44,942 bases of DNA, taken from a bacterium (lineage in GTDB: Bacteria > Patescibacteriota > Minisyncoccia > Phycocordibacterales > CAIRYW01). Numbering within the stretch: position 1 is the first letter of the stretch; the number at the start of each line of letters is the position of its first letter. A program made the translations under genes and the position numbers. The DNA lies in the NCBI GenBank assembly GCA_031373235.1, contig JANMMK010000048.1, positions 1 to 44,942 on the forward strand, in the 5' to 3' direction. Shown piece after piece: positions 1 to 44,942 of the stretch. A model generated the notes under the pieces. That model ran no database searches. It worked only from the letters and a program-made list of their open reading frames with translations, and had not been told where the DNA came from.

Positions 1-501
1 ATCTCTGTCAGGAAATAAAATAACTAATTTTACCCCTCGCTCACCATCGAGCACAATTTCTTGTCCTCTTCTTGCTACTATCTTTTCTGCTTTCTCTTCC
101 TGAATTTTTTCCTCAAGAACTTTATAAGTTTCTGTTTTAGAAATTGTCCCTGGTTCAACAACACGAGAAACTTCATAACTCTTTAGCACATCAATAAAAC
201 CACCAATGTGATCTTTGTCTGGGTTGGTGACCACAAGCACATCAAGTGACTTATCAAAAAATGGCATGACCTTTCTTAAGCGAAGAAGTGTTGTTTTGTC
301 TGGCCCACCATCTATGAGCATTTGTTTTCCATTTGGAGCTTCAATATATATTGCGTCTCCTTGTCCAATATCTAAAAAAGAAACCTTAAGAGTATGCTCT
401 TTTTCTGGAATAATAAATCCACTCCAAATGGCAATGTTCAGTACTATCAAAACAAAAAGACATAAAGGAAGAGCTTTCTTTAAGCTAAAATTTGGTTTCA
501 T
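1..501 (-). CDS. MBL-fold hydrolase resembling the C-terminal beta-lactamase domain of ComEC, with N-terminal membrane anchor (3' end runs off window)
   Basis: Manual reverse translation from ATG at 499-501 gives MKPNFSLKKALPLCLFVLIVLNIAIWSGFIIPEKEHTLKVSFLDIGQGDAIYIEAPNGKQMLIDGGPDKTT...VVTNPDKDHIGG. LDxGQGD and DKDHIGG motifs are typical of ComEC-type MBL domains. Absent from the ORF track because it is truncated. Confidence 0.75.
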   Translation of the reverse strand, partial: MKPNFSLKKALPLCLFVLIVLNIAIWSGFIIPEKEHTLKVSFLDIGQGDAIYIEAPNGKQMLIDGGPDKTTLLRLRKVMPFFDKSLDVLVVTNPDKDHIGGFIDVLKSYEVSRVVEPGTISKTETYKVLEEKIQEEKAEKIVARRGQEIVLDGERGVKLVILFPDRD

Positions 502-553
502 AGACTCAATGATATAATCAAGAGTAAGAATTTAGAAGTTAATTAATATCAAT

Positions 554-1144
554 ATGACATTTACAGAAAAAAAATTTAACATTCCAGACATTGAGGGAAT
601 CTCAAAAAAAACAATTGAGGAACACCTAAAGCTTTACACCGGCTACGTGAAACACTCAAACCTCATTATTGATAAAATAAAAGAATACCAGCTCGAAGGA
701 GACAAACATGCCTATGCGATCGCAGAACTTCAGAGAAGATTCGGATTTGAGTTTGATGGTATGCGAAACCATGAATACTATTTTGAACAGCTTGAGGGTG
801 GTCCAAAAAGAATGTCTATGGAAAGCCTCCTTATGAAACAGGTAGAAAAAGACTTTGGAAGTAGTGAGGCGTGGCTCGAGCGATTTAAAGCGATCTGCAT
901 GACAAGAGGAATTGGATGGGCAGTGCTTCTCTGGGATAAGAAAAATCAAAGACTCTTAAACACTTGGGTGGACGAGCAACATCTTGGACACCTTACTGGC
1001 TTAGACTTCATCTACGGGGTTGATATGTGGGAACACTCATACATGCTTGATTATGTCCCTGGAGATAAGAAGAAATATATTGAAAGTTATATCATGGCAA
1101 CCAACCAAGAAGTATGCGCTGAAAGATTCTTGAAAGTTCAATAA
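554..1144 (+). CDS. Fe/Mn superoxide dismutase
   Basis: 196 aa. C-terminal DMWEHSYMLDY motif and overall length fit the Fe/Mn SOD family. ATG start; hairpin terminator follows. Confidence 0.88.
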   Translation: MTFTEKKFNIPDIEGISKKTIEEHLKLYTGYVKHSNLIIDKIKEYQLEGDKHAYAIAELQRRFGFEFDGMRNHEYYFEQLEGGPKRMSMESLLMKQVEKDFGSSEAWLERFKAICMTRGIGWAVLLWDKKNQRLLNTWVDEQHLGHLTGLDFIYGVDMWEHSYMLDYVPGDKKKYIESYIMATNQEVCAERFLKVQ

Positions 1145-1175
1145 AACTAAAAAAATTCTATACTTAGTAAATTTA

Positions 1176-1206
1176 AAAAGCCCTGCACAAAGCAGGGAGC
1201 TTTTTT
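1176..1206 (+). terminator. intrinsic terminator after SOD gene
   Basis: CCCTGC-ACAAA-GCAGGG hairpin followed by a T6 run. Confidence 0.7.
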
Positions 1207-1343
1207 GACCTTGACATAATAATAATAATGTGGATTATACTATATGGGACATTCTTTGAGAATTCGATTTTAGCTTCACTGCTCGAACACCTTTTCTGAC
1301 AAGGAACATCCCAACTCAACCAATACAGAAAACACAACACGCC

Positions 1344-2213
1344 ATGAGCGAACAAAACGCCGATATTTCTCGGCACACATACCTCCCCGACACAAAAACA
1401 CCTCTCTCGAGCCACCTGATCGGTGCTCTCCGAGACGGAAAAACATGCGACGAGCGCATCATGCCCGACATGCTCATCCTGCCGACTCAAAAGGTCATCG
1501 GGGTGGCAAGTCCCGCACTCCAAGCACTCTATGCACTACTCAACGCCACCCAACTCGAAGAACAGATCGCGAGAAGCGAGAACGCTCCGCCCAAGTGGCA
1601 CTTTGATGATCAACGGACAATTATCAGTTGGCTCATTGGTGACATCCTACGCGACAACTACGCTTTTGAGCGAACCGAGATCGGCTTCAAGTCTGGCTGG
1701 AACCTGACTGTGCCAAAAAACAGCAAGGAACAAAAAGACCCGAGACGCGCTCACGCTCAACTCAAAGGCCTGCGGGAAAAAATCCTCACCGTCCTCTTGG
1801 GAGAATCGCGTTTTGAGGTAACACTCCAAGCACCAGAAAAGCCTTCGTCTGGAAAGAAATTTTGCGACTCACCGAAAGGAGCACGCGAGTTTCTCTCCTA
1901 TGGCAAGACACTGAAAGAAACAGCAAAGGAGTTTGCCATCAAGGCATCATGTGACTGCGATGACCCGGAGTGCCCAGCAAAAAACATCTTTGTTGGAACT
2001 CCTGCCTCTGAACTTTTCCTCGAAGCAGGAACTGCGATGACTTCATTGGGTTGGCAACTCATCCGAGAGGAAGTGGCAAAGACGCCTGATGCCGACAAAG
2101 AGTTTCGGCGTTGTGGAGGACTTTCACTCTATAACGGCTTTGAGGTCCATTTTGAAAAAAAGGAATCTTCGCCAGGAGGACTGTTTGAAATGCTGAAGAA
2201 CCTCTTCGGCTAA
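1344..2213 (+). CDS. hypothetical protein, visibly GC-rich orphan
   Basis: 289-aa ATG ORF. Clean frame while the overlapping frames are short. Base composition is clearly richer in G+C than the flanks. No motif I recognise. A terminator lies about 110 nt downstream. Confidence 0.7.
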   Translation: MSEQNADISRHTYLPDTKTPLSSHLIGALRDGKTCDERIMPDMLILPTQKVIGVASPALQALYALLNATQLEEQIARSENAPPKWHFDDQRTIISWLIGDILRDNYAFERTEIGFKSGWNLTVPKNSKEQKDPRRAHAQLKGLREKILTVLLGESRFEVTLQAPEKPSSGKKFCDSPKGAREFLSYGKTLKETAKEFAIKASCDCDDPECPAKNIFVGTPASELFLEAGTAMTSLGWQLIREEVAKTPDADKEFRRCGGLSLYNGFEVHFEKKESSPGGLFEMLKNLFG

Positions 2214-2324
2214 ACAAAAGCAAAATCGAATCACACCACCCATCCGTACTCACAAGGTACCGAGGGGTGATTTTTATACAAAAAAACTTACGAAATAACA
2301 ATAGAAAAAGTAAAGTATTTATCC

Positions 2325-2348
2325 ACCGCGCTCTTCAGCGCGGTTTTT
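2325..2348 (+). terminator. intrinsic terminator
   Basis: ACCGCGC-TCTTCA-GCGCGGT stem (7 bp) followed by a T run. Confidence 0.65.
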
Positions 2349-2374
2349 GCTATGATTTAAAAGAATATAGAACT

Positions 2375-2623
2375 ATGAAAAAATACGCTGACCCGTCTGA
2401 GGAAGGTTTGGGAGAACCGAACTTTCATCACTTTGTTCGAATTCACTTCAAGGGAGGAGGGCACAAAAAACTCTTTCTATCTGGACTGCAAAGTCTTGGA
2501 CTGAGAGATCAAATAAGATTCCGTGGCAAAAATGCTTTCTTTCCTAAAAAAAATCTACCTCAAATCGAACATTTAAGGGAACACTCTCGTGTTCGTCAGA
2601 ACCAAGAAAACATAACCGACTAG
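2375..2623 (+). CDS. small basic hypothetical protein (82 aa)
   Basis: ATG at 2375 lies downstream of the 2325-2348 terminator; the track ORF start at 2267 would span that terminator. A strong terminator overlaps the stop codon. No recognisable motif and no clear RBS. Confidence 0.3.
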   Translation: MKKYADPSEEGLGEPNFHHFVRIHFKGGGHKKLFLSGLQSLGLRDQIRFRGKNAFFPKKNLPQIEHLREHSRVRQNQENITD

Positions 2624-2647
2624 CACTAAGTGCTGGTTGATTTTTTT
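2617..2647 (+). terminator. intrinsic terminator overlapping the stop of the 2375-2623 ORF
   Basis: About 10-bp stem (CGACTAGCAC / GTGCTGGTTG with G-U pairs), TAA loop, then a T7 run. Confidence 0.6.
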
Positions 2648-2685
2648 ATATAGTCCCCTGTGGTTTTTGTCACAGAGGGCTATAT

Positions 2686-2710
2686 AAAAAAATCGGGGAT
2701 AAATCCCCGA
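2686..2710 (-). terminator. intrinsic terminator of the rnhA-comEC-105aa operon
   Basis: TCGGGGA-TAAA-TCCCCGA hairpin. The A7 run on the + strand is a U run on the - strand, 6 nt after the stop at 2716. Confidence 0.75.
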
Positions 2711-2715
2711 GACAC

Positions 2716-3033
2716 TCACTTTTTTTTTGCAAACCGCTTCCAAACACGAAGAGGTGCCCAACACAGTCTGCGACGACCGTTACCCATAGGAATCTTGGCA
2801 ATAACCACCTTTCCATCTTTTGGAAAATAAGCAGGGTTAAATGGTTTTGCTGAGAGCCATGGATCACCATGTTTTTTGGTAACCATTCGAAGGTTGAACC
2901 TGTGAAGCACAGTTTCGGAACCACCGTTAAACGAGACTCTGACGGTATTTCCTTTTCCTGCAATAATTCGAGCCGGAGTTGGAGTAGTAGGCAATGATTT
3001 TGGCATAATGAGATAGATCAGTTCGAAAACCAT
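2716..3033 (-). CDS. hypothetical protein (105 aa), basic C-terminus, co-directional with comEC
   Basis: ATG ORF 26 nt downstream of the comEC stop, followed by a terminator. No recognised domain. Confidence 0.6.
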   Translation of the reverse strand: MVFELIYLIMPKSLPTTPTPARIIAGKGNTVRVSFNGGSETVLHRFNLRMVTKKHGDPWLSAKPFNPAYFPKDGKVVIAKIPMGNGRRRLCWAPLRVWKRFAKKK

Positions 3034-3059
3034 ACTACCCTAAAAATATTTTAAATCAA

Positions 3060-4469
3060 TTAAAAAGAAGCAAACGGTAGAGATGCAAAAAACTCAACTA
3101 ACCACAGTATGACTGCAATAAGAACTTCCGTAAGAAATCCAAAAATAGTTCCAACAAGAGGAATGCTAGCAAAAATTCCAACCACAATACTTCCCATCAT
3201 CACAAACGGAACAAGTGGCAAGACAAGTATATTTGCAAGTGGTGCAACGAGAGAAAAAGTTCCCATTTTAAAAAGTAAGAAAGGTGCGACTAGCACTTCA
3301 ACAGCAAGCGTCTGGGATAATACTTCTCGTAGAAAAAATTTCTCTGTAATAAAAGTAACTTTTTCTTTTACCCAAGGAGCAATATTAATAATTGCAAAAG
3401 TTGCCAAAAAACTTAACTGGAAAGATGGGTCAAACATCAGTATATATGGATTATGAAGTACCATGATACTAGCAGAAAGTAACAACACTCTATTTTGATT
3501 AATAGATCGATGTGCTAATTTTCCGAAAAGTACGATACTCGCCATAATACTTGCCCGAACTAACGGTGCAGAAGCTCCTGCCATGAGTACAAAAAGCAAG
3601 ACAAAAGTAATAATAATCAAGGTTCTAATCTTGGGCCTTAGAGACCCAAGACTAAATAAAACAAAACTAATGATAAGAGAAATATTGTAGCCAGAAAGAA
3701 CTACAATATGAATAAGTCCAACACGAATAAAATCTTCCTCTAGTTCTTTTGGTAGCCCTCCTTTTCCGGCGATAACCATTCCAGAAGCGAGTGAAGAAGA
3801 AGGTTCTCCAATATATCTTTCGATATTGGAGATAAAAGTATCTTTTAGACTAAACAGAAACTTAAATAAAGACCCTCCTCCCTCTTGACCGACGACTTGT
3901 ATCTCCGGAGAAAACATTTGAAAGTTAATTCCGTCTTTTCTTAGATAGTTTTTGTAATCAAAATCTAGTTCTCTTGTCGTTTTATCATCAACAGTATTCA
4001 AGGTGCCAGAAAGAATTAGCTCATCACCGTAAACTACAGGAGAAAATTGGGAGGTAAAGACAAGTACTTTTTCTTTTGGAATCTTTGCGATCTCTTCCCC
4101 GCTTTCAAGATTATGAACACGAAGTACAATTCTCTTTTTATCATTTTTAACTTGCTCAGAAAACACCTCTCCAATAAGTGATACTTTTGTTTCTGTGAAT
4201 CTGTAGAGAATCTGTGTATCTAATACATACTCTATATAAAAAAACCGAAGTGCCCCTAAAAAGAAAAAACAAACAAAAAGAAGGATCTTAAAAATATCTT
4301 TGTATCGTTCTTTTTCTTTACCAAACTTTTTCCTGACTACGAGTACAAAACCAAAACTAAGATACATGAGCAAAAGAAGTAACAGAGCAGACAAAGAAAA
4401 AGAGGTAAGAGATGCGACTCCTACCCCACCAAGAAAAGAAACTAAACTGTAGACAATAATCCTGTTCAT
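3060..4469 (-). CDS. comEC: ComEC/Rec2 competence channel (OB/DUF4131-like N-terminus plus polytopic Competence domain, no MBL domain)
   Basis: 469 aa and many TM segments. Layout typical of the ComEC membrane domain: N-terminal TM helices, a soluble about 150-aa insert, then a polytopic core. The start overlaps the rnhA stop (ATGA). Confidence 0.88.
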   Translation of the reverse strand: MNRIIVYSLVSFLGGVGVASLTSFSLSALLLLLLMYLSFGFVLVVRKKFGKEKERYKDIFKILLFVCFFFLGALRFFYIEYVLDTQILYRFTETKVSLIGEVFSEQVKNDKKRIVLRVHNLESGEEIAKIPKEKVLVFTSQFSPVVYGDELILSGTLNTVDDKTTRELDFDYKNYLRKDGINFQMFSPEIQVVGQEGGGSLFKFLFSLKDTFISNIERYIGEPSSSLASGMVIAGKGGLPKELEEDFIRVGLIHIVVLSGYNISLIISFVLFSLGSLRPKIRTLIIITFVLLFVLMAGASAPLVRASIMASIVLFGKLAHRSINQNRVLLLSASIMVLHNPYILMFDPSFQLSFLATFAIINIAPWVKEKVTFITEKFFLREVLSQTLAVEVLVAPFLLFKMGTFSLVAPLANILVLPLVPFVMMGSIVVGIFASIPLVGTIFGFLTEVLIAVILWLVEFFASLPFASF

Positions 4470-5149
4470 CTCGAAAACTCCTTTATAATAGCTTCCTCAT
4501 CAGATTTATTTTTACTTTTTTTAAAACGAACATCAGACTTACCTTTTACTCTTGCCTCGCACTCAGCCCAAGATTTGTGAACAAGAATCTTTCCATCTAC
4601 CTTACTGATATAAGAATATGCTTTTGTTTTTGAGCTAGATTTTTTTGCATGGACAATAGATAGATTCTCTAAATCGACACTATACGAAGCCACCTCTCCA
4701 TCAAAAAGATCAGTTGGACTATTATCAGCAAAACTCGTTGCTATTTCATCACAGCGTTCATTGGCTTTAATACCTGAATGTCCTGGAATTAATTTCCAAG
4801 TTACCTTCACTTCATCAGTCACATCAAACATAACTTCCCATAAGTCTTGATTGAGTACTGGTTCTTTAGTTTTAGTTTGCCATCCACTTTTTACCCACGT
4901 AAACATCCACTTTGATGAACCATTAACGACATATGCAGAGTCTGTATACAAAAGAGCCTCACTAAAACCTAATTCTTTTGCTTTCTGAATTCCTCTAATA
5001 GCTCCAAGCATCTCCATACGATTGTTTGTGGTTTGATTATCCCTATCACCAAGTTCAACCACCTTGTCTCCCGCTAGAACAATAACCCCAAAACCTCCGG
5101 GACCTGGATTACCCCTCGAAGAACCATCTGAAAATATTTTTGCTTGCAT
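4466..5149 (-). CDS. rnhA: ribonuclease HI with extra C-terminal domain resembling the RNase H1/viroplasmin hybrid-binding domain
   Basis: N-terminus SDGSSRGNPGPGGFG, NNRMEM, YTDSAYV and GHSGIKANERCDE match RNase HI catalytic motifs. The C-terminal about 50 aa, YSYISKVDGKILVHKSWAECEARVKGKSDVRFKKSKNKSDEEAIIKEF, is HBD-like. Confidence 0.85.
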   Translation of the reverse strand: MQAKIFSDGSSRGNPGPGGFGVIVLAGDKVVELGDRDNQTTNNRMEMLGAIRGIQKAKELGFSEALLYTDSAYVVNGSSKWMFTWVKSGWQTKTKEPVLNQDLWEVMFDVTDEVKVTWKLIPGHSGIKANERCDEIATSFADNSPTDLFDGEVASYSVDLENLSIVHAKKSSSKTKAYSYISKVDGKILVHKSWAECEARVKGKSDVRFKKSKNKSDEEAIIKEFSR

Positions 5150-5223
5150 GAAAGTATTATCTCAGAAAAACTAAAATGAAACACCTCCACATTCTCCCCA
5201 ACCAACCACCACAAGAGCTTTAA

Positions 5224-5257
5224 TAAAAAAATCGGCACCTCAATCAAGAGGGTGCCG
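5224..5257 (-). terminator. intrinsic terminator overlapping the stop of the 5240-5671 gene
   Basis: CGGCACC ... GGTGCCG stem. The A run at 5224-5231 is a U run on the - strand. Confidence 0.6.
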
Positions 5258-5671
5258 CGTGATGATCATTGCATAAATTGTTCCATTACCATCCATTAGG
5301 TATCGAAAACCAAAATGGTCAGCTTCTCTTGGAAAGAGTCCTCGAACAATCTCAGTTATCAAGGTTTCAACAGTCTCAATCTTTCTGTTGTTGTCGTCAG
5401 AAATACAAAGTGCATTTGCAACAACATGTAGCTTTGACTCTCGGTCGTCAACTACAACACCTTCAAATTGACTGTCGGACTCTGCTCCAATTAGACTAGC
5501 CAAAGTTAAAAGACGAGCAATCATAAGTCTGTGAGATGGAGAGTCTACTGACCCAACCAACCGAGACCCGATTGGAATTCCAGGACCACACAAACGACGA
5601 TCTAACTCTAGCTCTCCTTTTGGAACATCACTCAAAACAGCAAAAAGATCTCGAAAAAAGGGCGTTTTCAT
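5240..5671 (-). CDS. hypothetical protein (143 aa)
   Basis: The track ORF begins with GTG at 5689; the first ATG is at 5669-5671 (MKTPFFRDLF...). No recognised motif. Confidence 0.55.
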   Translation of the reverse strand: MKTPFFRDLFAVLSDVPKGELELDRRLCGPGIPIGSRLVGSVDSPSHRLMIARLLTLASLIGAESDSQFEGVVVDDRESKLHVVANALCISDDNNRKIETVETLITEIVRGLFPREADHFGFRYLMDGNGTIYAMIITRHPLD

Positions 5672-5796
5672 TTTATGATGATAGTACACTTCAATACCTA
5701 TATGTCAAAAGAGCCATGCAAAAAATCAAAGTATTCACCCTTACCCGTAAAGAGAATTCGTGAGGAAACTCTACTTTAAAAAAGAAAAGAGTCAAT

Positions 5797-7503
5797 TTAT
5801 AAAACATCTACGATACGAATCCTTACCCGACTTCCCCCAAAAAGTGCTCGCTCAACATGGCCAACAATATCTTGTTTTGTTTCTATATTTATTTTTTGAA
5901 TTAACTCTTCGGACGCAAAAAAAGAAATAGCCTCGATGGTTTTTCCATCTGGTTTTTTTATTTTAATCTTTAAGTGATTTTTTTCTTTGCCAAAAAATTC
6001 GGTCCCAAGTATATAGGCTTCTTTTATTAAAAAAAGCGGTTTTAGATTTCCAATTCCAAAAGGAGCAAGTTTTTCGACATCATACAACATCCTGTCAGAG
6101 AGCATCTCCGGTATGATCTCCATGTCTATCAAGGTTTCTACCGTCTCTGCTTTATTCTCCAAAGAATTAAATGCGTATTCAATTTCGTCTTGTAATAAAT
6201 GCACAGTATCGTAGGAAACAGAAAACCCTCCGGCTCCGTGGTGGCCCCCAAAACCCGAAAGGACTCCTTCTTTCACCAAAGCCATTAAGTCAGTCACACT
6301 GACCCCAGGAACACTTCTACATGAACCCTTTAAGCTTTCCGCAATACCTTCTCGCCCCCACAAGAATACGGGCTTTCCTTCTTTCTCAACTAAAGACCCA
6401 GCCACTAATCCTAAAATGGAAGGCTTCCAAGAGGGGTCACCTGCGACAATAACTTTATTCCGAAAATCCGGAGCATACTTCGCTTCAATAGACTTTTTTA
6501 CTTCTTTTGTAAGGTGTGCCGTCTGAACCTTTCTCTGATTATTTGCTTCCTCCAAAAAAGCCACCAACTCTCCCGCCCTCACCTCATCTTCGCAGGTAAG
6601 TAATTCAAAGGCATATTGTGAGACACCCATTCTCGAAGCAGCGTTGATTCTTGGTGCAATCATGAAACCAATATCATCTTCTGTGAGCGTTCTTTGATTT
6701 ATCTTGAGCTTGCGAAGTAGTTTTATGATTCCTATTCGAGGACTTTTTTGAAGAACTAAGAGCCCGTACTTTGCAAAAACTCTATTCTCTCCACGAAGTG
6801 GCACCATGTCAGACAACGTTGCGATACCTACCATATCAAGAAGCCATTTTTCCCATCCGAGCGCCACATCCAAACGATCATGCGCAAGCAGTCCTTCCAC
6901 CAACTTAAAAGCAACACCTGCCCCACAAAGCATTTTTTCTGGATAGTCTGGAGAAGTCTTCGGGTTAATGATTGCAAAAGCCTCTGGAACACTATCACCT
7001 GGCTCATGGTGGTCAGTGATGACGACATCAATACCGAGAGACATGGCAAGCGAAACCTCTTCCTTATCAGCAATACCGCAGTCAACTGTAATTAAAAGCG
7101 TAACACCCTCTTTTTTAAACTTTTTAATCGCGCCCTCATTCAAGCCGAATCCTTCGTTATGTCTGTGTGGAATATAATTACTAAAGTTTTTAAATCCAAT
7201 TTTCTTAAAGTAATCATGAAGAACTACTGCGCCCGGAATACCATCAGCATCGTAGTCAGAGAAAATAACAATCTTTTCATTATTTTTGTGTGCAGTAAAA
7301 ATTCTCTCTGCCACCTTTTTCATATCATCAAATAAAAATGGATCGTGTCTTAAATCGTAACCCGGGGACAAAAATACTTCCGCTTCTTCTTTTGTGGTTA
7401 TACCGCGCTTATGAAGTAATAGTGCAACTGTGTCAGAAACATGTTCCAACCTTTTTCTTTCTTCCTTTAGTAGCAAAGATGCCGGAGTATAACTTTTTTG
7501 CAT
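5797..7503 (-). CDS. recJ: single-stranded-DNA-specific exonuclease RecJ
   Basis: 568 aa. DHH-family motifs FSDYDADGIPG, VITDHHEP and GGHHGAGG, with RecJ-like length and architecture. Confidence 0.92.
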   Translation of the reverse strand: MQKSYTPASLLLKEERKRLEHVSDTVALLLHKRGITTKEEAEVFLSPGYDLRHDPFLFDDMKKVAERIFTAHKNNEKIVIFSDYDADGIPGAVVLHDYFKKIGFKNFSNYIPHRHNEGFGLNEGAIKKFKKEGVTLLITVDCGIADKEEVSLAMSLGIDVVITDHHEPGDSVPEAFAIINPKTSPDYPEKMLCGAGVAFKLVEGLLAHDRLDVALGWEKWLLDMVGIATLSDMVPLRGENRVFAKYGLLVLQKSPRIGIIKLLRKLKINQRTLTEDDIGFMIAPRINAASRMGVSQYAFELLTCEDEVRAGELVAFLEEANNQRKVQTAHLTKEVKKSIEAKYAPDFRNKVIVAGDPSWKPSILGLVAGSLVEKEGKPVFLWGREGIAESLKGSCRSVPGVSVTDLMALVKEGVLSGFGGHHGAGGFSVSYDTVHLLQDEIEYAFNSLENKAETVETLIDMEIIPEMLSDRMLYDVEKLAPFGIGNLKPLFLIKEAYILGTEFFGKEKNHLKIKIKKPDGKTIEAISFFASEELIQKINIETKQDIVGHVERALFGGSRVRIRIVDVL

Positions 7504-7597
7504 TCAGTTATTTTAACACAATACAAAGTTGCAAAATCACCTACCCGGCGACTTTAGTCATTTGTAAAGATGGTTTGTGGTTGTTACACTAATACTT

Positions 7598-8008
7598 ATG
7601 AAAGAATGTATTTTTTGTAAAATTATTTCAGGAGAAATCCCTTCCTATAAGGTGTACGAAGACAGAGAAACACTGGCTTTTCTAGATATTAACCCTGTTC
7701 ACGAGGGACACACACTAGTAATTCCAAAAGACCACTTTGAAAATATCTACAGTATTCCTCCCGAAACACTCGCAAGACTCTCTTTAACGACCCAAAAAAT
7801 GGCAATTGCTGTAAAGAACGCAGTGGAGGCTGATGGGATTAATATTATTATGAATAACGAGAAGGATGCTGGGCAGATTGTTTTCCATGCACACTTCCAC
7901 GTGATACCACGAAGACACAATGACGGTTTAGCTAATTGGCCACAGAAACCATACGAAGCAGGAGTTGCTTCTACCCTGCAAGAAAAAATTAAACATACTC
8001 TAGAGTAA
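7598..8008 (+). CDS. HIT (histidine triad) family protein
   Basis: MKECIFCKI... N-terminus and HAHFHVIPR histidine triad. The track start at 7577 is GTG; ATG at 7598. Confidence 0.9.
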   Translation: MKECIFCKIISGEIPSYKVYEDRETLAFLDINPVHEGHTLVIPKDHFENIYSIPPETLARLSLTTQKMAIAVKNAVEADGINIIMNNEKDAGQIVFHAHFHVIPRRHNDGLANWPQKPYEAGVASTLQEKIKHTLE

Positions 8009-8009
8009 A

Positions 8010-9194
8010 CTACCTAGAAAATAGTTTTGCCAAAAAACTTTTCTTTTTTGGCATAACCCCTTCTTCCGACTGTCTAAGTGCATCTAGGCCAACAAGTGTT
8101 CCAGAAGCCAAAAAAATAAGCATCGCTCCGCCACCAGTTGAGACAAAAGAAAATTTGGAAAGGAGAGACAGTTCATCTATCACTGCAAGCGTGTCTCCAC
8201 CGCCAACAACAGTAGTAGCAGAAGACTCTGCAAGCGCCCTCGCTACAAAATGTGTTCCGTCATTACTTCCTCCTTCAAAATAACCAACTGGACCATTCCA
8301 AAGTACAAACGAAGCTTTCTTAATTTCAGCTAAGAGTGTCTGTTCTGTCTCTGGTCCAATATCCCAAATTTTTTCTCCAACAGAAACTTCTGTTGGTTTT
8401 TTTACATATTTAAATCCTTTGTGTTGGGTTCGAACATCACTTGGTATAAATATTTTCTGACTTTCAAGTACATCCGCCAAGTGAACCTTGCCCTCTGAAA
8501 CAAGAGAGTCGCCCACAAAATATCCTTTTGCCTTAAACACGTCGTTCGCCAGCGCACCTGTGACAAATACGCTATCCGCTATTGGTAAAAACTTTTTGAG
8601 TAGTGGAAGTTTTGTCTCAAACTTTGCCCCACCCAAAATAAATAAAAAAGGATGTAATGGATTAAATACTTTACTCAATTCTTCTACTTCCTCATTAAAC
8701 AAAGGACCAATATAAGAAGGTAAATACTTTGGCACACCAACAACTGATGCGTGGGCACGGTGGGATACAGAAAAGGCGTCATTTACATAAATATCTCCTA
8801 AAGAAGCAAGCTCCCTTGCGAACTGATCACTGTTTTCTTTTTCCCCTTTTGAAAAACGGATATTCTCAAGAAGCACAATACTGCCATCTTGCATACTTTC
8901 AATCTCCTTATTTGTGTCAGGACTACTAACACCTTTCAAAAAACGAAGCCGAGGAAAGGTAGGAAAAAGATACCGAGCCACCACTTCAAGAGATGCACCT
9001 TCATCATTTTCTATGTGAGAAATAATGATAATTTTTGCACCTCGCTCTTCTAGTAGACGGAGTGTTGGAATTATTTTTTCGATCCGAAACGCTTCTTTGA
9101 TTTCTCCTCTGATAACCAACACGTTCAAATCAAGTCGAAGCAATACTTTTTTACCTCTAATATCCCCCGCTTGATCTAGTGTCTTATAGCTCAT
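8010..9194 (-). CDS. pgk: phosphoglycerate kinase
   Basis: 394 aa. LLRLDLNV, FSVSHRAHAS, STGGGA and the overall pattern are typical of PGK. Confidence 0.95.
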   Translation of the reverse strand: MSYKTLDQAGDIRGKKVLLRLDLNVLVIRGEIKEAFRIEKIIPTLRLLEERGAKIIIISHIENDEGASLEVVARYLFPTFPRLRFLKGVSSPDTNKEIESMQDGSIVLLENIRFSKGEKENSDQFARELASLGDIYVNDAFSVSHRAHASVVGVPKYLPSYIGPLFNEEVEELSKVFNPLHPFLFILGGAKFETKLPLLKKFLPIADSVFVTGALANDVFKAKGYFVGDSLVSEGKVHLADVLESQKIFIPSDVRTQHKGFKYVKKPTEVSVGEKIWDIGPETEQTLLAEIKKASFVLWNGPVGYFEGGSNDGTHFVARALAESSATTVVGGGDTLAVIDELSLLSKFSFVSTGGGAMLIFLASGTLVGLDALRQSEEGVMPKKKSFLAKLFSR

Positions 9195-9199
9195 TTGTT

Positions 9200-9949
9200 T
9201 TATATAGAATCAATCAACAAAGAAATACTTTTTATATCCAGACTCGCCCTCCCGATAAGCAGGCCATTTACACCACCCTCAGTCAAAATACCCTTAGCAT
9301 TTTTTTGATCAACAGATCCACCGTATAAAATAGGAACTTTATGCGCAAGCGCATTTCCATACTTTGTCATTAATACTTTCCTAATGAAAATAGTAGTTTC
9401 TTGTATCAGGTCATTCTCCATGACTCCACTTCCTAAAGCACCAATGGCCCAGACTGGTTCATATGCTAGAACAATATCTTTTATTTGTTTTTTAGAAACA
9501 CCTGCAAGCGAAGCATCTATCATTTCTCTGATATCGTTAAAAAAATTACCTTCTTTGTCTCGCAGACTTTCTCCCACACAGATAATTGGAGTGAGCTTCG
9601 CCTTAAGTGCACGAGAAACTTTTTCGGCCACCAAACTTCCACTCTCACCTTGGCCCCTTCTTTCAGAATGACCGACAATAACATACTTAACACCGAGAGA
9701 CTGGAGCATTTCGGCACCAACCTCTCCTGTATGAGAACCTTTCTCAAAAGATGAAACATCTTGCGCACCAAGTAAAACTTTTTTATCTTTTGAAGTAAGC
9801 AGTCCCAGAAAAGAAGTTGGTGGACAAATAACTACACTGAGCTTCTTACTTTTTTTGACGGCCTGTTTTTTTGTTTCATTATATAAAGTCTTTGCCACAA
9901 CGATACTCTGTGGATTCATTTTCCAGTTACACGCAATAATATATTTCAT
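9200..9949 (-). CDS. tpiA: triosephosphate isomerase
   Basis: 249 aa. NWKMN, VGHSERR, AYEPVWAIG and YGGSV motifs. 5-nt gap to pgk. Confidence 0.95.
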   Translation of the reverse strand: MKYIIACNWKMNPQSIVVAKTLYNETKKQAVKKSKKLSVVICPPTSFLGLLTSKDKKVLLGAQDVSSFEKGSHTGEVGAEMLQSLGVKYVIVGHSERRGQGESGSLVAEKVSRALKAKLTPIICVGESLRDKEGNFFNDIREMIDASLAGVSKKQIKDIVLAYEPVWAIGALGSGVMENDLIQETTIFIRKVLMTKYGNALAHKVPILYGGSVDQKNAKGILTEGGVNGLLIGRASLDIKSISLLIDSI

Positions 9950-9992
9950 AAGAGATATTCTACCTGAACAAACTCATTCTAAGAAGGGGTAC

Positions 9993-11996
9993 TTAATTTG
10001 CCACTTCGTCCCAACTTTCAACAACCCATCCACTTGAAGGACCTGATTCAAAATCTATGTCTGCTAACCCCGCATCGTAATTGACACTAGAACCTCCGCC
10101 TATATACATACTTTCCGCCGTTACTTGTTTAAGAGACGACCCTCCAGAAATATATACATATCCATTTGGAGCAAAGACTGCAACCGCCCCAGATCCACCA
10201 GAAAGACTAACTGCATTCGCAGCTCCTCCACAGTTACCAGGGCAATCAGAAAGACTCGCTATAAGAAGATAACTCCCCGAAGTACCTGAGCCATCAAAGT
10301 CACCTCCTCCGCTTCCATCAACTCTTCCGTCAGAGAGAATAAGACCATCTCTTGTACCCATACTTGTATCAAGTCTTATATGTGAACCTCCTGACAAACT
10401 AATGTTTCCAACAGACCAAAATGTTGCTTTTGTTTTCAGTGTACTTCCACCAGAGAGACTTGTAGTACCAGAAACCTTAGTAAGCCCCACAGTCATATCT
10501 TCACCTTGGTTTATAAAATTTCCACCGACATATAAACTATTTGCTATAAAGTGAGCACCTCCAGAAACATTGAGATCCCCTGTAACATAAAGATCTCCAA
10601 ATGTAGCAGTTCCGCCTCCATTTATAGTTAAATTTCCATTTACTCTTCGGAGCACAGTTGTACTCGTACCCAAAGATCCGATAGTTAAGTTTCCTGTATA
10701 AGCCCACCCTCCAGATATAGCATCAGTAGCATCTGTCACCACACTTTTCCATTCTGTAATGTTTGCATCTGATATTGGGTATGCCAGTAAGGGTGCACTA
10801 GTTTGGTTCGTACAACTTTTTACAGCGCCACTAGAAAGAACATACGTATAAGTATTATTCTGGCAATACAAACTACCTGCTATATCAGCATTCTTAACTT
10901 CATATGCCCATGCATTACCAACACCTCCTGTTCCAATTCTAATTTTATTATACTGACTGATTCCTTCTATTTTATTCATAGTACCCCCTGCATAGACATC
11001 AAAAAACATATCTCCTGTTGCTGGGGTTATGGCATTCCATGTCCCACCAGTAGAAGAGTTCCAACTACCTGCTTTAGCAACACCATTCGCATAGGTGGCA
11101 GTAGAAACCTTTGTTGTGTAATACCTCGAAGAGTGATTCGAACCATAGTCAAGGACAATCCAATACTGTGTCCCTGGAGTAAGTGCTACCGGAGAAGAGA
11201 GTGGTACTGGAATGTAAGCAAAACTAGTGGCAACGCTACTAGCAGAAATATTCTTTGAAGCTAAGGTTGTTCCTCCTGGATTTGATCCTGAGTTAGAGAC
11301 AATTCTTAAAGTAATATCCCCTACTGACCCAGTCTTTTTTAGATACACTCTAAGAAAAGTAACGCTTGTGGTTGTAGAAACCTGAAAACCCTGAGCAACA
11401 TCCTGCAGTGCAGAAGTTTTTCCAAAGTCCAAATCAGTTGAAGACCCCGAAGAATTTGTCTGGTCGATTGAGGGATAAGAATCATTCGCGACCGTTGCAG
11501 ACCCTGTAACAATAGCTGCAGCGCCTGTCATAACAATGTTTCCGTTTGAATACACACTGCCGTTTATAGTTCCACTATTTATTGTTATTCCTCCTGTTCC
11601 AATTTGTGCACTATACGAAAGAGAGACTCCTGAACCAGTAGAAAAGACACCTTTCGCAGAACGAGTGGTTATCCCTGAGTTTCCATTTACATTTATTTCT
11701 GTGGCACCAGAAGCGTTTGTTGTTATCAGTGCCGAAGCAGTAACGTTGTTTGAAAACGATAATACAAAAGATGAAGGAAGTGTTTGCCCTTGATTGAGAC
11801 GGTACAAAGCGTCTTCAGTTGCTGAATCTGCTGCAAGATAACTTTGTCTAGCTTTAAACGCTTCCCTCGCTGCTTTTATATTATTTGCAGTTGGCACCAC
11901 AATCCCAGCAATAATTGTCGATGAGATAATTAAGAAAAACAATACCGCCACCATGACAGCTTGCCCACGCTTGTAGATGTTTTTTTGATGCTTCAT
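9993..11996 (-). CDS. large pilus-associated protein: PilX-like N-terminal anchor plus beta-helix-like G/S/T-rich repeats
   Basis: 667 aa. N-terminus KRGQAVMVAVLFFLIISSTIIAG is followed by an amphipathic helix as in the PilX_N/TadG-type minor pilin N-terminus. The C-terminal half has repeated xGGxxxx(V/I/L)xG strands. It is the last gene of the pilB-pilC-pseudopilin string. Confidence 0.7.
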   Translation of the reverse strand: MKHQKNIYKRGQAVMVAVLFFLIISSTIIAGIVVPTANNIKAAREAFKARQSYLAADSATEDALYRLNQGQTLPSSFVLSFSNNVTASALITTNASGATEINVNGNSGITTRSAKGVFSTGSGVSLSYSAQIGTGGITINSGTINGSVYSNGNIVMTGAAAIVTGSATVANDSYPSIDQTNSSGSSTDLDFGKTSALQDVAQGFQVSTTTSVTFLRVYLKKTGSVGDITLRIVSNSGSNPGGTTLASKNISASSVATSFAYIPVPLSSPVALTPGTQYWIVLDYGSNHSSRYYTTKVSTATYANGVAKAGSWNSSTGGTWNAITPATGDMFFDVYAGGTMNKIEGISQYNKIRIGTGGVGNAWAYEVKNADIAGSLYCQNNTYTYVLSSGAVKSCTNQTSAPLLAYPISDANITEWKSVVTDATDAISGGWAYTGNLTIGSLGTSTTVLRRVNGNLTINGGGTATFGDLYVTGDLNVSGGAHFIANSLYVGGNFINQGEDMTVGLTKVSGTTSLSGGSTLKTKATFWSVGNISLSGGSHIRLDTSMGTRDGLILSDGRVDGSGGGDFDGSGTSGSYLLIASLSDCPGNCGGAANAVSLSGGSGAVAVFAPNGYVYISGGSSLKQVTAESMYIGGGSSVNYDAGLADIDFESGPSSGWVVESWDEVAN

Positions 11997-11999
11997 AGT

Positions 12000-12551
12000 T
12001 TAATTATAAGAACCCCTTAAGACGCCCGTCGTATAAAAGTCACTAACTATTTCAGGAAAGCTTGTACTACTAATAGTAAGCTCCACTTTTAAAGTTTCAC
12101 TAGTAGTCGTAGCGGACCTCCTTAATCGAAGGGCATCAATAGTCGTTCTTTTCGAAGTTACGGGCCCCAAAAGAACATCGTCCTCATCAACCATCACCTG
12201 TCCATCAACTACATAAAACCTCACTGTGTGTGGAACACCAGAAACAATTTTATTTAACTTAATAATTCCAATCTCTGGATCACACCCCGCTGCAAAAGGA
12301 GGGTCATACAAACAAGAAGCTGAGGTATCGACAGAAGTAGCAGAACGCACCTCTCGCATCATCCTGTCGAGCGCAACATTGGCAGAGTTTTCTATCTGCC
12401 CTCTACTCTTCGCTTTTTTATAGGTCTTCATTATTTCAACTGATGAATACACAATTGCAGAAAATAAAAAAGAAACGATGGCCACATAAATAATAGCCTC
12501 CACTAGAGAAAAACCAGACTGTTTTTTAGTTTGAAAAAATGTTTGATACAT
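12000..12551 (-). CDS. prepilin-type N-terminal cleavage/methylation domain protein (pseudopilin)
   Basis: MYQTFFQTKKQSG|FSLVEAIIYVAIVSFLF is a class III signal. The track start at 12602 is GTG; ATG chosen at 12549-12551. The 26-nt overlap with the upstream pseudopilin is plausible. Confidence 0.78.
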   Translation of the reverse strand: MYQTFFQTKKQSGFSLVEAIIYVAIVSFLFSAIVYSSVEIMKTYKKAKSRGQIENSANVALDRMMREVRSATSVDTSASCLYDPPFAAGCDPEIGIIKLNKIVSGVPHTVRFYVVDGQVMVDEDDVLLGPVTSKRTTIDALRLRRSATTTSETLKVELTISSTSFPEIVSDFYTTGVLRGSYN

Positions 12552-13014
12552 ATGATTCCATTGTTTTAGTAGTTGTAGCACCTCCATCATTCCACGAAAC
12601 ACTCACCACAACTTTCTTGGTGTTTACGTCGGTTGTTCCTCCTGAAGAAACTATGTTATTACTCCCGTCGCGACCAACAGCCGATAAGACAAATGTTCTA
12701 TCAAACTTGCCATCAATAAAAGTATTCGTAGTCGTCGCCTGCCATCTTCCCGATGTCCATGCAAGCCTATACGAAGTGCCAACGGTTAGATTGCCGATGT
12801 GTGTAGCCCAGCCAAAATCTCTCATGTTTTTTAATGCCTCATTTCCTTCTTCGGCCAAAAAAGCAGACTGAAGATACGCAGTGTTTTTTAGGGTAGATTT
12901 TAATGCAATAGCATACGAAGAAAAAATTGTTGTAACTGCCAAAAGAAAAATTGAAGAAGCTATAACAATTTCAATAAGTGAAAAGCCTTTTTCTTTAAAA
13001 GAAAAATTAAACAT
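12526..13014 (-). CDS. prepilin-type N-terminal cleavage/methylation domain protein (pseudopilin)
   Basis: MFNFSFKEKG|FSLIEIVIASSIFLLAV. Confidence 0.8.
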   Translation of the reverse strand: MFNFSFKEKGFSLIEIVIASSIFLLAVTTIFSSYAIALKSTLKNTAYLQSAFLAEEGNEALKNMRDFGWATHIGNLTVGTSYRLAWTSGRWQATTTNTFIDGKFDRTFVLSAVGRDGSNNIVSSGGTTDVNTKKVVVSVSWNDGGATTTKTMESYVSNIFSN

Positions 13015-13024
13015 AAATACCTAT

Positions 13025-13492
13025 TTATTGTACCTCAACAAAACCAGTTCCGTAAATATTAATAGTTTTCTTTGATCCATCAGAATGCCTCACTTCAAAT
13101 GTACCCGTCGCACTCGGCTCTCCTGAGAGTCGATAAAAATAAAAATTCGATAGGCCGTTTGTTAGTGAGACGTTCCAAATTTTGTCTTTTGAAGAAAGTG
13201 TATATACAGTTGAAGTTGCAGGGGATGCCGCGTTTGTGCCATAAAATATGGTAACTGTGGTTGATGCAAAACTAACCCCATGTTCTTTATTTGAAAGAGA
13301 GTTAATCGCATTACTTCTTGATTTATTGATATAAGAAACTACAATCTCTGCTTCTTTATCAAGAGACTGACTATTAGAGAGTGAAGAAAAAATACCCACC
13401 GAAATAGAAGTTACGATGCCTATGATCGCAATAACCATTAAGACTTCTATCATTGAGATACCGGTATTGTTTTTTTTAAAATTTGAAAACAT
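13025..13492 (-). CDS. prepilin-type pseudopilin, GspH/FimT-like
   Basis: MFSNFKKNNTG|ISMIEVLMVIAIIGIVTSI; size and N-terminus fit the GspH/FimT class. Confidence 0.78.
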   Translation of the reverse strand: MFSNFKKNNTGISMIEVLMVIAIIGIVTSISVGIFSSLSNSQSLDKEAEIVVSYINKSRSNAINSLSNKEHGVSFASTTVTIFYGTNAASPATSTVYTLSSKDKIWNVSLTNGLSNFYFYRLSGEPSATGTFEVRHSDGSKKTINIYGTGFVEVQ

Positions 13493-13503
13493 GTATTAAA
13501 TAA

Positions 13504-14709
13504 TTAAATAGTATCAAGCACAGAATACATTGGAGTAATCATCGAAACCGCAAAAAATCCTACTCCAAGTCCTATAATAACCATCAAAAAAGGCTCGATG
13601 ATTTGGGACATATCTTTAGTTTGTTGGTCTACCTCATTCTCATAAAAATCAGCAACCTCCTTAAACATTTCAGAAATATTTCCCGTCTCTTCGCCAACAC
13701 TTGCCATCTCAGTAATAAAAGGAGGGTAAAGCTTTGGATGAAGAGCAAACACACCAGACATCGGCTGACCCTTTTGAATAACATCTGAAACATCCTTCAT
13801 AACTCTTTTATAATAAATATTTTGGAGTACCTCTCCGGTAATTTCTGAAGCTCGCACTACTTCAACTCCCGATGAAAGGAGTGACGCAAATGTCCTTGCT
13901 GTTCTTGCAGTATTAGTCTCGACAATAATATTTCCCACGACTGGAATCTTTAAAATAAGTTTATGAATTATTTTTTTTCCTACTTCTTTTTTTGAAGCAA
14001 CATAAAGAAAACTTCCAGCCCCAAAAACAAGAAGAATGGCAATTAAATAATGTGCCCGCAAAAAATCACTGAGTCCTATGACCACCCTTGTCGTGAAAGG
14101 AAGTTCAACATTTAATTCCTTAAATGTTGAAGTCAAACTCGGAACCACTAACGTTAACATCAAAATACCAATACCAATCATCACTGTAATAATAATACCA
14201 GGATACATCATTGCCCCCCTTACCTTCCGAAGAAGTGTATAGTTTTTGTCCATCTGATCTCCAACAAGCTTCAAAGATTCTGTAAGAGACCCTGATTCTT
14301 CACCGGCTTTCACCATCGAAGTAAATAAAGAATTAAAAGAAGATGGGTACTTTTCTAATGACTCATAGAGCGTCTTCCCTCCCGCAACAGTGCCAATAAT
14401 ATCTGAGAGCATACTTTTTAGTTTCTTCGAAGTAGCTTGTCTTTCCATTACTTGCAGTGCCCTTGTTAAAGAAAGTCCCGCCTTAAGCATGGCACTTAAG
14501 TTTCTAGCAAAAATTATTTTTTGATGAATATTTAGTGAACCGCCAAAAGAAAACAGTTCCATCTTTTTCTTTTGCACTTCTTCCTTAGAAGAAATAAGTG
14601 TAAAATTTTGTTTCTTAAGATCCTTATATAGCGCAAATTTATCAACAGCAGAAAAAGATCCTTCTCCTGTAACTCCTTCGGCTGTCTTATATGTAACTTT
14701 ATAATTCAT
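13504..14709 (-). CDS. pilC: type IV pilus / T2SS platform protein (GspF/PilC family)
   Basis: 401 aa with a duplicated T2SS-F domain layout and 3 TM segments. Directly downstream of the ATPase. Confidence 0.9.
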   Translation of the reverse strand: MNYKVTYKTAEGVTGEGSFSAVDKFALYKDLKKQNFTLISSKEEVQKKKMELFSFGGSLNIHQKIIFARNLSAMLKAGLSLTRALQVMERQATSKKLKSMLSDIIGTVAGGKTLYESLEKYPSSFNSLFTSMVKAGEESGSLTESLKLVGDQMDKNYTLLRKVRGAMMYPGIIITVMIGIGILMLTLVVPSLTSTFKELNVELPFTTRVVIGLSDFLRAHYLIAILLVFGAGSFLYVASKKEVGKKIIHKLILKIPVVGNIIVETNTARTARTFASLLSSGVEVVRASEITGEVLQNIYYKRVMKDVSDVIQKGQPMSGVFALHPKLYPPFITEMASVGEETGNISEMFKEVADFYENEVDQQTKDMSQIIEPFLMVIIGLGVGFFAVSMITPMYSVLDTI

Positions 14710-14735
14710 TCTAAAATATAAATTTTGAAGTTGAC

Positions 14736-16487
14736 CTATTCTGATACCACTCGAAGCACTTCTTCAATAGTCGTAAGTCCTTTCACTGCACTCAAAATAC
14801 CGTCCTCGATCATAGTGATCATACCCTCTTTACGTGCTTGTGCCTCAATATCACTAGATGTCTTTCCTTCCATAACCATTTGCCGGAGCGTTGGAGTGAC
14901 TTTGAGCACCTCATGAATTCCTACTCGAGAGTGAAACCCGTCAGGATATTCTTTTGAAGGATTCGGTTTCCAAAACGGCACCTCATTCCAAGTAGCTTTT
15001 GGCTTCACTACTTTTTCTTCCACGAGTACTTCAAGTACTCTGTCTAAATTTATTTTTTTACCAAGTTGAGCCAGCTCTGCTTTTGTAAGAAAAAAACTTT
15101 CCTTTGGTTTTTGAAGTCTTCTAATAAGTCTTTGACCAATAATCACCTGGAGTGTTGATACTAAAAGAAACGGCTCCACTTTCATATCAAGTAAACGAGG
15201 GATGGCACCCGCTGCGGAGTTGGTGTGCAGTGTCGAAAGCACTAAGTGCCCAGTCAAAGCCGCGTTGATACCAAGTGACGCTGTTTCATTGTCTCGAATC
15301 TCTCCCACCATAATAATATCTGGGTCTTGTCTTACTAGTGAGCGCAGTCCGTTAGCAAAAGTAAATCCGATTTCTGGCTTTACCTGTGTTTGATTGATCC
15401 GTTTCATCTGATATTCAACAGGATCTTCTACTGTTGAAATATTTACATCCGGAGTATTAAGGAGGTCGAGCACTGTATATAGTGTTGTTGATTTTCCAGA
15501 ACCAGTTGGCCCTGTAGTCAAAATCATTCCTGTCGTGAGTTTTGTTGCTTCATGAATATCATCAAGTCCTTTACCGTGAAACCCAAGTCCCTCGAGTGTA
15601 AAGCCTGAAACACTTTCCTTCAAAAGACGCATTACTGTCTTTTCTCCAAAATAAGTTGGCAGTATTGAAACTCGAAACGCAACCTTCTCACCGCCCATAT
15701 CAACCTTAAACCGCCCATCTTGCGGTAAACGCTTTTCATCAAGCTTGAGTGCTGCCAAAACTTTAATTCTCGCGGTGATACCAGAACCAGCTACTTTTGG
15801 CAGAATCATCGCATCGTGAAGCAAGCCGTCGATCCGATACCTCACAACCACTTCAGCTTCGTAAGGCTCAATATGAATATCTGAAGCGTCTTGAATGATG
15901 GCGTGTTTAAGTAGTGTTTCTACAATTCTCACTACCGGTAGTTCCTCTGCAATCTTTTTAAGATCATCGACAGACTGCTCACTACCGTCATCCATCGTGA
16001 TAGATTTCAAAGTAGCAGATTCCTTGGTAATAATGTCACCGAAATCCGCCTTCAAACTTTTTTGATACTGAAGAAGTGTTGCCTTCATGGACTCAACTGA
16101 AGTCAACCTTGGCAAAATTCTTAGGTTTGTTTTTTTCTTTACGAAATCAATTGCCGAAAGATCATCGGTGTCGAGCATCGCCACCTCAAGAGAATCGATA
16201 TTTTTTTTAAACGCTACAATATTATGGTTTCTTGCAATAGGCTCAGGAATCAAAGAAAGAGTTTCATAATCAAGTTTTTGACTTTTTAAATCAACAAAAG
16301 GAATTCCCAAAATATATGCTTGCATTCGCCCAAGATCATCGCTAGAAATTTTTCCTTGGTTAACTAAAATCTCCGAGAGGTCTTTTCCTTTTTCAAGTGC
16401 TTCTTTTTTTGCACTATCAATATCAACTTTAGCTACCAGTCCGGAGTCAATGATAAAAATTTCAAGTTGTTGTTGATTGATGAACAT
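14736..16487 (-). CDS. pilB: type IV pilus assembly ATPase (GspE/PilB family)
   Basis: Walker A GPTGSGKST, Asp box, Walker B DPDIIMVGEIRD and His box LVLSTLHTN, with an N-terminal T2SSE_N-like domain. The track start at 16520 is GTG inside a terminator hairpin; ATG at 16485-16487 (MFINQQQ). Confidence 0.92.
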   Translation of the reverse strand: MFINQQQLEIFIIDSGLVAKVDIDSAKKEALEKGKDLSEILVNQGKISSDDLGRMQAYILGIPFVDLKSQKLDYETLSLIPEPIARNHNIVAFKKNIDSLEVAMLDTDDLSAIDFVKKKTNLRILPRLTSVESMKATLLQYQKSLKADFGDIITKESATLKSITMDDGSEQSVDDLKKIAEELPVVRIVETLLKHAIIQDASDIHIEPYEAEVVVRYRIDGLLHDAMILPKVAGSGITARIKVLAALKLDEKRLPQDGRFKVDMGGEKVAFRVSILPTYFGEKTVMRLLKESVSGFTLEGLGFHGKGLDDIHEATKLTTGMILTTGPTGSGKSTTLYTVLDLLNTPDVNISTVEDPVEYQMKRINQTQVKPEIGFTFANGLRSLVRQDPDIIMVGEIRDNETASLGINAALTGHLVLSTLHTNSAAGAIPRLLDMKVEPFLLVSTLQVIIGQRLIRRLQKPKESFFLTKAELAQLGKKINLDRVLEVLVEEKVVKPKATWNEVPFWKPNPSKEYPDGFHSRVGIHEVLKVTPTLRQMVMEGKTSSDIEAQARKEGMITMIEDGILSAVKGLTTIEEVLRVVSE

Positions 16488-16503
16488 AATATCTATTAGT
16501 ATA

Positions 16504-16540
16504 ACAAAAAAACACCACACAATATAATTGTATGGTGTTT
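16504..16540 (-). terminator. intrinsic terminator after the 359-aa secreted protein gene
   Basis: AACACCATA...TGTGGTGTT stem read on the - strand, followed by a U7 run. Confidence 0.65.
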
Positions 16541-16561
16541 ATAAATTAATTATTGGTGAAA

Positions 16562-17641
16562 TTAATTTGCTGTATCTGCAGGGTAAGTACAAACATAAAT
16601 TTCCTCTCCCGCAGCACCCCAGTTGTCGTAAGGTTTTACGACTTTCTTTGCTATCTCCTTATTAGGATTCGAAGTATTGGTATCATCTCTTAATATGACT
16701 TGATAAGTTGTGCCTGTCGTTGCACTAACAGTACTATACCCTCTGAATATATTGGTTGAGGTTGTATTTCCATTTGTTCCACCCCTTATGTTATCCGTAC
16801 TCGTCCAAGAGCCAGTATTGAAATCTTCTCGGTAATCTACATACCTTACTCTTGCAACATAATCTTTCCAATAATTTGAGTTTGGTCCAACAACCCTCTT
16901 ATACATAACCTGCTTAAGAACACATCCTTCATCAGCGTTGCAGCCAGTTGGAGAACTAGTATTATACCCTGGCAAATTTATACTACTATACCCCCAAGCT
17001 TTGGCACTTTGTGTCCCTATTTTGGTATCTGTATTTCTATAGAAAAGTTCTCCGTTCACGAACTGATAATTAGAAATATCTGAATTCGCACGACTACTTG
17101 CGTACTCAGCATACGGAATAGTAAGAGGGACACCATTACTGTCTGTTAAAGTAGAAGCCGCTGGGTTTGCACCACACACAAGACTCTCGTCGATTTGCAT
17201 GTTTAGTAAGTCAGTAATTTGGGATGGTGCAAAACAATCAAGGCCATTGTGGTCACAATACTTCAAAGCTCCTGCATTTCCATTTACACCAAAAATAATC
17301 GGCAGTGATTCCCCTGGGAACATTGTTCCATTTGCCCTTACTGTGAGATCCTCACTGTGTTCATACCCCACAAACAAAAGATCTTTCAACCTCAAACCAA
17401 ACATCCGAAGAGCTCCTGATTTTGTCTGCTCACTAGGAGAAACACTTAAGAATTCTGGAGCATTACATGTCCCCGGAGCTCCACATGGCCCAGAAAAAGA
17501 ACTGCCACCACTGCCAGCAACAGGTTTAATGATGTTATCTTTTATAAAAGTCTCGTCAGTTTGAGCTCCCACAAACGACACTCCTAAAAGGACAACTGTC
17601 GAGATCATTGCGAGACTTAATTTTTGTTTATAATTTTTCAT
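16562..17641 (-). CDS. secreted hypothetical protein (359 aa, Sec signal peptide)
   Basis: N-terminus MKNYKQKLSLAMISTVVLLGVSFVGAQT, Cys pairs and S/T/N-rich composition. No known domain recognised. Confidence 0.72.
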   Translation of the reverse strand: MKNYKQKLSLAMISTVVLLGVSFVGAQTDETFIKDNIIKPVAGSGGSSFSGPCGAPGTCNAPEFLSVSPSEQTKSGALRMFGLRLKDLLFVGYEHSEDLTVRANGTMFPGESLPIIFGVNGNAGALKYCDHNGLDCFAPSQITDLLNMQIDESLVCGANPAASTLTDSNGVPLTIPYAEYASSRANSDISNYQFVNGELFYRNTDTKIGTQSAKAWGYSSINLPGYNTSSPTGCNADEGCVLKQVMYKRVVGPNSNYWKDYVARVRYVDYREDFNTGSWTSTDNIRGGTNGNTTSTNIFRGYSTVSATTGTTYQVILRDDTNTSNPNKEIAKKVVKPYDNWGAAGEEIYVCTYPADTAN

Positions 17642-17690
17642 AATATTTTTTACTAATTATTAATATTTATTACCCTACTTAATATAAAAC

Positions 17691-17924
17691 CTATTTTTCT
17701 GGACCCAAAAAAGTATTCCTGACCTCCTTCTCTTGCTTCGGTGTTAATGGCTTATACTTTTCCGGAGAAACTGGCGCCAAGAACTTTTCTACGATCTTTT
17801 TTTCCATAACAGTGTCTGCTTTTTCTACATCTTGCACTGCGTACTTTCTCCACAGAAAGAAAGAAACGAAAAGCACCAAGATGATCCCTAAAATTATATA
17901 TATTTTTGTTGATCCTTTTTTCAT
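17691..17924 (-). CDS. small membrane-anchored protein (77 aa)
   Basis: One N-terminal TM (IYIILGIILVLFVSFFLW) and a Lys/Glu-rich tail. Confidence 0.5.
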   Translation of the reverse strand: MKKGSTKIYIILGIILVLFVSFFLWRKYAVQDVEKADTVMEKKIVEKFLAPVSPEKYKPLTPKQEKEVRNTFLGPEK

Positions 17925-17946
17925 AAATTATTTTATCATGTTTAAA

Positions 17947-19284
17947 TTATTTTGTTTCTACAAAATTTGGGTTAATAGTACAAGAAGTAAATTTATTCTT
18001 TCGAGTACCAGGAGCTTCACTTCTCACAGTAGCAGGCGCAACACCTGTAAGGACAGTTTCGTAACAAGACAATTTATAGGTAGTACCTTTTTGAAGACCA
18101 GTTACTGAGTAACTTCCAAACCCATCAGGAGTTCCTCCGTTTGGATTAAACTCCGACCTTGTAGTTAAGGTACTTGTAATATCAAGTATCTCACATCGAG
18201 TATTAGCTGTTTTTTGATTTATGGTCCATCCAAGATTACAACTTCCACCCTTATTTATAATTGTTGGCTTTGCTTTAAAGGTTGCAATAAGAACATTACC
18301 AACTGTTACGGGAGGCGTAATAATACAAGTTCCCCAAAAATCACAATCAAGACAAGAATCGGGATCGGCAAGGCAAGGGTCACAACTATCCGGGTCAAGC
18401 TCGCAAGGGTCACAAGCTGGGTATGTAAGCGATGGGTCGTTCGAACAAACATTTGCACAATTTGAAGAAGCTGTTGCTGAAACAGTTGCAGATGGAGCTG
18501 ATTCACCTTGGTCATTATAAGCAACTACTTTATAGAAGTAAGCTGAACCAGGAGTAACAGCGTCATCCTGGAAAGATATACCGTTACTATCGTAGATTAC
18601 ATCGAAGTTTGCGAAATCAGTTTCTGTTCCATCCTCTGTTCTCCCTATCTGATAATTAGCAGGTGGATTAGCTGAAACTGGATTGTAAGAAATATTTATT
18701 CGAGGGACTTGTGAAACACAAACTGCATTAGCAGAAAAACCACTAGGAACAGAAGGTATAGAAACATCATCTGTTGTTGCGGGTCCTTGAATAAGCTGAA
18801 ACTCTATCCATCCAACTTCATCACCCCAAGCATTCCCACTAAACTGGCCCAATTCTTTATTATATAAAACAGCATGGTCAGCACCACTAAAGCGTATCCA
18901 ACCATCAGAATTCCATCCTTCGGCCAAAACCTTACCCCAACCAACAATAGAAACAGTATTGTCCGTAGTTGTTAAGTCAGCCACTGGTCTACAGTCGGCA
19001 CTCCCATCAGGACATCCTGTTGTCTCATTAAAAGATACCCACCCGACATTGTCGGCCCATGCATATCCAGAAAGAGCACCAGTCGTTGTACTAAAATCAA
19101 CACCATAGCTCCCCAAAGGAGATACTCCACCAAAAGAAATCCAACCCATATTATCTGACCACGCCCATCCATTTAAGTCGTCCTCCCTCGTAGCATTAGT
19201 ACCCGCTTTTGATAAAGAAGGTAGGACTAAAGCAATTGCACTAAAAAGCAAAAAGAAAGAAAGAAGAGTAAAGTATTTTTTCAT
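17947..19284 (-). CDS. secreted protein with four GW-x-W-x-D/E-N-x-GW-I/V-x-F repeats, an Ig/FN3-like segment and a Cys/Asp/Pro-rich linker
   Basis: Signal peptide MKKYFTLLSFFLLFSAIALVLPSLSKA. Repeats GWAWSDNMGWISF, GYAWADNVGWVSF, GWNSDGWIRF and GNAWGDEVGWIEF. Linker CSNDPSLTYPACDPCELDPDSCDPCLADPDSCLDCDFWGTC. Confidence 0.8.
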   Translation of the reverse strand: MKKYFTLLSFFLLFSAIALVLPSLSKAGTNATREDDLNGWAWSDNMGWISFGGVSPLGSYGVDFSTTTGALSGYAWADNVGWVSFNETTGCPDGSADCRPVADLTTTDNTVSIVGWGKVLAEGWNSDGWIRFSGADHAVLYNKELGQFSGNAWGDEVGWIEFQLIQGPATTDDVSIPSVPSGFSANAVCVSQVPRINISYNPVSANPPANYQIGRTEDGTETDFANFDVIYDSNGISFQDDAVTPGSAYFYKVVAYNDQGESAPSATVSATASSNCANVCSNDPSLTYPACDPCELDPDSCDPCLADPDSCLDCDFWGTCIITPPVTVGNVLIATFKAKPTIINKGGSCNLGWTINQKTANTRCEILDITSTLTTRSEFNPNGGTPDGFGSYSVTGLQKGTTYKLSCYETVLTGVAPATVRSEAPGTRKNKFTSCTINPNFVETK

Positions 19285-19382
19285 TGATTAAATATATGAA
19301 GAAACTTATTTTTTATACTTAGTTATTGTAACACAATTATATAATAAAATAACAATGTGGAAAAGTATCTTGTGGACTTTTT

Positions 19383-19410
19383 TTAAAAAGGTGGTACTAT
19401 TTTTATGAAT
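19383..19410 (+). promoter_or_regulatory. candidate sigma70 promoter for the S8 protease gene
   Basis: TGGACT-N16-TACTAT with a TGG extended -10, 35 nt upstream of the ATG at 19445. Confidence 0.4.
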
Positions 19411-19444
19411 AGAGGACTTTGCTTAATTCGGTTAATGCATCTCT

Positions 19445-22327
19445 ATGAAAAAAAGAACTACAATAAAATATCTCGGGGTGAGTTTACTCCTTTTATCTTT
19501 AGGAGTGCTGGTTTTCTTTATATCTATTCCCGAGGCTTTAGCAAAAGAAACTTACAGCAATCAAGAAATTCTGCAGTGGAAATATAACCAAAAAAAGAAA
19601 GAAGCGGAGATAAAATACAATATACAGAAACAAAAAGAAGTTCCTCAAAAAAAAGTAGAGACCAAGAAAACTACCCTACCAAAAAAAACAATACAGAAAA
19701 CAAAGCCACTCGTTACCCCAAAGAAAGTCATACAAAAAAAGGTAACTCCTAAAAAAGAAACTGCTCCCTTAGTAACAAAGCTTCCTCTACCTGAAACAAG
19801 TAGCGAACAAAAGCAAAAAGACTCCTTCTCGCCTCAAACTAAAAACATCACAACACCTAGCTTCTCGCTTTCAAACCCGAACACAAATCGATATCTCGTA
19901 ACCTACAAAAAAAATGAGACTGTAAAGACAACCTCAACAATACACCGACTAAAAAAAAGACTTCCTCTCAAACGGCTCAATGTAGAAATTATTGAAGCAA
20001 CTCCAGCGGAAGTTGCCTTACTCAAACAAGAAGGACTTACCATTACACCCGATGTTGCAATGGAAAGTACTAGCATCCCCGAATACAACCTCTCTTGGGG
20101 TGTTAGAAAAATCGGAGCTGAACAAATACACAACCTCGGCATAAAGGGTTCTGGTGTAAAAGTCGCTATCATCGATAGTGGAATTGATTACACCCACCCT
20201 GAAATTGCACAATACTACAAAGGTGGGCTAGATGTAACACTGGTGCCTTCTGGTACAAATCCAATGGACACTTGGGGTCATGGCACTTCTGTTGCAGGTG
20301 TTATCGGTTCTGCCCTTAATGACTCAAATGGTGTGGGAGTATCGCCTCAAGTTGAATTATACGCACTCAAAGCTGGAGATAGTGGCACTATATACGCTTC
20401 TGCCGCTGCATACGCAATGGACTGGGCAATTACAAACGGTATGCATATCACCAACAGTAGCTTTGGATCAAAAAACCCTGGAGTAAAAGTATGGCTTGAA
20501 ACAGTGTACCAACGGGCAAAAGATGCTGGTATCTTGAATATAGTCGCTGTTGGTAACACAGGAACTTGTTCTGGCACATTAGATCCCGAACCATTTTACC
20601 CAGCAAGTTTTTCATCAGTTATAGCAGTCGGTGCAGTAGACGAAGGTAACAACAGAGCTTGTTTTTCAAGGATATCAAACGATATAGATATAAGTGCCCC
20701 AGGAACAAACATATACTCAACATACCTAAATCATGAATTTGGAACATTCGATGGAACTTCCCTTGCCACCCCTCACGTAGTTGGCGCAGCAGCATTGCTA
20801 TGGAATTTAGTTCCTGACATAAACCATAACGGAAGAAAAAATGATGAAATGGAAAGTCTACTTCTTAGTACTGCTAGTGACTTCGGTCCCCTTGGAAAAG
20901 ATCCTCTATATGGGGAAGGGGTCGTTAACGTTTTAAATGCTTATAACAATATACCGGAAGAAACTATCGAACAAAACCTCCTTCTCAATGCCTACGTAGA
21001 CAAGAACACTTTAAAACAAGGCGTTGATATCGAGGCAACCATAACCGTTGTTATTCGGAATGAATTAAATAATCCTGTAAGTGAATTAAACAACGCTATC
21101 ACTGTGAGCAACGTGTCTGCAGTTCTAACTTGGAGTGAAGAACCCCAGGGCCACTATACGACAAAGTTACCTATTTCAGCACTGCAGATAGGACAAAACA
21201 TACTACAAATTACCGCTCAAGATACTCGCGGAAAAACTGCCAACCAAAATATCACCCTAACAGTAATTGAAAAAGACCCTGTTGTTGATCCAGCTATAAA
21301 CACAACACTTTCTGTAAACAAAAATACTTTCAAAAAAGGAGAAGATACTGAAGCGGTTCTTACCCTAGTTATCAAGGACGAAAACAATACTTCTGTCACA
21401 GGACTATCTTCAAACATTGTGCCCGTGGCACCTTCGAGCATCTCGACAATTACATGGACCGAAGAAACTGCAGGAACATACAAAGCAACTATTCCACTTG
21501 AAACATTAAGTGTTCAAACACACAACATTACTCTTCTCACAACCGACTCAAGAGAAATAACTTCAACCAACACAATCTCTTTCTCACTCTTAGAAAGAGA
21601 CCCTGACCCATACCCAGAAAAAACCTTGGTCATGAGTCTTAATAGTAAAAAACCACTATATACACTCTATACTCGAGGTAGGAGAGGTGACCAATACATT
21701 ACCTTGCGACTTATAGTAAAAGATGAATACGGAAAAGCGGTTAATAAAATCCCAAGGCAAAACTTTATTGCAAAACTTAATGAAACAGGAAACCCTCTCA
21801 CCATTTTCCGTGCAACAGAAGTAAGAAGAGGTACATACGATATAAAGATTGATAAAGACCTTCTACCTGCCAGTCCGACTGAAAGCACTTTCCACATCTC
21901 TTTGGAAGTAAAAGACAAAAGAGAAATTAGTGCCGACACAGATACAGAATTTTCAACTTTATTTAAAGCAAGTGTGGCAAAAGTAATTTCTCTAAACTAC
22001 ACCGAACCAAGTACTAATAGTTCACTCGCATCCGTATCACAAACCATCCCAAATGGTGGCAGTGCAGTAAATCCAATTGTAGTAATCAATGATGAATTTG
22101 GCAGACCTATAGAAGGAGCAAAAGTTACTTTACGGGTAATGGATGGTAAAAAAATACTTGGTACTAAAGTTGCAATCTCTGGAATAGACGGTAAAGCGAG
22201 CGCAACATTTATTCTAAAAAAGAGCGGTTGCTTCACCACCAATGTAGTGAAGATAACCAAAAAAGGATATGCGTTTACCAAGGGCACACCAGAAAATACA
22301 ACTTGCAACCCAACAAGTAGTAACTAA
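19445..22327 (+). CDS. secreted subtilisin-like (S8) serine protease with Lys-rich N-terminal region and about 4 C-terminal Ig-like repeats
   Basis: Catalytic triad contexts IIDSGIDYTHPE, HGTSVAGVIG and GTSLATPHVVGAAAL. N-terminal TM/signal. Repeated about 100-aa modules follow the protease domain. Confidence 0.9.
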   Translation: MKKRTTIKYLGVSLLLLSLGVLVFFISIPEALAKETYSNQEILQWKYNQKKKEAEIKYNIQKQKEVPQKKVETKKTTLPKKTIQKTKPLVTPKKVIQKKVTPKKETAPLVTKLPLPETSSEQKQKDSFSPQTKNITTPSFSLSNPNTNRYLVTYKKNETVKTTSTIHRLKKRLPLKRLNVEIIEATPAEVALLKQEGLTITPDVAMESTSIPEYNLSWGVRKIGAEQIHNLGIKGSGVKVAIIDSGIDYTHPEIAQYYKGGLDVTLVPSGTNPMDTWGHGTSVAGVIGSALNDSNGVGVSPQVELYALKAGDSGTIYASAAAYAMDWAITNGMHITNSSFGSKNPGVKVWLETVYQRAKDAGILNIVAVGNTGTCSGTLDPEPFYPASFSSVIAVGAVDEGNNRACFSRISNDIDISAPGTNIYSTYLNHEFGTFDGTSLATPHVVGAAALLWNLVPDINHNGRKNDEMESLLLSTASDFGPLGKDPLYGEGVVNVLNAYNNIPEETIEQNLLLNAYVDKNTLKQGVDIEATITVVIRNELNNPVSELNNAITVSNVSAVLTWSEEPQGHYTTKLPISALQIGQNILQITAQDTRGKTANQNITLTVIEKDPVVDPAINTTLSVNKNTFKKGEDTEAVLTLVIKDENNTSVTGLSSNIVPVAPSSISTITWTEETAGTYKATIPLETLSVQTHNITLLTTDSREITSTNTISFSLLERDPDPYPEKTLVMSLNSKKPLYTLYTRGRRGDQYITLRLIVKDEYGKAVNKIPRQNFIAKLNETGNPLTIFRATEVRRGTYDIKIDKDLLPASPTESTFHISLEVKDKREISADTDTEFSTLFKASVAKVISLNYTEPSTNSSLASVSQTIPNGGSAVNPIVVINDEFGRPIEGAKVTLRVMDGKKILGTKVAISGIDGKASATFILKKSGCFTTNVVKITKKGYAFTKGTPENTTCNPTSSN

Positions 22328-22336
22328 TTCTTTGTC

Positions 22337-22366
22337 TTGACCAAAGAAGATCTCTTCTGGTATAAT
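22337..22366 (+). promoter_or_regulatory. sigma70-type promoter upstream of nusA
   Basis: TTGACC-N18-TATAAT with a TGG extended -10 (TGGTATAAT). Confidence 0.6.
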
Positions 22367-22379
22367 AGAAAAACGTTAA

Positions 22380-22406
22380 GTTCGCCCCAAGCAGGCGGAC
22401 TTTTTT
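22380..22406 (+). terminator. intrinsic terminator/attenuator in the nusA leader (also downstream of the S8 protease gene)
   Basis: GTTCGCC-CCAAGCA-GGCGGAC (7 bp including one G-U) followed by T6. It lies downstream of the promoter at 22337-22366. Confidence 0.6.
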
Positions 22407-22429
22407 AGTAAAAGAGGCTTGAATTCTTT

Positions 22430-22470
22430 ACTAATAACCTGTCTGACGGCAGGCAGACGCTTAACTAATA
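22430..22470. repeat. small GC-rich palindromic element flanked by 7-bp direct repeats (ACTAATA), related to the one inside rsmE
   Basis: ACTAATA-ac-CCTGTCTGACGGCAGGCAGAC-gctta-ACTAATA. The core matches the rsmE copy (read on the - strand: CCTGCCTACCGGACAGGCAGG) at about 16/21 positions with one gap. Confidence 0.5.
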
Positions 22471-22486
22471 GCTAGTAAATAATAAT

Positions 22487-23629
22487 ATGATAGACATAAA
22501 AGTAATACACTCTGTTCTTGGTCAACTAGAAGAAGAACGTGGTATACCAAAAGAAAAAGTACTCGAAGCAATCGAATCCGCTCTCGCAACTGCCTACAAA
22601 AAAGAATACGGAAAAAGAGGACAAATAATCCGAGCAAAATTTGATATTGAATCAGGAAAAACTGAATTCCTACAAGTTAAAATAGTAGTTGATAGTACAC
22701 AGGTTGTTCCTGAAGGGGAAGAACCACTTGAAGATGACGAACGAATCAGATTCAACGCTGAACACCACATGCTTCTTGCAGATGCACAAAAAATGAAAAA
22801 AGATGCACAAGTTGATGACGAAATCATCTTTCCGCTAGAACAAAAAGATGACTTCGGAAGAATCGCTGCGCAAACTGCAAAACAAGTAATTATCCAAAAA
22901 ATCAGAGAAGCGGAAAAAGTATCTGTCTTTGGTGAATTCGGACAAAAAGAAAACCAAATTGTAACTGGAACCGTACAAAGAATAGAACGAGGGAATACCT
23001 ACTTTGATATGGGTCGGGCATCAGGAATTCTTCCCTATGAGGAACAAATACCAGGTGAACGCTATAAACAAGGGGAAAAAGTTAGAATGCTACTTACCCG
23101 TGTAGAAGAATCTCCAAAAGGAATTTTCCTTCGTCTCTCAAGAGCACATCCAAAATTTCTTGAGGAACTTTTTAAACAAGAAGTGCCTGAAATTCTTTCT
23201 GGTGTCGTAGAAATCCGAGCAATCGCAAGAGAAGCTGGATCACGATCAAAAGTTGCCGTATACGGTACAGACACACACATCGACCCTGTTGGCTCTATGG
23301 TTGGACAAAGAGGAGTTCGAGTATCAACTGTCATGAGTGAACTTAGTGGTGAAAAAATAGATATCATTGAATGGTCAAGTGAAGCAGAAACATTTGTATC
23401 TGACGCTCTTTCTCCTGCAAAAGTAAACAAAGTAACTATTGATACAGAAAACAATACCGCAACAGTTGAAGTATCTGAGGACCAACAATCTCTTGCTATT
23501 GGTAAGGGTGGTCAAAATGTTAGACTCGCGGCAAAACTTACAGGCTTTAGAATTGATATCAAATCAGTGAAAGTAAGCGATCCAGAAACTCCCGAAGAAT
23601 CTTCTGCTGAAGAAACAACTACTGAATAA
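22487..23629 (+). CDS. nusA: transcription termination/antitermination factor NusA
   Basis: 380 aa with N-terminal domain, S1 and two KH domains (GPVGSMVGQRG-like, IGKGGQNVRLA). Confidence 0.95.
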   Translation: MIDIKVIHSVLGQLEEERGIPKEKVLEAIESALATAYKKEYGKRGQIIRAKFDIESGKTEFLQVKIVVDSTQVVPEGEEPLEDDERIRFNAEHHMLLADAQKMKKDAQVDDEIIFPLEQKDDFGRIAAQTAKQVIIQKIREAEKVSVFGEFGQKENQIVTGTVQRIERGNTYFDMGRASGILPYEEQIPGERYKQGEKVRMLLTRVEESPKGIFLRLSRAHPKFLEELFKQEVPEILSGVVEIRAIAREAGSRSKVAVYGTDTHIDPVGSMVGQRGVRVSTVMSELSGEKIDIIEWSSEAETFVSDALSPAKVNKVTIDTENNTATVEVSEDQQSLAIGKGGQNVRLAAKLTGFRIDIKSVKVSDPETPEESSAEETTTE

Positions 23630-23670
23630 ATCTGAAAACAAGTTTCATATTATAAATAATACTATTACTT

Positions 23671-24597
23671 ATGATAAAAGTATTTGGACACATTTCACCA
23701 GACACCGATACAACCGGAAGTGCAATTATATGGGCTTGGTATCTAAACACCCACACGTCTGACAAAGCTACGCCCTTTGTACTTGGAAACTTAAACAAAG
23801 AAACTGCTTTCGTGCTCAAAAAATGGAATACTCCTGAACCAGAACTTCTTGAAAAAATAGAAACGGGAGAAGATGTTGTTGTTGTTGACACAAACAGTAT
23901 AGAGGAACTACCAAAAGACATCCTCGAAGCAAATATTCTTCAGGTAATAGATCATCACAGATTAGCGGGTGGGTTAAAAACCAAAAGTCCACTTGAAATG
24001 ACTATTCGTACTTTTGCTTCAACTGCAACTGTCATACACGAACTTATAGGAAAAGCGATTGAAACTGCCCCTAAAGAAATACTAGGAATCATGCTCTCTT
24101 GTATTCTCTCTGACACACTTGAGTTTAGATCACCAACAACAACACCGCACGATAAACAAATAGCTGAGAAAATTGCTTCGTTACTAGGTATAGATATCCA
24201 TAGTTACGCAACAGAAATGTTTGAAGCTAAATCAGATATTTCAGACTTTACCGATCTTGGACTACTACATCTTGATAGTAAAAAATCTGGACTAGGAGAA
24301 AAAAATATACGAATATCCGTAATAGAAACAACAAACCCTGATTCTGTCCTCGCTAGAAAAGACGGTATCATAACAGCAATCAAAGAAGTTTTAAGTACAG
24401 AGCCAGATACAAGTGCAGTACTATTCTTTATAATTGATATCCTAAAAGAAGAAGCGACAGTCCTCACCTATGACCAACACACAAAAGATATCATTGGTGC
24501 ATCTTTTGGGGTTACCACCACTTTGGAAACAGCAGTGCTTCCAGGGATTGTGTCTCGAAAAAAACAAATAATTCCAGCACTAAAACTTCCACTTTAA
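23671..24597 (+). CDS. ppaC: family II (Mn-dependent, DHH) inorganic pyrophosphatase
   Basis: 308 aa. GHISPDTDT, VDTN and IDHHRL motifs plus a DHHA2-like C-terminus. Confidence 0.88.
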   Translation: MIKVFGHISPDTDTTGSAIIWAWYLNTHTSDKATPFVLGNLNKETAFVLKKWNTPEPELLEKIETGEDVVVVDTNSIEELPKDILEANILQVIDHHRLAGGLKTKSPLEMTIRTFASTATVIHELIGKAIETAPKEILGIMLSCILSDTLEFRSPTTTPHDKQIAEKIASLLGIDIHSYATEMFEAKSDISDFTDLGLLHLDSKKSGLGEKNIRISVIETTNPDSVLARKDGIITAIKEVLSTEPDTSAVLFFIIDILKEEATVLTYDQHTKDIIGASFGVTTTLETAVLPGIVSRKKQIIPALKLPL

Positions 24598-24613
24598 ACT
24601 CTCAGAGTCACTC

Positions 24614-24647
24614 AAAACACTTCAAAGCTTACTTTGAAGTGTTTTTT
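24614..24647 (+). terminator. intrinsic terminator after ppaC
   Basis: 12-bp perfect stem AACACTTCAAAG/CTTTGAAGTGTT, CTTA loop, T run. Confidence 0.85.
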
Positions 24648-24662
24648 AGTTTTCTATAAAAG

Positions 24663-24671
24663 TGGTATAAT
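24663..24671 (+). promoter_or_regulatory. extended -10 element TGGTATAAT
   Basis: Same 9-mer as the nusA promoter. 36 nt upstream of the ATG at 24707. Weak -35. Confidence 0.4.
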
Positions 24672-24706
24672 AGCTTCAAAGAGAATTAATAGTTTATCTA
24701 AAAAAC

Positions 24707-25525
24707 ATGAAACAAAAAAAGATACTTACGGCACTACTTGGAACACTTACTTTTGTTTCTTTTGCACAAGCAGAAGAAATAAGAAAAACTCCAATAAAAG
24801 ATGCTCGGATGGAAAACAAACAGGAACGACAGGAAATGCGAGGTGAAATCCAAACAGAACGAAAACAATTTCAAGACCAAGTAAAAATCGATCGTGAAAA
24901 AATGCGAGCAGAAGTGAAGGACAATAGAGAAGAATTTAAAACAAAAATAAAAGAAGCGGATACACCAGAAGAACGAAAAATGGTTAAAGAACAATTTAAC
25001 CAAATGAAAGAAGAAAACAAGGATCTTCGAAGAAAGACTAACGAGGAAATTAAAACCCGAAGAGAAGAACTCAAGACAAAGTTTAAAGCTGAAATAGAGG
25101 AATCTAAAATAGGTAGAAAGGAAAAACTAGATACTGCAAGAAAAGAAAAAGTATCTCTTGTACTCACTCAAGCTCTTGGAAGATTAGGAAACGCAGTAGG
25201 AGCTCTTGAGAACTTTGACAAAAAAGTTTCAGAGAGAATTGCAAAAAGAAAATCAGAAGGAGTTGATGTATCACAGGCAGAATCACTACTGGGGGTTGCA
25301 CGGACAAAACTTGATGAAGCAAAAAGTGCAGTAGAAGCGGTAAAAAGTGTTACAGGAGAAGCAGTAAACGCGACCGACGGAGTCTCAAAAGATGCACTGA
25401 AAGCGAGTGTTGAAAAAGCACGAGATGCAGTAAAATCTGCACGAGACGCATACAAAGAAGTTATCACTGGTCTTCCAAAACCAGTCAAGACAGAAACTAC
25501 ACCTGCAAGTGAAGCAAGTAATTAA
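24707..25525 (+). CDS. secreted Lys/Glu-rich coiled-coil protein
   Basis: Signal peptide MKQKKILTALLGTLTFVSFAQA, then a charged helical repeat region. Confidence 0.7.
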   Translation: MKQKKILTALLGTLTFVSFAQAEEIRKTPIKDARMENKQERQEMRGEIQTERKQFQDQVKIDREKMRAEVKDNREEFKTKIKEADTPEERKMVKEQFNQMKEENKDLRRKTNEEIKTRREELKTKFKAEIEESKIGRKEKLDTARKEKVSLVLTQALGRLGNAVGALENFDKKVSERIAKRKSEGVDVSQAESLLGVARTKLDEAKSAVEAVKSVTGEAVNATDGVSKDALKASVEKARDAVKSARDAYKEVITGLPKPVKTETTPASEASN

Positions 25526-25544
25526 TAGTTAAGTAATTGAACAC

Positions 25545-25805
25545 ATGGATCCAATTCAAACAAACTCAGAGGGAACAACTCCAAAGGGAGGTATCGGAGG
25601 AAGCATCGGTATCATAATCATTATTCTTGTTATCGCACTTGGAGCATTCTTCTTTTTTATGTCAAAAGAGAATAGTATGAAAACAGGCGACACTACTATG
25701 GAGCAAAGCAGTGAAAATGCTTCGCTAGAACAAGAGCTCGATGCAAGCGTTTCAACTGACATTGATGCTGACATGAAAGCATTAGACGGAGAGTTTGGAA
25801 ACTAA
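25545..25805 (+). CDS. small single-pass membrane protein (86 aa)
   Basis: TM GSIGIIIIILVIALGAFFFF and an acidic tail. A strong terminator follows. Confidence 0.55.
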   Translation: MDPIQTNSEGTTPKGGIGGSIGIIIIILVIALGAFFFFMSKENSMKTGDTTMEQSSENASLEQELDASVSTDIDADMKALDGEFGN

Positions 25806-25816
25806 GTAGACAGACG

Positions 25817-25859
25817 AAAAGCCCCGCAAGGCCAAAGGCCTTGCGGGGCTTTTCTTTTT
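25817..25859 (+). terminator. intrinsic terminator
   Basis: 14-bp perfect GC-rich stem AGCCCCGCAAGGCC/GGCCTTGCGGGGCT followed by a T run. Confidence 0.9.
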
Positions 25860-25886
25860 GGATATTTCGGGTAGTATGTCCCTCAT

Positions 25887-26906
25887 ATGTATACAATAAA
25901 AAATAAAAAATCGCTTCCAGACTCTGCTCTCGAAATCGAAATTGTTATTAAAGCAGAAGAAATAGAACATCACTGGAAAGGTGCGCTAGAACATATAGGT
26001 CAAAACGCGCAGTTGGATGGTTTCAGAAAAGGACACATCCCAGAGAAAGTACTTGTTTCAAAAGTTGGAGAAATGACAGTACTCGAAGAGGCAGTAGAAC
26101 ATGCACTCTCACATATCTATGCCGAAATAGTAGAAAAAGAAAAAATTAATCCAATCGGACACCCGCAAGTTATCATCACAAAAATAGCGCGAGGAACTGA
26201 CGCTGAAGTAACACTCAAAACAGATGTTCTACCAACATTTTCTCTACCTGACTACAAAAAAATTGTAGCCAAAGTCATGAAAGAGAAAGAAGAAGTTATT
26301 GTTGAAGAAAAAGAAGTCACTGATGTAATAGAAGAACTAAAACGATACAAAGCAAAACAAGAAAAAATCGAAGAAACTGAAGTAGTGCTTGATGAGAAGT
26401 TTCTTGAAACACTCGGAGGATTTAAAACTATCGAAGAATTCAAAATAAAAATAAAAGAGAATATCGAAAAAGAGAAGACACAAAAAAACAAAGAAAAGAA
26501 ACGACTTGAAGCAATAGAAAAAGTACTCGAAGAAATAAAAATCGAAGTACCAAAAGTTCTTATCGAACAAGAACAAAAAGAAATGCTTGCCGAATTTTCA
26601 CACGAACTAACAAGACTTGGTGGAACTTTAGAACAATATAAAAAAGAATCAGGTAAGACGGACGAAGACATGAAAACTGATTGGAAAGACAAAGCGATAG
26701 CAAGAGTTAAAACAGAACTCCTCCTTATCGAAATAGCTAAAACAGAAAATATAAAACCAAACGAAGAAGAAGTCACAAAAGAAGTGGCAACTCTTGAAAC
26801 ACACTATCCTGACGCACCAAAAGAGAGACTCATTTCTTTCGTAGAAGATATAAAAACCAAAGAAGCAATCTTTAACTTTTTTGAGAATCTAGGAGAGTCA
26901 AAATAG
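25887..26906 (+). CDS. tig: trigger factor lacking the PPIase domain
   Basis: N-terminal ribosome-binding domain with the GFRKGHIP signature and a C-terminal helical arm domain. At 339 aa there is no FKBP-like segment between them. Confidence 0.78.
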   Translation: MYTIKNKKSLPDSALEIEIVIKAEEIEHHWKGALEHIGQNAQLDGFRKGHIPEKVLVSKVGEMTVLEEAVEHALSHIYAEIVEKEKINPIGHPQVIITKIARGTDAEVTLKTDVLPTFSLPDYKKIVAKVMKEKEEVIVEEKEVTDVIEELKRYKAKQEKIEETEVVLDEKFLETLGGFKTIEEFKIKIKENIEKEKTQKNKEKKRLEAIEKVLEEIKIEVPKVLIEQEQKEMLAEFSHELTRLGGTLEQYKKESGKTDEDMKTDWKDKAIARVKTELLLIEIAKTENIKPNEEEVTKEVATLETHYPDAPKERLISFVEDIKTKEAIFNFFENLGESK

Positions 26907-27636
26907 CACTCCCTACAATAGCAGCTGTTTCGGCTCGTAAAACTGTCTCTCCCAAAGAGACAGTTTTTACTTTTTTAGTCTTAAAAAGTTCTCGCTCACC
27001 TTCAGACCAACCACCCTCAGGACCGATAAGAAGTTTGTAGTTGTTAGCCTGCCTGTCCGGTAGGCAGGTTTGTAGTTTGTAGGAAGAAAGAGGTGCCCCA
27101 CCAAAGTCTGCGACAAACGTATTATCATCCAGACTAGAAACTACTAACTTCAAACTACAAACTTCTTCTACTTCTGGTATATTTCCCCGCCCGCACTGTT
27201 CACTTGCCTCAATAGCAATTTTCTTCAACCGTTCAATATTCAAGTGTGTATGCTCACTTCTTTCTGTCTCAATAGGTGTAATGCTCGCCACTCCAAGTTC
27301 TGTAAGTTTCTCAACCGCCCATTCAAACCGCTCTTTCCTGATACAAGCGAGAGACACATGAACTTCACTCTCTATTTTTTGAACCTCTTTCTCTTCTTGT
27401 ACCGAAAAATTAATACCCGTCTTATCTACTAGGGTAATTTCACACACGAAATCTTTTCCTGCTCCGTTAAATAAAATAACCTTGTCTCCCTTCCCCAACC
27501 GAAAAACATTTTTTATTTGATGAACAATCCGTTCGTCATTAAGTGTAATTAACTCACCTACTTTTAACTTTTCTTCACTTGAGCGAATATTTTCTTCTGA
27601 AAATGTTTTAGCTATGTAAAATCTATGTAATCTCAT
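26872..27636 (-). CDS. rsmE: 16S rRNA (uracil1498-N3)-methyltransferase RsmE with a 14-codon palindromic insertion
   Basis: MRLHRFYI start, PUA-like N-terminus, and LLIGPEGGWS and LGxxVLRAETA motifs. The 3' end overlaps tig by 35 nt (convergent). Confidence 0.88.
   Translation of the reverse strand: MRLHRFYIAKTFSEENIRSSEEKLKVGELITLNDERIVHQIKNVFRLGKGDKVILFNGAGKDFVCEITLVDKTGINFSVQEEKEVQKIESEVHVSLACIRKERFEWAVEKLTELGVASITPIETERSEHTHLNIERLKKIAIEASEQCGRGNIPEVEEVCSLKLVVSSLDDNTFVADFGGAPLSSYKLQTCLPDRQANNYKLLIGPEGGWSEGERELFKTKKVKTVSLGETVLRAETAAIVGSAILTLLDSQKS
27032..27082. repeat. in-frame palindromic mini-insertion inside rsmE
   Basis: A 21-nt perfect hairpin CCTGCCT-GTCCGGT-AGGCAGG (27048-27068) is flanked by 9-bp direct repeats AGTTTGTAG (27032-27040 and 27074-27082). 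The repeats are 42 nt (14 codons) apart. Confidence 0.6.
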
Positions 27637-27637
27637 A

Positions 27638-28429
27638 TTATTTTTTGTTACTTCTTATATCTTTATCCAACTCCTTAGCACTCCCCCAAGCAAGTTCATA
27701 AATTTTTTTCATTGCATCAGCGATCTCTTCACTCTCAATAATAATACCAAGCTTCTCTCTCCAGGATGCAATCATAACTTTGTTGTCGTAAATATTTATT
27801 TCAGGAGTAAAATTATATTTGTCATAAGGCACCAACAAACTTTCTCTCTTCTCCAACTTATCAAGCGAAGCTCTTTCTCTAGCCACTTCCGTATCTGGGA
27901 AAATTGCCCTGATAGAAATATTTTTAGCAGCTCGTCTTTTGTAATACTTTGGAAAATAATTTGGTATACCGCGATTAACGTCGTCGACGGCAGCATACGC
28001 ACGAATCGTTTCTGAAGATGAAAGAGTGTCCTCGTACACTTCTCGTAACCCCTCCTCCCCTTCGTAAAATTTAACTTGTGGACGAGAACCCACTTTATAA
28101 ATAGATCTTAGTTCTGGCAAGAGAACCTCTGCATACCGAAGATTAACCTCCTTTTTTTCTATATCCTTATTTAGATATGAAATAAGTTTATCTGGATTCT
28201 CACATCTATATTCTTGCTTCGGTTCTTTACCAGAAATAGAAATAAGTCCTTTTAATACCAAAGAATTTAAAATGTCATACCCGCTTGTCCTATTTATTCC
28301 TGCCCTTTTAGCAATTTCGCTGACTGTTCCCCTTCCAAGAGATAAGAGCGAAACATAAACACTTGCTTCTTTTTTATTAAAACCAAGTTCAAGAAGTGCT
28401 CGTTCAAAATTTGAATTAAATTCAGCCAT
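27638..28429 (-). CDS. TrmB-family transcriptional regulator
   Basis: N-terminal wHTH LGFNKKEASVYVSLLSLGRGTVSEIAKRAGINRTSGYDILNSLVLKGLI plus a TrmB-like C-terminal domain. 1-nt gap to rsmE. Confidence 0.8.
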   Translation of the reverse strand: MAEFNSNFERALLELGFNKKEASVYVSLLSLGRGTVSEIAKRAGINRTSGYDILNSLVLKGLISISGKEPKQEYRCENPDKLISYLNKDIEKKEVNLRYAEVLLPELRSIYKVGSRPQVKFYEGEEGLREVYEDTLSSSETIRAYAAVDDVNRGIPNYFPKYYKRRAAKNISIRAIFPDTEVARERASLDKLEKRESLLVPYDKYNFTPEINIYDNKVMIASWREKLGIIIESEEIADAMKKIYELAWGSAKELDKDIRSNKK

Positions 28430-28602
28430 ATTCAGTTAATTTACTATATATTATTACCTATTTTGTGTCAATAATTTTCCACAATTTTATTTATTTTAAG
28501 AAATATATATATTTTACAATAGTTTTTACGTTTTTATATGTTGTCATATATTGACGATTTACAAATATATTATGTAATTGTAAACGAATACTTGAAAACA
28601 AA

Positions 28603-29928
28603 ATGAATATCCTACTTATCAATCCTCGCTATCCTTACGGAAAAGCACAAACCTACCTCGGTGGGTCACTTACAGCTGTCGGTGCACAGATGCTTGCACT
28701 GGGTCACTTCGTTCGCATTACAGACCTAAATCATGAAGACCTTGATTTCTGTGGACATGATGTTGTTGGGGTGAGCGTTAGTGGCTCTCCCTATATTCCA
28801 TCAGCTATTGAGATTACTCGACAGGCAGAGCAAAAAGGAAAGAAAGTTCTCATCGGCGGTCAAGTGATTGCGAAACTCGGAAAAAATGAATTCGAAACAT
28901 TGTTCGGTAAATCTACGGTTCAAATCAAGAACTCGGAGGACTTAGCTCGGGCACTAGAATCAAAAGTTCCTGTGCCAAGAGCTTTCTCGCTATCACTTAT
29001 TCCTGTTTGGAAAACTCTTCCAGATGAAAAACTCAAGCTATACCTGAAACATGAAATGGCTTTAGTTGTATCGCAGGGGTGCCATTTCCAATGCGCCTTC
29101 TGTGCTGCGGAGAAAAAACAAAAAGAAGAATTCAAGTCTCATTTCGAAGAGGACTTGGAGTTTCTGGTTAGCAAAGCAAAAGAATTTGGACTTAAAAAAC
29201 TCGAATTCTACGCAAGCTCTCTAGACTTTTTTCAAAATCCGGAAGAAGTAGAAAAATGCCTCCGAATAGTTTCGCAAATCTCCAAAAAAAGTGGAGTTCG
29301 AATTAAAATCCGTTGTCTTGCTTGTATGTCTTCATTCATGAAAGCTTATGAAGTTATTCCTGAATTCAAAAAGCTTCTTCGCGAAAGTGGACTCTGGTGT
29401 ATTGGCTTCGGTATTGATGGCATTGATGCTGTGGCATGGAGTAACCAGAAAAAAATCCAGAATAAAACACTGGAACAAGTATGGAGATGCCTAGAAACAG
29501 CAGAGGAGTGTGGTGTAACTGCAGAAACACTACTCGTAATGGGGTTCCCCGAAGAAGGGTGGAGCCAGTTTTTCAAGTATCTACTTTTTGCTCTCAAGGC
29601 AATCCGTAGGCATAAGAACGTTGTCCTTCGTCCGTATCTTGCGAAAGCCCAAATACCTGGAAACGACTACTGGGGAGCAGATAACCCGCAAAGATTTTTT
29701 GTTCAAACACCAGAAAGGTTTATGAACTTGGATTTTTGTGCAGTTGGATCTCCTGAGACGCACCCCAGACGGTGGCAACGATACGGAGTGAACATTGCGT
29801 ACCTTATCATCTGTGCGCTTGGGCTTATTGGTAAGTGTTACACCTCACCACTCATGCCGGTCGGCAGTAGCCGGATGTGGAACAAGTTCGCAAAATGGTG
29901 GAATAGAGTAGTTCCTTTCGACCGATAA
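28603..29928 (+). CDS. B12-binding-domain radical SAM protein
   Basis: The N-terminus MNILLINPRYP...GGSLTAVGAQMLALGHFVRITDL...VVGVSV...VLIGG resembles a cobalamin-binding Rossmann domain. CxxxCxxC motif GCHFQCAFC. Richer in G+C than the flanks. Confidence 0.78.
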   Translation: MNILLINPRYPYGKAQTYLGGSLTAVGAQMLALGHFVRITDLNHEDLDFCGHDVVGVSVSGSPYIPSAIEITRQAEQKGKKVLIGGQVIAKLGKNEFETLFGKSTVQIKNSEDLARALESKVPVPRAFSLSLIPVWKTLPDEKLKLYLKHEMALVVSQGCHFQCAFCAAEKKQKEEFKSHFEEDLEFLVSKAKEFGLKKLEFYASSLDFFQNPEEVEKCLRIVSQISKKSGVRIKIRCLACMSSFMKAYEVIPEFKKLLRESGLWCIGFGIDGIDAVAWSNQKKIQNKTLEQVWRCLETAEECGVTAETLLVMGFPEEGWSQFFKYLLFALKAIRRHKNVVLRPYLAKAQIPGNDYWGADNPQRFFVQTPERFMNLDFCAVGSPETHPRRWQRYGVNIAYLIICALGLIGKCYTSPLMPVGSSRMWNKFAKWWNRVVPFDR

Positions 29929-29936
29929 ACAGTCTT

Positions 29937-29967
29937 CCCAGTTGTACTTAACAACTGGGGATTTTTT
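29937..29967 (+). terminator. intrinsic terminator after the radical SAM gene
   Basis: CCCAGTTGT-ACTTA-ACAACTGGG (9 bp) followed by T6. Confidence 0.8.
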
Positions 29968-29994
29968 ATTAAAAGTCTAAGACCTACAACATAC

Positions 29995-30828
29995 CTATAT
30001 ACCAATAAAATATTTTCTGAAAATTTTTCTTATTTTTTCTGCTTTGGCTGTATTTTTTGAAATCCTCATCTTATTATTTGTATTTTTTTGCTCTATAATT
30101 TTGTGAATTTTTTGAGCAGCATCTTTTTCATCTTTACTTCCACTCTTATAAACCAAATCAATTTCCCCGGCGGTTTTTTTATCAAGCCACACTTCAATAA
30201 TAATATTACCAAAACAGTTTGCGTAATAATTATTAGAAAATATTTCTTTACCTAGAAGATATACTCTCTTATTTTCCCCATCAAAATATTTTTTAACTGT
30301 ATTATCAAGCTCGGTTTTTCCGGCAATGAGAGCAATCCAAAAAATATTTCTCTTTTTTACTTCATCCATAAGTCCAACCTCGCTTTCATTTCGAGAAATC
30401 AAAAACCACTCATGCGGGTTATAAAGAAGAATGTTTTTTTCTTTTGCCATATTCGACAAAAGAAACATAAAAGCATGCGCCCAAAAAATATCAAGAGATA
30501 GAGAATTGTTGAACTGATATGTAATACTCTCTCTTTCGCGAAGCTTTAAAAAATTGGCACTGGTTGAATCATAAGCATAATTATTCTGGGACTGTTCAAA
30601 CATTTTTCTCATACGCTCGAGCCAAACCTGATGCAACGAAATAATTTTTCCAGCAATGGTTATAATCTCTTTTTGTTTTAATTTCTTTAATGCCAGATAC
30701 ACACTTTGCTTTGGTGTGTTATTTCTTACCTCTTGGACTTTTTTAATGAGCTCAGCGGAATAAAATGGCTTCTCCATTAAAAGCTTAGTAATAAGGGATT
30801 CGATCGATTTATCCAGTAACTCTTGCAT
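29995..30828 (-). CDS. hypothetical protein with putative N-terminal winged-helix domain
   Basis: 277 aa. The N-terminus FYSAELIKKVQEVRNNTPKQSVYLALKKLKQKEIITIAGK is wHTH-like. The remainder is unrecognised. Confidence 0.6.
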   Translation of the reverse strand: MQELLDKSIESLITKLLMEKPFYSAELIKKVQEVRNNTPKQSVYLALKKLKQKEIITIAGKIISLHQVWLERMRKMFEQSQNNYAYDSTSANFLKLRERESITYQFNNSLSLDIFWAHAFMFLLSNMAKEKNILLYNPHEWFLISRNESEVGLMDEVKKRNIFWIALIAGKTELDNTVKKYFDGENKRVYLLGKEIFSNNYYANCFGNIIIEVWLDKKTAGEIDLVYKSGSKDEKDAAQKIHKIIEQKNTNNKMRISKNTAKAEKIRKIFRKYFIGI

Positions 30829-30834
30829 TACTAA

Positions 30835-30862
30835 ATCATAGCTAGTTGGACCTAAAAGTCAA
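30835..30862 (-). promoter_or_regulatory. candidate promoter giving a leaderless or near-leaderless transcript of the 277-aa gene
   Basis: TTGACT-N16-TATGAT on the - strand. The -10 ends 7 nt before the ATG at 30828. The -35 lies inside the 31-nt palindrome. Confidence 0.4.
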
Positions 30863-30881
30863 TTTTAAATTGACTTTTAGG
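30851..30881. promoter_or_regulatory. 31-nt perfect palindrome (15-bp arms) in a divergent intergenic region; candidate operator
   Basis: CCTAAAAGTCAATTT-T-AAATTGACTTTTAGG, verified base by base. Confidence 0.6.
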
Positions 30882-30947
30882 CAAAATACCTCTATTTATT
30901 GGTTTAATTGACAAATATTAATTACTATTGTTTTACAGTTCTTTGAC

Positions 30948-31775
30948 ATGTTGTCGACGAACAAACCAATATATATGAAAACTCTTATAATCATAAACGG
31001 TGTCACCGGCGCAATAGGAAGTGCTTGCCTAGCTGAGCTTAGTCGAAATCCAAATATTGATATATACGGTCTTAGTAGAAAAGCACTTCCCTTCAAAAAA
31101 TTTCTTCGAAATGGAAATCTACCGACAAATACTATAGTATGCTCCATCGGGGATATTTCTGATCCGTCCTTGTGCAAATCTTTTACAGAAAAAATCGACA
31201 AGAATGCCTACGGTAGAATAATTTATATTCATGCCGTTGGAATCTATCCTTTCGAAATTGATAAATCAGGAAAAATAGAAGTTGCACATGATGAGGATGG
31301 TGATGGAATAGATGATCGAGTACTTAAACTCTCCAACAATGCATTTTTCGGGATGGTGAATGCTTTGGAAACAACAGGTTTACCGCTACACGGATTTATC
31401 TTCGGCGGAATCGCAGATCAATATGAACCTGTTGTACACAAGTCCTGGTGGACTGTAATGAAAAAAGTTAAAGAGAAGATGAGGCTGGAATCTGAAAGAA
31501 ACTCTGATCTTTCATTTACACTCCTCAACATTAGCTCAGTGATTTGTTTCAATGAATTACTCACCCGACCTTTTGTCTTCCAAGATACCGATGCACATCC
31601 TCGCTTCTGGTTAAAACCTCATGAAGTAGCAGAAAGAGTAGTTGAAATAATTTGTACTCCAAAAAAGGGACTCGTGGAAGAATTTTTGTTCCACGAGTCT
31701 GACTATTGCGGAAAGAACTACTTTTTAGACGAAAGGTTTACCCCAAGAAAATACAGAGAGCTTGGAATACGGTAA
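30948..31775 (+). CDS. NAD(P)-binding Rossmann-fold protein (SDR-like)
   Basis: MKTLIIINGVTGAIGSACL glycine-rich dinucleotide motif near the N-terminus. Alternative ATG at 30975. Confidence 0.65.
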   Translation: MLSTNKPIYMKTLIIINGVTGAIGSACLAELSRNPNIDIYGLSRKALPFKKFLRNGNLPTNTIVCSIGDISDPSLCKSFTEKIDKNAYGRIIYIHAVGIYPFEIDKSGKIEVAHDEDGDGIDDRVLKLSNNAFFGMVNALETTGLPLHGFIFGGIADQYEPVVHKSWWTVMKKVKEKMRLESERNSDLSFTLLNISSVICFNELLTRPFVFQDTDAHPRFWLKPHEVAERVVEIICTPKKGLVEEFLFHESDYCGKNYFLDERFTPRKYRELGIR

Positions 31776-31795
31776 CGTCGATAACAGATCACCTG

Positions 31796-31828
31796 GCCCG
31801 AGATTTTGAAATCGCGGGCTGATTTTTT
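31796..31828 (+). terminator. intrinsic terminator after the SDR-like gene
   Basis: GCCCGAGAT...ATCGCGGGC stem (one mismatch) followed by T6. Confidence 0.7.
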
Positions 31829-31858
31829 ATACTAAAGTCCTTATATATACTTATTCTT

Positions 31859-31876
31859 CAGTATACTAGTATACTG
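31859..31876. repeat. 18-bp perfect palindrome between convergent genes
   Basis: CAGTATACT|AGTATACTG. Confidence 0.5.
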
Positions 31877-31895
31877 ATATACAAAAACACCTCAA

Positions 31896-32426
31896 TTATT
31901 TTTCTCTTTTTGAAAACACTTTTTTAAACTCCTCCTCTCCGTAAAGTTCAGTTGGCAGAACTCTATCTATAAACAAAACGCCTTCGAGATGATCAAATTC
32001 GTGCTGGAAAATCCGCGCAAGAAAATCAGAAAATGTTTGTTCTAGTTTCTCCCCTTTCTCATTTTGAAATAGTACTTCAATACTTTTATACCGAGAAACC
32101 ATCGCTCGAAGTCCAGGAATAGACAAACATCCTTCCCAATCTTTCAGTATTTTTTTCGGTGTTGAAACAATTTTTGGATTTATCACCACAAGAGGTTTCC
32201 CCATATCTGGCGCTTTCGGGTACCTTTTGTTCGGTTTACTCCACATAATAAAAATTCTTTTGTTTACACCTACTTGTGGTGATGCAATACCTACACCATC
32301 TTTCGCCTTACAAATTCTCTTTAGATCTTTAATTAACTCCTTGTCAGCAGAAGTGAGTGGAAAACGAACCGTCTTGGACCGCGTCCTCAATATCTTACTC
32401 CCAAGCTGTACAACATTTCTTTTCAT
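31896..32426 (-). CDS. def: peptide deformylase
   Basis: GVGIASPQVG, EGCLSIPG and HEFDHLEG motifs. Confidence 0.93.
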   Translation of the reverse strand: MKRNVVQLGSKILRTRSKTVRFPLTSADKELIKDLKRICKAKDGVGIASPQVGVNKRIFIMWSKPNKRYPKAPDMGKPLVVINPKIVSTPKKILKDWEGCLSIPGLRAMVSRYKSIEVLFQNEKGEKLEQTFSDFLARIFQHEFDHLEGVLFIDRVLPTELYGEEEFKKVFSKREK

Positions 32427-32523
32427 GTATCTACTCTACACCCTTCCAACTAGTTTCAAAAATCATCCTCATCAGTCCGTGAATTGTTTTACCCTTGATA
32501 CAAAAAATACTTATTGTTATAGA

Positions 32524-32557
32524 AAATAAAAATCTCCGAGAGGGTGAGCTCTCAGAG
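32524..32557 (-). terminator. intrinsic terminator after the 217-aa gene
   Basis: On the - strand CUCUGAGAG-CUCAC-CCUCUCGGAG (9 bp including one G-U) followed by a U-rich run. The pairing is better on the - strand than on the + strand. Confidence 0.65.
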
Positions 32558-32567
32558 TTAAACTACG

Positions 32568-33221
32568 TCAAACTTTCCAACCTTTCCAGTCTGGATGAAG
32601 CTCGATTGAAAGACCAGGACAAGCGTGCTTAAGTGCTCGAACAGAAATAAGCTCTGCATTCGGACACTCCATGCACTTACCGACAAATCCAACGTGATAA
32701 ACACCAGTGCCGTCTTTCGGAAAGACAATGATGGCCCCGCGGTCTCCAGCAACATGCTCGGCGGCGTGAAGTTGAATTCTTCGGTAGTCTTCTGCGATAC
32801 TTTGATTTGCAATCTCTGCGACAATTGCAAACCCTTCGTTTTCGGCTATTCCTGCTTTCGATGGTCCTCCATCAAGATACATGTAATGTCTGAGAGCTCC
32901 CGGTCCGGTCTTAGGCACATTTGGCGCACCACCAACACGACCATCAGAGGTAACAAACCACGCATTGTGAACAAGTCCACCGATACCGATCTGCTTTTCT
33001 TTCCAGATACGTGAAGTATTAGCATCGCTTGCTTCTGGCTTTGTCCCCCATGGAAATGGATATCCTTGGTTGGCGACAATGAGCTCACACTGGTTTGCCA
33101 TACGAGAGTTTATAAGCCCTGCCGGCAATTCACATTGTGAGAGTTCTCCCTGAAAGGGAAAACGAAGGATCGCTCTCTTCCCAGAAGGAAGAATGATCCA
33201 GTTAGTATGATTAGTTTTCAT
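32568..33221 (-). CDS. hypothetical protein (217 aa), visibly GC-rich orphan; C-terminal CxxC...C segment
   Basis: ATG ORF with its own terminator. The C-terminus VGFVGKCMECPNAELISVRALKHACPGL is loosely NifU-C-like. No confident family assignment. Confidence 0.68.
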   Translation of the reverse strand: MKTNHTNWIILPSGKRAILRFPFQGELSQCELPAGLINSRMANQCELIVANQGYPFPWGTKPEASDANTSRIWKEKQIGIGGLVHNAWFVTSDGRVGGAPNVPKTGPGALRHYMYLDGGPSKAGIAENEGFAIVAEIANQSIAEDYRRIQLHAAEHVAGDRGAIIVFPKDGTGVYHVGFVGKCMECPNAELISVRALKHACPGLSIELHPDWKGWKV

Positions 33222-33314
33222 AGAACAATACTGCTTGGACGGTTGTGTCCATGAGTAATCTTTACAAAATATAGAAAAAGTAGTACTATGTCGTCATGGT
33301 CCGACAAATAAGAC

Positions 33315-34127
33315 ATGCATGAGGTAAAAAAAATCTTAGACTTATTTAATCTAAATAAAGAAGAAGAAGATATTTTTCTTTGTCTATTTTCATTTGGGGA
33401 ACAAAGTGTGGCAGAGACTGCAAAAAACAGTAATACGAAAAGAACAACTACTTATGGAATTGTAGGGAAACTTAAAGAGAAAAACCTTATTGAAGAAGTC
33501 CTGAAGAGTAGTGTTAAAAAGTATCGAATAGTAGACAAAGAGATCCTCAAGAAGAGATTAGACTCAAAGATTTCAGAGATTAAAGAAGCCAAGGATACTA
33601 TCGAATCTGTCTTTACTTCCCTATCCGGTTTAAAATCTAATAAGCCTGAGATAAAGTTTTTTCAAGGAAAAGAAGGAGTGCAATTTGTTTTAAATGATTT
33701 AATTATTAAACAAAATATTGAAACAGAAAGTTTTTGGCCAATAGAGAAGATGATCAAAATACTGGGTAAAGACTACTTTAGATTTCTAAACAAAGAAAGA
33801 ATAAAGAGAAATATTTATACAAGAGCAATTTGGCCAGCAAAACAGATTATTGATACAAAAATTCATCCCTATTTAGGTTCTGGAGAAGAATTTCTTAGAG
33901 AAATCCGTATAGCACCTAAGGGTATTAATTTCTCACTTGGATACTGGATTTATGAAAACAACGTCGTTTTTATCTCTTCAGAAAAAGAAGTTTACGCTTT
34001 TATTATAAAAAGTGATGAATTTTCTGACATGCTTCGAAAGCAATTTAACATTATCTGGGATACATCAAAAAAATTAAAACAAAAAATGAATAATGAAATG
34101 AAGGACTTTTTAAAAGAAAAGAAATAA
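33315..34127 (+). CDS. TrmB-family transcriptional regulator (paralog of 27638-28429)
   Basis: N-terminal wHTH LNKEEEDIFLCLFSFGEQSVAETAKNSNTKRTTTYGIVGKLKEKNLI. The C-terminal domain is collinear with the other TrmB-like protein (KFFQGKEG / KFYEGEEG). Confidence 0.75.
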   Translation: MHEVKKILDLFNLNKEEEDIFLCLFSFGEQSVAETAKNSNTKRTTTYGIVGKLKEKNLIEEVLKSSVKKYRIVDKEILKKRLDSKISEIKEAKDTIESVFTSLSGLKSNKPEIKFFQGKEGVQFVLNDLIIKQNIETESFWPIEKMIKILGKDYFRFLNKERIKRNIYTRAIWPAKQIIDTKIHPYLGSGEEFLREIRIAPKGINFSLGYWIYENNVVFISSEKEVYAFIIKSDEFSDMLRKQFNIIWDTSKKLKQKMNNEMKDFLKEKK

Positions 34128-34209
34128 ACTTTAGTTGTTGACTAATTCTCTCTTTCCTCTATTCTGTATCTATATTATTCTTAATTCCTAATACTTAATT
34201 CTTACATCT

Positions 34210-34788
34210 ATGAGTTATCTAATACCGACAGTTATTGAAAAAACAAACATGGGCGAACGAGCTTATGATATCTATTCTCGTTTACTTCGAGAAAATATCA
34301 TTTTCCTCGGCGGACCAATTGACGATGGAGTTGCAAACATTGTCATTGCCCAACTTCTTTTCCTCCAATCAGAAGACCCAAAGAAAGACATTACTCTCTA
34401 TGTAAACTCTCCTGGGGGATCAGTTACTGCCGGGCTCGCTATTATAGACACCATGAACCACATCAAGAATGATGTTGCCACTGTATGTATCGGTATGGCG
34501 GCATCTATGGGAGCAGTTATCCTTTCAAGTGGCGCAAAAGGTAAAAGATTTGCACTGACTAATAGTGAAGTAATGATTCACCAGCCACACGGAGGAGCTG
34601 AAGGACAAGCGTCAGATATTGAAATAAGTGCACGACGAATCATTAAAAACAGAGAGGTTCTCAACAAAATTCTTGCAAAAAACTCTGGACAAACACTCGC
34701 AAAAATAGAAAAGGATGTTGACCGAGACTTCTTCATGAATAGCGAAGAAGCAAAGAAGTACGGTATCATCGACAAAGTACTCAGCTAA
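34210..34788 (+). CDS. clpP: ATP-dependent Clp protease proteolytic subunit
   Basis: 192 aa. [25 protein letters not shown] (Ser) and IHQP (His). Confidence 0.95.
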
Positions 34789-34802
34789 AAAACAACTCTT
34801 CT

Positions 34803-34834
34803 CGCTCTGGACTTTATCCAGAGCGGTTTTTTTT
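34803..34834 (+). terminator. intrinsic terminator after clpP
   Basis: CGCTCTGGA-CTTTA-TCCAGAGCG followed by T8. Confidence 0.85.
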
Positions 34835-34835
34835 A

Positions 34836-34863
34836 TAAAAAATCACCTCAATACAATGAGGTG
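34836..34863 (-). terminator. intrinsic terminator for the 39-aa micro-ORF
   Basis: CACCTCA-ATACAA-TGAGGTG. A U run follows on the - strand. Confidence 0.6.
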
Positions 34864-34866
34864 CTC

Positions 34867-34986
34867 CTATGGTTTTGACGGGTGCTTTGCAGCCCAAATG
34901 ATCAGCCCGACTGCGATGATGTTAACTGCAAGAAGTGGCACTGCAATCCATAGTGGAAGGTACAGGTATGGTACGTGAATAGGCAT
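34867..34986 (-). CDS. 39-aa hydrophobic micro-protein (below the ORF-track cutoff)
   Basis: Manual translation gives MPIHVPYLYLPLWIAVPLLAVNIIAVGLIIWAAKHPSKP*. ATG start, one TM, GC-rich, with a dedicated terminator directly after the stop. Confidence 0.4.
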   Translation of the reverse strand: MPIHVPYLYLPLWIAVPLLAVNIIAVGLIIWAAKHPSKP

Positions 34987-35178
34987 ATATTACAGAATCT
35001 TTTTACCACAGAAATAGCAATTTACAAAGACCTCTACTTCATATATAGTGGATGTATTACTATGTTAATTTTATATTCGTTTCCGGCTGTCTATAGTAAA
35101 AATACCGCCCAATTACTTATGTTTTTATCCCTCGAACCACAAAAAACTAGAGCACTCTCGGAAGCGTATTAATCGCTT

Positions 35179-36708
35179 ATGTCAATAAAAATAATCATCC
35201 TGCTTCTCGGTGTAGCAACAGCGGTTGGTTTTGGCTTGGGTTACTTCATCAGAGTTCTACTCGCCCTAAGCAAAAAAGGATCAATCGAACACGACATCAA
35301 ACAGTTGATGCTCGACGCTAAAGAAGAAGCAAAAAAAATTACTTTGGGAGCCGAAGAGGAAGCGGCAAAAACTCTCAAAGAAGTGAGAGAAGAACTCAGA
35401 GAAAAAGAAGACAAGTTAAAAAAGACTGAAGACCGTTTGGTTGCTAAAGAAGGACTGCTTGATAGAAGACAGTCTGACATCGATAAAGAGGTTGATGCAA
35501 TAAAGCAAAAGATAAACGAACTTCGAGAAAAGAAAGACAAAATAGAAGCAATGGAAGCGGGTAAACAAAAAGAGCTCGAGTCTATTGCTCGGCTTTCGGA
35601 AGAAGAAGCAAAGAACCTTCTCGTCGGCCAAATGGAACAAAAGTATGAAGAAGATCTCGTGGTGAGACTTAGAAAACTAGAACAAGGAAATACTGACAAA
35701 CTTGATGCAAAAGCTAGAGAAATCATGACTTCTGCAGTCCAAAGATATGCAAACTCAGTAAGTCCTGATATTTTCACTACATTCGTCTCTATTCCAAACG
35801 ACGAACTAAAAGGGAAAATAATCGGTAAAGAAGGGAGAAATATTAAGGCATTTGAAAAAGAAACTGGTGTTGAAGTGATTGTGGATGACACACCAGGATC
35901 TATTACTATATCTTGTTTTGATCCAGTAAGGAGAGCAATTGGAAAATTAGCCCTTGAAAACTTAATGCTCGACGGCAGAATCCAGCCAGCAAAAATAGAA
36001 AAAGAAGTAGAAAAAGCAAAAGGCGAAGTGGCAAAGATAATAAAAGAAAAAGGAGAACAAGCGGCCTTTGAATGTGGAGTATTCAATCTTGATCCTCGAA
36101 TCATCTCAATTCTCGGAAGACTCTACTTTAGAACAAGTTATGGACAAAACGTCCTCCAGCACTCCGTTGAAATGGCCCACATCGCAGGAGTTATCGCAAC
36201 AGAACTCGGTGCAAATGTAGCAATCACAAAAGCCGGAGCACTCCTTCACGACATTGGAAAAGCTGTAGACCACGAAGTACAAGGTACCCATGTGGAAATC
36301 GGACGAAGAATCCTACAGAAATTTGGTGCTAGTACAGAAATAGTCAAAGCAATGGAAGCTCACCACGAAGAATACCCGTACGAAACACTTGAATCGAGAA
36401 TCGTACAAGCGGCTGATGCTATCTCAGGTGGCAGACCAGGAGCAAGACGAGATAATGTTGAAAATTACATAAAGAGACTTGAAGACCTCGAAGCGATCGC
36501 AAACAGTTTCAAAGGAATAGACAAAGCATACGCGCTTCAAGCAGGACGAGAAATAAGAGTATTTGTGAAATCAAGTGAAGTAACAGACTTGGAGGCTTCA
36601 CAGATTGCTCGCGACATCGCAGTAAAAATAGAAAATGAGCTTAAATACCCTGGTGAAATACGAGTAACTGTCATCAGAGAAAATAGAACAGTTGAATACG
36701 CACGGTAG
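35179..36708 (+). CDS. rny: ribonuclease Y
   Basis: 509 aa. N-terminal TM, coiled coil, KH (GKIIGKEGRNIK) and HD domain (LLHDIGKA). Confidence 0.93.
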   Translation: MSIKIIILLLGVATAVGFGLGYFIRVLLALSKKGSIEHDIKQLMLDAKEEAKKITLGAEEEAAKTLKEVREELREKEDKLKKTEDRLVAKEGLLDRRQSDIDKEVDAIKQKINELREKKDKIEAMEAGKQKELESIARLSEEEAKNLLVGQMEQKYEEDLVVRLRKLEQGNTDKLDAKAREIMTSAVQRYANSVSPDIFTTFVSIPNDELKGKIIGKEGRNIKAFEKETGVEVIVDDTPGSITISCFDPVRRAIGKLALENLMLDGRIQPAKIEKEVEKAKGEVAKIIKEKGEQAAFECGVFNLDPRIISILGRLYFRTSYGQNVLQHSVEMAHIAGVIATELGANVAITKAGALLHDIGKAVDHEVQGTHVEIGRRILQKFGASTEIVKAMEAHHEEYPYETLESRIVQAADAISGGRPGARRDNVENYIKRLEDLEAIANSFKGIDKAYALQAGREIRVFVKSSEVTDLEASQIARDIAVKIENELKYPGEIRVTVIRENRTVEYAR

Positions 36709-36728
36709 TAAATACAGATCAAATTCTC

Positions 36729-36757
36729 AAAAAACCCTTATAAAATAAGGGTTTTTT
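36729..36757 (+). terminator. intrinsic terminator after rny
   Basis: CCCTTAT-AAA-ATAAGGG followed by T6. Confidence 0.7.
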
Positions 36758-36944
36758 GTTTTTTATATAAAGAATTTTTGTATAGGAAAAACAAATATAG
36801 AATAATTTTTAAATATATGAAAAGAGGCCATTAGTTTTTTTATAAACAACCACCTCAAAATAGCATTTGCTTTAAAATACGGCTCTATATATAATTGAAT
36901 TAAAGAGATAGGTCGGATTATTTATTAGTCTTAAGAATTTTTTT

Positions 36945-37217
36945 ATGAACAAACAAGCAATCGCAGAAGCAGTACAAGTTGTACTCGGAGGAACAAAGGT
37001 TCAAGCAGAACAAGTAGTAGATAGTGTACTCGAAGCAATCATCGGGTCACTAAAGAAAGGAAACGAAGTTTCAATCGCGGGTCTTGGTATCTTCTCTGTA
37101 AAGACAAGAGCGGCAAGAACAGCAAGAAACCCACGAACAGGAGAACCTATCAAAGTAGCAGCAATGAAGGTTCCAAAGTTTCGAGCAGCAAAGGCTCTCA
37201 AAGACGCTGTAAAATAA
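36945..37217 (+). CDS. hup: HU family DNA-binding protein
   Basis: 90 aa. GLGIFSVKTRAARTARNPRTGEPI arm motif. Confidence 0.93.
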   Translation: MNKQAIAEAVQVVLGGTKVQAEQVVDSVLEAIIGSLKKGNEVSIAGLGIFSVKTRAARTARNPRTGEPIKVAAMKVPKFRAAKALKDAVK

Positions 37218-37243
37218 TATTTTACAAACTCTTGTTACTTATC

Positions 37244-37271
37244 AAAAACCTCCTTGTAAAAGGAGGTTTTT
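37244..37271 (+). terminator. intrinsic terminator after hup
   Basis: 12-bp stem AAAAACCTCCTT/AAGGAGGTTTTT with a GTAA loop. Confidence 0.8.
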
Positions 37272-37285
37272 GATTTATATAACTA

Positions 37286-37318
37286 CAAAAAACCTCGCAT
37301 TATGTGCGAGGTGTTTTT
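37286..37318. terminator. second, bidirectional hairpin terminator
   Basis: ACCTCGCA-TTATG-TGCGAGGT flanked by an A run and a T run. Confidence 0.6.
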
Positions 37319-37565
37319 AGGCTCTTTCTCTTACTTCCTTTAGGAGGTCTCTCAGCGCAGCACTTTGCTCTGGACTCAAATCACCCACTCCAAACAAAGC
37401 CTCCTCTGGTGGAACCTCTGGAATTTCTTCTGGTGTATTTTGTTGTGGTTCAGATTCGAAGTTCATAGTATCTAAAATTTAAGTGGATAAATATTCTAGC
37501 ATAAAGAAAGAAGGGAGTAAAAAGAAATTTTTATAATTTATGAAGTTTTTAATATTTTAAGAATG

Positions 37566-37693
37566 TGTGGGTAGAGAGAATCGGTCACAACTCTTTTGCT
37601 TTGCAAAAGGTCGCGACCCCGCCTCGCACCCGGCTAAGCGCCCGACTACGCTTCGCTCCGTGTGCTCCGGCTTTCGATTCTCTCTACCTCGCA
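37566..37693. repeat. structured element bounded by inverted copies of the tRNA-Gly(UCC) 3' end (possible ncRNA or miniature mobile element)
   Basis: Left arm TGTGGGTAGAGAGAATCG matches 37741-37758 at 17/18 positions. Right arm TTCGATTCTCTCTACC(T)CGCA is the reverse-complement copy. A 14-bp perfect closing stem is possible. The interior is GC-rich with the hairpin CTTTTGC-TTT-GCAAAAG. Confidence 0.6.
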
Positions 37694-37701
37694 TCGACAA
37701 T

Positions 37702-37733
37702 AAAAAAACACCACACTAAGTGTGGTGGTTTTT
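37702..37733. terminator. bidirectional terminator between the element and tRNA-Gly(UCC)
   Basis: A7, CACCACAC-TAA-GTGTGGTG, then G and T5. Confidence 0.75.
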
Positions 37734-37740
37734 AGTCGAG

Positions 37741-37811
37741 TGCGGGTAGAGAGAATCGAACTCTCGTCTTCACATTGGAAGTGTGACATTCTACCACTAA
37801 ACCATACCCGC
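37741..37811 (-). tRNA. tRNA-Gly (anticodon UCC)
   Basis: Manual fold of GCGGGTA-TG-GTTT-AGTGGTA-GAAT-G-TCACA-CTTCCAA-TGTGA-AGAC-GAGAG-TTCGATT-CTCTC-TACCCGC-A. 71 nt; CCA not encoded. Confidence 0.9.
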
Positions 37812-37870
37812 ATTCATTCGGAAGATACTATAGCAAAAAGTAACAAAACTAGCAAAAATAAAACCACTCA

Positions 37871-37900
37871 TTACTAACCCAAAAAGTCATCTGTTATAAT
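37871..37900 (+). promoter_or_regulatory. promoter with extended -10 (TGTTATAAT) placed for a leaderless mRNA of the S1 peptidase gene
   Basis: TTACTA-N18-TATAAT. The -10 ends 7 nt before the ATG at 37908. Confidence 0.45.
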
Positions 37901-37907
37901 ACACATC

Positions 37908-39011
37908 ATGCAAAGCGAAGTCGGCACACAACTCATCGGACTCTGGATCGGATTCATGTCGTTTCTTGGATGGACACCGGAATCCAATCCGATACTTTTT
38001 CCAAAAGATATTCCCGTAGAATTTATAGAAATTAAAAAAGAAGTAACTAAGGAAATAGAAGAAAAACAAAAAAAAGTTCCTGAAATTAAAACAACAAAAA
38101 GTAAATCTACCTCAGATGAAAAAACAGAAACTAAAAAAGTAACAGAGGAAGTAGTAAAAGAAAAAATACAAACACCTCATGTCCCAAGTATCGAAGATGT
38201 AGTGATAAATATTTACTGTACCTTCAGAAGAGGAAACAAAACACAAACCGTCTCAGGAAGTGCAGTTCGACTTCAGGAAGGAGTGTACCTCACCAACGCA
38301 CATGTTGCAGAATATATTATGCTTGAAAATTATTTTTTAAAAAAAGAATCCTCTAATACTCTCGTAGAGAAATCTTCCTGCACTCTTCGTGAACTCTCTC
38401 CTGCAGTTGGAAGTGCCTCCGCAGAAATTATTTTTCTCCCTACCTCATGGGTACGTCAAAACAAAACAAACCTAAAACAAGCAACTCCTGTTGGAACAGG
38501 AGAATACGATTATGCTCTAATCAGAGAAATAAAAAATAATAAAAACACACTACAAACAAAAGTATCGCTCCCACTGGCAAAAGATGATACAAAAAAAGAT
38601 CAAGAAGTTTTCTTGATTGGATATCCTATTTTTGATCAAGCGAGTATAAAAAATAATCTTCGAAAGGTCAGTGAAAAAGTGTCCATTGAAAAGTTGTTTA
38701 GTTTTGGAGGAAAAAAAGTAGATACATTTAATACAGACAAAACAACACTCGCACACATTGGAAGTTCAGGAGGTGCTGTCATCACTACCGAAGGAGAACT
38801 CCTTGGTATCATGGTAGCAACGATTTCAAATAGTAACTCTGGATCAAAAGCAATAAAAGCGATCAACCTTGATTATATAAAAAGAAATATTACGGAAGAG
38901 AGTGGAAAGGGTCTCGAAGTGTTTCTAAACGACACTGATAGAGAAGTTGTGTCCTTTAAAGAAAACTACCTCGAATCACTTTCAGAAACTCTCCTTGAAG
39001 GAGTGAAGTAA
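37908..39011 (+). CDS. membrane-anchored trypsin-like (S1) serine peptidase
   Basis: His context VYLTNAHVAEY, Asp context EYDYALIRE and Ser context HIGSSGGAVIT. N-terminal hydrophobic segment and a Lys-rich linker. Confidence 0.7.
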   Translation: MQSEVGTQLIGLWIGFMSFLGWTPESNPILFPKDIPVEFIEIKKEVTKEIEEKQKKVPEIKTTKSKSTSDEKTETKKVTEEVVKEKIQTPHVPSIEDVVINIYCTFRRGNKTQTVSGSAVRLQEGVYLTNAHVAEYIMLENYFLKKESSNTLVEKSSCTLRELSPAVGSASAEIIFLPTSWVRQNKTNLKQATPVGTGEYDYALIREIKNNKNTLQTKVSLPLAKDDTKKDQEVFLIGYPIFDQASIKNNLRKVSEKVSIEKLFSFGGKKVDTFNTDKTTLAHIGSSGGAVITTEGELLGIMVATISNSNSGSKAIKAINLDYIKRNITEESGKGLEVFLNDTDREVVSFKENYLESLSETLLEGVK

Positions 39012-39030
39012 AAACCTTTATATCTAAAGA

Positions 39031-39342
39031 CTATTTTTGGTCATTCAGATGTTTCACCAAAGCAAGTACTACTTCGAAGTCATCAGTTGGTGAAACCTTG
39101 TTTGGTTTTTCGTATCGACAAAGCACACAGCGGTGTAGCACTGTGTAACCTTTTTTAGTTTTTTCTATAGAGACTGGCTCCATCATGCCACCACAAACAC
39201 TCGCTCTGTCTCCCGGAAAGATATCAACATGTTTACTCCACAAACACTTCGGACAGTGGTTGGTAAAACCATCTCCAGAAACATGAAAACTGCATCGCTC
39301 ACAAATAAAATCTTCAACTGTTTTTTGAAATTGTTTGGACAT
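39031..39342 (-). CDS. RNHCP domain protein (zinc ribbon)
   Basis: FICERCSFHVSGDGFTNHCPKCLWSKHVDIFPGDRASVCGGMMEP matches the RNHCP signature. Confidence 0.8.
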   Translation of the reverse strand: MSKQFQKTVEDFICERCSFHVSGDGFTNHCPKCLWSKHVDIFPGDRASVCGGMMEPVSIEKTKKGYTVLHRCVLCRYEKPNKVSPTDDFEVVLALVKHLNDQK

Positions 39343-39408
39343 AATTTTATCTTAGCATAAAAAAATCTCGCCCTAGGTTTCCCCAAGGCGAGAGTGAAGA
39401 CAAGCAGT

Positions 39409-40782
39409 TTACTTTTTTTCGCGACGACGTTCAGCCTCTTCGGTCTGTCTCTGTGCTGGCAGACAACGCCCCAAGTGCCAATGGAACCATGGGCATTTCT
39501 CTCCCGAACACCAACCGGGTGTTCCTCCTTTTTTCCACCCACACTTTTCGTAAAACACGGGATGAAATTTACCGCCAAGAATTAACCTGACGATCTCAAC
39601 AATTACCTCAAGAGGAATCGCCGTCGGTGCAACACCTTCAGCAGACTCGCTCCCGTTGTAAAGCTGGTTCGCAGCATTACGAGAGACATTATGGAGGAAC
39701 CAGTAGGGACTGAGAAGTGGCCATCCTTCCACGTGACCACGAACAGAGAGTTCCTCCGGACTGAAGTTTTTTTCGTCCGTGAAGATTTCCCCTCGGTCCC
39801 ACATCAAGCGGAGCTCCTCGTCCCGAAGGGCGAGAATTACGGTGGTCAGATCGATTGACTTACGACGGTCCATGAAGATCACCACATTGCCATTCGAATC
39901 CATCTTTATGACAACAGCAGCGCCAAGGTCAATCGCAACTTTCACAGCTTCCACCGTATCAGTCTTGATAACGACCATATGAAGATGCTCCGTCTTTCCA
40001 GGACCGCGCGCAACCTCTATCGTGCTCCAGAACTTCGCCCTCGTGCCAAGCTGTCGATCAGCAGACAAAGTATCAAACATCCGCCGACTTCTTGCTCCAC
40101 GATTTTTCTCTGAGCGTAACGCGAGAGTTATCCAGTCTTTGGCCTTTAGCTCTCCGAAGACATTCTTGATCATGTGGTAAGCATTTTTGAGAGTCATGGG
40201 CGGATTCTTTTCAAGCAGACTTCCATCCGCTTTAAGTGACAAATACTGCGCCTCGTAAGCAACAGTAAGCCACTCAAGAATTTCAGTCTCCCTGGGCCGA
40301 GTGTCTTTCGACATCCGGTGAATACCCTTAAGCACCGCGTGGAGCGACTTCTTGTGATCGGCTCCGAGCCGATCTTCTCTGATCACCGTTCCGATCATTT
40401 TCCTGAGAACAGGATCTCCGCCGAGTCCAACAATCTGTGCAAACATTTCTGCCGCACAAGTCTTACGATACTCCTCGTCCGCCAGACCATGTTCATCAGC
40501 TCTTCCCGACCGACATCCAAACGAAAGCGCACTAGCCGTGTCACTTGCTGGAATCGACTGGCCAAGTGACCAGTAGATCACCTCCGCCTTGTCAATTCCA
40601 GGAAACACCTTCTGCACTGAATCCCGAAAGATTTGACTCCTCGAGATCCAGAAGCAGACTGCTTCGTCTGTGTGAAACTTCCTGTGAAGGAAGACTGTGC
40701 CGACCGGGAGCACAAAGCCCTGTTTTGTCATGAGGTCCCCGAGGTTTGTGGCTAAGGGAGTGATTTTGCGTGGTGTTTTCAT
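39409..40782 (-). CDS. GC-rich MYG1/UPF0160-like protein (divergent paralog of 41032-42078) with Cys/Trp/His-rich C-terminal tail
   Basis: Motifs HRKFHTDEAV, FGCRSGRADEH and SPYWFLHNVS...YNGS are collinear with the neighbouring paralog. The track start at 40899 is TTG in an AT-rich stretch; G+C rises near ATG 40780-40782, and another candidate ATG is at 40729-40731. The start is therefore uncertain. Confidence 0.62.
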   Translation of the reverse strand: MKTPRKITPLATNLGDLMTKQGFVLPVGTVFLHRKFHTDEAVCFWISRSQIFRDSVQKVFPGIDKAEVIYWSLGQSIPASDTASALSFGCRSGRADEHGLADEEYRKTCAAEMFAQIVGLGGDPVLRKMIGTVIREDRLGADHKKSLHAVLKGIHRMSKDTRPRETEILEWLTVAYEAQYLSLKADGSLLEKNPPMTLKNAYHMIKNVFGELKAKDWITLALRSEKNRGARSRRMFDTLSADRQLGTRAKFWSTIEVARGPGKTEHLHMVVIKTDTVEAVKVAIDLGAAVVIKMDSNGNVVIFMDRRKSIDLTTVILALRDEELRLMWDRGEIFTDEKNFSPEELSVRGHVEGWPLLSPYWFLHNVSRNAANQLYNGSESAEGVAPTAIPLEVIVEIVRLILGGKFHPVFYEKCGWKKGGTPGWCSGEKCPWFHWHLGRCLPAQRQTEEAERRREKK

Positions 40783-40875
40783 TTTCAGTAATGCTTCGTA
40801 AAATAGAAGCTCTTGGTTTTTCTGTATTTGTTTTTGTTGTACATTCCGTAAAATAGGAACGTCCACCGCTAGGTT

Positions 40876-40932
40876 TTGCCGGTAGATTTTTTTATTCAAT
40901 TTTTTAAATTAAACAGAAAAATCTACCGGCAA
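40876..40932 (-). promoter_or_regulatory. 16-bp perfect inverted repeat (25-nt loop) in the 5' region of the GC-rich paralog
   Basis: TTGCCGGTAGATTTTT (40876-40891) pairs with AAAAATCTACCGGCAA (40917-40932). It encloses the TTG at 40899. Confidence 0.55.
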
Positions 40933-40966
40933 TATTGCTTGTCTTTTCAAAGAACTTTGTACGCTA

Positions 40967-40995
40967 ATATTATCACAAATATTGACAAAAGTCAA
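40967..40995 (-). promoter_or_regulatory. sigma70-type promoter for the GC-rich paralog, with the -35 inside palindrome ATTGAC-AAAA-GTCAAT
   Basis: TTGACT-N17-TAATAT on the - strand. The palindrome is at 40981-40996. Confidence 0.55.
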
Positions 40996-41031
40996 TACAT
41001 CTACTTTGATTTTTAACCTTATTTTCTAAGC

Positions 41032-42078
41032 TTATTTCAAACTCTCCTTAATGAGTTCCACCACTTTGTCGTGAGGTATTTTTGTTGGCTCGATACCGAT
41101 AGTCGTCAGACTTCCGTTAAAGCCCATTGCTCTTGTATGAAAAAGATACCAATAAGGAATTCCTTCCGTAAATCCTTCTTTAGAAAGAAGTGCCTCGTCA
41201 GTTATTTTTACTCCTCCTCGATAATGTTGTTCTGCCATTCGAAGTAGCACAAATGCTTTCGTAAGATTGACTCCCCTTTTTGTATCCGTCATTAAAATTA
41301 CATTTCCTTTTTTTGAAAACTGCACCACCACGTGTGCACCAATAGACCTCACATACTTATTCATCTCCTCGTTGTCAGATTCGATCACTCCAAGAACTAA
41401 CTGCTTCGCGTCATGAGCAATAAATTTTTCAACCCTTCCCTTCTCCGCAAACTCTTGCTTCGCTCGGATGAATTCATCTTGTTTTCCTTGCAATGCTTTC
41501 TCGGCAAACTCTCTCCATCCTTCGGCATCTTTCCCTTGCTCTTTTAGTAACAAAAAAATATTTTCAAGAGTTGGTCTCGCCCAAAAGTTTTTGTCAGTTT
41601 GATGTTTCGTTTCTTTCTCAACTTCTGCCATATAAGAAGTCTCTGTAAAATTATAGATTCCTTCTACATCATCTTTGTAGTGTTGATGTAAGATTTTTAT
41701 AATCATTGGAATTTCATTTTTTACTTTTGAACCATGAAGGTCTTCCTCCTTAATGAAATGTAAAACTTTTTGCAGTCCTGGATTTTTTTCTAGGCCGAGT
41801 TTTTTGGCAACCAAAGTAACGCAGGTCTCCCCTTCTACTCGTTCTTTCTTGCTTGTGGCATGTTCATCAAACTCCCCTCCTCCACACCCAAGAAAAACAG
41901 TGTCCGGAAAATCTTTAGCTGTTTTTCCATCTGGTAATTCTCCCGTGGTCATAAAAGAAATACTAGCAGTCGAAACACCAGGAAAAACTTTTTCTCCTTC
42001 AGGAAATTTTTTAAGTAACATGATGGACACCAGCTCATCAGCATGTGGTCTAAAGTGTGTAATTATTTTTGTTATCAT
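41032..42078 (-). CDS. MYG1/UPF0160-like metal-dependent hydrolase (DHH-related)
   Basis: From memory of the family signature, THFRPHADELVSIMLL, LGCGGGEFDEH and GIPYWYLFHTRAMGFNGS resemble MYG1 motifs (FHxDE, GG.YD..H, GIPG..FVH..GFIGG). The track start at 42105 is TTG; ATG at 42076-42078 lies 7 nt after the MTase stop. Confidence 0.6.
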   Translation of the reverse strand: MITKIITHFRPHADELVSIMLLKKFPEGEKVFPGVSTASISFMTTGELPDGKTAKDFPDTVFLGCGGGEFDEHATSKKERVEGETCVTLVAKKLGLEKNPGLQKVLHFIKEEDLHGSKVKNEIPMIIKILHQHYKDDVEGIYNFTETSYMAEVEKETKHQTDKNFWARPTLENIFLLLKEQGKDAEGWREFAEKALQGKQDEFIRAKQEFAEKGRVEKFIAHDAKQLVLGVIESDNEEMNKYVRSIGAHVVVQFSKKGNVILMTDTKRGVNLTKAFVLLRMAEQHYRGGVKITDEALLSKEGFTEGIPYWYLFHTRAMGFNGSLTTIGIEPTKIPHDKVVELIKESLK

Positions 42079-42085
42079 AAAAATA

Positions 42086-42850
42086 TTATAACTTCTTACA
42101 CTCAATCATCATAAAAAGAGGTATCTCTTTTCGTGCTTGGTCTTCAGCGACTTGTCGTGGGCCTTTCTGGCTTTCTCTATGAGAAATCCATTCTTCTAAA
42201 CGAGTAACAACTAGTCCCTGTTTTGAAAGTAGTTTTACAAAATACTGCAGTGGACGATGAAAGCTCACTGTCTTGTCGCTCTTATCTTTCCCTGGATGCA
42301 TTTCTATAGGCACAGTTTTTTCAGACATGTAAGAGTAGACCTTTCTGTATTGTTTTTTAGTACTCTCATCAAAACCCCAATCCGCTTCTTTTGGTATTCT
42401 GAAACTCGGATGATTTATCACAAAAACAAATTTTCCTCCCACTTTAAGTACTCGAGTCACTTCCCCAAATGTCTTATCTATATTTTTTATGTTCTGCAAT
42501 GCCAGAATGCAATATGCAATATCAAAAAAAGAATTATCAAAAGGAAAACTTTCATCTGCTAAAGCGACCTTAAACGTTTCGTTGCTTCCCTTCTCTCTTT
42601 CTGCAATTGAAACAAGTTCAGAAGAAATATCAAAACCAGAAACCGACTTGGCTCGCTTTGCAAATACATGTGCAAACAAACCTTGTCCACAGGCAATATC
42701 TAAAACACTATCTTTAGATGAGACACCTAAAACTCTCTCGAGGTTTGGCAAAATAACTTTTTGTTGATATGAATCAGGACTAAGCACAAGCTCGTCATAC
42801 CATCCTGCTACATTTCCCCACGAAGTATCTTTTTTTGAGTTCCCTTTCAT
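42086..42850 (-). CDS. class I SAM-dependent methyltransferase
   Basis: Motif I VLDIACGQGLF and motif post-I VSGFDIS. The track start at 42877 is TTG; ATG at 42848-42850. Confidence 0.85.
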   Translation of the reverse strand: MKGNSKKDTSWGNVAGWYDELVLSPDSYQQKVILPNLERVLGVSSKDSVLDIACGQGLFAHVFAKRAKSVSGFDISSELVSIAEREKGSNETFKVALADESFPFDNSFFDIAYCILALQNIKNIDKTFGEVTRVLKVGGKFVFVINHPSFRIPKEADWGFDESTKKQYRKVYSYMSEKTVPIEMHPGKDKSDKTVSFHRPLQYFVKLLSKQGLVVTRLEEWISHRESQKGPRQVAEDQARKEIPLFMMIECKKL

Positions 42851-42922
42851 AGCAACTATCTTACGAGAAATTTTCAATTACCACAAACTTATGTTACACT
42901 CTCTCTCAGTTTCAAGAAAAAT

Positions 42923-42994
42923 CGGAGTATGGTGTAACGGCTAGCATACTCGCTTTGGGAGCGAGCAGTCTGGGTTCGAATCCCAGTACTCCGA
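42923..42994 (+). tRNA. tRNA-Pro (anticodon UGG)
   Basis: Manual fold: acceptor CGGAGTA/TACTCCG, anticodon arm CTCGC-TTTGGGA-GCGAG, T arm CTGGG-TTCGAAT-CCCAG, discriminator A. CCA not encoded. Confidence 0.9.
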
Positions 42995-43029
42995 CAATAG
43001 AGTAAGAAAAGTGTATAAACACCTTTCGG

Positions 43030-43134
43030 CTGGGATTCGAAATCCTTTTGAGCATAATTTATGAGGTATCCCGAGATAAATTATCCAAAAGGCCTACTGG
43101 TCATGTAATGACCGAAAATCCCAGTACTCCGACA
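43030..43134. repeat. structured element bounded by an inverted and a direct copy of the tRNA-Pro 3' end
   Basis: 43030-43041 CTGGGATTCGAA is the exact reverse complement of 42975-42986. 43117-43134 is an exact 18-nt direct repeat of 42979-42996. Nested perfect stems lie between them. Confidence 0.6.
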
Positions 43135-43145
43135 TGAACAGAAAG

Positions 43146-43174
43146 AAAAAACACTCCTCCATGGAGTGTTTTTT
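43146..43174. terminator. bidirectional terminator (tRNA-Pro unit / yraN)
   Basis: A run, AACACTCC-TCCAT-GGAGTGTT, then a T run. Confidence 0.75.
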
Positions 43175-43175
43175 C

Positions 43176-43562
43176 TTATCCAGGTAAGAGTTGATTCTCA
43201 AGAAACTTTACAATAGACTTTTTTCTTTCGATGTCTATGTAAAGCAAAACAACATCAAACTGCCAGTTTTCTATTTTATGTTTAGAAATATAGATAGATA
43301 TAACCTTGGATAGCTTCGAAAGCTTATCTTTTGTAATATTTTCAGAAGGGTCAATCTCCTTTGTCTCATGTAAAACATCACCTACTATTTCACGTGAAAC
43401 AGACTTAACCTCTATAAAGTGTAAAAAACCTTGTTTTTGAGCAATAATATCTATTTCACCCCATTTTGTATAGTAATTCCTATGAATAACACTAAAATTA
43501 TGTTTCTTAAGAAACAATTCTGCTATATCTTCGCCTAATTTGCCAACTTTACCTAAATTCAT
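43176..43562 (-). CDS. yraN: YraN family (UPF0102) endonuclease-like protein
   Basis: GKLGEDIAELFLKKHNFSVIHRNYYTKWGEIDIIAQKQGFLHFIEVKS is the typical YraN core. Confidence 0.82.
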   Translation of the reverse strand: MNLGKVGKLGEDIAELFLKKHNFSVIHRNYYTKWGEIDIIAQKQGFLHFIEVKSVSREIVGDVLHETKEIDPSENITKDKLSKLSKVISIYISKHKIENWQFDVVLLYIDIERKKSIVKFLENQLLPG

Positions 43563-43591
43563 AAATAAAGGATATAAATAGCTAACAAGCC

Positions 43592-44032
43592 TTATTTTAT
43601 AAGGGTTTTTATAAAAGACATAACACTTTTGTCCTTTATAATATCATTAACGTACGGATCTAAATTCAACTTTAAGGCTTCCTTAAAGGTAAGCCACCTA
43701 TATTCTGAATGTTCTGCACTCAAAGAAACATTCTCTTTTGTTACACGTGAAATGTAAGTCACTCTAACTACATGTTTGTCAGACCAACCGAAAATATCCT
43801 GGACTCCAATTAAACCTAGTAATTTGAAAGATTTTAAACCTGTCTCTTCTTTTATCTCTCTTTTTAGTGCTTCTTCGAGTGTTTCACGTGAATCAATTCT
43901 TCCTCCTGGTAAATCCCATAAATTAGCTGACTTACCGATAGAAATAGAACTTCTTTTCAATAATAGGAACTTTCTAGACTTATTTAACAGAAAAGACTTA
44001 ACACCGACTTGTAAAATGAGTTTTTGTTTCAT
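43592..44032 (-). CDS. NUDIX hydrolase
   Basis: Nudix box GGRIDSRETLEEALKREIKEETGL. Confidence 0.88.
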   Translation of the reverse strand: MKQKLILQVGVKSFLLNKSRKFLLLKRSSISIGKSANLWDLPGGRIDSRETLEEALKREIKEETGLKSFKLLGLIGVQDIFGWSDKHVVRVTYISRVTKENVSLSAEHSEYRWLTFKEALKLNLDPYVNDIIKDKSVMSFIKTLIK

Positions 44033-44272
44033 GATTAACGTTAATTACGTTTCTTATGAAACATAATTGGGTTATTTTGCTTAAAAAACATAAATAATAG
44101 ACATATTATAAAATTTAAGACATCTTAAATCAATACTTTTATCCTGTCTTTTACACATATCAACATAGTTATCCACAGTTTTGCCTTATTTTATAAGGAA
44201 AAACTGGAAGGTGGGGTTTACAAAAAGGACAAAAGACATTATGGGAGTGAAAAGTCTTTCTTATTTATATAA

Positions 44273-44433
44273 CTAGAGAGAATCGCCCTCGAAACTTATT
44301 ATGTCGTCACATAATAAGTTTCTGCCCCACAAGAGGACTTCTATTTTTATAAATAAAAATAAGTCGGGCACCGGTTTCTGCTTCGCTTGTTGCTACAAGC
44401 TCAAGTGCAGAAACCGTTCGATTCTCTCTGGCC
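44273..44433. repeat. structured element bounded by inverted copies of the tRNA-Gly(GCC) 3' end
   Basis: Left arm CTAGAGAGAATCG matches 44492-44504 at 12/13 positions. Right arm GTTCGATTCTCTCTGGCC (44416-44433) is the exact reverse-complement copy of the tRNA 3' part. The interior holds four hairpins, including perfect 13-bp and 10-bp stems. Confidence 0.6.
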
Positions 44434-44439
44434 TGCTAC

Positions 44440-44485
44440 AAAAATATAATAAGCTGAATGCTTTCGCATCCAGCTTATTATTTTT
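44440..44485. terminator. bidirectional terminator between the element and tRNA-Gly(GCC)
   Basis: ATAATAAGCTG...CAGCTTATTAT (11 bp, plus an inner ATGC/GCAT) flanked by an A run and a T run. Confidence 0.75.
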
Positions 44486-44486
44486 G

Positions 44487-44557
44487 TGCGGCCAGAGAGA
44501 ATCGAACTCTCATCTAATCCTTGGCAAGGACTCATTTTACCACTAAACTATGGCCGC
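44487..44557 (-). tRNA. tRNA-Gly (anticodon GCC)
   Basis: Manual fold of GCGGCCA-TA-GTTT-AGTGGTA-AAAT-G-AGTCC-TTGCCAA-GGATT-AGAT-GAGAG-TTCGATT-CTCTC-TGGCCGC-A. 71 nt. Confidence 0.9.
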
Positions 44558-44569
44558 TTAATTTAAGTA

Positions 44570-44597
44570 ATTATACAGAAAAATGAGGGATCGACAA
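44570..44597 (-). promoter_or_regulatory. candidate promoter of tRNA-Gly(GCC)
   Basis: TTGTCG-N16-TATAAT on the - strand, about 12 nt upstream of the mature 5' end. Confidence 0.5.
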
Positions 44598-44747
44598 ATT
44601 TGGTGTCTTAAGGATTAGTACCCACACCTCAAGGCGTTGTAAGGGTATTTTAGCATAGTTGAGTGTGTCTCATTGATGTCTCAGGGTCACTATGCTGTTT
44701 ATTGAGATATAAGGGTTATTGGAGAAAATGAGACAGAATAAGACACT

Positions 44748-44942
44748 TTAAGGCTTACTACTTTTTCGTCTCACTTTTCGAGGATTCTTCTTGCGAGCCT
44801 CCCTTCGAGCTCGTTTCTCCTCCCATTTACGATCTTCCTCCGCCTTACGCTCCGCCATCTCCTCAGGCGGTACTAGACGCATATAGTTCATAATCTTGTA
44901 TCCTTTGAGGTGTTCAAATGGATCTACGAACTTGTACCACGG
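44748..44942 (-). CDS. C-terminal fragment of an unidentified protein (5' end outside the window)
   Basis: Open frame to the window edge: ...PWYKFVDPFEHLKGYKIMNYMRLVPPEEMAERKAEEDRKWEEKRARREARKKNPRKVRRKSSKP*. No family recognised. Confidence 0.4.
   Translation of the reverse strand, partial: PWYKFVDPFEHLKGYKIMNYMRLVPPEEMAERKAEEDRKWEEKRARREARKKNPRKVRRKSSKP

Follow-up and report, generated by a model that had tools for sequence, protein, structure and literature searches.

In the sublocation scheme that Williams is said to have set out in 2002, the T-loop is reportedly a crossover site for the tyrosine integrases of genomic islands and prophages that target tRNA and tmRNA genes. Host RNA genes also have site-specific, non-autonomous retroelements that share their transcripts or descend from them, the R2 SIDE elements and tRNA-derived SINEs (PMC3414825). 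The window analysed here, a 44.9-kb stretch of DNA (~38% GC) from a Patescibacteria (CPR) genome, holds three tRNA genes, and after each of them come a spacer or a terminator, then X', which is the tRNA 3' end copied in inverted form, a core of 75-130 nt and X, a direct copy of the same end, with X' and X able to form a closing helix (P1) around the core. The whole cassette measures ~110-220 nt, and the tRNA genes beside the cassettes are intact, with Rfam RF00005 scores of 62-75 bits. An earlier note on this DNA, made from the sequence alone, had listed the repeats, helices and terminators involved, and every one of these features is present where it was placed. At the first locus the sequence copied as X and X' is the last ~20 nt of tRNA-Gly(UCC), from T-loop to discriminator, and the parts are as follows.

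37741-37811, minus strand: tRNA-Gly(UCC), called by ARAGORN and by Rfam RF00005 (74.5 bits).
37694-37740, minus strand: trailer with a bidirectional intrinsic terminator, its stem at 37709-37727 found on both strands by the terminator scan.
37673-37693, minus strand: X', the 5' strand of P1, with one extra base (a bulge), from the inverted repeat, the sequence and the fold.
37584-37672, minus strand: type-1 core, from a match to covariance model (CM) R2 at 37573-37685 (57.6 bits), a fold z of -7.06 and family covariation.
37566-37583, minus strand: X, the 3' strand of P1, 17/18 identical to the tRNA end, from the direct repeat, the sequence and the fold.

As a direct repeat, 37565-37583 matches 37740-37758 at 95%, and from its sequence this X can be read as a displaced or duplicated tRNA end. 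The perfect inverted pair of 14 bp (37570-37583 / 37675-37688) extends to a helix of ~18 bp in sequence and fold if one bulged base and one mismatch or wobble are allowed. Together, the tRNA 3' end, the terminator and X' make a long imperfect palindrome centred on the trailer/terminator (inverted repeat 37673-37711 / 37722-37760). Within the core, helix P2 (~37621-37671) has a conserved CGGAGC / GCGAG internal loop and helix P3 (~37584-37618) runs from GGUCGCGA to GUGACC; the inner hairpin CTTTTGC-TTT-GCAAAAG reported previously is confirmed in the sequence. The element is 58% GC against ~38% for the window. The second locus lies on the plus strand.

42923-42995, plus strand: tRNA-Pro(UGG), called by ARAGORN and Rfam.
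43026-43041, plus strand: X' (tcgg + CTGGGATTCGAA), from the inverted repeat, the sequence and the fold.
43042-43116, plus strand: type-2 core, from a match to CM R1 at 43030-43122 (80 bits, the sequence itself being in the training set).
43117-43134, plus strand: X, an exact 18-nt copy of the tRNA-Pro 3' end (direct repeat with 42979-42996, 100%).
43143-43177, plus strand: hairpin and T-run after the element (inverted repeat 43143-43157 / 43163-43177, and sequence).

Here X' has a 4-nt deletion in its acceptor part, with an inverted 12-mer at 43030-43041. P2 is a long hairpin with an AGC/C internal loop (~43044-43092), followed by the junction CUACUG and by P3, a small hairpin with a UGUAA-type loop (~43098-43114). 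The hairpin that ends the list looks, from its sequence, like an intrinsic terminator, is absent from the output of the consensus terminator scan, and comes after the element rather than between it and tRNA-Pro. The third locus is again on the minus strand.

44487-44557, minus strand: tRNA-Gly(GCC), called by ARAGORN and Rfam.
44439-44486, minus strand: trailer and terminator between tRNA-Gly(GCC) and the element, from the inverted repeat and the terminator scan.
44416-44438, minus strand: X' (as RNA, GUAGCAGGCCAGAGAGAAUCGAA), from the inverted repeat and the sequence.
44286-44415, minus strand: enlarged type-1-like core, from a match to CM R2 at 44275-44429 (30.3 bits, E = 7.5e-4, outside the training set).
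44273-44285, minus strand: X, shortened to the T-loop and part of the T-stem, from inverted and direct repeats and the sequence.

This X' opens with the GUAGC motif that is seen in a subfamily without the P1a hairpin described below. An inverted 18-mer (44416-44433 / 44490-44507) relates it to the tRNA, while the closing pair (44275-44285 / 44419-44429) uses C-G and G-U pairs on the tRNA-sense strand; the core consists of P2 (44372-44416), an AT-rich hairpin and a further hairpin at 44291-44322. The earlier note had taken the three interiors to be unrelated. For loci 1 and 3 this is wrong, since both match the same covariance model, R2 (57.6 and 30.3 bits), and only the core of locus 2 is of a second type (R1, 80 bits). 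An assembly artefact, on the other hand, can be ruled out: a Logan assembly made independently (L071) has an identical locus 1, a variant form of it occurs both in a MAG from NCBI and in a further Logan assembly (L070, L072), and the family is also present in a complete chromosome record, OZ246398.1 (L008).

We scanned the 300 nt on either side of 166 tRNAs, from the window and 69 related loci, for stretches of 12 nt or more copied from the final 24 bases of the tRNA. Inverted copies lay downstream of 18 of the 166 and upstream of none; direct copies lay downstream of 24 and upstream of two. Permuted-tail controls gave far lower counts, 1.35 for inverted and 3.9 for direct copies, and the layout, which was present at ~20% of the 166 tRNAs, is not a matter of chance, as had been argued before. 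All type-1 CM matches (17/17 with E < 0.01 in 1.09 Mb) share the strand of a tRNA and lie directly 3' of it, and so do those of type 2 (9/9). Metagenomic pattern matches fell within 400 nt after a same-strand tRNA in 68 of 121 cases and covered 20 anticodon classes. In L126 and L159, tmRNA genes also bear cassettes whose arms match the tmRNA end, and the cores recur across independent metagenomes. The cassettes are a widespread Patescibacteria family.

The cores belong to at least three conserved structural types, with type 1 at loci 1 and 3, type 2 at locus 2 and type 3 in related genomes only. Pairing in the fold holds for 88.1% of cells, against 70.0% in shuffled data, and the covariation score is 0.496 against 0.189 (none of 500 shuffles scored as high), with slid controls at 0.06-0.13; in type 2, covariation is found in P3 and at the base of P2. 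The cassettes demonstrably fold on the tRNA-sense strand into a three-way junction of P1, P2 and P3 that is closed by X' and X, often with an additional hairpin, P1a, and this fold is demonstrably under purifying selection. These properties bear on the idea that the cassettes are a non-functional by-product of template switching in replication at two palindromes, that of the terminator and that of the T-loop (TTCGAA), with nothing selected. Such an origin would suit the single long quasi-palindrome formed by tRNA end, terminator and X', and the variable length of the direct repeats, which sometimes include the terminator. However, at least three core families are conserved across distant genomes and >20 tRNA species with compensatory changes, their loops and internal loops are conserved too, and the same cores turn up in independent metagenomes. 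The covariation result largely refutes this explanation, to which we attach hardly any probability, although template switching could still account for the generation or repair of the arms.

The tRNA-sense strand gave the more stable fold in 26 of 29 elements and in 43 of 46 of a later set, and it carried more G-U pairs than the opposite strand (65 vs 34 in the 29 elements, 142 vs 95 in the 46). Within the P1 helices there were 19 G-U pairs against 4 A-C mismatches. G-T pairs are tolerated in DNA hairpins too, and the folded strand may be either RNA or single-stranded DNA. An antisense-strand RNA was first suggested by U-G wobbles in the three window copies, and was overturned by the 29 and then the 46 elements; kissing of the P1a loop (CUGC) with the P2 loop (AGCA) was likewise rejected, both loops being common and showing no co-variation.

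P1 always keeps its T-arm part, while its acceptor part is often degenerate, as at window loci 2 and 3. Where X and the tRNA mismatch, X' complements the tRNA base at 35 positions and the distal X at 15, and the conserved P1a splits X' into two tRNA-specific parts. A terminator comes between tRNA and cassette in only 10 of 32 cases, loci 1 and 3 of the window among them. The earlier note had suggested a non-coding RNA with an acceptor/T-arm mimic, and of this the non-coding fold stands, being conserved, covarying, on the sense strand and closed by X' and X, whereas the mimicry is weakened by the degeneracy of the acceptor part. One way to view the cassette is as a resident, non-mobile host ncRNA or structured tRNA trailer, in which X' would pair with X or, as the earlier note had also considered, with the tRNA 3' half, and which might act in trailer processing, in control of tRNA maturation or as a mimic or decoy of the tRNA end. 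The strong purifying selection on the fold, the tRNA orientation with its probable co-transcription, the likeness of P1 to the acceptor/T-arm helix and the preference of X' for the tRNA base over the distal X (35 to 15, at differing positions) are all consistent with this.

The turnover of the cassettes, however, argues against residence. They are patchy at orthologous tRNAs (tRNA-Gly(UCC) sites are empty, hold different types or hold two elements), and just ~20% of tRNAs have one. An indel of 142 nt, flanked by X (CGATTCTCTCTACC), sets the near-identical strains L070 and L072 apart from L071 and the window. L006, L002, L160 and L172 have tandem arrays, and truncated units are seen as well as whole ones. 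In L173, a unit consisting of X_Gly, the same spacer, X', P1a and core lies behind tRNA-Pro and is 93% identical to the tRNA-Gly home copy; its left joint is a chimeric T-arm (5' strand from Pro, 3' strand from Gly), its X' is mismatched at this non-cognate tRNA, and its homology stops in the T-loop at the distal X, so that both joints lie in the T-loop. L008 has one near-identical core at tRNA-Gly and at tRNA-Pro, with arms that fit each tRNA. The acceptor part of P1, as noted, is often degenerate, and since the cores are old but most arms have not diverged from the local tRNA, the insertions would seem to be young. With both sides in view, we consider a resident RNA a poor candidate. The strain indel, the tandem arrays, the unit copied between tRNAs and the tmRNA sites support instead a miniature mobile element that targets tRNA 3' ends, which the earlier note had listed among its hypotheses.

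In most cases the distal X reproduces the gene exactly from C56 to its last base, with 1-2 nt more. We agree with the previous objection that a plain att scar leaves the inverted copy unexplained; yet the direct copy, running from T-loop to last gene base, is att-like. Direct repeats range from 11 to >60 nt in length, and in L131, L136 and L172 some continue through the entire terminator, which on sequence grounds looks like local duplication and not like insertion of a foreign att-bearing circle. We saw no excised circle and, at the tRNA-proximal joint, no clear-cut pair of empty and filled sites, and a search for strain variants of loci 2 and 3 by exact-protein matching gave just a 1-kb contig or nothing.

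The reading that we favour, at roughly even chances, is that of a non-coding, non-autonomous cassette 3' of tRNA and tmRNA genes that is inserted by T-loop recombination and probably expressed in the tRNA trailer. The moving unit would extend from T-loop to T-loop on the same strand as the gene, and would comprise, in order, a copy of the gene 3' end (which would become the working tRNA end), a trailer that often includes a terminator, X' and the folded core. We infer that it inserts by recombination with joints in the nearly universal T-loop sequence, either as a Campbell-type insertion of a small circle or by an equivalent copy-choice event; with the joints placed there, the tRNA would stay intact and its former 3' end would be left downstream as X. 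The fold would most likely be made as RNA inside the tRNA's own 3' trailer, because two-thirds of the copies have no intervening terminator and there is no room for a promoter, and P1 would imitate the T-arm/acceptor helix. After a move to another tRNA the cassette would still fold, because 6-8 bp at the inner end of P1 consist of T-loop sequence common to almost all tRNAs, and templated correction inside the palindrome may then fit the outer X' to its new neighbour. Since the cassette encodes nothing, it would have to be moved in trans, by some recombinase or by host recombination.

Some observations sit awkwardly with a cassette of this kind. Templated correction around the interleaved P1a is an assumption, and a terminator separates tRNA from cassette at window loci 1 and 3. 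There are also 5'-truncated remnants, comprising only the 3' end of the core and X (L070, L145), that would not be expected from simple Campbell insertion. Such remnants, in which the 3' end and X are kept, would be more at home in a retro-mobile element of SINE or R2-SIDE type, co-transcribed with the tRNA, whose RNA fold would be bound by a reverse transcriptase acting in trans, whose 3' X would pair with a nicked tRNA gene and prime target-primed reverse transcription there, and whose template jumps would occur at T-loop microhomology. Retro-mobility would also accommodate reliance on the host gene's promoter in place of one of its own, a conserved fold that is strand-specific, direct repeats with a fixed start and variable length, and the copy in L173, which takes in the 3' part of the upstream tRNA much as a read-through transcript would. 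A CCA follows five of ~35 distal X copies but not the corresponding working genes; however, CCA after X is exceptional and an original, CCA-encoding gene end explains it equally well. Moreover, X' copies the genomic trailer and not the CCA-bearing mature tRNA (L019, L009), there are no A-tails, and no reverse transcriptase is found in the window or among the recurring families of 148 flanking ORFs. Retroposition of the non-LTR type is not known from bacteria, which adds to the case against, and retro-mobility seems to us decidedly improbable.

A third possibility is that X' and X rebuild a duplex tRNA end for a tyrosine recombinase, making the cassette a folded single-stranded DNA recombination site akin to integron attC or CTX-phage attP(+). 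The hairpin stem does reproduce the duplex target, one arm only has bulged bases or the P1a branch, there is a strand-specific bias, the order is array-like (core site, content, inverted site, variable structure, direct site), and single-stranded DNA is imported by competence machinery of the host. However, the interior is conserved and covaries, with conserved loops, unlike the freely variable part of attC; the outer ends lack R''/R' consensus boxes, the conserved T-loop part lying innermost instead; neither ORF cassettes nor an integron integrase are nearby; and no copies were found in viral contigs. We think it very unlikely that the cassettes are sites of this sort.

At the gathering threshold, Rfam 15 passes only tRNAs in the window, and E-value scans of the three loci give generic hairpins far below threshold; a match to a known family, which would have spoken against the earlier note, did not turn up. 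Over seven related loci, Rfam finds only tRNAs and one group I intron, and a full-text literature search returned no description of such elements. No plausible coding ORF exists in the element, the overlapping ORFs being short (≤56 aa) on both strands. Integrases, transposases and reverse transcriptases are absent from the 44.9-kb window and from the Pfam families matched by at least two of the 148 flanking ORFs. The sole enzyme lead is a serine-recombinase Zn-ribbon remnant in L170.

A number of other candidates were tried and rejected. Autonomous, protein-coding versions would have a distant direct copy of a tRNA end enclosing genes, and none was found at 173 tRNA loci; in the metagenome matches, long distances from X' to X reflected arrays or the following tRNA. 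Pattern scans of viral contigs for phage-borne or plasmid-like free forms gave nothing or chance matches inside ORFs, and the window had no match in a phage collection. An inverton is contradicted by a core orientation relative to the tRNA that is constant in all CM matches, with the sense strand favoured in 43/46; a retroviral-type primer-binding site by an X' that copies the genomic trailer without a complement of CCA; and an IS91-type GAAC target by the variable base that follows TCGAA. A MITE does not suit inverted segments that differ with each tRNA, direct repeats of 11 to >60 nt and the lack of any autonomous partner seen, nor integron attC outer ends made of tRNA acceptor sequence with the GTTCGA-like part innermost, no ORF cassettes and no IntI in the window.

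The Patescibacteria account for a large part of bacterial diversity, and their tiny genomes are regarded as poor in repetitive and mobile DNA. About one in five of their tRNA genes surveyed here, along with tmRNA genes, bears a conserved, folded, non-coding insert that is not found in Rfam or in searchable literature. If this is mobile DNA, it would be a case of minimal, enzyme-free targeting of the tRNA T-loop, which no other genomic site matches for safety and universality, and would explain how a single core is retargeted to many tRNAs; if it is RNA, it would be a new and abundant ncRNA class linked to tRNA 3' processing. The family in either case supplies covariance models and a marker of strain variation for uncultured lineages, and it connects the structure of tRNA genes with recombination and RNA folding in a way that can be tested. 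A bolder reading, which we hold to be unlikely, is of a new kind of bacterial mobile element: a protein-less replicator of structured RNA or single-stranded DNA that rides tRNA/tmRNA units, homes to the T-loop through a copy and an anti-copy of the target 3' end and can be re-programmed to any tRNA. It could, for example, be a SINE-like retroelement, the first from bacteria, or a hairpin att site that templates itself.

Compared with tRNA/tmRNA islands, the cassettes share the 3' gene-end targets, the restoring copy borne by the element, the direct repeat from T-loop to gene end and tandem accretion. However, islands are kilobases long and have an integrase, whereas the cassettes are 110-220 nt with no gene, carry an inverted target copy and a conserved folded core, and use one core family for >20 tRNA species where an island serves one. 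Like MITEs and REPINs, they are small, non-coding, multi-copy, hairpin-forming and patchy, and would be mobilised in trans; unlike them, their inverted ends are copies of the local target and not element sequence, they are found strictly at tRNA/tmRNA 3' ends, they have RNA-like covariation inside, and they are without a known transposase or RAYT partner. With attC and CTX-phage attP(+) they have in common two inverted site copies ~90 nt apart that fold on one strand into a duplex-like site, bulged bases and an array-like order, but they lack R''/R' boxes and a nearby IntI, their interior is conserved, and their target is a tRNA gene in place of attI or dif.

The R2 SIDEs and tRNA-derived SINEs resemble the cassettes in having no promoter of their own, probable co-transcription with the target gene, a conserved structure, probably of RNA, and 5'-truncated copies with 3' ends kept. 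The cassettes differ in being bacterial, in having no reverse-transcriptase partner found and no A-tail, and in arms that copy genomic sequence. Lastly, as with Y RNA/YrlA, mascRNA and the sRNAs of 3' external transcribed spacers, a cassette RNA would arise from or beside a tRNA transcript, with a helix that imitates part of a tRNA. Unlike these, the cassettes are without an Rfam match, their mimic is a copy of the neighbouring tRNA of which only the T-arm part is always kept, and they are gained and lost like mobile DNA.

The window is a chromosomal CPR segment and not phage, as judged from its gene content (RNase Y, HU, ClpP, NusA, trigger factor, PGK, TIM, ComEC, RecJ and a type IV pilus block), the relatives of its RNase Y and the absence of any phage match to the window. 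Those relatives (n=69, the closest at 80% identity), through which we gathered 69 related loci, come mostly from Patescibacteria MAGs that carry labels such as Paceibacterota, Saccharibacteria, Taylor-, Nomura- and Yanofskybacteria, with a few unclassified or from other phyla. One related Paceibacterota contig, L066, carries a group I intron (13651-13883, plus strand; Rfam RF00028, 77.7 bits). In the window itself, an Rfam scan at gathering thresholds returned nothing beyond the three tRNA genes. The earlier note had described, 3' of each of these, an inverted copy of the tRNA 3' end (X'), an insert (core) and a direct copy (X), and we located all three parts at all three loci:

37741-37811, minus strand: tRNA-Gly(UCC), locus 1
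37709-37727: stem of the bidirectional terminator in the locus-1 trailer, between tRNA and X'
37673-37693: locus-1 X', inverted copy of the tRNA 3' end
37584-37672: locus-1 core, 89 nt, GC-rich
37566-37583: locus-1 X, direct copy
43026-43041, 43042-43116, 43117-43134: X', core and X of locus 2 (tRNA-Pro)
44416-44438, 44286-44415, 44273-44285: X', core and X of locus 3 (tRNA-Gly(GCC))
3060-4469, 5797-7503, 12000-16520, minus strand: ComEC, RecJ and the type IV pilus block (pilin-like ORFs, PilC/T2SSF, PilB/T2SSE)

In tRNA orientation, locus 1 reads tRNA, trailer with terminator, X', core and X, and its element order is repeated at loci 2 and 3. At loci 1 and 3 the tRNA end, terminator and X' make up one long imperfect palindrome; locus 2, unlike locus 1, has a terminator-like hairpin 3' of the element. 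The short motifs (T)CTGTAA and TTTGTAGC recur at element boundaries (L006, L070, L092 and L145 among the related and metagenomic contigs; window 44434-44438), with TTTGTAGC at the 5' start of X' in copies lacking P1a, an extra hairpin within X'. Between HU and the locus-1 element lies a conserved 49-aa ORF (37317-37466, minus strand), also called as a gene in the near-identical strains L070-L072, with no Pfam domain on record.

We scanned 166 tRNAs with full flanks, from the window and the 69 loci, for copies of 12 nt or more from the final 24 tRNA bases within 300 nt. Inverted copies were found 18 times downstream and 0 times upstream, and direct copies 24 and 2 times, against 1.35 (inverted) and 3.9 (direct) in permuted-tail controls; the same scan showed no copies of the 5' end or the middle of the tRNA. 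The inverted copy lies 15-90 nt from the tRNA and the direct copy about 115-200 nt. An independent assembly, L071, matches the window locus base for base, and a variant form of the locus is common to L070 and L072. The layout is therefore neither chance, as the earlier note had judged, nor the assembly artefact that it had considered, and it recurs 3' of tRNAs in the relatives where the note had proposed to look. In contig L044 (about 5830-6112, minus strand) a 74-nt unit, made up of the final 24 nt of tRNA-Gly(GCC) and a 50-nt spacer, occurs three times in tandem, without inverted copy or core; such plain direct repeats at the end of a tRNA are a separate phenomenon.

Reading about 30 instances, we distinguished at least three core types. 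Type 1, which includes window loci 1 and 3, follows the pattern GAAUCGAA-NNN-CGGAGC-hairpin-GCGAG-NCGG-(G/U)G-GGUCGNGA...GUGACC-CGAUUC; type 2, to which locus 2 belongs, combines a long hairpin, its internal loop AGC/CC, with RYACUG and, after that, a small covarying hairpin whose loop is of the UGUAA type; type 3 is absent from the window. P1a, often GCGAGCCAACUGCUUGGCUCGC, divides X' in many copies exactly at the acceptor/T-stem boundary. Covariation, a check put forward in the earlier note, proved strong in an alignment of 27 type-1 sequences from distinct tRNAs and metagenomes: 88.1% of cells were paired (70.0% shuffled), 181 carried double changes (60 shuffled), and the covariation score was 0.496 against 0.189, a value reached by 0 of 500 shuffles, with slid controls at 0.06-0.13. 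Type 2 likewise covaries. It is this covariation that makes it less likely that the repeats are a by-product of template switching, formed free of selection. A covariance model of type-2 cores (R1) gave 9 matches, only to cores beside tRNAs, and one of type-1 cores (R2) gave 17 with E < 0.01 in 1.09 Mb, each directly downstream of a tRNA and sharing its strand. R2 matched window locus 1 at 37573-37685 (57.6 bits) and locus 3, which was outside the training set, at 44275-44429 (30.3 bits).

Metagenome contigs scanned with the type-1 pattern gave at least 120 loci. Among the 121 matches listed, 68 have a tRNA at most 400 nt upstream on the same strand, these tRNAs span at least 20 anticodon classes (Gly, Arg, Glu, Pro, Trp, His, Ala, Cys, Lys, Met, Val), and the arms match the local gene (compare the Gly-type X' behind tRNA-Pro in contig L173, below). 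Several further listed matches lie 3' of tmRNA genes, classic targets of tRNA-integrating elements, and have the tmRNA end as their arms:

L126, 944-1337, plus strand: tmRNA gene (ARAGORN) followed by a type-1 element, arms copying the tmRNA 3' end
L159, 572-953, minus strand: tmRNA gene (ARAGORN), same arrangement

By eye, L183 looks alike, though ARAGORN called no tmRNA in it. The remaining listed matches are contig edges, later array units, chance matches inside ORFs and a few orphans (L081, L170). The L081 orphan (about 9390-9500, plus strand) sits next to HU (9618-9974, minus strand), as in the window, and 3.8 kb from tRNA-Gly(UCC) (5479-5552, plus strand), with housekeeping genes in between; elements can thus outlast adjacency to their tRNA. 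No Rfam family matched the elements of the window and seven related loci, so the refuting outcome named in the earlier note, a hit to a known family, did not arise there. The feature thus belongs to a large family, of which we found no description in the searchable literature.

The window copies had given a first impression of a fold on the strand antisense to the tRNA, which sense-strand stability in larger sets overturned. The tRNA-sense strand is the more stable in 26 of 29 curated elements (G-U pairs 65 vs 34) and in 43 of 46 metagenomic ones (mean difference -8.7 kcal/mol; G-U pairs 142 vs 95). Within the T-arm part of P1, the X'/X closing helix, non-Watson-Crick positions on the sense strand are G-U in 19 cases and A-C in 4. 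An A-to-G change in X' of the near-identical strain L070 yields a sense-strand G-U, and in P1a an A-U pair of one L173 paralogue is replaced by a compensatory G-C pair in the other. The fold is therefore under selection on the tRNA-sense strand, as RNA or as single-stranded DNA. Downstream of X, terminator-like hairpins occur in 6 of 41 cases, compared with 2 of 89 control windows. Since one separates tRNA and cassette in only 10 of 32 cases, and there is no room for a promoter, the simplest reading is that the cassette would be co-transcribed in the tRNA trailer.

Orthologous tRNA-Gly(UCC) sites are empty (L004, L012) or hold type 1 (window, L005), type 2 (L007, L008), type 3 (L001) or two units (L006). 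What sets L070 and L072 apart from the window and L071 is a 142-nt segment with the 14-nt repeat CGATTCTCTCTACC on either side; this added piece (L070 3630-3770, minus strand), after the locus-1 element, is a 5'-truncated copy of a locus-3-like core, so cores of different tRNA loci recombine within one population. Arrays may mix core types (L002, L172), repeat identical tandem units (L160) or form a chain of short 3' remnants with X after each (L145), and in L008 a near-identical core stands at both tRNA-Gly and tRNA-Pro with arms specific to each. The clearest case of movement is L173, where a type-1 unit at tRNA-Gly(UCC) has a 93%-identical copy 3' of tRNA-Pro, consisting of the Gly 3' end, the same 25-nt spacer, a Gly-type X', P1a and core. 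At the left joint of this copy the T-arm is a chimera (CCGAG from Pro, T-loop, CTCCC from Gly). Homology ends within the distal X, in its T-loop; that X is of the Pro type, and the Pro trailer comes after it. From these joints, the moving unit runs from T-loop to T-loop, and the inner end of both arms is therefore fixed and the outer ends variable. The distal X is usually an exact gene copy from C56 to the last base, plus 1-2 nt; an identity block running to the gene end is typical of elements integrating into tRNA genes. In L082, L099, L151, L156 and L197, CCA follows the distal X though not the working tRNA gene, either as an original CCA-encoding gene end or as a trace of a processed-RNA intermediate. 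The elements are a non-coding, structured family specific to tRNA and tmRNA 3' ends, with turnover of copies, and this turnover makes a purely resident host ncRNA less likely.

No ORF within the cassette is plausibly coding. Genes for an integrase, transposase or reverse transcriptase are missing from the window, as are large repeat-bounded islands at the tRNAs of the window and related loci; no true copies were found in viral contigs. The families that recur in the 148 ORFs lying up to 3 kb from 77 metagenomic copies (RNase Y, trypsin-like protease, EF-Tu, ClpP, SmpB, SecDF, CCA-adding-type enzyme) are housekeeping genes. The sole enzyme lead is a recombinase Zn-ribbon ORF in L170 (268-1023, minus strand), probably the C-terminal remnant of a serine recombinase, between tRNA-Gly(UCC) and the orphan type-1 element (about 1750-1860, plus strand) whose arms match that tRNA, 1.4 kb away.

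We infer that insertion would proceed by recombination inside the conserved T-loop, so that the tRNA stays intact and its former end remains behind as X. The element would be expressed as a portion of the tRNA trailer, X' would be matched to the local tRNA by templated correction in two nested palindromes (tRNA end-terminator-X' and X'-core-X), and P1 would mimic the T-arm and acceptor. The 5'-truncated remnants, direct repeats including whole terminators, conserved P1a interleaved with tRNA-specific segments and occasional CCA after the distal X do not sit neatly with this picture, and keep alive both an RNA-mediated (retroposon-like) route and a folded single-stranded DNA att-site route. The ComEC, RecJ and type IV pilus set is DNA-uptake machinery typical of Patescibacteria, and may be relevant if cassettes spread as imported single-stranded DNA. 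Two of the earlier note's three hypotheses find support in combination, a miniature mobile element from turnover and, in part, an ncRNA with a tRNA-end mimic from the covarying fold; the third, a trailer pairing with the tRNA 3' half, is not among them. We think it unlikely that the elements are a categorically new, protein-less, self-retargeting mobile element. They lack features that define integrase islands, MITEs and attC sites, and they match no Rfam family, but in the way they work they appear closest to a miniature element that integrates into tRNA genes and carries a structured, RNA-like cargo.

Follow-up and report, generated by a model that had tools for sequence, protein, structure and literature searches.

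Small cassettes with conserved interiors and host-copied arms at tRNA 3' ends in Paceibacteria-type Patescibacteria

The tRNA-Pro(UGG) gene of the window (the whole 44,942-nt stretch of DNA analysed here, part of the chromosome of a Paceibacteria-type member of the Patescibacteria, or CPR) is followed by copies of its own 3' end, one inverted and one direct, with nested hairpins between them. What is such a unit, and how did it come to match the gene in front of it? A phage origin for the region 36900–44942 was considered and rejected, since it has no megablast match in the phage collection and the window is CPR chromosome. The tRNA-Pro flank is one copy of a small (∼100–200 nt) cassette family that is common in Paceibacteria-type Patescibacteria; its parts and those of its relatives in the window are given in Table 1, where X is the direct and X' the inverted copy of the host gene's 3' end.

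Table 1. Positions of the cassettes and their parts in the window
Feature	Position	Strand	Basis or detail
Host gene tRNA-Pro(UGG)	42923–42995	+	ARAGORN; Rfam RF00005, 61.9 bits
X source copy (T loop, T-stem 3' strand, acceptor 3' strand, discriminator, 2 nt)	42975–42996	+	Origin of both repeats (repeat search)
Spacer between tRNA-Pro X and X'	42997–43029	+	Sequence; fold
X' at tRNA-Pro (exact reverse complement of T loop and T-stem 3' strand)	43030–43041	+	Repeat search
Module A at tRNA-Pro	43039–43114	+	Covariance model R1; covariation, 111 sequences
Downstream X (exact direct copy of tRNA-Pro 3' end)	43117–43134	+	Repeat search
Terminator-like perfect hairpin after tRNA-Pro cassette	43143–43177	.	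15-nt arms 43143–43157/43163–43177, 100% complementary
Cassette at tRNA-Gly(UCC)	37565–37693	-	X' 37673–37688; module B; X 37565–37583
Cassette at tRNA-Gly(GCC)	44275–44438	-	X' 44416–44433; X 44275–44285

A preliminary description of this DNA had reported a 12-nt inverted copy of the T arm, an 18-nt direct copy of the tRNA 3' end and three inner stems, and all are present where it placed them, exact and non-random. In the repeat search both the inverted pair (12 nt, 42975–42986 and 43030–43041) and the direct pair (18 nt, 42979–42996 and 43117–43134) are exact; the 18-mer occurs twice in the window against 0.00 occurrences expected, even with two mismatches allowed, and the 12-mer twice against 0.26 expected. 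The 120 nt between the direct repeats contain no ORF. The minimum free energy fold of the element (−40.8 kcal/mol, z = −3.8) includes all of the named stems: P2 (CCTTTTG/CAAAAGG, 43044–43050 with 43086–43092), P3 (ATAATTTAT/ATAAATTAT, 43054–43062 with 43076–43084), P4 (GGTCAT/ATGACC, 43099–43104 with 43108–43113, loop GTA) and the closing helix P1 (CTGGGATT/AATCCCAG), in which X' (43030–43037) pairs with the downstream X (43117–43124). The bulged A43051 and the pair G43052–C43085 lie between P2 and P3, and the junction CCTACT (43093–43098) joins P2 to P4. When the whole precursor is folded thermodynamically, X' pairs with the tRNA's own 3' end and not with the downstream X, a prediction that counts against the explanation preferred below.

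The spacer holds GAGTA (43000–43004), which is identical to part of the acceptor 5' strand and pairs with the ACTC of the downstream X, and a weak small hairpin (43007–43026) in the place that a conserved hairpin, S, occupies in the family. This weak hairpin and the terminator beyond the element had both been pointed out before, and both are there. The terminator-like hairpin is flanked by A and T runs and is the only one of its kind between tRNA-Pro and the convergent YraN-like gene (an exact-protein look-up of this neighbour gave no record); it stands directly after the cassette, with none between tRNA-Pro and the cassette. Co-transcription of the element with tRNA-Pro would fit this anatomy and is possible.

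The interior of the cassette, module A, exists in at least 115 copies in CPR genomes and metagenomes. Covariance model R1 finds a single match in the window, the module at tRNA-Pro (73.1 bits, E = 5e-13). Across 111 sequences 93.0% of the cells in its helices are paired (68.2% in shuffles, 33–54% in slid controls), and 577 cells carry double changes compared with 189 in shuffles; the columns of the closing helix P1 covary as well in a 13-sequence alignment. Inner stems and closing stem covary across loci, which bears out the earlier proposal that CTGGGATT/AATCCCAG closes a three-stem structure. Module A is a real conserved single-strand fold. It is laid out as a three-way junction in which the P2–P3 helix has a bulged A and the P4 hairpin a UGUAA loop, and its unpaired bases (TTGAG, CCAA, TACTG and GTAA) are strongly conserved, a conservation partly imposed by the search pattern. 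G.U pairs are found on the tRNA-sense strand only, 27 of them at one position, and A.C is not tolerated, so the structure is strand-specific. G.T pairs are tolerated in DNA hairpins too, and module A and its counterpart module B (below) are putative RNA folds, with folded single-stranded DNA as the alternative.

Neither module could be assigned to a known RNA family, since Rfam 15 has no match at the cassettes: only the three tRNAs of the window pass its gathering thresholds, nothing relevant appears at E ≤ 10 over 43000–43140, 37565–37693 or the interior of 44275–44438, and six other module A loci give no match at E ≤ 1. Sub-threshold matches to microRNA precursors at 44408–44511 reflect the long palindrome formed there by tRNA 3' end, terminator and X'. 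Full-text searches of the literature found no description of the cassette family, which is apparently undescribed.

The cassette does not bring its closing helix P1 with it; the helix is built from the 3' end of the host, with the inverted X' on its 5' side and the direct X on its 3' side. At each of 74 loci the arms match the local host and differ between hosts, and only the interior is common. Across the family the hosts comprise about 20 different tRNAs and the stop-codon regions of rplK and lepA. X' is identical to the T loop and T-stem 3' strand of its own tRNA at 11 or more of 12 positions at 43 of the 74 loci, and a separate piece of it copies the acceptor 3' strand and trailer; hairpin S interrupts X' between these acceptor and T-stem parts. 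Locally aligned arm segments contain 9 mismatches in 709 positions (local alignment favours perfect stretches). A comparison of G.T with A.C mismatches in the arms, 26 against 16, gave too few to tell RNA from DNA. X' ends at the complement of T54. The start of X varies over T-loop positions 53–58, its end lies anywhere from inside the T stem to beyond the trailer, into which it often extends, and the P4 3' strand and junction consist of T-loop nucleotides. The presence of trailer sequence in the arms indicates that they were copied from DNA or a primary transcript and not from mature tRNA.

These arms exclude several simpler origins. The 12-mer had also been considered as a direct T-arm copy with an indel, but at other loci the inverted arm also holds the reverse complement of the acceptor 3' strand and trailer; the inverted reading, exact over 12 nt here, is the right one and generalises to the other loci. 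Nor is the element a tandem tRNA pseudogene: it has no ARAGORN or Rfam match, its 5' arm reads as T loop, T-stem 3' strand, acceptor 3' strand and trailer in reverse complement and not as a copy of the 5' strands, and opposite T69 X' has an A, whereas the 5' strand of the tRNA itself has G there. A retroelement primer-binding site does not fit either, because the inverted arm runs on into the complement of the genomic trailer and is without TGG where the gene is without CCA (loci L011 and L010).

The same frame is found at two other tRNA genes of the window, as the preliminary description had recognised, and generalises to related DNA. It consists of a 16-nt inverted and a 15-nt direct copy at tRNA-Gly(UCC) and of an 18-nt inverted and an 11-nt direct copy at tRNA-Gly(GCC). 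Both of these loci carry a second family, module B, the latter in a GGTGCC variant with three hairpins in its interior that was assigned by eye. In module B, 17 of 29 pairs show compensatory change, and one G.U pair is present in 13 of 15 sequences; both modules fold around a three-way or four-way junction whose bases are conserved. At both tRNA-Gly genes, and at most loci elsewhere, tRNA and X' are separated by a terminator-like palindrome, so co-transcription there would need read-through.

The cassettes are tied to the 3' sides of their hosts. In related DNA 73 of 226 tRNAs have a direct copy of at least 13 nt of their own 3' tail 46–465 nt downstream, and three have one upstream; similarly, 75 of 142 pattern matches lie at most 400 nt downstream of a same-strand tRNA and two near an opposite-strand tRNA. 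The fold is always on the sense strand of the host gene, and orientation follows the upstream gene. The X-loop-X'-module-X frame is also found, in sense orientation, at the stop codons of rplK and lepA, and at least two diverged lineages have module A behind rplK. The rplK position raised the idea that module A mimics the L1 stalk or L1-binding site, a similarity which we take to be unconvincing; rplA is not downstream at three rplK loci. The conserved unpaired bases and the recurrence at rplK hint at a host function or an enzyme-recognition function beyond a purely selfish one.

The loci also differ between close relatives. The preliminary description had looked to orthologous tRNA-Pro loci and to the interior for a decision, and the two point in different directions: the element is missing at 12 of 13 relatives and in a 98.7% identical strain (L188), whereas the interior is strongly conserved and covaries at more than 100 other loci. 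Orthologous loci hold different modules or none. In L188 the tRNA-Pro gene itself is 100% identical and its site is empty, the tRNA-Gly(UCC) locus has one extra 137-nt [module+X] unit between the X repeats, and the tRNA-Gly(GCC) cassette is identical; the empty tRNA-Pro site and the extra tRNA-Gly(UCC) unit show that cassettes are dispensable and dynamic. The trailer of the filled tRNA-Pro gene is partly homologous to that of the empty site, where a homologue of the terminator hairpin immediately follows the trailer. This difference at tRNA-Pro falls together with the import of a ∼1.1-kb tract (92% identity) whose start is the tRNA 3' end. Elsewhere an exact tandem duplication (L184) and tandem arrays (L005, L010 and L042) are present. 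None of the loci shows a de novo insertion whose flanks are identical on both sides, and a search for empty/filled pairs among the contigs examined gave one near-identical pair only, both members of which are filled.

How did the arms and the modules come together? The explanation we prefer, which stands about evenly between right and wrong in our judgement, is that the cassettes are selfish, non-autonomous structured RNA units that are co-transcribed with the host gene, acquire their arms by templated DNA copying and turn over at their repeats. At tRNA-Pro the cassette would be transcribed as a 3' extension of pre-tRNA-Pro ending at the hairpin 43143–43177, and selection on RNA structure would maintain the module. 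The nearly mismatch-free arms would arise at the DNA level through templated copying, probably through fold-back or a template switch whose breakpoints fall in the palindromic TTCGAA of the T loop; the outcome would be a direct-inverted-direct triplication of the gene's 3' end. Modules could then shift between loci, or be lost or amplified, through recombination or copy-choice at the X and T-loop repeats, which would make the cassettes behave as selfish non-autonomous elements; they should be harmless, as the host 3' end stays intact. Hairpins can be created when replication switches templates (PMC8794818), and a switch at short inverted repeats gives rise to inverted triplications (ODIRA, DUP-TRP/INV-DUP; PMC11790251). 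The products described in these two studies resemble the cassettes in their direct-inverted-direct arrangement of a short segment, their breakpoints at short palindromes and their perfect arms without wobble pairs; the cassette breakpoints would lie at the terminator hairpin and the T-loop TTCGAA. However, template switching alone brings in no foreign sequence, while the cassettes have a conserved module and hairpin S at the junctions and recur at hundreds of loci, and it does not explain either the conserved hairpin S or the non-tRNA hosts without TTCGAA.

Other readings put the weight on function or on a recombinase. The cassettes could be functional tRNA-like small RNAs whose ends mimic the acceptor/T minihelix of the neighbouring tRNA (in the order acceptor-5'-like piece, hairpin S, T-stem-5'-like piece ... 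T-stem 3' strand, acceptor 3' strand, discriminator), so that RNase P, RNase Z and the CCA-adding enzyme could release and finish them, with modules A and B carrying the function (as a protein-binding RNA, sponge or ribozyme, for instance). Hairpin S divides X' precisely between its acceptor and T-stem parts, the point from which a real tRNA extends its D and anticodon arms, and often has a 7-nt anticodon-like loop (YU-GGG-RN); the discriminator is part of X, as is CCA where it is gene-encoded (L049 and L058), and the strand-specific structural selection and the recurrence of module A behind rplK would suit such an RNA. This is nevertheless rather unlikely: the acceptor part of the downstream X is decayed or absent at about half of the loci (X stops before the tRNA 3' end at 36 of 75), the 5' acceptor-like piece of the tRNA-Pro copy is GAGTA only, the units are patchy at orthologous loci and strain-variable, and arms that track each host tRNA perfectly point to copying and not to convergent mimicry. 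Plant mitochondrial t-elements, mascRNA and 3'ETS-derived sRNAs compare with this reading in that they are RNAs attached to or downstream in a transcript that mimic an acceptor/T arm or mature from a tRNA 3' trailer, but their sequences are their own, not taken over exactly, inverted and direct, from the tRNA next to them, and they enclose no conserved modules shared by many loci. We consider it quite improbable that the cassettes are folded single-stranded DNA recombination sites or miniature elements (of the integron attC, CTX-phage attP(+) or IS200/IS605-derived type), in which an X':X stem mimics a duplex target and a strand-specific recombinase or HUH enzyme inserts and excises the unit. 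The strand-specific hairpins covary, the arms are nearly perfect Watson-Crick helices, and the X repeats are sites of tandem arrays and of indels one unit in size. An integrated CTX prophage has at its right end the order target, short segment, inverted copy, ∼90 nt, direct copy, which the order in the cassettes resembles. Integron attC and CTX attP(+) are also strand-specific imperfect hairpins (∼60–140 nt) whose stem mimics a duplex site and whose structure is conserved above sequence. But they need a dedicated or Xer recombinase and conserved core boxes, and their arms are not copied from a variable neighbour gene; the host-specific cassette arms contain no R/L-type boxes, and the unpaired junction sequences of the cassettes are strongly conserved, as in RNA motifs. 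No recombinase or transposase adjoins the cassettes in the loci read, the sole one found belonging to an unrelated 8-kb island. About 20 different arm sequences are beyond the recognition of one enzyme, and the re-derivation of arms at each host is left unexplained; orientation is always that of the upstream gene, and GC skew makes the strand that folds in the tRNA-Pro copy the template of the leading strand, which is the unfavourable case. TTAC/TCAA sites of the IS608 type on the other strand were judged coincidental.

A direct repeat of a tRNA 3' end, here 18 nt and exact, is the hallmark of tRNA-targeting integrases, real islands occur at tRNA 3' ends in these organisms (L185), and L188 has an integrase gene ∼5 kb past the window, all of which could suggest that the units are attL/attR scars of classical integrase elements, comparable to cis-mobilisable remnants left when an island is deleted from a tRNA 3' end. 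That account is largely refuted, and we give it very little credence: the unit is 100–200 nt without a trace of island genes, an inverted copy is unexpected, the interiors are conserved folds with compensatory change of a kind absent from double-stranded att sites, the repeat ends differ by locus and are not set by a fixed crossover, and ORF 3' ends are among the hosts. Genomic islands, prophages, tycheposons and casposons share with the cassettes a site at tRNA 3' ends that leaves the tRNA intact, a flanking direct repeat of its 3' part and tandem stacking; the target duplicated by casposons, 14–15 bp long, is the 3' end of a tRNA or translation-factor gene. These elements are kilobases long with their own integrase and att sites or terminal repeats, and have no inverted target copy or covarying hairpins, whereas the cassettes are 100–200 nt with no gene, variable repeat ends and an inverted target copy always present. 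A search for an autonomous partner through direct repeats of tRNA tails up to 9 kb apart found only paralogous tRNAs and the 8-kb island just mentioned, a serine-recombinase element at a tRNA 3' end (L185), and no cognate transposase or RAYT was seen in the window or in L188, as far as the contig fragments extend. Improbable too, though less so than such scars, is a small hairpin-shaped replicon or ribozyme-based mobile RNA, in which X-L-X'-module closes as a 140–250-nt dumbbell or rod-like circle, rolling-circle multimers have the genomic tandems as their image in DNA, and modules A and B act as cleavage/ligation ribozymes in or next to the T loop. Unit-length tandem repeats (L184 and L042), an X' able to pair with either flanking X, T-loop nucleotides in P4 and its junction, as in a substrate strand, and the conserved junction bases of both modules are consistent with it; against it are the absence of any known ribozyme core in Rfam (E ≤ 10 at the window cassettes, E ≤ 1 at six other loci), the fact that no reverse transcriptase was seen, and the trailer sequence, which makes DNA or a primary transcript the source. 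Self-cleaving ribozymes (hammerhead, twister, hatchet, pistol and HDV-like) have no Rfam match at the window cassettes at E ≤ 10, and by eye the junctions GAAR / NUACU / CGA do not fit the hammerhead core CUGANGA...GAAA...UH; a k-turn in the apex of P3, also looked for by eye, is a possibility at most. A broader version, to which we attach only a small probability, casts modules A and B as RNAs, catalytic or guide-like, of a new kind of mobile element for which the 3' end of a host RNA or gene is both template and docking site; the P4 5' strand together with X' would bind the T-loop/T-stem/acceptor strand as substrate, X-L-X'-module would be a hairpin-shaped or circular intermediate of 140–250 nt, and the genomic copies would be its integrated, sometimes multimeric, images.

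The cassettes also resemble REP/REPIN, ERIC, Correia and other MITE-like structured repeats, which are short, abundant, hairpin-forming, intergenic, non-autonomous, strain-variable and often co-transcribed at gene 3' ends. The inverted repeats of those elements are their own and the same in every copy, whereas in the cassettes the interior is conserved and the arms are re-made for each host. It is the combination that appears to be new, a conserved interior with arms copied from the target both inverted and direct, and no described repeat, mobile element or RNA family was found to have it.

If the catalytic or guide-RNA reading were true, the cassettes would be to bacteria what viroid-like or retrozyme-type agents are elsewhere, or would represent a new target-templated insertion mechanism. 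If the cassette family is what it appears to be, the modules would more generally give structural and functional studies new RNA folds to work on, some of which may bind proteins or be catalytic, and the cassettes would be candidates for a new route of insertion or duplication at tRNA 3' ends in tiny genomes with single-copy tRNAs. Annotation of CPR genomes would be affected, in that partial tRNA copies, spurious "att sites", element-made terminators, strain indels and recombination breakpoints at tRNA genes would have to be reinterpreted. Patescibacteria would then hold at least two unknown kinds of structured RNA-type module, in hundreds of copies, with closing helices rebuilt from the gene in front of them.

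The tRNA-Pro(UGG) gene of the window is followed by a cassette whose repeats are exact, as the preliminary description had claimed: X', a 12-nt inverted copy of the T arm, and a second X, an 18-nt direct copy of the tRNA 3' end. The chance expectation from shuffles is 0.26 for the former and 0.00 for the latter. The three inner stems (P2, P3 and P4, module A) and the closing stem P1 (X' with X) are as described and constitute the minimum-energy fold (-40.8 kcal/mol, z = -3.8). The architecture said to be common to both tRNA-Gly genes is indeed an identical frame; at tRNA-Gly(UCC) and tRNA-Gly(GCC) the inverted copies are 16 and 18 nt, the direct copies 15 and 11 nt, and the folds have z = -6.7 and -9.3, respectively. 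The inverted reading of the 12-mer also holds: across loci X' is a true complement of the 3' strand, and there it includes the trailer complement.

Features of the window and of related contigs (handles beginning with L)
Feature	Sequence	Coordinates	Strand	Remark
tRNA-Pro(UGG)	window	42923-42995	+	host gene
Inverted T-arm copy	window	43030-43041		of 42975-42986
Direct copy of tRNA 3' end	window	43117-43134		of 42979-42996
Module A	window	43039-43114
Perfect 15-bp hairpin, A and T runs at sides	window	43143-43177		downstream of cassette
tRNA-Gly(UCC) cassette	window	37565-37693	-
tRNA-Gly(GCC) cassette	window	44275-44438	-
DnaA box (TTATCCACA)	window	44169-44177	+	sole perfect box in window
Gene for 357-aa protein	window	41032-42105	-
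Methyltransferase gene	window	42086-42877
Strong hairpin	window	40866-40942		5' end of ORF 39409-40899 and intergenic space downstream of ORF 41032-42105
YraN-like/NUDIX block	window	43117-44180
YraN-like/NUDIX block	L188	5883-7386
tRNA-Arg(TCG) with module-B cassette	L188	5696-5872
8-kb island	L185	4060-12110
Partial tRNA-Ala(CGC) copies with module A	L068	12631-13038	-
tRNA-Ser(GCT) with module-A cassette	L063	10676-10912	-
Module B with P3 apex of module A	L116	356-492
Module B with P3 apex of module A	L115	6665-6786
Module B with P3 apex of module A	L174	10-130
rplK-linked module A	L071
rplK-linked module A	L118
rplK-linked module A	L171
rplK-linked module A	L084
rplK-linked module A	L143

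The same arrangement is widespread among relatives. When 102 tRNAs in 62 related genome loci were screened up to 450 nt downstream for an exact copy (at least 10 nt) of their own 3' tail, about one-third had one, inverted, direct or both, and upstream controls reached at most ~10 nt. The hosts include tRNAs for Arg, Gly, Pro, Cys, Tyr, Leu, His, Lys, Asp, Ile and Ala. Of the 226 tRNAs in the full set of related DNA, 73 are followed, at a distance of 46-465 nt (mostly 107-190 nt), by a direct tail copy of at least 13 nt; only three have one upstream, all explained by paralogous tRNAs. On the tRNA-sense strand the order is X, L, X', conserved module and second X, where the first X comprises the T loop and the T-stem and acceptor 3' strands of the tRNA itself, and L is the trailer plus a terminator-like palindrome. 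X' comprises the reverse complements of the trailer, the acceptor and T-stem 3' strands and the T loop, usually split at the acceptor/T-stem junction by a small hairpin, S (loop YU-GGG-RN or TGACTAAATGTCA), and the second X frequently extends into the trailer. Because X' carries the trailer complement and has A opposite T69, whereas the tRNA's own 5' strand has G there, both a tandem tRNA pseudogene and mature tRNA as template or primer are ruled out. A third conserved unit, module C (CCAGATGTnnGGGnnACATCTGTGGCCCGnAGGGATT), lies 3' of tRNA-Pro in four relatives (L005, L009, L010 and L011); in L009 the whole T arm and the acceptor 3' strand recur after it as a direct copy of 26 nt. L068 shows the mirror image of the usual arrangement: the intact tRNA-Ala(CGC) is preceded by two incomplete copies of its 5' part (acceptor 5' strand, D arm and anticodon arm), and each copy is joined to a module A.

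A loose pattern derived from six copies of module A found 14 copies in CPR genome loci, matched five contigs (one real) in a viral collection and at least 120 contigs in metagenomes; at least 115 copies from all sources pass simple stem checks. One contig filed as viral, L063 (IMG/VR UViG, 28 kb), has another tRNA after its canonical cassette, and represents a CPR phage or else a CPR contig placed in the wrong collection. Among 111 aligned sequences, 93.0% of P2-P3-P4 cells are paired (68.2% in column shuffles, and 33-54% in slid controls, all much lower), with 577 double-change cells versus 189 in the shuffles. The invariant TTGAG, CCAA, TACTG and GTAA are partly forced by the search pattern; the covarying stems are not. 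P1 covaries as well (13-sequence alignment including the arms). One P2 position is G.U in 27 sequences, and since such pairs would read A.C on the opposite strand, the fold is assigned to the tRNA-sense strand. The covariance model derived from the aligned copies finds the copy in the window (73.1 bits, E = 5e-13; the sole one there) and 19 more in ten Paceibacteria-type relative loci, with none in L188, the contig of a nearly identical strain, or in the remaining loci searched. A second family, module B, includes the tRNA-Gly(UCC) interior. It has 35 nhmmer hits, nearly all directly 3' of tRNAs and co-oriented, with compensatory changes in 17 of 29 pairs and one G.U pair kept in 13 of 15 sequences; judged by eye, its GGTGCC variant forms the interior at tRNA-Gly(GCC). 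In some module-B copies the second hairpin has the P3 apex of module A (UUUUAUGAG...CGAAAUAAAA), so the two families have a sub-module in common. Rfam 15 has no match for either module.

The arms, on the other hand, are specific to each host. At 74 tRNA-linked module-A loci, the 12 nt preceding the module match the reverse complement of the locus's own T loop and T-stem 3' strand at 11 or more positions in 43 cases and at 9-10 in 23 more. Within aligned arm segments, mismatches number 9 of 709 positions in the T part and 1 of 384 in the acceptor part, an agreement biased upward by local alignment. The start of the second X varies within the T loop, from 24 to 18 nt before the annotated tRNA 3' end; the copy reaches that end or beyond, often into the trailer, in 39 of 75 loci; in the others its acceptor part has decayed. 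Wobble-paired conserved interiors inside host-specific, nearly perfect arms point to a module under RNA-type selection with arms made by templated, DNA-type copying.

Comparison with close relatives reveals turnover. L188, an NCBI MAG contig, is 98.7-98.9% identical to the window over 12 kb, and its tRNA-Pro locus has an identical tRNA, a 15-nt trailer and a terminator without the cassette, which is thus dispensable within the species. Identity falls to ~92% from the tRNA-Pro 3' end to ~44180 and is 98.7-99% on both sides; the divergent YraN-like/NUDIX block resembles a recombination tract with its left boundary at the tRNA-Pro 3' end, and the cassette appears to have been gained or lost with it; the difference is not a captured transposition. 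At tRNA-Gly(UCC), between identical flanks, L188 has one additional 137-nt unit between the X repeats (a module-B-like interior plus 14 nt of X); at tRNA-Gly(GCC) the strains do not differ. Upstream of the latter, L188 has a tRNA-Arg(TCG) with a canonical module-B cassette that is absent from the window, where an unrelated ORF end occupies the position. L184 has an exact tandem duplication of a unit, and L005, L010, L042 and L043 have arrays of two or three. Orthologous tRNAs in 13 relatives differ in what follows them: module A, module B, the two together, a different module or none. The preliminary description had seen its case as lost if orthologous tRNA-Pro loci lacked the element and its interior was neither conserved nor covarying: in this comparison module A is indeed at tRNA-Pro in the window alone, but the interior is conserved and covaries elsewhere. 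In L185 an island with genes for a large serine recombinase, an AAA_21/AAA_15 ATPase and a terminase small subunit lies between tRNA-Val and a displaced X'-module A-X.

The window is CPR chromosome and not phage; it encodes NusA, RNase Y, ClpP, HU, PGK, RecJ, ComEC and type IV pilus proteins, and the only relatives of its lineage-specific proteins are in Patescibacteria MAGs with labels such as Taylorbacteria and Paceibacterota. The DnaA box, conserved with a second GTGGATA 3' of tRNA-Gly(GCC) among relatives, and the monotonic, negative GC skew of the + strand suggest that oriC lies just right of ~44.2 kb. Relative to the adjoining genes, tRNA-Pro has the opposite orientation to that in most relatives (L001-L013). 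The methyltransferase gene separates it from the 357-aa gene here and in some relatives (e.g. L002 and L009) and is absent from L001, L004, L012 and L013, where the two directly adjoin. The 357-aa gene is syntenic with tRNA-Pro in all close relatives; a Pfam search with its product gave no hit, and its invariant HxRPHADE and GGGxFDEH motifs resemble, we presume, those of the MYG1/UPF0160 phosphoesterase family. The hairpin near its downstream end gives sub-threshold matches to several microRNA-precursor models on both strands.

Not all hosts are tRNAs. Among the matches listed, 75 of 142 raw module-A matches have a same-strand tRNA no more than 400 nt upstream, and two lie near an opposite-strand one; most others are contig edges, tRNAs missed by ARAGORN or fortuitous matches inside coding regions. 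Five contigs, from at least two diverged lineages, have module A directly 3' of the rplK stop codon (three with no rplA downstream, which may be L1-less Parcubacteria), and one has it directly 3' of the lepA stop codon. In L118 and L181, X is the last ~10 nt of the ORF including the stop codon, followed by a short loop, X', the module and a second X. Cassettes at ORFs are always oriented as the upstream gene. Mimicry of a tRNA is thus not essential; what all hosts have in common is that the cassette sits at the 3' end of an expressed gene.

The demonstrated anatomy, strand-specific conserved folds, local arms, sense orientation and turnover at X repeats can be drawn into one picture, which we consider an even bet. 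The tRNA-Pro cassette would be part of the pre-tRNA-Pro transcript, since the only terminator at the locus lies after it, and the modules would be kept as RNA structure. The arms might derive from fold-back or template-switch copying of the host 3' end, a rather doubtful step suggested by the direct-inverted-direct layout, a known signature of template-switch events (PMC8794818, PMC11790251); the X-L-X' palindrome is centred on a hairpin, X' ends at the complement of T54 within the palindromic TTCGAA, and the second X resumes in the T loop, often repeating the trailer. Recombination or copy-choice at T-loop and X repeats could then spread modules between loci, and lose or amplify units, with the host gene always intact. 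Against this picture, terminator-like palindromes lie 5' of X' at most loci, T-loop microhomology explains neither hairpin S nor the non-tRNA hosts, and in the predicted fold of the whole precursor X' pairs preferentially with the 3' part of the tRNA itself, while the downstream X pairs with the tRNA's 5' acceptor and T-stem strands; the result resembles a tRNA whose T loop has a 140-nt insertion.

The foremost rival, albeit an unlikely one, is a functional tRNA-like small RNA that tRNA enzymes would process. Less probable still is a folded site in single-stranded DNA, of the attC, CTX or IS200-derived type. We give yet less credence to a hairpin-shaped or circular replicon or a ribozyme-based mobile RNA, and very little to scars of classical integrative elements.

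Several systems resemble the cassettes in part: tRNA-targeting islands and casposons also have a direct repeat of the tRNA 3' end, REP and MITE repeats are likewise short structured intergenic units, attC and CTX sites have strand-specific hairpins too, t-elements and tRNA-trailer RNAs mimic or derive from tRNAs, and template-switch products have an inverted middle copy. No description of modules A and B was found in the open full-text literature, and each of the closest systems known there has just one trait in common with the cassettes. None of these systems joins a conserved, covarying interior to arms that are rebuilt from the host in each case.
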